From assembly GCA_051362555.1 (NCBI GenBank), contig CM120643.1, positions 10,478,001-10,542,000 of the forward strand: a stretch of 64,000 bases of DNA. Direction: 5' to 3'. How positions within the stretch are numbered: the stretch's first letter is position 1; each line of letters opens with the position of its first letter. The notes beneath the pieces were generated by a model. That model ran no database searches and was not told where the DNA came from. It worked only from the letters and a program-made list of their open reading frames with translations. The translations under genes were made by a program, and so were the position numbers. Below, in pieces: positions 1 through 64,000 of the stretch. Source of the DNA: Lingula anatina (taxonomy: Eukaryota; Animalia; Brachiopoda).

Positions 1-1551
1 CTTTTTCTTCTTTCTTGTGATAACTACGGTATGTTTTTTTAAGGAAACTACCTATAAAAAGTTAAACGGTTTTAAACGTGACTTGATAAAAAGATCGAGA
101 ATCGTTCGATATCTGAAGTTAGAAAAATCAATAATTTCTAACAATAAATAAAAGAAGTAATCGAAGGCGAACTTGTTTGAAAGCTTTAAATTTCTGGGCG
201 TCTTTAACCTATTTGATGGTAGTGTTTGTGATTCCATAGTTGTAAAAGTAACTTTGTGCTCGCCTGATATTTCTCTTGTATTGTAGTACTATATTTGGTT
301 GCTTTTCTTCAAAAGTAAGCCGTAGTCTTTATTTGTGTTTCCCCAACTTTTGTATTGCATTCTAATGCATTCTGTTGCGGTACAAGCAAAATTGAAAGCG
401 TTTCACAAAACCTAAAGAACATCAGGCGTTCTATTTCCCGCCCCAAACACCTGGTCGTATAATGTTCATAAAGCAAGTTTATTTATATATTTATTTATTA
501 CCTGACCAAACCTTTGTGATCACGTGATATGGGGTCACGACCCCCGTCACAGCTGCCTTAGGGGTTCTAAAGGAGAGAAAACTAAGCCAATCCGAGTCGA
601 TAGTGAAAAATAATTGATGATAAATCGAGGCAAAGGTTACAAGTTATAGTTTTTGCACGATGTATATAATGTATACCGTTTCTCTTTATTAGTGTTGTCG
701 CAAATAGCATATCTTTATTTGGTTTCTATATACGTTTATGTTAAAGGTAAAGTCAATTTAATACAAAGATGAACCAGTTTTACGCTTCAATATTAGGTTA
801 GACAACCATACTGCTTTTCATTTATTTATAACGACAGACGGACAAACAAATTGTAGAACAAAGAGATACGTCAACGCATATATGCTTTAGTATTTTAACA
901 GCTGTATTTGACAAGAAGTCTGAAGCAACTTGCCGTGTAAGCTGATATAATAGGAATTTCATTTAAAGAATCGAAAAGATTCACGCTTTTAATCTCAGCA
1001 TTTTTTTTTATTTTTTGGTATGTACACTGTAAAGATAAGGAAGAATATTCTATCATTATAAACAATGCTTTTCGTATGTTAGTCATTTTCGTCCGGGGTG
1101 AATTTCAAATAATTTCTAGTATTTTTGATTTTTCACATTCATCTGCAAAATTCCCATCCATTCACAAATGCTTTTGTGTCAGGATAAATTTCTACTAATC
1201 TCTTTGAAAGTTTTATACAAAATTTATAATCATTCATGACATTAGACAAAACTGGCGTTTATCTAGCATAGAATGTTTTTACATACTGTAAAGTGTGTAC
1301 ATTTTCTTATTTGTGTAGATCAAACATAAGAAGCGAATTATCTTTATATGAAACACAGTTGTGTGGGAATTTTATCTTTAAGTATATTGTTAAAATTAAA
1401 TCGAAATGTTCTGGATGTAATAAATGATTATGCATTCTTCAAAGCCCGCAGCAATTACGGATTCAAAACTCATTGCAAGGAAAAATACTACCTCCTTTTG
1501 CTTTTAAAGTTTGTTTATTGATTTTACTAAAGATATGAAATATAAATCCTT

Positions 1552-1705
1552 CAGGCCCGTAGCCAGCAATTTCAAAAGGGGGGTTCTTTTTCTGAAGAAG
1601 TGGACCTTTTCCCATAAAAACTTCATGTACCTAGATCACATTTTATCCAGAGTGGACCCCCCGACCCCCCCCCCCCCCCCCCCCCCCCCCCCGGCTACGG
1701 GCCTG
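1552..1705. mobile_element. MITE with CAGGCCCGTAGCC terminal inverted repeats (TIRs) and 5-bp TSD (hAT5-like)
   Basis: TIR caggcccgtagcc...ggctacgggcctg, flanked by tcctt on both sides; related copy in opposite orientation at 29409-29575. Confidence 0.8.
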
Positions 1706-1756
1706 TCCTTCCATACCTACATATCGAATTAACATACTATACATGCACTCTTCCAG

Positions 1757-4700
1757 ATTACCGCAACGTACAGAATTGCATATTACTACAGGGACACGAC
1801 AACCGATGATTTCTATTCCCTGTACTTCTGCAACACGACGACCATTGAAACAGGTACATTACTGGGATTCCAGCTTTTTAATCTGAAATGTTCCTCAGGA
1901 GGTTGTGGAGTCGGAAACACAATTGTAGTTGGTGGCAGCGGCGGGTTGCTGTACACGTGCACGGACTATTCGGCGTTCGCCAAAATCTCCACGGGAGAGG
2001 GGTCGGAGAATTTCAATGTGACTGGAGATTCGGTTTTATAGTAGGTTTTACAATTTTACAGTAATAGTTTTATGTCGGCAATAAAGATTTTATATGATTT
2101 TATATTTTAATTTTGACGTAGAATGCTGTTTATTTCTCTTTTGACTTAAAATACATATATAAATATTACTGAAATATGGTTGAAAAGGGAATTAGACTAA
2201 AGGTGATCAAAAACCTAACTATACAATCTTTATATTCGTGTCAAATTAATGCACAACTGCAGTATGTTGATAAGTGCATTTCTATCATCACATATGTCTA
2301 TATTTCAGCTTATTTTTCAATGGCCTTCCAGACTTGATGCCAAATTATAACGGCAGATTGAGACTTCAAAGCACGATCAATGCTACAGTACGAAGTGATA
2401 CGGGAACGATTAACTCCTCCCCTTGGGCGCCTTTGGTTCCTGAAGTGCGTTTACAAAAAGGGTGCACCGCTACCTTTAATATACCAGGTACAATCATCAT
2501 ATAAAAATACATCAAGCAATGTTGTTTTTCTTTCCTTTTAAAAGGACTGTAAAAAAATCCGTAGTCGCACTTATACATACAGATATTACAGTTGCAATTG
2601 CTACATCTCTTTACATTTTTGGGAGTAAATAGGTCATTAGGGTAATCTGTCACATTCCCACAAAGGAGTTTTGTCAAAGGATGCAATAATAATAATGTGA
2701 TGCCAAGGTTTTAGTCACATTACTCAAATGTTAACACGCGCTAAATAATTACCACTTTCATCTGTGAGAAAGTCTTCTTCTTCTCGTTAATTTTGCATGG
2801 AATTGTTTTCGTAGGCCTACATAGATACCGGGTATCACATTATTGTGTACCGATAGGCCTATAACAAAAGAAATTTACAGTTACAAATGTATCTGTCAAA
2901 TATACGCTGAAAATGGAGGATATCTGTTTACTTCTAGTATATGATAGTGACGGTGACACAGTAAGATGCCGGTGGGCCCAGTCTGAACAGGGAGAGTGTG
3001 CCACGTGCACTGAAGAAGATATCGGATTCTCTTTGGATGAGGTATGATGCTTTGTTTTTTCATAACTTTACCAATCTAAACCACGTGTAGATAGATAGAT
3101 AGATAGATAGATAGATATATTTTTATTTTGCCATCTCCGAGCAGCAGAATACAATATTTAACATAACCGTATTTAACGTACCGTAACGTTTCAGTCAATT
3201 TATTAAACTCATTTCTGTTAAACAGAGATATAGGGCCTGTATGTGACGGAGTTCGGTTATCAGGTGGAAGATAAAAGGGAGGGGGGGATAAAAAGTCAAA
3301 ACAGAGAATTGTGCTTTCCTCACATTACTCAGTTACTCAGAAAGTCACTTCCAGTTCAAATAATTGAAATCAAAGTATGTGCCTCCGTGATCTCACTTGG
3401 TTTGTCTTCGCAATAATAACAGTTCATAATATAATTAGGCATTAACGATGTTGGTAGTCAAAACACATGTTGAAAATTATTGTCTTTTTTTCTTTTGAAT
3501 AGAGTGTTTATTTATTTATTTATTTTTTTTCATTTTCAGTGCACAGTTAGTTACAACGGCTCTAATATAACAGAACGACACTATATGATGGCAATAGTTC
3601 TCGAGGATTTCGTGAGTTCCTCAAGTACGGCATCCTTAAGTGCAGCACCTCTTCAGTTTCTGGTCAAAATTTATTCTTCTGGTGAGGGATGTAACGCTAG
3701 ACCCACTTTCACTGCCGACACGCCGATAGATGGCACGACAATCACAGTACCTCCGGGACAGAATTTTACAACAGTTCTATCATCTGGTAGTCCGAGGAGT
3801 GGAATAAAGTAAGTGCATTTCTTTTAGATATGCTTTGTTTTTCTTGTACTATGTGATTGAAAATAATTCATTTTCTAAAATAATTTAAATAATTTATAAA
3901 ATTATTGATTGAAATATTGAATTAAAATTATCTGTAAGATGTTCATACAGAGTTGCTAAGATTATAAGTTAAAGATAGCACAACTTTCATGCTCAATAGA
4001 AAGGACAGTATTTAAATTTAGCCTCAAAAATAACTTGACACTGTTGTTCTTAAGAATTATCAGCCTGCAACCTTTTCAATCTAATTTCTTCTGTTATACG
4101 TGCACATGAGCAACGGTGCCGCCGATGAAAGTCTGTGAAAAAAATTATATATATATATAATAAATTCATTTTTACAATGATGCCATACATAATGTTAAGA
4201 TATACATGTAATAAATGAAAAAAAAAACAATAAAGAAGAAATTATTGAATTATTCATCTTTTTCATGTAGCATTCAGGAGATCCAGACCGTCTCCCCTCT
4301 CGGTGCCTGGAAGAGTCCACTGAGTTCCAGTGGTGGTCAGTGGTCAGTGCAGGTGGACTGGACGCCCTCTGAGGAGATGCGAGGCCGGATGGAGTACCTC
4401 TGTTTTATGGCGATTGACTCCGAAGGGTGAGTTGTCTTTATTTGATGCATGGGTAACAATTTCATTATTTTGAAAGTGTTTTTTTTTTTCAATTTAAACA
4501 CGTAGTTCGGAATGTAAAATAAAAAGCCTTGTCATCCAAAGCGTATTGTGTTCAGTTGTTGAAAATATTACACAAAAACGTACACTGCGTTTAACACACA
4601 GTTCAACTTAGTGGAAATTTTATATTTACCATGTTTTTACCCTCAATAAATAAATACATAAATAGTTTTATTATTTTTTAATTCTAGGCTGACGTCAGAG

Positions 4701-7700
4701 TTGAGGTGTATCAGGCTTCATGTTACAGGTACAATTAATTCTCGCATGCATGCATAAGAATAAAATAAGAAGAATTGTCGGCTGAAAAAAATGGTTAAAT
4801 GTCGTTCACAAAAACTGCTTCTCGGTGTGATAAAAGCTTACACTTATTCAAAGAAGAATATTACAAGTTAAAGCTGAACAGAGAGTTAAACAATTAATCA
4901 TCTTGATATCCTTTCCACATGCATATGCTTTACACAGCATGTAAGGCAAAAAAGGTAGGAATCTCTATGCTTCTATTGGTTTTTCCTTTGACCGATTTTT
5001 TTAAACCCAACACCACATAAATTTCAAAATTTCAGATATCGTTACAACAGAGCCTCCAACGACCAGTACTACAACTGTAACCACAACATCGACCTCTGCC
5101 ACAACGACTACGACCACAACGACTCCAACAACAACAACGTCTACAACTACCACAAGTACAACAACTACAACAACACCAAAAACTACAACAACTAGTACAA
5201 CATTGTCCACTACAACTACAACAAGAACAACGTCAACGACATCTAAACCGTCAACTTCAACTAAGTTGTCGCAATTGTCTAGTAGGACTTCTCCAGCAAG
5301 CAGGATTTCCTCAGAGACATCCACCACATATACTGATATATCCACAAGGTCAAACGAAGGTCAACTTTCATCTACAACAGAACTTCCAAAAGGTAGAGCA
5401 AGCACTGTAACCATAGCAACCTCCTGGGTTCTCTTCTGTTCCTTAGCGATGGCGTTTATGACTAGAAGGAATATTTATCCTTTGTATTATTCTTAGAAAA
5501 TATTTCAAATTTTTTAAATTCACATTAAAAAAGAAAAAGAAAATCATGGTCCAGATTTGGCTCCAATTTTAATACAAATTTAAAGTTTCCGTCCCTACCA
5601 TCCCGCCGTTCGTTTGTGTGCTAATTATTTGGTGCTTGGTGCTTCGATATTTCACCAATTTAATCCCTGCATGCTGAATTCATTGCCTTTCAAGCAATAA
5701 TCATAATTAGTCAAAACCAACCTTGTCTTACCTAGTCAAGCTGAAATACACATTCATTTGTTTTCGCAAATTTATCTTTGACTTTGTTTTCTTTTCTTGC
5801 ACGGCTAAATTTTTCTTTTTTGGTCACTATGTTTGTTGTCTATGTTTCCTTTTAGTAGCATTTAATTTAATAACCTGCACATAAACGTTATTGCACACTT
5901 CAACACGATATATTTACTTGTTAAACGATGCACCAATACCGAAGGTGTTTTGCATCTGTTTTGGGGTATTTTATTTTTTAATAATTTCTGTATTAATGTT
6001 TTGTTTGCTATTGTTACCTTGCATATCTCCAATACATGTTTGCATTTTGATAAATATATTGCATTTTCGTAATACGTTGTCTATTAAATTTGCACGTGTG
6101 TTGCTTTATTGTTAATATTTTGAACCTACGCACCTCATTAAAAGTCCAGAAAATTAGTCAGCTCCTGGTTAAATATTCTGATCTAGTCATGGCCTTTAAA
6201 GTCGAAGGCAAGTCAGGGCATAAAATGGATTATTCACAGTGAGAAATGAACCCATTGCTTGTGCCTTCTAGAACCCTCCACATCCGCCAGTGCCGAAATC
6301 GAATTAGCAAGTTATACTCTTCAACCAACTGGTGAAACCGGGCTCATGGTTTCAACAGCGCAATTTCATTCAGCCCAAAGTTGGGTAACATCAACATCTG
6401 CGCCATCAACAGTTCAAAGTCCCCTGACATCGCTATCTGCGACAGCCACATTTCAGAGTTCAGCAACTGGTGAAACCGGGCTCATGGTTTCAACAGCGCA
6501 ATTTCATTCAGCACAAAGTTGGGGAACATCAACATCTGCGCCATCAACAGTTCAAAGTCTCCTGACCGCCACATTTCAGAGTTCAGCAACATCGTTATCA
6601 ACTCAGATCACAGCACAAACTTCGCCATCATCGATCATTTCTTCGGCCGCAAATTCGGTCTGGCCTACGACTGTGATAGGTATTTCGCCTTCCAGCGCCG
6701 ATGTTTATTCATGGGTTACCTCGACAACGGAAAGCGCTTTTCGGTATTCTTCTGAATTCTTGGTTGTATCTCCCTCAGTAGGGAGCTCAAATTATCCAAG
6801 GAACAATAGTAGTAGCGAGACTGTGTCAGTTGTGACGTCACGGACAGAAACTGCCGTGCTATATACTTCTGTCTCAGAAACTGCAGAATTATCAATTCAA
6901 AGTTCAATGACCACGCCTCCTGGGACCGCCTCCATACAAGGTTCGGCAACATCATTATCAAATGCGATCACAGCACAAGGTTTGTCATCATCGATACCTT
7001 TTTCGGGTGCAAATCCGTCCTGGCCAACGATCAGGATCAGTACCGATCATCTTAGAAGTATACATTCATCGTCCTCTAGTGAATATTTTAGTCATGAAGT
7101 CACTTCGGAGTCATTTGATCCTGGAGGGTCACCCAGTGAAGTCACAACGGGCTTGAACGTCGTGGAGACGTCATGCTCATTTTCTGTTTCTGATAAAGCA
7201 CAAACAGACATTTTATCTAGTTCAAGAAGAACATTTTCTGGAGGTAATATGCAAAGTACTGTGACCAGTGCTCAGCCTGTTTTGTCCACAGAGACATATG
7301 AAACAACGAAAAACTATTACTCATCTATGGAGATTTCATCGCCACGTGCAGTGAGTAGTCGACGTCACTCATTGCAATCTCCAGGCATTCTCCCATCATC
7401 TGCGCGTCATCATTCTTCAATTTCAGTTATTTATCCATCATCGTCATCACATTTATCTCATATATCGACATCTACCCAAATGACACAGACAATCAAGTTT
7501 GAAAGTAGCAGCTCGTTATTGCCTTCGAACAATGAGACGCGAGGGGGCGTTGATACCCAATCTAGTGGTATGAAATCGTCTTCATATTTTCGTTTTTTTT
7601 AAGTATTAAACATAACCGTTCAAGTGAATGAAATAAAATTAACGGTTTTCGTCGTCGTAGCTAAAATTAAAATGATTTTTATTACTCCTTCATTTATGAT

Positions 7701-8520
7701 CATTTCGATGTATGGAAAATCCGTAGTGGATAAAATTATATACTTAACATTTTTAGAAATATATTAATTATTTTGATTTTGATTCTAATGTTAAAAAGTG
7801 ATATATTTGAACTGACTTTTCTTTACATTGCAGCTACCGATCCTGACTTTCTCATGACTTGGTCCTCTCTCGGACTTGCAGTACTTGCTCTTATCGGGTC
7901 AGTCATTTCTGTTGTCCACTGTATTCTGACAGGCCGCCACTACGAGCGCAACAGTCAGCTACACACCAGCAGTGCCAAGACAAACTCAACTCAGGGGACG
8001 AGACTCAGTTCTGACGTGTCGTCAATGGCAGGTAAGGGATCTTGTAGTTACTTTATACTTCTTAAACTTTAACAGTCAGTCATAAAGGAGTCCAGTAACA
8101 TTTTATTCCACCAGGCAAATGGGTTTCTCTTTTGAAGTAGAAATGATAAATGTACATACTACATAGAACGCAGTGACCAGTACATGTATTGTGTAAGAAA
8201 TTAAACGCACCTTCTAATATTATGACATTCTCATTCCAATATGCCAAATTTCTACGACATTTGGCAATTTGAACAACTGGCAAAGACGTTATTTATTTAA
8301 AGGAAAATGAAACACACAAGTTTGTTAAATTTTCGTACCATAGAGTTTTTGTCATATTTTAGGAGTAGCGGCATTGGCTCATCTCTCCGAGCAAGGTGAC
8401 CTGAAACTCACTTGGAGCTTTCATCCATTGGCAACAACAATGTTAAAACAGCCGTTCAAAATCCCTAGACCAAAATGCAAGACAGCCCATCACAGAAACT
8501 GGAGAGATTATGAAATCTAA
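1757..8520 (+). CDS. 5'-incomplete multi-exon cell-surface glycoprotein of the invertebrate 'integrin beta-like'/Sib-like family, with Thr/Ser mucin stalk; long transmembrane isoform
   Basis: Frame-consistent GT-AG exons: 1757-2040, 2309-2487, 2938-3041, 3540-3808, 4271-4426, 4688-4728, 5036-5392, 6272-7567, 7834-8031, 8363-8520 (TAA). Motifs VRSDTGTINSSP...IPVYDSDGDTVRCRWA...GEC, AIVLEDF...PLQFLV and WTP...LCFMAIDSEGLTSELRCI are recognised from memory as typical of this family. TM helix FLMTWSSLGLAVLALIGSVISVVHCIL; tail ends KIPRPK...DYEI*. First (signal peptide) exon not identified. Confidence 0.75.
3088..3116. repeat. (GATA)n microsatellite
   Basis: Direct reading. Confidence 0.95.
5036..5496 (+). 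CDS. Thr-rich exon read through to a hydrophobic C-terminus (short, putatively GPI-anchored isoform of the same gene)
   Basis: The frame continues past the internal donor AAAG|GTAGAG (5392/5393) into GRASTVTIATSWVLFCSLAMAFMTRRNIYPLYYS*: small residues followed by a terminal hydrophobic stretch. Confidence 0.5.
6326..6590 (+). repeat. Internal tandem duplication (~138 bp / 46 aa period) in the Ser/Thr mucin exon
   Basis: TGETGLMVSTAQFHSAQSW.TSTSAPSTVQS occurs twice; a further diverged repeat SATSLS..ITAQ..SS.I...AN..WPT occurs near 6580 and 6940. Confidence 0.9.
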
Positions 8521-9305
8521 ACATTTTCCCCAAAAATACTGAAAAAAGACCTATAAATGTACATGTATGAAGACGGATGTTAAAAGCCGAAGCCTACTGT
8601 CTTTCAGGACTAAAAACAGATCATCACCCGAAGCCCTTCCTTATGAAAATAGAATCGTCTTCACCTTCTTGCAATGTGGTCTAGGAGCGTATCTACGGAA
8701 AAAAGTGCCTATGGCAAGCGCTGACAATACTTATGTTGAAATATTTGACAGACACTTTTCGAAAACTTATAGAAAGACATTTATGATACCCCCTTAAAGT
8801 TTTGCCCAGGGCACTTGCCAGTGACTGATATACCCTGTTTACTTCTCTGTGATATGGCAATACCATGACTGTCTCTAACTTACTGTCCGTTTATATCTTA
8901 TTCTTTATTTTGTCGGTACCCATTTCCCATTACAATAAAGTGAATTTTACAAATTTTATCAGTCTTAATCGGTGCAGTGAAACATTTTCATTAATGTTTA
9001 CAAATATATTTTTATATATTTGTACTGAAATATACGAAGACCTGGAAGTATATTTTCCAAAAACAGTTACGGCATGCACACAATTTTGTAGTGAAGGGGT
9101 AAAGGACCTAATATCTCGTAGTTTTCCAATTGAAACGCAACACAAACACCGTCAAAGATTATGGTTAACTATCCTTTCGAATCCTATCTGATAAAGGATA
9201 ATGAGGATAAACATGTATTTAATATCCTTTTTAAAAATGCCCTTTTTAAAAATCTTTTTCGGAATATATATTAATATTATATTATTAATTATATAATTCA
9301 CAATC

Positions 9306-9355
9306 TCATTCCCTGATGAAGTCTGACAGCAAGTAGACGAAATATTATGGTAAGA
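9306..9355 (+). ncRNA. Degenerate minimal type I hammerhead ribozyme motif (Penelope-like relic)
   Basis: cc-CTGATGA-a-GTCT-loop-AGAC-GAAA-tattat-gg. Core boxes and stem II are intact; the cleavage triplet and stem I are imperfect. Confidence 0.45.
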
Positions 9356-9596
9356 TCAGACAAATATAAGTAGCTATAGACAAAAGAATCTTCACAAGTC
9401 TAACTTCTGATTCCATGAATGGCGAACGTGGGCTTGGTGCTGAAAATTTAATTTTAGTCAGCAGGCCAATTCCCCTAACTTTGCAAAATGTATGGCAGAA
9501 GACCTTATCGATTTGTGTGTGTGTGTGTGTGTGTGTGTGTAAAGAAAGACAACCAATGCTGATTTTTCAGAATAATTTTCACATAGGGGAAACACC

Positions 9597-9761
9597 TGTA
9601 ACAGGAATGAAAGTCCTAGGAGTGGAAGTCTGGGCTCCCATATGATTAGTACAGGTTAGGGTTAATTGGAGTATTGGGGTTAGTATATGGACTAATGTCA
9701 CCTGTACAAAGTAATGGGAAGCGGGCTACGGTTCCTAGCGGACTTCCATTCCTGTTACACC
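9597..9761. mobile_element. MITE with TGTAACAGGAATG TIRs
   Basis: tgtaacaggaatgaaagtcc ... ggacttccattcctgttaca; internal ggttagggtta. Confidence 0.7.
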
Positions 9762-10915
9762 TTGGCTACATGTGAAGTAGGCCCAGTTAGACACTTTTGG
9801 ACTTGTAGAGTATCGTATGTGACATCGAATATTTGCACGACTTTGAGCATACGAAGGTATGATCACCGGGTTTATTGAACATTCGTGAACAGTTTCAGTA
9901 ACAGCCTCTCATCGAAAATGAGCTATACCTGTTGTTATTTGCATAACAACAGGTTGGTCATCGTAGTGCGAGCTGTCTTCCCGAATGCTCACTTGGCAGT
10001 TAGACAGAGTCGGGTGTAGACGCAACAGTATGTGTGGTGCAGTCAGAAGGTCGAGCTTTTATAAGACGTGGAAGCAATTGTATGTTTGTGAGTATCACTA
10101 TTTCTTCATCAACAACAGCCATTAAATACTAAAGGCGCAGAAGAATGAGAAAAATATTTACGACAAATATTTAAGACATGAATCCTTTTACCATATTTCC
10201 ATTGTTACTTGTATGACACTCAGAATGGTAGAAATTATTGTTTATAGTCCAAATGTTCAGGATAAACAGCGCATTCATTTGACTTTTGATGATAACCTAA
10301 GTTTGCTTGAAATCTTCTGCACTTTGTAACCCTCTGTTTGAACATTTTTTGTGCCCCGGCCTTGACAATTAATCTTGAATATTTTGTCCTAATTTAAAAT
10401 GTCGTGTGTGTTTAAATGTAAGTATTACCACCCAAATTAATTAATTGGATGATGCTTGCACCGTTCTGAGCTCGAGCTTCTGATCCACGGATTTCGAGTG
10501 CTCATTGCAAAATGATTGACAGATACATATTTTACACAGCCTGTCATCTCCATTGTGCCGTGTGTTGTCAATCCATTACACGGGTCACTGTATGAAAACT
10601 TATTATATATGTGCAATAATTGTTATAATTTTCGAAGAGAATTTGTAAATGATCTCTTTCTCTGAAATGCGTCAACAACACGTGTTATAACTTTTAATAT
10701 CAAGTCATAATTTTGGTTTTGCACCAGCTGAACCTGAACATCAGACTATTTAATAAACGTGCACGCCATTCCATTTATATGTGCCCTCTGTCCTGTGATA
10801 CTACATGAATCATTAGAATGTAGAGAGACTGTCTGTTTAGTTCAATGTTGTAAACATTATTTTATCTTTTCAGGAGCTCAACGAGATTCTGCACAGCATC
10901 TGCCTGAATAGCCTT

Positions 10916-12488
10916 TGTTTCTCACACAGGAACCCACGGTCCTTCGTACATCCATTATATGAAAACTCAATAAAAAAAATTTGTAGTTTGGCGTTTTATT
11001 TTTCACTTTGTTATGAAATTATTGTGATAAGGATAGTAATAATCATAATGGGAAATTATTTCTTTTAAGTGTTTAAGGACTTTCAAGTTCAATCTGATCT
11101 GTAAATAAAGTCAATGTTTTTGTGGTTGACGGTTTTCTGTGGTACCTAAATTTTAAATAGTTGTAAAATGATCAGTATTTTCTAAATAACCTCTCCAAGC
11201 TGTTTTAGCGCACTGAAATAAAATATCTAAAATGGTTTCCAAAAACCAACATTTTATAGTTCGAATTTATATAAATTTCCAATCCTGGTTTTTAACAAAA
11301 TCAGGTGGGGCGAGTCCATTGCATTGGAAGGGGTGAGAGGTGGGGCGAGTCCATTGCATTGGAAGGGGTGAGGTGGGGCGAGTCCATTGCATTGGAAGGG
11401 GCGACAGGTGGGGCGAGTCCATTGCATAAGAAGGGGTGACAGGTGGGGGGAGTCCATTGCATTAGAGGGGTGACAGGTGGGGCGAGTCCATTGCATAAGA
11501 AGGGGTGTCAGGTGGGGCGAGTCCATTGCATTGGAAGGGGTGACAGGTGGGGCGAGTCCATTGCATTAGAGGGGTGACAGGTGGGCCGAGTCCATTGCAT
11601 AAGAAGGGGGTGACAGGTGGGGCGAGTCCATTGCATAAGGGGTGTCAGGTGGGTCGAGTCCATTGCATTGGAAGGGGGTGATAGGTGGGGTGAGTCCATT
11701 GCCTTGGAAGGGGTGACAGGTAGGGCGAGTCCATTGCATTAGAGGGGTGACAGCTGGGGCGAGTCCATTGCATTAGAGGGATGGCAGGTGGGGTGAGTCC
11801 ATTGCATAAGAAGGGGTGAGTCTTTATTATCCCAATTTGGTTCAGAGAACAGGAACTAAGAAATTGTTCCCTTTTACACCCAGAAATCAATTTTTTGGAC
11901 AATTTCAGCCGTATCCATTAAAAAACAACTTGATTGAAGTTTACACCAGAATTGTCCCACCTTTTCATTATTATTATTAAAATATTAAATTAAGAATTTA
12001 AGCCGTCAAAATGGACACCCCCCCCCCCCCCATATAAGAAAATATAGGAAAAATTATATCCAAACGAATTAGGTCCATATGCTGTAGAACAAAAATCTCA
12101 CGTGATTTTGTTAAAAACCAGGATTGGAAATTTATATAAATTCGAACTATAAAATGTTGGTTCTTGGAAACCATTTTAGATATTTTATTTCAGTGCGCTA
12201 AAACAGCTTGGAGAGTTATTTAGAAAATACTGATCATTTTACAACTATTTAAAATTTAGGTACCACAGAAAACCGTCAACCACAAAAACATTGACATTAT
12301 TTACAGATCAGATTGAACTTGAAAGTCCTTAAACACTTAAAAGAAATCATTTCCCATTATGATTATTACTATCCTTATCACAATAATTTCATAACAAAGT
12401 GAAAAATAAAACGCCAAACTACAAATTTTTTTATTGAGTTTTCATATAATAGATGTACGAAGGACCGTGGGTTCCTGTGTGAGAAACA
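10916..12488. mobile_element. Fold-back structure: ~385-bp near-perfect inverted repeats (10916-11302 / 12104-12488) enclosing a minisatellite
   Basis: tgtttctcacacaggaacccacggtcc...aatcctggtttttaacaaaatc is the reverse complement of gattttgttaaaaaccaggatt...gggttcctgtgtgagaaaca, with few mismatches. Confidence 0.8.
11302..11822. repeat. G-rich minisatellite, ~38-39 bp unit (caggtggggcgagtccattgcattggaaggggtga), ~13 copies
   Basis: Direct reading; explains the repetitive spurious ORFs at 11254-11902. Confidence 0.97.
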
Positions 12489-12831
12489 CAACATATAATT
12501 TATTGAATGTAAATTCGAATACATGAAGGTAATCACAAGAACGTGAATCTCTATCAAGAAAAATGTATCAATGCTCTTTTTGCTTGACTTTAGCTTCATA
12601 TTTTCATTTAAACACACATTTATGTTCACATTTTTTGGTAATGATAAACTGCAGAATTTAAAAATAATTACGTATATTATTTTGTTTGGTCATTCATTAA
12701 TCTTTTTTACCCTTGCAAGATCAAGATTTAATTTGGGAATTTTGAGAAAAATTTCGAGAAAAGGTTTTCCAAGTGGCCGCCGAGTCATTGGAGTGATAAT
12801 CTACATGGAGAAAAAGAAAAGGGGTGTCATT

Positions 12832-12948
12832 ATGCGGTCATCTTGGAACAGTATCACATGGACATGTCTGGTCTTGATGAGCTTGACCATTGGTCACGTG
12901 GATCATTTTTCCTATCGCCCCGCAAGTGCTGATGGACTCGGAAATGCG
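12832..12948 (+). other. Candidate orphan first exon encoding a signal-peptide-like N-terminus
   Basis: ATG...MRSSWNSITWTCLVLMSLTIGHVDHFSYRPASADGLGNA followed by a consensus donor GCG|GTGAGT; no downstream exons found. Confidence 0.3.
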
Positions 12949-13083
12949 GTGAGTGCAATTATGTTTAGAAATGTCTATCTCCGCCCTATAAGTAAACGAT
13001 TTCTTTGAGCTGTTGAATTGCAGTGTTGTTACGACCACGTGTTATGCACAGCTTTTGGAATAAATCTCATTGAAAATTTCAGC

Positions 13084-13215
13084 GTCTGTCCTGGCTACTA
13101 AAAGCTGTAAGGGGATAATTAACTGTCGCGCGCTTGACTGACTGCAATTTAGCGTGAACCCCCAGGGAGTTAGGTCGATCCGGATGGATCGATCTAAATC
13201 TCTGGGAATGCACTC
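13084..13215. mobile_element. Truncated copy of a Harbinger-type MITE family (TTCCCATAGATTTTAGATCGATC termini)
   Basis: Shares gcgtgaacccccagggagttaggtcgatc...gatcgatctaaa with 29009-29213 and 62563-62995; ends ...gggaatgcactc-TAA. Confidence 0.7.
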
Positions 13216-13784
13216 TAATACAGTATGGCCTCAAGACTTGTTTGTATAAGTCGGGGTGGGGACATATTGCATAAGTATCGAATTTTTAGCAATTTTGAAC
13301 CACTGTCGTTCTTTGTCATCATACCAATGAAGCATTGTCTCAATCGATTTACCACAGTAATGAATATGTTCCACCTTGCACGATTGAAAAAAAAATGGAC
13401 AGCCAGTTTAAGAACGCATTGCCTCAATCACTGAACAGAAGACATCACTGAGTCTCTTTGACAAGTAAAAACATACAAATGCTTTGTAAAAAAGTTTAAA
13501 AACTGGCTTTATTATTGGCGTGAAGAGTGTCTCTTATATTCTTCAAACTAAATGTTTTAATTTTATTTATTTAAACGTCAGTCTACGATTGTACATTGAA
13601 ATCGGACAAGACAAAACAAAACTAAACCATTGATCTTGTCACATAACCTTTGAATGAATTTAGTCCAACTGGATAAAAATTTTATCATTATGAAAAGGAA
13701 AAGACTGAGTTCATTTTGTGGAATTTAATTCCGACGATTTGCAAGATTTATCTTCAGTTTGATTTATCACCACGTAGAGTTACA

Positions 13785-15873
13785 CTAGTGCCGTCCTGCC
13801 ATTGCCCTTGCTCTAGCTTGCGCCATCGCGGCTCTGGCCTTGGCCAACGCTCTTCCTCTCGCTAACGCTCTAGCTTTAGCTGCTGCAGCCGCTCTTGCCA
13901 TCGCTCTTGCCTTAGCTTGAGCTCTTGCTTTTGAAGCAGCCTCAGCCCTCGCCAATTCCAGCGTTCTCTCGTTGATGCCCAGCAAAGCTTCGTACGATTC
14001 AATGTCGAAGATACAGTCGTACACTGCAATATCTTTTATTTCCTTCCAGTTTATATTGTTCCCTATGCCAACAACGCAAATTTCTACTCCTGAAATAAAG
14101 TAGAAAGAGATTTATTTCAATCTCCAATATTAAGTGTTATTATTAAAATGCAAAGGCGAGATAGCACCTTAGCCAGTTTAAGAACGCATTGTGCCTCTTT
14201 TGTAAAAGAGAAATTATATATTCCCATTTTAGACTTGAATTTTTCTATTTTATTATTATTTTTTTCGATGTAGGGTGCGTTCAGATTCACACATCGTGCC
14301 AGTACTAGCTAGAACTTAGCAGGGAATTCCTGCTAAATTGCAATCAATGGAATCAGCTTAATCAGCACGCCATAGCTGATTACATGTACCCCCTAGCTGC
14401 TGGAGTAGGCGCGTCATACAATTAAGCTGATTCCACTAACTGTACTTAAGCGAGAATCCCCCTCAAAGTTGGACCGACCCAGATAGTACGATGTGTGAAT
14501 CTGAATGCGGTCACAGTAATATGTTTTAGAGAATCATATTTGAAGCGTTTAAGAAAAACAGTAAAAACAGTATGGGTAATAGAAGTTTTAGATTTCCAAC
14601 AAGTGTCAAGTCAAAGATGTGTGCATGAGTGTCAGGATTCAAGTTATTTAACTATTTGAACTTCAAAGATGTCCTAATTAAAGACTCTTAATATAAAGAA
14701 AACGTAGATCACTTCTCTAGAAAAATTTTAAGTCTCGCGAGATCAGTAAAATTGTTAGGTGAAAGCCACACACTTGCATGTCCCAGTTAATGATTATTTA
14801 TCAAGCTACTACTGTACTTTTGTGAATGTCATACTGCGTGTTGATAGTGAATTAACCACTTACCATTCTTCTTCAGCTCGTCTGCTGGGATTTTTGGATT
14901 CCCGCCTCTGTTTGACTGCCCGTCAGTTATGACCCACACTACTTTCACATTTTCCCTCACTCCATATTGATCAAAATGTTTCTTGGCCAATCTCAGTGCA
15001 TCAGCCGTAGCTGTGGAACCGCCTAATATACGGATACAAATAAGGTACAAATTAGATTTCGAAAAAAATGTACATGTAATTAAAAAAAAAAGCCGTTTTT
15101 CAACAAATTACCATTCAAAATTTCATCATCTTATTTTGAGTATTATTTGAACCTTGTTGCACAGTTTACGTCATATTAGAATATAAACCTCAAAAATGTC
15201 AACATTAGCATTTAGTTTGAAATTTCATTTTAACAGTGGGACTATTTATTTTAGAAAATTCGCCCTCAGCGTTTTGTTTTAAAGATACCGTATTTAAAGC
15301 GAATATTTACTGCCTTACCATTGTCGTAATCGATTTTCCCGACTGCTGCTTTGATGGCCGCTGCACTACTATATTGGCGTAGAGTGAACTCCACATGAGT
15401 TTTGGCCGGAGATGAAAATTCTATCAGTCCAACGTGGGTTCCTGATGGGGTAGTCTTCGTCTTCAAATCAATTACGTCCACTTGTACCTGTGTTTTGAAA
15501 AAAAAAAAAAAAACGTTTATAAGATGGTAAGGGCTGATAGTTTGATTTACTTTCTAAATGTACAGTCGCAATGTAGGTGATGCATATATCAGATACAGAC
15601 ACTTAAGGAAACCGACATTTAATATTAATCTTACTGAAATTCCTTTCAAGATCTGGACACTGATAAAAATAATTCCGTAGCTTTCGTTGTGATGCCCGAT
15701 GTGCAAATTTCATACATCTTATTCCTTCATAGTATCTTTTCGTGGAAAAATTCTTATTGCACATTAACGCATCACCCAGGATCGATTTTCAATAATGTTC
15801 TTGCATAAATAATTGAAGTGTGTAAATAATTTTTTGATGATATATCAGTTTATCGATAAATTAATTAATAAGT

Positions 15874-15904
<31 letters not shown>

Positions 15905-16269
15905 TATACCAAGCTATAGCTTACCTGTATCCCTTTCTTCGCCTTGTCAAAATGCTCAGATCCAATACTACCGCTGCTGTCCAGAACGTACAGGAAATCC
16001 AGATTGGGGGTCACGTAGGTAGTTGTTGCCCCCCTTGATGTTCCCCTTGGCCCTGCCGGTCCTCTTACAGAGGGGCCACCGGGACCTGCCGGTGTCCAAT
16101 GACACAGAGAGATTTTTAGTCGGATCACCGACCTGCTGACTCTGTGTGTGGGAAGCCTGAATGGAATTATGTAACGTCAAGGTTGGATGACAAGTTATCA
16201 GAGATGTTAGAATAATTGCCATCCATACTGTAAGTTGAAAAGTACAGACAGATATTCCTTTGGCAGCAT
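13785..16269 (-). CDS. Single VWA-domain protein with short Gly/Pro linker and Ala/Arg-rich C-terminal tail
   Basis: Exons 16269-16229, 16156-15925, 15487-15319, 15022-14864, 14089-13785, all phase-compatible. MIDAS motif LDFLYVLDSSGSIG; further VWA motifs VGLIEFS, GGSTATADAL, WVITDGQSN, ICVVGIG. TATA-like TATAAG ~50 bp upstream of the ATG; AATAAA (minus strand) near 13510. Exon 1 is less certain than the others. Confidence 0.85.
14273..14512. mobile_element. Harbinger-like MITE in the last VWA intron
   Basis: TIR gcgttcagattcacacatcgt ... acgatgtgtgaatctgaatgc; internal inverted ggaatcagcttaat/attaagctgattcc. Confidence 0.7.
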
Positions 16270-17394
16270 GGGACGGTGAAGACGGCAGAGATACTGAGGA
16301 TAAGAGACACTTGTTTTACTTATATGGAAGATGTTTGCCTCCAAGACATTTCATGCTGATGCCATTTGATCTGGGGAATAAAACGGATGATAAATCTTGA
16401 TGCAATAGGGAGCGAACAACCACGTGGCCACTGACGAAAAAGATGGTCATTTCCACCAGGTTGGGAACAGTTTATCTTTGTCTTTTGATTTTGGTATGGA
16501 TAATGACACTTTGTGGAATTGTTGAAGGTTGGGATTCAAGTGGAGGGGCTTACAACGAACGCGGTAGTAGCATAATGTTGATGTTGTACAGTAAATGGAA
16601 GACAGGCGTATTTATGATAGTCAGGATATGCGTCACCAAGAAACTAGTGATAAAAAGAATTGTGACTGACTTACATGTAAGTGAAACTGTGCTATTATTG
16701 TCGTTCAACCGAGTTATTACACCATCCATGCAATCTCATTTTTTGTCCTAAGAATCAATTACTTCCCATACCTTCGTGTGACTAGATTCATACCATATAG
16801 TACATAGCAGTAAATAGATTCTTCTTGAGAAAAAGATTACTGTTATCTGTATTGGTTTATATAATTGTAATGTGAATAAATTTGTTTAAAATATTGAATT
16901 CTTTCATCATCTGTATACACGTGGTCGACTTGTCGTCGTATTGTAAAATTGCTTTATTTATTTTACCCAAAAATGCCTCCAAATTTTGAACAAGCAATCG
17001 CGTTGCATCTATCATTCAGCAGTTAGATAAAATTTACCGAGTCTTGGTTTTAATAGTCGTAACCTCATAAACGCTTTCTAAAATAGAAAAAAATCCTAGC
17101 TATACTGTTGACTGATATTACCTTTAAAATAATTATTTCTTGAAACTGCTTAACTACGCTGCATTGTTAATTTCAGTTCAGTTCAATGTTCATTTGAATT
17201 TTTTTAATCTTTTAATCCCGCCTCATTATTTTTTAAATAAATTTATCCCAAACGTTAATTTTATCCGTACCTTCTACGATCAGATCACACTAGAATCGAA
17301 CAGAACAAAAAATCTTGTGTAAAGAAATTTTGATAAAATTTGTCCAAAAAAGTCAAGTCGCCGATAAGAACTAAAAACGCGGGGTGAAAATTTG

Positions 17395-17910
17395 GGTGGG
17401 CTACCGGGTGAATAGAGGAAGCGCTGACATGTCAGACTGAGAACCTGAAGTTACAGGATTGATTCCCAAATATGGTAAATTTTTGTTAAAAAAACGAGTA
17501 TTCGTACCATAACTATAAAGGTGAGAAACAAAGTTTAGGGTGGGTGGTTGGGTGAATAGAGCAACTGGTAACGTTGCTGACTGCAAACCAGAAGGTTACA
17601 GGATCGATTCCTAAACACGACACATTTTTGTGAAATAAAAGAGTTTTAGTCCCATAACTATAAAGGGAAGATGCAAAGTTTAGGGTGGGTGGTTGGGTGA
17701 ATAGAGCAACTGGTAACGTTGCAGACTGTGGACCAGAAGGTTACAGGATCGAGTCCCATGGAACATTCATTTTGTAGAAAAAAGAATTGGACCTCATTGA
17801 CTATAAAGGTTTCGTTTAAATTTGCGCGAAATTCTTTGGGGCCAATGGCTCAGTTGGTACCACAACCGATTCTAAAGTTATAGAAAAAAGAATAGGAGAT
17901 CGAAATGGAC
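17395..17910 (+). repeat. Tandem array (period 143-145 bp, 4 units) of tRNA-like pseudogene units
   Basis: Units start at 17406, 17550, 17695 and 17838. Each has an A-box-like tagagcaactggta/tggctcagttggta, an anticodon-like loop and a B-box-like ggatcgattcc, followed by an AT-rich spacer with cataactataaagg. Confidence 0.65.
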
Positions 17911-18301
17911 AAAATCAGATGAAACTTTTTAAAATCGTTATTCAAATAATACTAAGACAAGCACTAGAGAGAAAAATATCAAATCTGAATAATTAAACAA
18001 CGAAGACGTTGAAAGTTGTGAACAGGCTTTATTCGTTTAACTTCAGTGATATTAACGCGCGGCTCAAAACACACAATATCAAGGAAATAGCATTTAATGT
18101 GTTACTACAGAGTACGACAAGCCAAACATCTGAGTTTATTCGGAGTAATCATAAGAATTAAAATTCCCTGTGTAATACAATTAAAATTAACGTGCACACT
18201 CATCCAAACTACAAATCACTACACATATATATATATATCGCAATCGTGGAAAGGCCACTGGTTATCATGATTCTGTACAAGGACAGCCAGAAGTCGCAGA
18301 T

Positions 18302-18334
<33 letters not shown>

Positions 18335-20275
18335 TTCGCAAACAATAGTTCAAAGTTTTAAAGGATTGTAAAATACATGTTTAAACGTTAAATATGTCAA
18401 ATATAGGTTACATATGTTGGTTCAAAAGCTAAAATGGGACAATGTTGCCTTAAACTGTTAAGTGCACAAACTAGACTGACATAATGTACATAGAAAATCT
18501 CATTGAAAAAATTACAACAGACTCGCTCAGTTTTATATATTGGTACAAAATGACGCTGAGAAATATTAACTTTCTGTTGGGATGTTCAGTCAAAAAGTAG
18601 AAATCGTAATTGTAATTGTATAAAAGTAAGCAAGGGTCGACTACAAAATAATACATATTTGCTCCCTGTCGTGCACAGTTTGTGTACTGTCTCGCTTTTA
18701 GAAACCATTTTCTAATACTATGCCATACCTACTTAAAATTGGAAAAGTCAACTGGCAGTAAGACAGTTAGACCTATTATTTCAAAAAAATGTCGATGGAA
18801 TAGGAAGCGAAACGGAGTGTTCTGGCATGCAAATTTTCAAATAACCAAACCCGTTTTGAAATCTGGCACATTCTCTCACGTTAGGATTCGCCGATGACCC
18901 AAATTTAAACAAAATTGGTAAAGTGCTTTCTTCGTTTTGGTGGGACAATATGTTACAAATATAGGGGCCATATAGTCATTTGCCTCGGGGTTTTGGCCTT
19001 ACATGCTAGGCAATGCCTACTTACCGTAGTACCATTCAAGGCTGAAATCTAAGGCGAACAGTCACTATAATTCATACATATTCAATAGGCACGTACATAA
19101 TTTGCAAGTAAACCCTTAATAACACAAAAATGTTAAGAAACATATCAATTTTAACTGTTGGATTACAGGCTTCTTTCAAATGTTCACACTCAGGATTATT
19201 GAAATCAAAAGGTGCATTTCGACTGTTGTAACTTCTCCATGGGGACATATCTTCGTCTCTTGAATGCACTGGCGACTGAAATAACATATTTAAAATGAGA
19301 ATTTTAGACACACGAGAAATCATTTATTCCACGGTTTTAATTCAATGCAGTATTTGTTCTCTTTCATATATATAGTGAATACCTTGTGTTTCTTAATTTC
19401 CATATAAGAGTCTATATATATCAAAATTTTAATATTTCAAGACTAGATATCGTCACAATATTTACGAAATACAAATCGAACTGGGCATTCCCGCTGTCTC
19501 TCAGCTTAAACAGATAAACTGCCAAAACTTGGGGGTTACATGTACATTTGTACTGTATAAAGACACCCTGGCATATAATACAATTTTGAAATCCTCCATC
19601 TTATTTCAAAGTTTTGTGCTCATGTATTTCTGCCAGTAACGAGACAAGCTGGTCAATCGAACTGCAAACTGTAAACTACTAGTACATGTACTTACACGTT
19701 GTTGTTGTGGCCGGGAAGAACGGGTATCTTTGAACACACCAGGCACCATATTTTATCCATGAGAATCGTCATTTCGTCCTGAAATCTTTGCCTAACATCA
19801 TGGCTCCCTGAATGAATACTTGTCACTTGCAGTTGGCATAATTTGAATAACAATACTGTAACAGGTCAGGTGGGTCGCAGGCTCATGATTGTGTTAGAGA
19901 AGTTCTACCTGTCCGGGAGCGAGCCGCGCCCGATTTAAAAATACACGCTATTTCGAAGACTTGTGTTTCCAGTTTGTTTTTAGTTTTTCTTGTAATGGAG
20001 ACGTGGATTGGTGAATTTCTAATTAACAGCTCCAATTTGGGTATATACAGAGTAATTTTCTGACTGGTATTAGATAGGCTATACCTTTGTAATTTAGAGA
20101 TCATTACTGAAAATTTCATCTTTAATATCGAAATATTCCTTGCTCAACATGATTAAGACTAATCATTAATTAAAAATGATGGAAAATGCAAGGAAAACCA
20201 TGTAAAAGGTACACTATGTGGGGTTTACCAGCAAAAATGAAATTTCCTCGAAAAAAAAACAAAACAAAAAAAAAA

Positions 20276-20313
<38 letters not shown>

Positions 20314-23300
20314 AAAAACGATTTTTCCTACTAGCAAATCGTTGCTCAAGCCGTTCCTGCATTTAGATTCGATGTTTTACTAATTTTTTTGTTCAACGAT
20401 TGGCCAGTCATTTAGAATGCCATGTCTTTCTGTGCACTTCAGAAGGAAATATCGACGTTAGTTACTTTTATCCGAGGGGTTTTAAAGATTTTAAGGTCTG
20501 AATAGGGAAAAATATGTAGACATTTACATATGATTTTGCGGATTTTTTTTCAAACGCGTACAGTATCCATTTAAGGTCGAAAACAAGGACTGTCAATACT
20601 GCCAAATTTCTTCATAGAGAAATTAGTTATAATAAAAAAAAACTAGTTCTGCTCTGCAGAAGAAAAAAAATGGAACAAGGGCGAGGTATAATAATCATCC
20701 CATATGTTTATTGATACTATGCAGAACAGTTCAGATGAGAATAAATATAAATAAATTATAAATATTATTGAAAGTATAATGCTGAATATATACATTAGTC
20801 AATTTATTAAAAAATAAAGCAGTAAAGCACTTGGTCTATGTAGTAGCTCTAGCTATGCCTGCACAAAATGACATGCGTAATGTTCACATATATATAACAC
20901 ATCTACAAAGCCATGAAATATTCAAGACATGCAATCCAGATATACAGAAAACTATTTCAACTCAGTTAAAGTTTTTCATCAATAAAGATTAACATGTGAA
21001 AGGCCTATACATGTTTCAATATAAATAATATAGGCCTATCGTTATTTAAATATTATTATATACAGAGATTAAAAAATTTATAGCACTAAAACTATATTCA
21101 AAACTGCTGGAACCCAAGCAAATGAATATATGTGTTCTGCAATACATTTAAACTCTTAAAAAAATTCAACTCTCATCTTCAAAAGACCGCAGGCAATGTT
21201 ACAATGAGTTCTACCGCAAAATAACAATTTGAAACATGAGGACCAACGCCACCTATTGTTCATGCAGAGTACTAGTGCGCAGTAAGCAAGTAGTTAAACG
21301 CTACACAAGATGCTGGGCCTCGTCGTCTGCCATATCTGAATAAGAGCGCGCCATAGCTTGGGCGATATGATCCTTTGTGTTCCAGCCGGGCCTGGGGAGA
21401 TGAGGAAGATAATAAATATTATAAAAACGTGTCTGGTAAAAAATGATACGTCTAGTAAACGTTGGGTTTTGTATCTTTAGACATGCAAGGCTGACAATAA
21501 TGAAGGGGAATTCAAACATCCGCGAACTCCAGTTCAAGTTGATAAATACAAGCAACTTACCAGGCCTGAAAAGAATGGACATGGCATATGCTCTAGAATA
21601 TTATGTTAAAACGACATTAAGTATATGCTGTTACGGGGTTAAAACAATCTACAAGTACGACGTTAAGCTACATGTAAAAGTATGACATTAAATGTACGAC
21701 GTAAAACGTTAGTTTCTTTGATGGCAGGTATTATCTTTATAATACGGCATAAAAAATAATATTAAAAATTATGTGAAAACAGACAAATATAAAACAAAAA
21801 CATTGTGGCTATTGAATAGGTAGGCCTACTGTGTGTGTATGGGTAAGCAAGAGTGTATAAGCTAAAGAGGAAGTCCTCCAGTCAGTGATAAAACGAGTTT
21901 AAGAGACAGCAATGAACTCGACATATCTTTTTCGCATTTATTGCTCTTTTTTCTTTTCCATCAATCCCAATTTATTTAATGAATTTGACTCAACTAACAA
22001 ATCTGACTAGCCGCATAAAATGCCATCGTCACTTTCAAGAACGGACTAAATGACACAAACTGGAAATGTTGTATTTCGTGAAATAAACTCAGCAATTCTG
22101 TCGTGTTTATGAGCCAATATTTGAGTCGGCAGTCTTCGTTTGAACAGCAGTCAACTTTGCGTCTCTCTCTCTCCTGAGGTTGGTATTTGAGATAGGCTAC
22201 TCACAACTTTACAAGTCTCCTTTATTTCCGAGGATCCTCTTTAATTCCAAACACATATAGTGCCAATGATTCTTTGCAAATCACTGTTTTATAGATTCTA
22301 GGTTAAACAGCGATTATAGGCTAAATTATTCATTCCTTTGTTATTCATCACAAAAATAGAAAATTAACTGCCAGGGTGCTCTTCACGACAGGATAAGCCA
22401 GACTCGCAGAAGCTGTTTTCTGCGCCATATGTTTACTACCGTGGTAACTGGCTTTGTTATGTCCCATCTGAAATATATTATGGACAATATGATTTAACCA
22501 ATCGTGGGTAATTATGTCGGGCATACCTTGACATGATCACGTACAAGTTTTTAAAACAAAGTTTAAGTTATAGATACTAATTGAATGTTGAATTGTTTTA
22601 CTAAAACTGACTAGATGACTTCCATTGTTGAATAACATATCGTTAAAACGAAATATTCAAATTAAAGGTAGTACAATGTATGTCTTCTCTAAAATACCAA
22701 AGGTAGGAAAATTTACTGCTTTTTCCGTTGGCAAGGTCGTTCATATGTAAATATGTTCTTGTACAGGATGCCATAAAATTTCCCGTAGATTCTGTATTTC
22801 AGGTTATAGGTATCTAATGTGGTTTGCTGTATGGTAAAAACTATATACAATACAATATCAACATTACCTGATAACATGTTTCTTCTGCTCGCTAGTTACA
22901 TAGGTTATCTATCCCAGGATTCGGTCACATAAACAAATTTCGTAACACAAAATATCAAATACGGGGATTTTTGCATACATTGGCCTTGATTACAGAAGGA
23001 CAGGCACCGCGTGGATAAAAAAAATTAGGCGTATTTCATTTCTTCAGCAATGCTTACCAAAAGATTGGTGTTTGATAGAAAATACGCCATGGCTTATCAA
23101 CTCAACACTTGAAATCCGTGAGTATAAAATTTTTTGGTTATATATGCAGAAGCACAGAGTCGTGATTTTTATTGTTGTTGTTTCCGTTTTCGCCTAGGGA
23201 ACCAAATGGTCTTGTTCATTTGAAAATATGCTTGAAGCTAATATAAGCATATGTCGACAAGGCAATCCATTCAAGCCAAAGAGAAATCTAAAATGCAAAT

Positions 23301-24361
23301 ATATGTTTGCTTTCAAGCCTAGACGTGCTGTGTATACAATCGAAACTATTCAGCATTTATTCAGTGATAAAAGTGAGCGACAGAGGCTGGGGGCACCCTT
23401 AGTTTCAGAGAGTTTCTGAAAACTCGGGTCTATCATCTGTAAGTATCTCTGTTGTTTCTCTGTGATCTGATAGAGGCAAATTTCCAATTATCTCTGAAAT
23501 GCAGGGTGACTGGGGGCACTGAGGCAATCACTCGAACTGTGACTTGATGTGTCTGGAATAAAGCGGCAGTCATATGAAGCAAAATTCCGTGATCAACTTA
23601 AGAACCAATTGCAAAGCATTCATATTACCTGTACATTGACTTCCTGAAGACGGGAACTCTTGGATTTACAACTGCTTGAAAAATGCTATACAGTTTACGT
23701 ACAAATTTTGTCACTAGGCGACGTAATGTTTACTCTTTTTGTCAACTAGTAGGCCTTCAGCTTTGTTTTGTATAAGCGATATACAGATGTAGTCGTTTTA
23801 TGGCATAAAAGCACAAGTCCGAACTGACATATTATCTAATATCTTAGAAACGTCCAGGGATGGTGTATCAGTTAAAATATCAATTTTTAGTCAAGCTATA
23901 GCAGGATCAATTGTAGCACAGCAGGAAACCCATACCCACTAGACAAAATAATATCATTCGGTTGTCCCTTCCCCAAAATTGCACTCTGAGACCTACAAAA
24001 TTGCAATCAAGTGTCCGGAAATCTTTTTAATCAGAAAAAACAGAGAGACGTTCAAAGGCGCGGGGAGGCACAAACAAACTCGGTAAGTAATGCAGTATTT
24101 TCTGGTTCCTTTCTAGATTTGTTGAATTTCAATGTAACGTAAGTATAATATACAAAGGTGGCAATTAAATGATCATATTAAAAATTACCGTTTCTACTGG
24201 ATAGGGGATATTACTACAAAAGGCACGGGTGCATGGTGATGGGGCGGAGGGGGTGGACAGGGGTAACAGGTCATACTCAACCCTATCTGATATACATTTA
24301 AGTTTACCAAACAGGACGTGATGGGCAGAATTTGAGTTCATGGGAACAGCCAAGGTGTTTA

Positions 24362-24426
24362 AGGTAGCTGGAAAGGGGCACAGTGCTCCACGATCAGACC
24401 GTCATACTCAGACCGTTCTCTCTCTC

Positions 24427-24457
<31 letters not shown>

Positions 24458-24788
24458 GTAAACACTAATTTGGGAATTATTCATTTTCAATATCAATAAA
24501 AAAATCCACGTTTTAAAAATATAGAGGAACAATTTTTTTAAAGAAAAGTGAAGTCGATTGCGCCACGGCACGGTAGACAAGCCTTCTGTTATTTTAATTA
24601 AAAACAACCCGCTTTGTTACAAGTATAATCGTTTATGTATTTAAGATCTATAATCTTATCATATGATTAAGACCCAAAGGTTTGACATTAAATTTTTAAA
24701 TAAATTAAAACTGCAATCCGATTTTCTTATGAAGGGGCGTGAGCGCGACGACGGTCTGAGCACGCGACTAAGGGACACCTGCAATACC
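24362..24788. mobile_element. Possible degenerate Kolobok-like MITE
   Basis: ttaa-ggta...tacct-caa ends; internal inverted ctcagaccgt/acggtctgag. Confidence 0.3.
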
Positions 24789-26739
24789 TCAATCGACCTT
24801 CGCACGGGACCGTTTGTTTTTAGTCAACTTTCTTGTAGCTGCTTGGAGTCGGGAAGGCGTACATTTTTGTTCGACCACCCTTGCAAAACTGGAAGGTAAA
24901 TGCTATCTATTTCTTCATTTGTTTCATAGCACTCAAATCAAACGAAAATGTTGTTTTACTTTTATTTTCTTTACACAAACTACTAAAAGATAATGCAAAT
25001 TAAGGAATCAAATCAAATCAAAATTATATAATCTCAAAATGCATAAACAACATAACGAAAATAGGTAAAATTTTTGATTTTAATTTTGGCACAATAAAAT
25101 ATTGCTTTAAGTTTACCAACATCGAAAGAATGAATTTGATTGATCTCATTAATTCCAAATTAAAATAAAAATTAATTTTCTCATTTCAATTTGTAGAAAA
25201 AAAAACTATAGTAAAGTAGACCATCCACTGTATCAAGTATCAACCATAAAGTGAAATTAACATAAAACTTAATAAAAAAACAATAATTATCATTTCACTC
25301 CACCCTCAGCAAACATAAATGATAATCATCAAAGTCTAGCAGAGGGTTGATAAAGCCATTTCTTCAAAATTGAAGAAATATCTTTGAAATTGTCATCTTC
25401 CTGCAATAACAGTTTCATTTTTACTGACATTTTTTGCTGATCTTGTCCTTGTTTGCCTTTTACAAACAAACTCATTACACTGGTTATGAATATGCATATA
25501 GTGTTAATCCACAAAAAAAAAAAGATGTTTTAGATAAAGAAATTGTTGTTACAAAAGACAAAATATCAACCCCATCCTAGACGTGAGACCCACTGACTTC
25601 ATAATGTCTCAGTGAATCCAGTTTCTACCTGACATAAACATAATCAAAATGGTAGATAAAATCAACAAAATGTCTCCAAGAGGAATATTGCTAAATAATT
25701 GTAATTCTATTCTGGTCAAACACTCTTACTAATTCAAGTGATGGTAGGTGACCACTCCACCCTTCTGCTTGAATGCTACTCTTCTGCAAATATCAGTGCA
25801 ATACTTATCACTCTCATGTCATGTGATGGTCATGTGATTGCCATGTGATCAAACATGTGACAGACAGTTGAGCATAATGTGATAGTCATGTGATCAGCAT
25901 GAAATTGCAACCAACTATTCATTTTTTTTGGCACTTCAACTTGTGCTACATATAAAAAAATGACATGTTATTCAAACTGCTTACAGTAATGAGCATAAAG
26001 TGAGTTTTGTGTGCTTTATTAAAGAGGAAAAATAGTGACAGAAGTAAAACCAACATATGTTTATAGCAATCATTATATTAGTTGGCCATGGCAACATGAA
26101 TGTAGAATGTATAAAATACTGATGGTAATTTGATAAGTAAAAATAGCTTTTTTCTTTTTGATTGTTGCAATAAATATATAACTTTTTCCTTTGTAAATTT
26201 TTTAATTTTGGAAAATGCTTGGTTTTTAGAAGGAATACATGTAGTAATGCACATGGAAAACTTTGTATAATGTATATTGCTTTACAGTAAAACAATGAAA
26301 CAGGGAAAAAAGGTGAAAAAAAACAAAGAATCTATGAAATAAAAATGAGTTTTGGTATTAATTACAATTATAACTAAAATAGAGACTAAGAAGCTAAGTT
26401 ACAATGTAACCCAACAGGGTGTTCCAATTAACACGTAGTAATATTGATTTAACTGAGTTTCTTTGTTTTTAATATTAATTTTTAAATATCTCAAATATTT
26501 AAAAAATTCTCCCATGTGTGCGCATGCGTGTTTGCTTATTTCAAATGCAGGAATGCTGAATTTTTTTCCACTTCTTTTTTTTGACACAAAATTTTATCAG
26601 CTTTACCAGAAAAGAACATCGGCATAATTTTCAGATGCCACATTTGGGTTTGAATTGTTGGAACACCCATAAGGATAGAGAAGCACATCTCTACTGGCTG
26701 AGAGTCATTGCTACAGAGATAAAGCTAGGTGAAAGGACC

Positions 26740-46826
<20,087 letters not shown>

Positions 46827-46841
46827 GTTGTTTATGACAAC
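46827..46841. promoter_or_regulatory. X-box (RFX site)-like palindrome immediately upstream of the MORN1 ATG
   Basis: GTTGTTTATGACAAC resembles the RFX X-box (GTTGCCATGGCAAC-like), as expected for a cilia-associated gene. Confidence 0.55.
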
Positions 46842-47725
46842 CCTGCGAGATTCTCGTAAAATCTCGTACGAGAGCACAGCTGTAGCAATTGCATTCATAC
46901 ATAATATATCTGTATGATTTATAGTGTTCAAGTTTTGATGGTGAAATATTGTTTTTAATATAGGCCCTAATAGTGAGTTTTGAATGAGTAACAATAACAT
47001 ATCATTTGAAATACGATTTACAACTATTGAAATAAAGGAATGGTTTTATGCTCAAATACTGTTCTTCTAAGGATTCTTGAGTTTGAAGTTTAATTAGGCC
47101 CTATACCTAAAATTCCTAAAGAGTACAAATAATTAAAGGTACATACGAACCGAGCATCGGTGGAGCGTGGATTCCCAGTAACACATATAAACCACTTCTA
47201 CTAGATTCTTATATGACTCAAATAAATTCGACATGCCAAGGGATAAACTGAATAGATCAATCGATCAGCCATAAAATACCTTTAGACTGCTCCTTTCTTT
47301 AAATTTTTGGTTGTAAATTTAACCTACTTTCGTGACCTACTTTCCTGCCCCATTGACATACAGCTAAGAATGCCAGCAGAAAAATCCGTTCAAACATCAT
47401 TTTCGGGTAAAATTAAGCAATGCCTTTTGGTAATTCTCTTAGTTATATTACTTGGAACTATATGCTGGCATTTGGTTGGTTTTTGTGACAAAAAAATTGA
47501 CTTTGTATGCATCTTTAAGTTTGAAATTCTGTTTCGGCTTTTTATTTTCATATCTCAAAAGTCAGGTTTTTGTTATCATAATTACTATTTTATTTATTTT
47601 TAATTATGTATCACTTTTAAGCGCTCTATCAGTATTGAAATTTCAGATGCATTTTGGTCCTCACACTCACAAATTAGCTGAATAAAATTATTTGTTTATA
47701 TAGCACCTTGTTTATAATTCTTCAC

Positions 47726-47779
47726 CCCCCCCCCCCGCCCGCTCAGACCCACCCTTCAATATATCCTGGATCCGCCCCT
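47726..47779. mobile_element. Truncated MITE end (...ctggatccgcccctg) at the inner breakpoint
   Basis: Reverse complement of a CAGGGGCGGATCCAG-type terminus; only one end is present. Confidence 0.55.
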
Positions 47780-49287
47780 GTACAGATACCTTGTCTTTTA
47801 AGATAATCACCTTAGATATGCATTCTTTTCTTTTTTTTTTAACAGAATCAAAGCGTGAGGCACCAATGCATGAGTAATCCCAGTAAATGGATTTGGGGTT
47901 TCGTTTCATTTTCCTTTTAACCTATCTCAACTCTTTCTTATTCATTCATTTATTCATTAGACGTCAGACCAAATAGCTGAAATGCATGTTCCATATACAT
48001 GCCTTTCTGTGTAATATCCAATGTTTGCATTTCTTTATAGGGAGGCCTATAGGCCTACGATGTAGGTCTTATATTAACACATAAATGTATGGACCCTCCA
48101 GCACTAAGGTCCCAAAAGCATAGATAGTGGGCTTGTGGCAGTGCCACAGCTTTGTGAATTGGGTTTTAAATTTCTTAATCTTGAATTATTTTCTTTTAGG
48201 ATAATTTTTCACGTCCACCGTTTATAAAACATTAAGATAAAATTATAAACATAAATGGTGGCAGAGCCACGTACGGCATATAGGGCCTATAACAAAAATT
48301 CTGGTTTTACGTTTCTTAGTCTTGTAATGTTTTTCTTGGTAAGTACTGTTTATAATATTTCCATTTCTTGTGTCAGTGAAGAATTATAAACAAGGTGCTA
48401 TATAAACAAATAATTTTATTCAGCTAAATTTCAGCTGAATTTCTAGAGGTTTGTGCAGCCTTCAAATACAACCCATACTGTGGAAAAAGACCTGAGCATG
48501 TGAAATTCCAAGTGATTAAAAAAAAAACCCACTCCCTTCAAACGGATGGGCAAACTGAACATCGATGACGAAGTGCACTTGTTTGCTATCGATTTGTCTT
48601 TGTTCCAAATAATCAAAACATAAGACCCAGTTGATGCAAACTTAGAGCGCTACTCTTAAATTGCATTAAATACCTATTTTTCATTCAGTTTATCGATGGC
48701 ACATTTTCTATGCACTTGCCTACTTAGCTACCGGATACTAGTACATGTATACATGTACCTGTACATGTACTTAGTGTTACAGTACTAGTGGTACAAGTAC
48801 CAGCTACTGGTACAATGTACATGTGTTGGGTAAATACTGTATTGTGGTGCTGTATAGACGAGTATGTATTTGTATGTTTATTAAACAATATCCAGTAAAA
48901 TAATGGCATTATACAGTGTATATGTATGTGTGGTAAAATACTCTTATTATATGCAGTTTGATCCATAGTCTCAACTATATGTACACTGTACCTGTAGCAG
49001 ACATAAATACCGAAAAACAATTCCAGAGATACTAGTAGTAGTACAAGCAAAAAAGGGGTGGGGTGGGGGGGGGGGGATTAATTGCTACTACATGTACGAG
49101 TTAATTTTATAATTAAGAATGCTGTGCAAGGTGTGTGTGTGTGTGTTGGGGGGGGGGGGGTAATTGCTACTACATGTACAAGTTAATTTTATAATTAAGA
49201 ATGCTGTGCATACTGCTTTATTGATGTGTGTAATAATGGGTTCTAAAGATTCATGCTTTTATCTGATGTTTTACAATTTATTTCTAG

Positions 49288-53359
<4,072 letters not shown>

Positions 53360-53383
53360 GTGAGTTTGTGAACCTTTTTTCCC

Positions 53384-53435
<52 letters not shown>

Positions 53436-56400
53436 AAGGACTGTGGTCTTCACTACCTTGTTATTAACTTTGTCTAACAACACTGATTTGATTCTAACAA
53501 TTAAAAAAAAATATATCTAAAACAACCAAACAAAACCCAAGTGACTGAAACTGAGGGTAAAAACAGGCCAATATGTTTTCTTTGAGGTAACGTTGATTAA
53601 TATATCGTTTTCTTCTTGATTCTTAATTCTGTGCCATTCTTTTTATTTAGGCAGCATAATAGTACTGTAAGTCAACTGGCAAATTTGGATGATTTATTTT
53701 TGATATCATCAATGAGTTGCTCTATTCTATATCAGATAAACTTGATAGGGGCAAGTGGGGTGCTTTAAGAACATATTTTGATTTGGAAATGGGTTTTCTT
53801 CACATTTCTTGAATTTGAAAGGACAATGGTCATGGCGTCAGAATGGCCCAAACGGAACATATTCTTCAGAAAACATGCCCAACTAACGACATCTTTATCC
53901 AAATACACAAATTAAAAGCTCATTTTGTAAATTTTGGACTTTAAAAAATGTCCTATTTGCTCGGCCTGAGAGTTAATGAGCTACGTGGTCATGTGGTTCG
54001 ATGACGACAATCGTGCCACCGGCGGAACTGTCGAACTTCTGATAAAAGTTTATACTCATTCAAATCTCTTACCCGAGGGGTCAAAACCCTCGTGAAACTG
54101 TGTAAAACCATTTACCGTCTATTCAATTCTTTAACAAGCATTTAATTATGCTTATCCCAAGTTGTATAAAACACTGCATTTGAATGACTTAAGGGTACTG
54201 TTGATTATTCCATATGAGGTCCATGTTATTTGTGAAATTCAATTTATTTTATTAAACCGCTGACACCCCGTCTTGCATACTTTTATTAAACTGAGGTAAA
54301 CAAGGCCTGTTACCTTTACAAGTCCTATCTTAATCATCCATCTAACTGGAACTTCCTTTGTCTTGTCTTTGTCTTGCGAGTATCGAACGCACTCTCGCTG
54401 GTGATATTTATCTCAGGTAAAAATCTACATGTGCATTAGTTTCAAAGAGCAGCTCCCGCAGACCTGGGGGTACTAGATAAAATCTGAACACCAGGTTTAT
54501 TGAGGAGCTAGAGAAACAAAGGAAGAATTTTTCCTGCAGAGCTTCATAGGAATCTTAACACGATTTGAACCAGCTTAGACCTCCAAACTAACAGGGTAAC
54601 ATGGGTAATTTTCACAAACAAATAATAAAACTATATTTTAGTTCCTTTTAAATAAATATACCGTTATGGGTTAATTAGAATATTAATTAAATCGCGAGAA
54701 TATTTTTGACTTAAATGATGATTTTATTATTAATGGAAATTAATGAAGCTACTATATGTGGTTCATTTGCTGTGATTACGCTGCCCTTCCTGTTTTGCGT
54801 TAGTCTACATTTTGCTGTACGTGCTTTTTAAAATATGTGCGTACAATTTTTGCAGGTCTGGTTATGCCCCTGTTATGTGATGAAAGTCTAAATTTGGCAA
54901 TTGGTTCCTTTGCTTATTAGAATAGAATTGCAGTGTAAAATTTTCAACAAGATGTTGGTGCAATAGCCCTTCACTCTTTGTGGATATTTCCCCTGTCAAA
55001 GTTTCTCTAAAATTATCTTTCAATCTTTACTCTTTCAAGGGCAGTATAAAGTTATCTGACATATTTTCGTGAAAACTTAATGACAAGCCAAGTGTCTCAA
55101 GTTCATTCCGTACCCAATTTTTACCCAAGCAATTTTTTTTCTTGAGTAGATCTTTATAGCATGCTGTTATAATACAATTTTTCGAAGAGGGGATCTAAAT
55201 CAATATTTAAAAAAGTGTAGCTTCATACTTAAAAGAATTGGGTATCTACCGCTTTTATAATATACCAAGTTATGTACAATGAACTTAGTAATCAGTATAG
55301 TGCTCTTTTTTTACACCCAACATTCTTTTAAAAATCTGTATGTGCTATTCTTATATCCCTTACCAGGTTAAATCTCCATGCATAATTTAAAATATACTAA
55401 CGTACATAAAACTGCACATTTAGTAAATGCATGAAAGTAATGATTTTTTACATGCTTCTAGTAGCAAACAGTGCTCTTTTACCTTGATCTGCTACATGTT
55501 TTTGGGTTTGACAAAGCTTACAAATTTGCAAAAAGTTTTGTGTACAGCTGCAGAACTTGCTTTTCAAGTTATCAAATGATAAAATTATTTTATAAATCAG
55601 ATGAAATAACCTTCAGAAACAAATCCTTAAAGCATAAACGAATTAGGATTATATACAAACTATTTTATTACAGCAGTTCCCAAATTTTCTTTAATATACC
55701 CCTCTTTTTCTGTTTTTCCTCAACATGTTTTCTTCCACGGAAGTAATGCCTGGGCATACGCATGCTTCAGGATACCCTGAGAGCAATTACTTTTATTAAT
55801 GTTCGCGACAGTGTTTGAACTCAATTGTTTAAAATATTGATATTTAACGTCATTTACAAATACCAATAATATAACCCCATGAAATAAATGAGATATATTG
55901 AAAAATATGAAAGCCCACCATGACGAGTTTGATACCTGTTATTACCTGGTTTGGGATGTGCAGTGGTGCATAATTAACAGGTTTTATTGTTAACGAGCTC
56001 TTGGTCAACTACAATGCATTTAAAATGCATCAGCAATTAGTAAGCTTGCCAACTGATTACAGTTAATCTGAAAGACTATCAGCTTTTGATATGATCTAAA
56101 CCACCTGAGGTGACCATGATCTCATCGCATCGCACCTATTGTCACCGAAGTTACTAAGTCACGGAAGACCGTCACAGACAAAGAAAAGATTGTGAACAAG
56201 TGCTGCAATTTCGGTGAATCCCACAGCAACACACTGAGGCATAACGAAAATTGCTCAACTCCGTTCAACACAACTTTCCTAAACTTCTCTGTCTGTATGC
56301 ACTTGCAGCACAGTTGAGTCTTATAAATATATGTAGACCTTTATCCTCATTATCGTCACAGTACCATGTTACCCAGATCTGTTGCTTCATTTATGCATAT

Positions 56401-57000
56401 TGAGGTGAGGTTTACTAAAACGCTTTTTGTCTACTAATAGATTGTTTTTATAATTTTTTTAATAGCAGGGATCGATTAAAACATAACTGTAGTGTATAGA
56501 TTAAGTGCTGGATCTTCAGAATTCGAGAAATGGATTTTTATATGACTATTGTCCTTGAAGTCTAAATAGTCACCAACATACATGTCAATATAATAACAAC
56601 GTATTCACTCTGCAGGTGCAAAAAAGAAAAAAAAAATGCATAATATCACTTTACACATAAGTCTGTCAAAGAAAACATAGCACAAATATCAGTGCCATGC
56701 CATTTTATTAACAAAAAAATGTCTCTCCTTTATATGAACAAGACCCTTTTATCTACTGGTATGCCATTAAACCAGCCACTGAGATACAGTTAGAAACACT
56801 TAACTGTTTACACCATTTTTCACTTTTTTATATATATCCACCACACAAACAAAATCATTTAATATCACTGGCTTTTACATTATACAAACTCCATTTACAT
56901 TTGCAGATTGAAATGGCATCAAATGAAAAGAACTGCTTCTTTCTTATGCACATACAGTATGGATGTGGTCCCAGGCTTTAAAACAACAAGCAGACAATTA

Positions 57001-57223
57001 GGGACCGTTCACATGAAAAATCTATTGGCGGTATCTTGTGATCACGGTCTGTGCCCTGAATACCCCGTGGCGTAATTACTGGCAGCGCTAGCGAGTTACT
57101 TCCAAAGCTGTAATAAATTCTCGGCTGTGCTTGGAGGAGATTCTGACACCAGACCGTGATCACAAGATACCGCCAATAGATTTTTAGATTTTTAGAAAAT
57201 AGATTTTTCATGTGAACGGTCCT
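57001..57223. mobile_element. Harbinger-like MITE present only in the right arm
   Basis: TIR ggaccgttcacatgaaaaatctatt / aatagatttttcatgtgaacggtcc plus inner arms; empty site caattaggcaaagc in the left arm near 38200. Confidence 0.85.
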
Positions 57224-57813
57224 CAAGGCAAAGCATGGTTAATATCGCCATGCTGGTGGACTTGAGTACAATGGGGGAGGTTGGGTGGGTGGGGGTTATT
57301 GGTTCTAAATGCTCCTCAAAATATTTCAGCTTCTAAATTTTTTTTTTCAAGCACGTTCACTTTATTTCATACATTCAAAAGACATGTATTTTCCAATGTA
57401 AAATTTAGATGTCTCAACCAAAATTCTTTATCGCATCTTTCACCACAGAGAGCCAGCTACATGCATGATTATGAATTTTAGAGTTTGTTTACAGCTAGTG
57501 AAGTTTATATATTTAGAACAGGTATACTTCAGTTGTGTAATGGTTGATTTAATTTTAATATATTAAAATTGCATTTTTTGGTTGGCAACAATATCTTAAC
57601 CAGTGTTGACTTAAACTGTAACTGGTGTGAACTCAACCATAAAAATATTGCACATCTTGTAGTTTTAAATCTAAATATAGATGATAATTGAAACTCCATA
57701 AATTATTATGGTGGAATTTAAAAGAAACTTGGCTTTTTCTACACTCAGCTGTCACCCTGTTACCTCCAACCCCCCCCCCCCCCAAAAAATAATAATAAAA
57801 ACAAAAACAAAAA

Positions 57814-57847
<34 letters not shown>

Positions 57848-58442
57848 GCAGGATGTCACATTAGTTAACCATTGTGCAAATAATCTGATCAAATAGTTTT
57901 AGTAATTTTAATTGAATTTCATAAAATTCCCATGTATACCCTATACTGTTAGAGTGAACTTATTGGCATAATTTACTATTTAGTAGATGGGACATATTTG
58001 GAGATTTTATAAAACAATTTTGATAGTTTTTGCACAATATTTTTGACTTATGTGGCACTCAAAAATCATTTTATGTGATAAAAAAGAGACATGCAGGGTT
58101 ACTACACTTTCTTTTTTCTGACAGCCTGGTCAAAAAGTTAGAAAAAACAAACTATCTCTGGAGGAAAAATTAAAGAAATAAAAAAAAAAAAGAAGAAGTT
58201 GGGACTGTTAAAAATGAATGAAATATGAAAAAATGAATTTACTGAAGGTAATACACCTTTACAGAATAATGCATTTAGTTAAAAAAAGAAAGAAATATTT
58301 TATGAATAACAACAACTATTAAGTTACGGTAGCCCTACTTTACTAGTACATTCAAAAAGTCCTTACTAATAAGTACTTGAATTAGAGCCTCAAAAGTCTT
58401 TGAAAATCCTTGATTTTTAACTTACTGTATGAACCTACAATT

Positions 58443-59522
58443 TCATTCCCCCCAATCATAAAGAAGTTCTACCTCTTTTTCAATTACAGTACTGTTTTCA
58501 GCGATGTAAAAATATGTTGCTAGCGCTGTGTCTGAGATTTCGGGGAAAATACTGTACCATTTGTTCTGATTTGCAAATTCAAGGAGATCAATTTCCCATG
58601 GTTTGTGCGTGTCACTAGGTTCTTCTTCCTCCCTTATAAGTTCAAGATTTTTGTCTCTATTTATCATGCGATAAACTTGTTTGTCTTTGGTCAGATAGTA
58701 TTCAACTTTATCATCAGCATTCCTTTTTTTCTGCTGAAATCCCTGCATGCTCTGCAAATTGTCAAGCTTTTGTTTTTCTTCAGAATCTTTGATTTTCATC
58801 CTTGATTGCTGCTTTTTCATGTCATACCAGTGTAAAAATTCCTCCCAATGCCTGGCTTTTGGTGAAAATCCTTCCAGAAGAATCATGCCATGCAACTCAT
58901 TGTCATGCAAAGAAGTGGAGAATGCTGGATTGTAAATGAGTTGGCGAGTGATATACCCATTGCCCAAAAGGAAGGCATAGATATTCGGATTTGATGCATG
59001 CTGCTTGTGGGCAAGCTTCAGCCATTTGTAAAACTGTGGCGACACCATTGTATTGTCGTGCAAGAAGAGGACAATTTCTTTTACGTTACTTGCAGGTCTC
59101 CATGTATTTGTCCACTGGAAATCCCTTCCTTTATGTATGGGTTGAACATGCACTGATACAAGGACGTTATCACACTTAAAGCTATTTGCTACATACAGAG
59201 TACTCATATCTATTGTATTATCTTCATTTCTGTCTATCCAGATTTCAATCTCAACGCGATCCATTTGGAATTCTGCTTGACATACAGATGTCAGTGTTGT
59301 TTGCAGGCATTGAGATTGGTTCATGGTTAAAACTATGACTCGTAGATCAGTCGGATGGCTGTTCAGGTACTGAGCGATGAAGTTCCTCGTATCTTGTCTT
59401 ATATCCATTTGGTATATGTGCCCTATATAAAGCTGAAACAGCCCTATACATACAAGAACCAAACCTGCCAAAACGGGGCCACTCCAGAATTTTTTCATGT
59501 TAAAATTATTTTCCTTTGCCAT
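58443..59522 (-). CDS. Glycosyltransferase-like protein, copy B (359 aa from Met)
   Basis: Intact ORF of the same length as copy A; 19 amino-acid differences by my count. Confidence 0.8.
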   Translation of the reverse strand: MAKENNFNMKKFWSGPVLAGLVLVCIGLFQLYIGHIYQMDIRQDTRNFIAQYLNSHPTDLRVIVLTMNQSQCLQTTLTSVCQAEFQMDRVEIEIWIDRNEDNTIDMSTLYVANSFKCDNVLVSVHVQPIHKGRDFQWTNTWRPASNVKEIVLFLHDNTMVSPQFYKWLKLAHKQHASNPNIYAFLLGNGYITRQLIYNPAFSTSLHDNELHGMILLEGFSPKARHWEEFLHWYDMKKQQSRMKIKDSEEKQKLDNLQSMQGFQQKKRNADDKVEYYLTKDKQVYRMINRDKNLELIREEEEPSDTHKPWEIDLLEFANQNKWYSIFPEISDTALATYFYIAENSTVIEKEVELLYDWGE

Positions 59523-61328
59523 TAATTCATATGAATCAGTTCCTGTTTTCAAAACTGATTCCAATTTTTGTGTCTCAGAGCAACAGTACAACCAGTTCCA
59601 AAAATGTTTAGAGTTTCCAAGTGTAGGTAAAAGTGTAGGCTTCTCAAATCCCTCCTGTTTTATAGGCAGATGTCTCCTTTAGACTCTGCTTAGCTCCAGT
59701 TGAGAATTGATTCAAACTGTGTTCAACTGCTTGCCCTTCATTGTTATCGACTGCTCCACTTTTATTCTGTTCACATTCGCAGTTTCATTGTATCTTTCTC
59801 GTTATATACACCTGATATCCAATGCAGAGCAATTGTATTTATGTATGCAATTCCCTTGTATATACATAAATGTATATGCCAGAACTTGGAATAATTGTAC
59901 CCTTGATTCAGTATACTGTTGTAGATGCACTGTAGCACAAACTGTTGCATCCAATGTCACATCACCAACTGCAAGGTATCATCATTGGGATCCAGTCTCA
60001 AAATGCCATGAAATGAATTTTTATAGCACAGGATGCAGAGAAACCCTCAGGTGAAATCAGTCATGCTGTCCTCAGGCTTTCAGTTCAGTTTCCATACATG
60101 TTCATAATCATTTCATTTTTCACCTTCATCTGGAAGGATATAAATGTGGGAAATTAATTTATAATTTATACATATACATTGCTGTGTCATGAATGCATGG
60201 AAAGTACCAGGAGATTTTATTAGTGATCATTTCTACCTGTTTTCAGTCTATAGTTTATCCTTTCTACATACCTTACTGTAACAGTAATTACTTAAATTTT
60301 CTAATACACGTGAACCATGAAAATCTGACTCCCCTAAAATGTGACTCCCCAGTCAGATTTTCATTATGAAAATGTGACTCCCCAGTCAGATTTTCATGAT
60401 GAAAATCTGACTCCCCCTATGAAATTTTGACTCCCCCCAAAAAAACATTCATAAATCTCATTTAATTTGAGTAAATGACTATATATGATCTTGTAGTATG
60501 CATAATGGAGGACACATTGGCACTTTTTGTTAGTTTGCAGGTGAAAATTTTCATGAAAAAATAAAAAAAATTAAAGATTTGTATTTTACCACCCAAGGAC
60601 TTCCCTATGAAAAAGCTATTTATTTGACATCTGATGACCGTTTCAACATCTTTTCTTTGAGGATACTTTATGAGGAATATATTGAAAGTACTTGAAAGTT
60701 TGATGGTTAAAAAACTGGGTGAAAAAAAAAAAAAAAAAAAAAAAAAACACATTAAAAAATAAGAAAAATTAAAGATTTATATTCTAACACCCAATGAATC
60801 CCCTATACAAAAGCTACGTATTTACGTGCAGTTCTACCTCGACCATTGAGCAATCAACACGTCGTTGTCAGAACTCCTTGGCTCACAATAGTGACACGCA
60901 GGTGAATATCCTTACCACCTTACTGTGCCGCTATTAGATACACACATACAAAGGCGAGACACCTTTGTAAGGACGAGACGTCCTCGCACATAAGTGCATT
61001 TACAATCTGCGTAAGCAGACACACACTCACAAAGGCGAGACACCTTTGATGAGAACCGGGTTAGCAATCAACACGTCGTTGTCAGAACTCCTTGGCTCAC
61101 AATAGTGACACGCAGGTGACTGTCCTTACCACCTTACTGTGCCGCTATCAGTAAGCAACACCACCACTAAGCGAGATACTTTCGTGGTCTACTATATCGT
61201 CACAAGCGAGACACTTGTGAACGTACTCTCTCACTGTGATCTGCCTAGCAGATACACACATACAAAGGCGAGACACCTTTGTAAGGACGAGACGTCCTCG
61301 CACATAAGTGCATTTACAATCTGCGTAA

Positions 61329-62016
61329 TGCCCCTATTTCACACAGACCACGAATCCCACGAATGGCCAGGAATTGACAAATTTCACGATTCGTGGTTGA
61401 ATCGTAATCAGTTCGTGAAGTTCTTAACAGATTCGTATAAATTCCTAGTCAATTCTTGAACTTCTTGACCAACAGGAATTGGTGGCAAAAACTTTGATGC
61501 CCCTATTTCACACAGACCACGAATCCCACGAATCGCCAGGAATTGAAAATTTTAGGATTCGTGGTTGAATCGTAATCAGTTCGTGAAGTTCTTAACAGAT
61601 TCGTATATAATCGTAGTCAGTTCTTGCAATTCTTGATCAATCGGGAATTCGTGGCAAAAATTTTGAACTGTTCGAAGTTTTGGCCACGAACTCCCGATTC
61701 CAAAAAATAGTAGTGAATTTCTGGACAATATTCGTGCGATTCCAGCCGAATCCCACGAATATTCGTAACACTATCGCACCTGTATCGTAACTGAATCGTA
61801 GAGCGTGTCGAATTAGACCAAAAAATTGGCAAAATCTCACGATTCCAGCCGAACCCCACGAATATTCGTAACACTATCGTACCTGTATCGTAACTGAACC
61901 GTGAGCGTGTCGAATAAGACCAGAAAATTGGCAAAATCTCACGAATCCTCACGAATCCTGAAATTTGTCAATTCCTGGCGATTCGTGGGATTCGTGGTCT
62001 GTGTGAAATAGGGGCC
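61329..62016. mobile_element. PIF/Harbinger-type non-autonomous element, TAA TSD, nested in the concatemer
   Basis: TAA-tgcccctatttcacacagaccacgaatcccacgaat ... attcgtgggattcgtggtctgtgtgaaataggggcc-TAA; empty site ctgcgTAAgcagac near 61010; duplicated left end near 61498. Confidence 0.9.
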
Positions 62017-62160
62017 TAAGCAGACACACTCACAAAGGCGAGACACCTTTGATGAGAACCGGGTTCTCTCCACCTGGGGAAAACCACCTGCTGCTATACA
62101 GCATTGACCACCCCCTCACGCACACCCAACCCCTTTTTTCCTTTTTTTTCTTTCGGACTC

Positions 62161-62205
62161 TGCAGCTGATGAAGGTCACTTGTTGACCGAAAACCGCTTT
62201 CTGCA
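62161..62205 (+). ncRNA. Minimal type I hammerhead ribozyme (copy 1)
   Basis: TGCAG-CTGATGA-a-GGTCA-cttgt-TGACC-GAAA-accgct-tt-CTGCA. Confidence 0.75.
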
Positions 62206-62562
62206 ACCAGTCCACCCCCCCCCCCTCTCCAGGCTGTACGACCCGTACAACCTTTCTCTGGTCACTTTCATACAGAGGTAAGACGCCTCTCTCTGCACCA
62301 CGCTGACGTGAGACGCCTCATGCAGTACGCTGTACACAGCTACGCACACACACTCCATCAGATATAACTTTAATCTGATATATCAAATCACTCCTTCACA
62401 CAAACGTAACGAAGGAAAACAAAGGGAATTAGAGCATTAAATCTCAACCCCTAGCGTCCCACCAACAATCTCTAAGCTTTTAACTAGGGGCGCTGTCAAA
62501 ACACACGTCCCCAGGGGCCCAGCCTTGGATCGTGTTATTTTGATTTGAGGTAGTTTAACTAA

Positions 62563-62995
62563 GGCTCTATTCCCATAGATTTTAGATCGATCTATCCCTG
62601 CGGGGAGTCTCACTAGATTACTTTCAGATAATCCGACTTAAATGTCCGTCCCGCCTACTACAAGCTGTAAGAGGGTAATTAACTTTCGTGTCCGCCCGGC
62701 TGACAGCTGTCTAGCGTGAACCCCCAGGGAGTTAGGTCGATCTAAAGTAGGTCGATCTAATCTATGAAAAATGGGTGTAAGGCTCTATTCCCATAGATTT
62801 TAGATCGATCTATCCCCGCGGGGAGTCTCACTAGATTACTTTCAGATAATCCGACTTAAATGTCCGTCCCGCCTACTACAAGCTGTAAGGGGGTAATTAA
62901 CTTTCGTGTCCGCCCGGCTGAGAGCTATTTAGCGTGAACCCCCAGGGAGTTAGGTCGATCTAAAGTAGGTCGATCTAAACTATGGCAATGGGGTG
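62563..62995. mobile_element. Head-to-tail dimer of a ~215-bp Harbinger-type MITE (62563-62777, 62781-62995), separated and flanked by TAA
   Basis: Empty site gtttaacTAAggcatgagcc near 63555; filled site TAA-[unit]-TAA-[unit]-TAA-ggcatgagcc. Confidence 0.9.
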
Positions 62996-63155
62996 TAAGG
63001 CATGAGCCGACCACCCCCAAACTTGAGTTCTACCTCGACCATTGAGCAATCAACACGTCGTTGTCAGAACTCCTTGCCACCTGCTGCTATACAGCATTGA
63101 CCACCCCCTCACGCAAACCCAACCCCTTTTTTCCTTTTTTTTTACTTTCGGACTC

Positions 63156-63200
63156 TGCAGCTGATGAAGGTCACTTGTTGACCGAAAAGCGCTTTCTGCA
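63156..63200 (+). ncRNA. Minimal type I hammerhead ribozyme (copy 2)
   Basis: TGCAG-CTGATGA-a-GGTCA-cttgt-TGACC-GAAA-agcgct-tt-CTGCA; palindromic stem III AAAGCGCTTT; predicted cleavage after 63195. Confidence 0.8.
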
Positions 63201-64000
63201 ACCAGTCCAACCCCCCCCCCCCCCCTCCAGGCTGTACGACCCGTACAACCTTTCTCTGGTCACTTTCATACAGAGGTGAGACGCCTCTCTCTACACCACG
63301 CTGAGGTGAGACGCCTCATGCAGTACGCTGTACACAGCTACGCACACACACTCCATCAGATATAACTTTAATCTGATATATCAAATCACTCCTTCACACA
63401 AACGTAACGAAGGAAAACAAAGGGAATTAGAGCATTAAATCTCAACCCCGAGCGTCCCACCAACAATCTCTAAGCTTTTAACTAGGGGCGCTGTCAAAAC
63501 ACACGTCCCCAGGGGCCCAGCCTTGGATCGTGTTATTTTGATCTGAGGTAGTTTAACTAAGGCATGAGCCGACCACCCCCAAACAAAAAACAAATACGTA
63601 TTTGATATTTGATGATCATACTGACATCTTTTCTTTGAGGATACTTTATGAGGAATATATTGAAAGTACTTGAAAGTTTGATGGTAAAAGAATTGGGTGA
63701 AAAAAAAACACATTAAAAAATAAGAAAAATTAAAGATTTATATTCTAACACCCTATGACTCCCCTATGAAAAAGCTATCTATTTGATATTTGATGATCAT
63801 TCTGACATCTTTTCTTTAAGGATACTTTATGAAGAATATATTGGAAATATTTGAAAGGTTGAATGGTAAAATGCTGGGTATGCTATATAAGAGGAATTCA
63901 GTAAAAAGGCGATGGGGCCAATTTCTTGAGTTAAAAATGTAGCGTTTTGACATGGAAGTGCAAAACCTACAGGTAGTAAGATGAATACTTGTTTTAAAGA

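Follow-up and report, generated by a model that had tools for sequence, protein, structure and literature searches.

In the ingi/RIME and L1Tc/NARTc pairs of trypanosomes, a long element has a short partner composed of its two ends, and the pair is associated with a ribozyme and a target site duplication (TSD). The ribozyme is HDV-like and located at the 5' end, and the machinery is that of a LINE. Penelope-like elements carry minimal type I hammerheads, described as having a helix I of 4–5 bp, an extra base at 9/10.1, a G10.1–C11.1 pair and a palindromic 15.2–16.2 stretch; in D. virilis Penelope, the 5' arm of helix I is where an intron ends (PMC4209133). According to PMC3846280, Penelope insertions have TSDs of 8–10 bp, and non-coding sequence is moved in trans by Penelope terminal repeats. 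The insertions are usually 5'-truncated at random and have a 30–40-bp extension (PMC3846280, PMC8969392). Which features of their RNA Penelope enzymes recognize, and what purpose the minimal hammerhead serves, are presented as open questions (PMC4209133, PMC8557442). Animal retrozymes stem from Penelope terminal repeats. A split-direct-repeat layout has been reported for a Gypsy element, and thus extends beyond recombinase elements (PMC5890265); it has more than one origin (PMC4157794).

The insert described here occupies positions 60824–63594 (2.8 kb) of the window, i.e., the whole 64-kb stretch of animal genomic DNA that was analysed. It is flanked on both sides by an exact 9-bp TSD, a duplication expected by chance at ~1e-5. 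Its features are as follows:

60815–60823, + strand: left TSD, TACGTATTT, inside a satellite unit of ~180–200 bp
60824–60829, + strand: 5' junction, ACGTGC (6 nt), the first 4 nt repeating part of the TSD
60830–60880, + strand: module A1, a single hairpin from base +1 with a GCAA cap (z −3.3)
60881–62083, + strand: internal region B, a series of hairpins that includes a duplication and the nested MITE1
60955–63313, + strand: 12 hairpins with the loop YRAGAYR, 7 of them distinct, with covarying stems
61063–61094, + strand: partial A', in which the first 19 nt of A are absent
61329–62016, no strand assigned: MITE1, with 66-bp terminal inverted repeats and internal tandem duplications
62084–63022, + strand: module C1, split by MITE2
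62161–62205, + strand: minimal type I hammerhead 1, with a 5-bp stem I, CUGAUGA plus an extra A, and a 5-bp stem II
62563–62995, no strand assigned: MITE2, two 215-bp copies 4.7% apart, with TAA between and flanking them
63023–63025, + strand: TTG linker joining C1 to A2, with neither tail nor TSD between the units
63026–63076, + strand: module A2, the same as A1, directly abutting C2
63077–63584, + strand: module C2, 508 nt, unbroken
63156–63200, + strand: minimal type I hammerhead 2, with the palindromic stem III AAGCGCUU and a predicted cut after 63195
63585–63594, + strand: A-rich tail, AAAAAACAAA
63595–63603, + strand: right TSD, TACGTATTT again

On both sides of the insert, the satellite unit that it splits is colinear with the neighbouring unit, without a gap. 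Both ends of the insert coincide with the C|A junction and lie far from the predicted cut sites. The insert has 33 stop-to-stop frames of at least 40 aa; a Pfam scan of 26 of these gave no match and hence no coding trace. The TSD, the A-rich tail and the absence of an ORF are as given in a preliminary description of this DNA, with which our coordinates and modules agree to within 1 base. We considered the left arm of an inverted duplication as a possible empty site, and rejected it because the whole satellite unit that houses the insert is missing there. The earlier proposal that insertion took place after the two arms had diverged is not supported: the arms differ by 0.25% beside the site and C1 and C2 by 1.6%, and recombination in the left arm removed the unit.

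The duplicated modules diverge by 0–3.4% (11 substitutions in 766 aligned bases), with 0 differences in 51 positions between A1 and A2 and 8 substitutions in 501 between C2 and the MITE2-bearing C1, which is compatible with one common origin. Region B contains a duplication of its own (60849–61062 versus 61063–62065). While modules A, A', B and C lie where the preliminary description placed them, they do not form the uniform head-to-tail repeat that it envisaged. Instead, unit 1 is A-B-C and unit 2 is A-C, and the exact layout, A1-internal-C1-A2-C2, is the split-direct-repeat order. The A1 hairpin may represent the 5' end or an internal promoter. B contains two donor-like CAG|GTGA sites, with GT at 60902 and 61116. 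B itself was rejected as a spliced-out intron producing A|C, since neither strand has GT/GC..AG at the ends of B, and splicing of segment 61152–61249 from the first B copy was rejected because the register matches a CAG microhomology.

The YRAGAYR loops start at 60955, 60974, 61036, 61172, 61207, 61269, 61288 and 62039 in the B region, at 62279 and 62309 in C1, and at 63277 and 63307 in C2. Since B and C share this loop-conserved hairpin, both belong to one RNA family. Neither the covarying hairpins nor the split-repeat layout appeared in the preliminary description.

In the 64 kb, both strands included, the hammerhead pattern has just two matches, with cores at 62166 and 63161, compared to a total of 2 matches in 100 shuffles (0.02 per shuffle). 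They contain the CUGANGA and GAAA boxes, an extra base after A9, G10.1–C11.1 and a helix I within the range of 4–5 bp, as do the minimal hammerheads of Penelope. The 8-mer AAGCGCTT forms stem III proper, and the cut triplet is UUU. One substitution in copy 1 breaks the palindrome (stem III AACCGCUU; predicted cut after 62200). The pattern search thus bears out the earlier report of two minimal hammerheads, palindromic in copy 2 and with a single substitution in copy 1, whereas Rfam called neither of them, with E limits of 1 for 5 kb and 10 for 101 bases. Polypyrimidine-CAG acceptor-like sites end at 62165 and 63160, at the 5' arm of helix I in hammerheads 1 and 2, respectively, as does the intron in D. 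virilis Penelope.

In the monomer hammerheads, the active fold was predicted to lie 4–6 kcal/mol above the minimum. A double hammerhead of copy 2 with itself was favoured in silico (−29.5 versus −21.6 kcal/mol for two monomers), as was that of copy 1 with copy 2 (−22.8 versus −19.8 kcal/mol for the separate monomers), so that action as a dimer, proposed previously, is also what the folding predicts. The predicted cut-to-cut RNA, of which B is no part, is 995 nt, or ~559 nt (~0.56 kb) if MITE2 is discounted. The hammerhead cut site is followed by 385 nt of structured sequence. With MITE2 set aside, C-A-C amounts to a 1.9-mer of the ~0.56-kb unit, with A-B outside it; TRF did not report this tandem repeat in the sequence as it stands.

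RNA depth on the backbone was 0–16 per direction, while the MITEs reached tens to over a thousand. Reads did not pile up with their ends at 62200 or 63195, where depth was at most 7 per direction. None of the 15 joints listed, out of 27 in all, was a back-joint on the backbone, in libraries that are ill-suited to circles (two of the four were poly(A)-selected and would miss them). Reads with a variant C, having three differences within 16 nt (18–20 reads of X22), and two reads (X16) that join B to the hammerhead through a different 24-nt spacer are a weak sign of other loci. A search of sequencing runs listed no RNA run as containing the stretch.

Taken by its sequence features, the insert is a retro-insertion that is non-coding, probably non-autonomous and equipped with minimal hammerheads of the Penelope type, as previously suggested. 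We consider it somewhat probable that it is a non-autonomous structured-RNA retroelement which a Penelope-like enzyme mobilised in the form of a long unit and a short unit in tandem. This reading draws on the hammerhead features, the acceptor site, the TSD length (9 bp falls in the Penelope-like range of about 8–12 bp), the precedent of mobilisation in trans, the origin of animal retrozymes from Penelope repeats, the recurrence of the core in metagenome loci, the RNA reads that weakly point to other loci, the dimer folds and the low divergence of the modules. The insert resembles the endonuclease-bearing (EN+) Penelope-like elements, their pseudo-LTRs and their non-autonomous derivatives, as described in PMC4209133, PMC3846280 and PMC8557442, in its minimal type I hammerhead (which has an extra base and a stem III that is palindromic), in the acceptor at helix I, the TSD, the tandem copies and the putative trans mobilisation of non-coding sequence. 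Unlike them, it has no ORF, random 5' truncation or 30–40-bp extension, and the listed inverted repeats include no inverted copy; moreover, the cut is followed by 385 nt of structured sequence, and the A-B-C-A-C layout looks fixed. In addition, the upstream unit is the longer one and is complete at A, in contrast to the 5'-truncated upstream copy of a Penelope partial tandem. The reading is further weakened by the ends flush with C|A, the split-repeat layout, the lack of an Rfam score, the monomer folds and the low RNA depth. The trypanosome pairs share the long–short pairing, a ribozyme and a TSD with the insert, but in the insert the hammerhead is internal.

In the proposed mechanism, a Penelope-like enzyme would reverse-transcribe the element into a nicked target, the long A-B-C followed by the short A-C. 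The unit RNA would be linear, with A at its start and the end of C at its finish, and both units would be joined in one event, either by a template jump leaving TTG or by copying of a tandem transcript. The YRAGAYR hairpins are putative binding sites for a partner protein. The two hammerheads may pair as a double hammerhead that cuts UUU slowly, and the cut would free a ~0.56-kb C+A RNA, which may circularise. This copy would later have decayed and gained three MITE copies.

The main alternative, which we regard as doubtful, is a fixed, non-autonomous split-direct-repeat element with a Ngaro/PAT-like layout (A1-internal-B1-A2-B2), which acquired a hammerhead in its duplicated 3' repeat; this copy would have been placed by nicking and tail addition, without a recombinase. 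The layout matches the published definition exactly and explains all four junctions together (PMC8969392, PMC9210276, PMC8547959), and the near-identical repeat pairs are also like those of Ngaro, PAT and VIPER. Such layouts exist outside recombinase elements (PMC5890265, PMC4157794), and Ngaro and DIRS types are present in bivalves (PMC10294476). The repeated loop-conserved hairpins might fit Gag-type packaging signals, and two hammerhead copies per transcript would make a double hammerhead possible. However, DIRS-order elements lack TSDs (PMC8969392), whereas the insert has both a 9-bp TSD and an A-rich tail; its flanks are unlike the C1|A2 junction; and its hammerhead is Penelope-type and located in the 3' repeat. 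Among the papers listed in literature searches, none ties hammerheads to DIRS/Ngaro elements. Unlike Ngaro, PAT and VIPER, the insert has no Gag, RT or recombinase genes.

The preliminary description favoured a retrozyme with a monomer of roughly 0.9 kb, copied as a multimer from a circular or tandem RNA; we find it unlikely that a circular RNA was copied in this way by rolling-circle reverse transcription. The insert does have two tandem hammerheads on the same strand, a circular fold of the C+A unit exceeds its shuffles in stability (z −4.3, 40 shuffles), and the metazoan non-LTR retrozymes described in PMC7229834 are likewise non-coding, with tandem type I hammerhead repeats and larger TSDs (>4 bp). 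Nor is the monomer length unusual, as had been thought, since it falls inside the 51–972 bp given for animal retrozyme consensus sequences (10.64898/2026.07.22.740005). However, a rolling-circle copy should consist of identical units, while B is present in unit 1 and absent from unit 2, so the circle model is unsupported. The cut-to-cut RNA does not include B, the insert begins and ends at the C|A junction, and the A-rich tail could presumably not be supplied by a circle. Furthermore, the retrozymes described in PMC7229834 bear canonical hammerheads and are abundantly expressed, in contrast to the minimal hammerheads and low depth seen here.

It is very improbable that two Penelope terminal repeats (C) captured unrelated structured A and B in a one-off event. 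Penelope repeats with TSDs are described as capturing unrelated sequence (PMC3846280), and the best DNA runs contain 0.42 of the sampled words, near the MITE share of the stretch (0.41), and so give no sign of the backbone in other individuals. However, B and C carry the same hairpin, and the two X16 reads join B to the hammerhead differently. An LTR retrozyme or other non-autonomous LTR element was rejected because the insert has A at its start and C at its end rather than TG..CA, a TSD of 9 bp rather than 4–6 bp, and no TGG primer site in the sequence downstream of C1.

The same hammerhead core was matched 48 times in 47 metagenome loci, many of them near-duplicates. Among the 20 cores with a stem I of at least 4 bp, the base at the cut is U in 15 and stem III is palindromic in 12. 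The core is all that these loci have in common with the insert, to which blastn gave no match at E 1e-3; the YRAGAYR hairpin is absent from them, as stems of at least 3 were present in 4 of the 283 motif matches, and stems of at least 4 in none. The four nearest same-strand frames of at least 70 aa per locus, 149 in total, included no GIY-YIG or other Penelope domain, which, together with the absence of cleavage in 8 of 9 Xenopus dimers tested in vitro, weakens the Penelope-like reading. One of these frames matched an RT, which by its look we take to be an ordinary LINE fragment. Locus L028 had no tblastx match to the other metagenome loci or the window, and the pattern gave 0 matches in viral contigs.

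A broader reading, which is speculative and rather unlikely, is that the insert represents a non-coding family uniting the Ngaro/PAT split-repeat layout, a Penelope-type hammerhead and endonuclease-primed insertion, in which the layout activates the ribozyme and the YRAGAYR array recruits a borrowed enzyme. The duplicated 3' repeat would place two half-competent hammerheads on each transcript, and the layout would thus turn the ribozyme on; splicing of B to the helix I acceptor would restore 4 of the 5 stem I pairs. Since a non-coding passenger retains cis signals only, the YRAGAYR hairpin and the 5' hairpin A are direct candidates for binding. The C1-A2-C2 stretch, with one copy intact and one mutated, is a natural double-hammerhead substrate. 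If the fixed layout were common to other copies, it would bridge two retroelement architectures that are held separate today.

The MITEs nested in the insert belong to two families. MITE1, presumably of the PIF/Harbinger type as judged by its TSD, is flanked by a TAA duplication (61326–61328 and 62017–62019), and its empty site is found near 61009, in the duplicated segment. The empty site of MITE2 is present in C2, and relatives of MITE2 occur in the same window at 13084–13210 and 29025–29207.

The insert of 60824–63594 is flanked on both sides by copies of TACGTATTT and lies inside a ≈180–200-bp satellite unit. The 9-bp target-site duplication (TSD) is exact, since, left and right of the insert, the interrupted satellite unit can be aligned gap-free with the next unit. 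The arrangement is as follows:

60824–63594: insert; in order, 6-nt junction, A1 (51 nt), B, C1, TTG, A2, C2 (508 nt), tail AAAAAACAAA
61329–62016: MITE1; TAA duplication, empty site in the duplicated module
62563–62995: MITE2 pair; TAA duplications, empty site in the duplicated module

With the TSD, the TAA duplications and the empty sites all seen, the preliminary description of a TSD-flanked insert with nested MITEs was borne out. Its claim that there is no ORF is consistent with a Pfam scan of 26 of the 33 insert frames, which gave no match. B contains an additional partial duplication, starting at A+20. By coordinate arithmetic, the long unit (A-B-C) measures ≈1,066 nt without the MITEs, or ≈850 nt if the partial duplication in B is also removed. 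At the right boundary, the tail's final AAA combines with the TSD into a perfect 12-bp palindrome, AAATACGTATTT (63592–63603). The AGTT at the start of module A (60830–60862) resembles an initiator, and ACACGT follows at +28 to +33, spaced like the downstream promoter elements that some LINEs have.

A descriptor scan of both strands of the 64 kb found exactly two hammerhead motifs, at 62166 (copy 1) and 63161 (copy 2), one in each C module as previously described; 100 shuffles gave two matches in total. Neither motif was called in the Rfam check. Both resemble the minimal hammerheads of Penelope-like elements, which have a short helix I, an extra base after A9, G10.1-C11.1 and a palindromic stem III (PMC4209133). 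The predicted cut triplet, UUU, is natural for this type: U is found at the cut in 15 of the 20 metagenome motifs with a stem I of at least 4 bp (48 core matches at 47 loci, picked by the insert's own core and including near-duplicates). In monomer folding, the active fold reached −4.7 and −5.0, compared to minima of −9.0 and −10.8. Double hammerheads were favored for copy 2 with copy 2 (−29.5 vs. −21.6 as separate monomers) and copy 1 with copy 2 (−22.8 vs. −19.8), and disfavored for copy 1 with copy 1 (−16.1 vs. −18.0). A polypyrimidine-CAG site terminates exactly at the 5' arm of helix I, where an intron likewise ends in D. virilis Penelope (PMC4209133). Splicing from the CAG/GTGA sites in B would restore four of the five stem I pairs; none of the RNA-seq joints shown links these sites to the acceptor-like site. 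One metagenome locus, L018, has two minimal hammerheads on opposite strands (37–64 and 506–533) at a distance of ≈470 bp; this inverted arrangement is one that has been described for Penelope insertions. In two others, long frames beside a minimal hammerhead are open in all three phases of one strand (L009:1102–2077 and L035:1708–2777), which is likely a tandem repeat.

A feature absent from the preliminary description is a set of hairpins with the 7-nt loop YRAGAYR, of which the backbone (the insert without MITEs) has 12 copies, each on the same strand as the hammerheads. A Watson-Crick stem of 3–8 bp encloses 11 of these loops; elsewhere in the window such a stem accompanies 3 of 93 matches, and at the 47 metagenome loci 4 of 283, none of the latter reaching 4 bp. 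Among the seven distinct hairpins, five of six pairs had changes on both sides, a level reached in 0 of 500 shuffles, and slid-partner controls scored lower. As the motif was defined from these same sequences and the numbers are small, this covariation is support for selection on structure, but not proof of it. A single hairpin from base +1 makes up module A (z = −3.3), and the start of B forms another (z = −3.2). Folding of A1 together with the 5' portion of B gave z = −5.3 and that of the C+A unit z = −4.3; two sub-stretches of C alone gave no significant value (z = −1.4). B and C are therefore assigned to one structured RNA family.

The insert had been proposed to be a retrozyme copied as a multimer from a circular or tandem RNA. 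The circle model falls short because the two units are unequal (A-B-C and A-C), the predicted cut-to-cut RNA of 995 nt (≈559 nt without MITE2) would comprise C and A only, both insert ends lie within 6 nt of the C/A junction, and a tail is present. Retrozymes have been described with canonical hammerheads and abundant circles (PMC7229834). Nor is the monomer set apart by its length, as had been suggested: animal retrozymes, reported as derived from Penelope repeats, reach 972 bp, and one of nine dimers tested cleaved (10.64898/2026.07.22.740005).

The modules are laid out as A1-internal-C1-A2-C2. Ngaro and PAT elements share this split-direct-repeat layout and are described without TSDs (PMC8969392, PMC9210276, PMC8547959, PMC4157794); the layout is also reported in one Gypsy element (PMC5890265). 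The TSDs of Penelope elements are 8–10 bp long, and these elements mobilize non-coding sequence in trans (PMC3846280); their usual layout has a truncated upstream copy (PMC8557442). The insert is assigned to neither family, because its TSD and tail distinguish it from Ngaro and PAT, and its layout from Penelope. A literature search, with most subscription papers and Repbase outside its scope, gave no description of a hammerhead in a split-repeat element. The insert is a real, structured, non-coding retro-insertion with predicted Penelope-type hammerheads in an unusual layout, which would most likely work like a Penelope-dependent passenger.

C1 and C2 differ at 8 of 501 positions, the A copies at 0 of 51, and the duplicates in B at 3 of 89, 0 of 79 and 0 of 46. 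Changes that break predicted helices are present in both C copies, consistent with neutral decay. With a divergence of 4.7%, the MITE2 pair likely represents separate arrivals. Insertion had been placed after divergence of the arms (the two halves of an inverted duplication; the insert sits in the right). There are two satellite units in the left arm, the first a hybrid, and three in the right; the extra material in the right arm differs by 4–8% from its neighbors, whereas the arms differ by 0.25% at the insert site (≈0.6–5.5% elsewhere). The left arm therefore most likely lost the unit, with or without the insert, so that the proposed order does not follow.

Four RNA-seq runs were mapped (≈6% of three, 25% of one). 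Depth per direction was 0–16 on the backbone, with no read-end pile at the predicted cut sites; on the MITEs it ranged from tens to more than a thousand, reads from elsewhere included. Divergent C versions among the reads, and two reads joining B via another 24-nt spacer to the hammerhead's pyrimidine tract, are a weak sign of other loci. Among the DNA runs, the highest fraction of sampled words was 0.42, which matches the share made up by the MITEs (0.41); the runs are therefore uninformative on backbone copy number. The MITE2 family is heavily represented in RNA-seq, and has older copies (75–82%) at 13084–13210 and 29025–29207.

The window is animal DNA with a GC content of ≈35%. The inverted duplication (34432–46751 vs. 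48435–64000, 94–97% identity) may be real or two haplotypes joined in assembly; its divergence is patchy (≈0.6–5.5% per kb, many indels), and it contains exons with MORN repeats as well as a glycosyltransferase-like frame (359/411 aa). The Atlas neighbor cluster of the 359-aa frame is mostly Mollusca (score 0.96), which serves as a lead only. The host repeat (60300–60823 with 63595–63880; 34432–35152) consists of short palindromic sub-repeats followed by ≈180–200-bp tandem units, with a diverged copy (≈80%) in opposite orientation at 33771–34340. At 5005–7602 there are mucin-like reading frames rich in Thr and Ser, 163 and 450 aa in length.

What the first reader, a model, noticed from the sequence alone, without database searches (positions are those of the whole stretch)
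60947..63318. Twelve hairpins with a conserved 7-nt YGAGAYR loop on co-varying stems
Seen: tacaaagg-CGAGACA-cctttgta (60947, 61261), agga-CGAGACG-tcct (60970, 61284), caaagg-CGAGACA-cctttg (61030, ~62033), accactaag-CGAGATA-ctttcgtggt (61163), tcacaag-CGAGACA-cttgtga (61200), agagg-TGAGACG-cctct (63272; TAAGACG at 62274) and tgagg-TGAGACG-cctca (63302; variant at 62304). At least six different stem sequences keep base pairing while the loop stays nearly fixed. They are often in pairs, separated by unstructured CA-rich linkers (cacacac), and interspersed with other hairpins (tgtacg/cgtaca, tgctg/cagca, atcagat/atctgat, ccttc/gaagg). This pattern points to selection on an RNA (or ssDNA) structure. 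Inference: a multivalent protein-binding array in the ribozyme-bearing RNA, for example to recruit a helper reverse transcriptase or capsid, or to sequester a host RNA-binding protein. I know of no described motif of this kind in retrozymes or PLEs.
Basis: partly seen in the sequence, partly recalled or inferred. Interest (0 to 1): 0.9.

Follow-up and report, generated by a model that had tools for sequence, protein, structure and literature searches.

The report
Fixed-loop hairpin array in ribozyme retroelement
A non-coding jumping element in a eukaryotic (probably animal) genome carries a hammerhead ribozyme motif and twelve small hairpins whose stems changed in matched pairs while the loop stayed nearly fixed, which likely marks repeated docking sites for one still unidentified RNA-binding protein.

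Summary
All 12 Y[GA]AGAYR loops in the element are on the + strand; 10 of 12 sit on Watson-Crick stems of 4 bp or more, against 0 of 94 matches elsewhere in the window. They reduce to 7 distinct hairpins, 5 of them doubled by block duplication. They lie in a 2,771-bp insertion (60824-63594) with a 9-bp target duplication and two tandem units, each with a Penelope-type minimal hammerhead, and two nested MITEs. This is a non-LTR retrozyme-like, non-autonomous Penelope-type element, a known class. Stems co-vary among the paralogues. Other genomic copies vary mostly outside the hairpins and shuffle their order. I found no description of the motif in retrozymes or PLEs. Nearly the same hairpin is common in bacterial REP-like repeats, but as a perfect palindrome; here the loop-closing pair is a wobble or mismatch in 10 of 12. 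Best reading: selected RNA modules read by one protein, more likely a host factor than the helper RT. The partner is untested, and RNA coverage of the hairpins is very low. New variant of a known kind.

The parts
60815..60823 (.). Left copy of 9-bp target-site duplication, in a ~181-bp host repeat unit
   Evidence: sister repeat units have one copy at this position
60824..63594 (+). Whole insertion, 2,771 bp: two tandem non-coding units (about 1,070 and 558 nt net of MITEs), no ATG ORF above 60 aa outside the MITEs
60831..60877 (+). 5' bulged hairpin that opens unit 1 (partial copy from 61063); candidate signal next to the point where copying starts
   Evidence: function inferred
60947..60969 (+). 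Hairpin A, 8-bp stem, loop CGAGACA
60970..60984 (+). Hairpin B, 4-bp stem, loop CGAGACG
61026..61053 (+). Hairpin A', 6 + 4 bp with one bulge, loop CGAGACA
61163..61188 (+). Hairpin C, 3 + 5 bp with an internal loop, loop CGAGATA; changes listed for other genomic copies would close the internal loop
61200..61220 (+). Hairpin D, 7-bp stem, loop CGAGACA
61261..61298 (+). Second copies of hairpins A and B (identical 79-nt block)
61329..62016 (.). Nested MITE 1 with terminal inverted repeats and TAA duplication (PIF/Harbinger-like footprint, recalled); not part of the hairpin array
62029..62056 (+). Second copy of hairpin A'
62113..62165 (+). Pyrimidine tract ending in CAG at helix I of the hammerhead; possible 3' splice site (again at about 63106-63160)
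   Evidence: parallel in D. virilis Penelope; no spliced read seen
62155..62213 (+). Minimal type I hammerhead, unit 1; helix III palindrome broken at 62194; predicted cut after 62200
62274..62320 (+). Hairpins E (loop TAAGACG) and F (stem broken at 62307), unit 1
62563..62998 (.). Nested MITE 2, two tandem 218-bp copies, TAA duplications
63025..63073 (+). 5' bulged hairpin that opens unit 2, two bases after the point at which unit sequence ends
   Evidence: z = -3.97
63150..63208 (+). Minimal type I hammerhead, unit 2: intact core, unpaired base before helix II, G10.1-C11.1, palindromic helix III; predicted cut after 63195
   Evidence: features
63272..63318 (+). Hairpins E and F, unit 2, loop TGAGACG; stems differ by one swapped pair
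63468..63584 (+). 3' block shared widely in the family, ending in an AC-rich run; likely region where reverse transcription starts
   Evidence: depth and loose ends on the unit-1 copy; parallel; function inferred
63585..63594 (+). Short A-rich tail
63595..63603 (.). Right copy of the 9-bp target-site duplication

Best explanation
The hairpins are co-varying stem-loop modules inside a non-coding, hammerhead-bearing mobile element that is likely copied by a Penelope-like retrotransposon, and their fixed GAGAY loop is likely a binding site for one protein, more probably a host RNA-binding protein that coats the RNA than the helper reverse transcriptase. Shown: the insertion, target duplication, tandem units, hammerhead motifs, hairpins, paired stem changes and reshuffled hairpin order in other copies. 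Inferred: (1) the + strand RNA is the working molecule; (2) a PLE enzyme starts copying at the AC-rich 3' end, next to the 5' bulged hairpin of the following unit; (3) template switches between look-alike hairpins multiply and reorder them; (4) copies whose loops are displayed on an intact stem are bound, protected or trafficked better and so spread more. The loop fits the GNGAY preference of the Lin28 cold-shock domain in 11 of 12 copies, my leading named candidate, but the partner is untested.
For: (stem with loop far above chance); among 7 distinct hairpins the three pairs next to the loop are Watson-Crick in 21 of 21 cells with two pair types each; 6 of 9 pairs change on both sides, covariation score 0.438 against 0.261 +/- 0.050, 0 of 500 shuffles, slid controls at most 0.27; variants in 5 of 53 core against 26 of 81 other positions; hairpin C gains pairs by changes on both strands; one D stem change keeps G.U; joints show A-D, B-A', A'-hammerhead and end-to-A orders, so the modules survive rearrangement. 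All 12 lie on the hammerhead strand; unpaired bases are 70-72% A+C. The non-standard Y1.R7 pair persists in 6 of 7 hairpins, which palindrome repair would be expected to remove (inference). Element class. Lin28 preference: passages.
Against: No binding or probing data. RNA depth over the hairpin bins is 0-6 in three runs read at 6-25%, 0 in X19, and some X16 reads there look antisense. In one search, 'pairs changed on both sides' (29 of 500) and 'further pair types' (350 of 500) are not exceptional; only 9 related rows were used, the structure came from them, and hairpin B supplies several changes. Fifteen variant rows were hidden; two X1 contigs change the loop of D to GAAAC (which breaks GNGAY) and single contigs break its stem. 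The G.U test does not fix the strand: C.A in 6 copies is G.U on the minus strand, which folds more stably. No GGAG for the Lin28 zinc knuckles occurs on + (0), and 11 of 12 loops have GAC where GAU is preferred. No autonomous PLE partner was found. The motif was not detected in the two other organisms laid.
Confidence: 0.5

Rival explanations
1. The hairpins are the handle for the helper PLE protein itself: several copies load several RT/endonuclease molecules just downstream of the point where copying starts.
For: In a tandem or circular template the 5' array begins about 120 nt after the unit junction. The anole PLE protein needs RNA downstream of its start sites and is predicted to be a dimer. 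Every unit here has at least two hairpins.
Against: Summed contig depth is about 49,000 at the hammerhead and 25,000 at the 3' block against 500-2,300 at hairpin bins, and a joint skips E/F (62240 to 62477), so many family members lack these exact hairpins. Six 9-mers of loop plus closing pair gave 2 isolated hits, neither on a stem, in the Naiad, Chlamys and Hydra consensus files (line breaks can hide hits).
Confidence: 0.2
2. No protein reads the loop. It is a stable folding motif (GNRA-like GAGA with an extruded pyrimidine, or an AGA triloop over a wobble) that keeps the RNA as beads on a string so that the hammerhead can fold, and may dock on AG/CU steps of neighbouring stems.
For: The GAAAC variant is GNRA-compatible. 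All 7 stems have an AG/CU step within 4 bp of the loop, the receptor reported for GYGA loops. The same hairpin arose in unrelated bacterial repeats, which hints at intrinsic stability.
Against: GAGA was 1 of 31 GNRA loops in receptor contacts. The AG/CU step is not in one register. Other hairpins of the element have unrelated loops, so stability alone does not call for one loop seven times.
Confidence: 0.13
3. By-product: one ancestral hairpin was multiplied by RT slippage, and fold-back repair kept the stems paired without selection.
For: Five of 12 copies are recent duplicates; A, A' and D share flanks or stems; rearrangement joints fall next to hairpins; expression is low.
Against: Repair would perfect the C.A pair and the bulges, which persist. 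The loop (A3, G4, A5 invariant in 9 of 9 rows) is more conserved than stems or linkers. Variants are depleted in cores.
Confidence: 0.1
4. The loop is a CAB-box-like signal (ugAG) that binds WDR79/TCAB1 and holds the RNA in the nucleus, as for telomerase RNA.
For: The loop starts YGAG or UAAG with A3 and G4 invariant in 12 of 12 window copies; the first base makes a wobble with a 3' purine over G-C pairs, as in the hTR CR7 and AluACA loops (passages).
Against: H/ACA architecture is absent: stems are 4-10 bp, and an ACA or H box lies 24-28 nt after the loop in only 3 of 12 copies, with another hairpin between. The terminal unpaired U of the BIO motif is missing. G4 is lost in a genomic variant.
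Confidence: 0.04
5. The hairpins act as single-stranded DNA, REP-like substrates for an HUH transposase or signals on the cDNA.
For: The same stem-loop is the dominant hit of a generic pair pattern in metagenomes (61 of 122 loci with two or more hairpins), some beside Y1_Tnp ORFs. The minus strand folds more stably.
Against: Bacterial loops close with a Watson-Crick pair in 188 of 194 cases, here in 2 of 12. A CTAC foot follows only 2 of 7 hairpins (read). There are no inverted pairs. None of the 11 ORFs of 120 aa or more in the window lies in or beside the element. The element has a retroposition footprint.
Confidence: 0.03

Closest known systems
Animal non-LTR retrozymes (Cervera and de la Pena 2020, PMC7229834; Li, Clavereau and Pollet, bioRxiv 10.64898/2026.07.22.740005)
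   Same: Non-coding tandem units, one type I hammerhead per unit, GC under 50%, target duplication longer than 4 bp, many genomic copies.
   Different: [quoted passage not shown] The fold is a chain of short hairpins, 42-53% unpaired. The hammerhead is the minimal PLE type. Neither text, as far as read, mentions a repeated fixed-loop hairpin. Circular RNA is not shown here.
Penelope-like elements and their pLTR hammerheads (Cervera and de la Pena 2014, PMC4209133; Frangieh et al. 2024, PMC11167929; Craig et al. 2021, PMC8557442)
   Same: Minimal hammerhead with an unpaired base before helix II, G10.1-C11.1 and palindromic helix III; possible intron end at helix I; partial-tandem layout; 3' end in an AC-rich run far from the ribozyme cut; AT-rich target.
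   Different: No ORF; no autonomous partner identified; arrays of fixed-loop hairpins are not reported in the parts read.
Bacterial GTAG/GTGG-tagged REP sequences with TnpA-REP/RAYT (Di Nocera 2013, PMC3733652; Quentin 2018, PMC6006769)
   Same: Near-identical stem-CGAGACG-stem hairpins in short arrays with variable spacers.
   Different: REP-like hits are perfect palindromes, often with a tetranucleotide foot, on both strands in 15 of 61 loci, some beside Y1 transposases, with no hammerhead in my crude scan. The eukaryotic hairpins keep a non-standard closing pair and one strand. Convergence is inferred.
Lin28 cold-shock-domain site in pre-let-7 loops (passages of PMC3985620 and bioRxiv 10.1101/202036)
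   Same: GNGAY shown in a hairpin loop; the pre-let-7d site contains GAGAU like hairpin C.
   Different: Mostly GAC, a 7-nt loop, and no GGAG for the zinc knuckles on the + strand.
CAB box and BIO motif of telomerase RNA and AluACA RNAs (PMC5207380)
   Same: ugAG at the 5' side of a terminal loop, first base in a wobble, G-C closing pairs.
   Different: No H/ACA fold, no terminal U, seven short hairpins instead of one long one.

Membership tests
Animal non-LTR retrozyme | Tandem units each with a type I hammerhead | tested here: met
   62155-62213 and 63150-63208; unit-1 helix III has one broken pair; Rfam gave no hammerhead match
Animal non-LTR retrozyme | No coding capacity, GC under 50% | tested here: met
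   longest ATG ORF 60 aa outside the MITEs; GC 0.39-0.45 in the two 2-kb bins. PBS and PPT were not searched for
Animal non-LTR retrozyme | Target duplication longer than 4 bp; multicopy family | tested here: met
   9 bp; 48 and 34 contigs laid on a 324-nt hairpin stretch in two runs
Animal non-LTR retrozyme | Small (170-400 nt), highly self-paired monomer | tested here: not met
   558 and about 1,070 nt, 42-53% unpaired; 558 is within the 51-972 bp range of the 2026 preprint
Animal non-LTR retrozyme | Abundant linear and circular RNA | tested here: inconclusive
   low depth, no back-joint or pile of ends at the cut; poly(A), oligo-dT or unspecified libraries read in part
Animal non-LTR retrozyme | Self-cleavage | not testable with these tools
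   motif only
Non-autonomous Penelope-like element | Minimal PLE-type hammerhead | tested here: met
   against the features
Non-autonomous Penelope-like element | 3' end at an internal AC-rich site, AT-rich target | tested here: inconclusive
   fits this one insertion; ends of other copies were not mapped
Non-autonomous Penelope-like element | Sequence shared with the pLTR of an autonomous PLE | not testable with these tools
   no genome held; no PLE ORF recognised among the 11 ORFs
REP/RAYT | Palindrome with GTAG/GTGG foot | tested here: not met
   CTAC within 3 nt after the stem in 2 of 7 hairpins (read); closing pair non-standard in 10 of 12
REP/RAYT | Associated HUH transposase | tested here: not met
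   no ORF of 120 aa or more in or beside the element; 2 of the 11 window ORFs were scanned against Pfam, neither Y1_Tnp; rest of the genome not available
Lin28 bipartite site | GNGAY in a loop | tested here: met
   11 of 12
Lin28 bipartite site | GGAG 3' of the stem | tested here: not met
   0 on the + strand of the element outside the MITEs
H/ACA scaRNA with CAB box | Long hairpins with H or ACA box 24-28 nt from the loop | tested here: not met
Any Rfam family | Match at gathering score | tested here: not met
   0 in the window; 10 sub-threshold miRNA-precursor matches, 9 on MITE 1 and none on the loops

The most novel reading that the evidence does not exclude
A retrozyme subfamily has evolved and multiplied a mimic of the pre-let-7 loop: a shuffled array of GAGAY hairpins that recruits Lin28 or another cold-shock-domain protein of germ and stem cells to its RNA, a host handle not described for ribozyme retroelements, and one that converges on the hairpin of bacterial REP repeats.
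Probability: 0.12. Interest if true: 0.85.

Novelty: new variant of a known kind. Interest (0 to 1): 0.55.

Why it matters
How animal retrozymes and non-autonomous Penelope elements are recognised, protected and copied is open in the papers read: the 2026 preprint says the mechanisms remain to be elucidated, and the 2014 paper invokes unnamed host factors. A short loop kept seven times on different stems is a ready bait. One pull-down with wild-type against loop mutants can name the protein and tell host factor from helper enzyme. The match to bacterial REP-like hairpins gives a natural comparison of a DNA and an RNA use of the same fold. The element class itself is not new.

Tried and rejected
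No genome is held for the window, so no family alignment or R-scape-type test was possible. Rfam: nothing at gathering score, nothing on the loops at E up to 10. Hammerhead pattern: 0 loci in metagenome contigs and 0 in viral contigs. E/F pair: 0 in viral contigs. Hairpin A 19-mer: 1 hit in genome contigs, which looks like a chance match in bacterial coding sequence. Generic pair pattern in viral contigs: 44 loci, 5 with two hairpins, none with a hammerhead core. No RNA holder listed. Runs X11 and X12 (other organisms) laid 0 contigs on 61005-61328 (no proof of absence). The host group is undetermined: no homologue of the 359-aa ORF at E 1e-20, no Pfam match, and the Atlas did not answer; 'animal' rests on the PLE-type hammerhead, MITEs and exon-like ORFs. 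Earlier notes by sequence and by place gave nothing. Paper searches that showed no description of the motif in their listings. The supplement of PMC7229834, which holds the mussel and coral retrozyme sequences and folds, could not be read, figures are not held, and Repbase is not available; a similar hairpin could be there. The primary Lin28 structure paper and Lunse et al. 2017 are not held. Rejected: assembly artefact (other copies in four DNA runs), miRNA precursor, Pol III B box (none), capsid packaging (no partner seen).
Full report
Observation. I listed every Y[GA]AGAYR match on both strands without regard to stems: 12 lie in 60824-63594, all on +, 10 with a Watson-Crick stem of 4 bp or more; none of the 94 others has one. 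The bare 7-mer is not enriched window-wide. A test that takes the largest group of distinct stems around any 4-nt loop core gave 5, reached by 0 of 2000 shuffles. The twelve are seven distinct hairpins, of which A, B, A', E and F are doubled by near-identical blocks. Local folds keep them as separate hairpins (z = -4.8, -2.5, -2.2). In longer folds the stem pairs of nine have probability 0.7 or more; C has about 0.47, E at 63277 has 0.18 and the mutated F at 62309 has 0.

What they sit in. The window is eukaryotic and no genome is held. The hairpins lie in a 2,771-bp insertion flanked by a 9-bp duplication inside a 181-bp host repeat. The other arm of a large inverted duplication lacks the element and also one repeat unit, so it is not a strict empty site. 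After setting aside two nested MITEs with TAA duplications, two tandem units remain, about 1,070 and 558 nt. Both open with the same bulged hairpin, carry a minimal type I hammerhead behind a pyrimidine tract, and end in the same AC-rich run. Unit 2 lacks the 5' hairpin array. The hammerhead has the traits listed for PLE ribozymes: a base between positions 9 and 10.1, G10.1-C11.1 and a palindromic helix III. The 3' end is about 390 nt past the predicted cut, in an AC-rich run, in an AT-rich target, as found in vitro for the anole PLE. The 5' end falls within a few bases of the same point of the unit, which full-round copying of a circle would give; this is one case and an inference. I file it as working like an animal non-LTR retrozyme or non-autonomous PLE. 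Strict membership fails on monomer size and fold as defined in 2020, and circles, cleavage and the helper element are untested.

Is structure selected? Among the seven hairpins the three pairs next to the loop are Watson-Crick in 21 of 21 cells, each with two pair types. On nine distinct rows the covariation score is 0.438 against 0.261 +/- 0.050, 0 of 500 shuffles, with slid controls at most 0.27; two of the five measures are not exceptional (29 and 350 of 500), the rows are related, and hairpin B supplies several of the changes. Contigs of other copies from two DNA runs list variants at 5 of 53 hairpin-core positions against 26 of 81 others in 61150-61283 (p = 0.003; 40 of 55 rows were shown and I chose the cores). 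In hairpin C, changes on both strands (61168, a base put in beside it, and 61183) would close the internal loop; the table does not show that they lie on one molecule. In D one change keeps a G.U pair, two contigs change the loop to GAAAC, and single contigs break the stem. Joints show other orders: A followed by D, B by A', A' or B shortly before the hammerhead, the unit end followed by A, and E/F skipped. So the hairpins behave as movable modules. The loop can be read as Y1.R7 + G2-Y6 + AGA; the first pair is C.A or U.G in six of seven hairpins. That C.A+ and U.G wobbles are isosteric is recalled, not from a call. Because C.A becomes G.U on the other strand, the wobble test does not fix the strand; the hammerhead and the A/C-rich linkers point to +.

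Abundance and expression. In run X3 the summed contig depth is about 49,000 at the hammerhead, 25,000 at the 3' block and 500-2,300 at hairpin bins. Three RNA runs, read at 6-25%, give depth 0-6 over the hairpins and 3-7 over the hammerhead on the expected strand in X16 and X19, with no pile of ends at the cut and no circle or splice joint; poly(A)-type libraries would lose circles.

A look-alike. Many are followed by CTAC, CCAC or similar, the complement of the REP foot described. One of two neighbouring ORFs tested passes the Pfam cut-off for Y1_Tnp and the other falls just under. None of these loci showed a hammerhead in my crude scan. They close the loop with a Watson-Crick pair in 188 of 194 cases, the element in 2 of 12. 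My pattern was built from the window, so the shared RG/CY stem is by design; the abundance of true palindromes is not. I read this as convergence.

Mechanism. I put 0.5 on a host RNA-binding protein reading the loop, 0.2 on the helper PLE protein, 0.13 on folding or RNA-RNA docking, 0.1 on by-product, 0.04 on a CAB-like signal and 0.03 on a DNA role. The named lead is a cold-shock domain: 11 of 12 loops fit GNGAY, the preference proposed for Lin28 in hairpin loops, but GAU is preferred to GAC, no GGAG occurs on +, and the GAAAC variant does not fit. The CAB-box likeness fails on architecture. GAGA loops are rare in receptor contacts.

What I saw of the papers. bioRxiv 2026.07.22.740005: parts 1-3 of 5. 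PMC11167929 and PMC4209133: parts 1-2 of 4 each. PMC7229834: section 14 and passages; supplement unreadable. PMC8557442: passages, supplement parts 1-2 of 59 and one motif search of it. PMC6006769, PMC3733652, PMC5207380, PMC3985620, bioRxiv 10.1101/202036, PMC3494683 and PMC8490949: passages only. The claim that the motif is undescribed rests on these, on the listings of searches, and on Rfam.

Verdict. Real, beyond chance and probably selected, in a known class of element; the repeated fixed-loop module appears undescribed, its partner is unknown, and it was seen in one organism only. New variant of a known kind, interest 0.55.

Noticed in passing
window 34432-46751 against 48435-64000: Large inverted duplication, about 94-97% identical, with paralogous ORFs (35940-37019 +, 58443-59678 -; the first has no Pfam match and no homologue at E 1e-20) and MORN-repeat exons (45085-45561 -, 49614-50084 +). 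It could be real or a haplotype mis-join.
   Followed up: partly
window 62113-62165 and about 63106-63160: Pyrimidine tract plus CAG abuts helix I of the hammerhead, like the intron end in D. virilis Penelope; donor-like sites lie in the 5' array (near 60900, 61010, 61115, 61150). Splicing would remove the array and disable the ribozyme. No spliced read was seen.
   Followed up: partly
window 60831 and 63022-63027: The element's 5' end and 3' end fall at almost the same point of the unit, just before a bulged hairpin; this fits a fixed start site and full-round copying of a circular template.
   Followed up: partly
window 60815-60830: The 7 extra bases at the 5' junction resemble an inverted copy of the target flank, possibly fold-back priming.
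   Followed up: no
window 61329-62016: Very abundant MITE with internal tandem repeats and a central hairpin that gives sub-threshold miRNA-precursor matches; present in all three RNA runs.
   Followed up: partly
window 62563-62998; relatives at 13084-13210 and 29016-29207: A second MITE family, inserted as a tandem dimer with TAA between and around the copies. Both MITEs landed in unit 1 of the retroelement.
   Followed up: partly
L045-L166 (for example L048, L053, L099): Widespread REP-like hairpin family with loop CGAGACG or TGAGACA, GC 0.28-0.74, some beside RAYT-like ORFs; in L053/L054 the RAYT-like part is in frame inside a methyltransferase-like ORF.
   Followed up: partly
window 10916-12488: 392-bp inverted repeats (98%) around a tandem array of 34-35-bp units.
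   Followed up: no
window 60824-63594, + strand outside the MITEs: GGAG occurs 0 times on + and 10 times on -, a strong strand bias.
   Followed up: no
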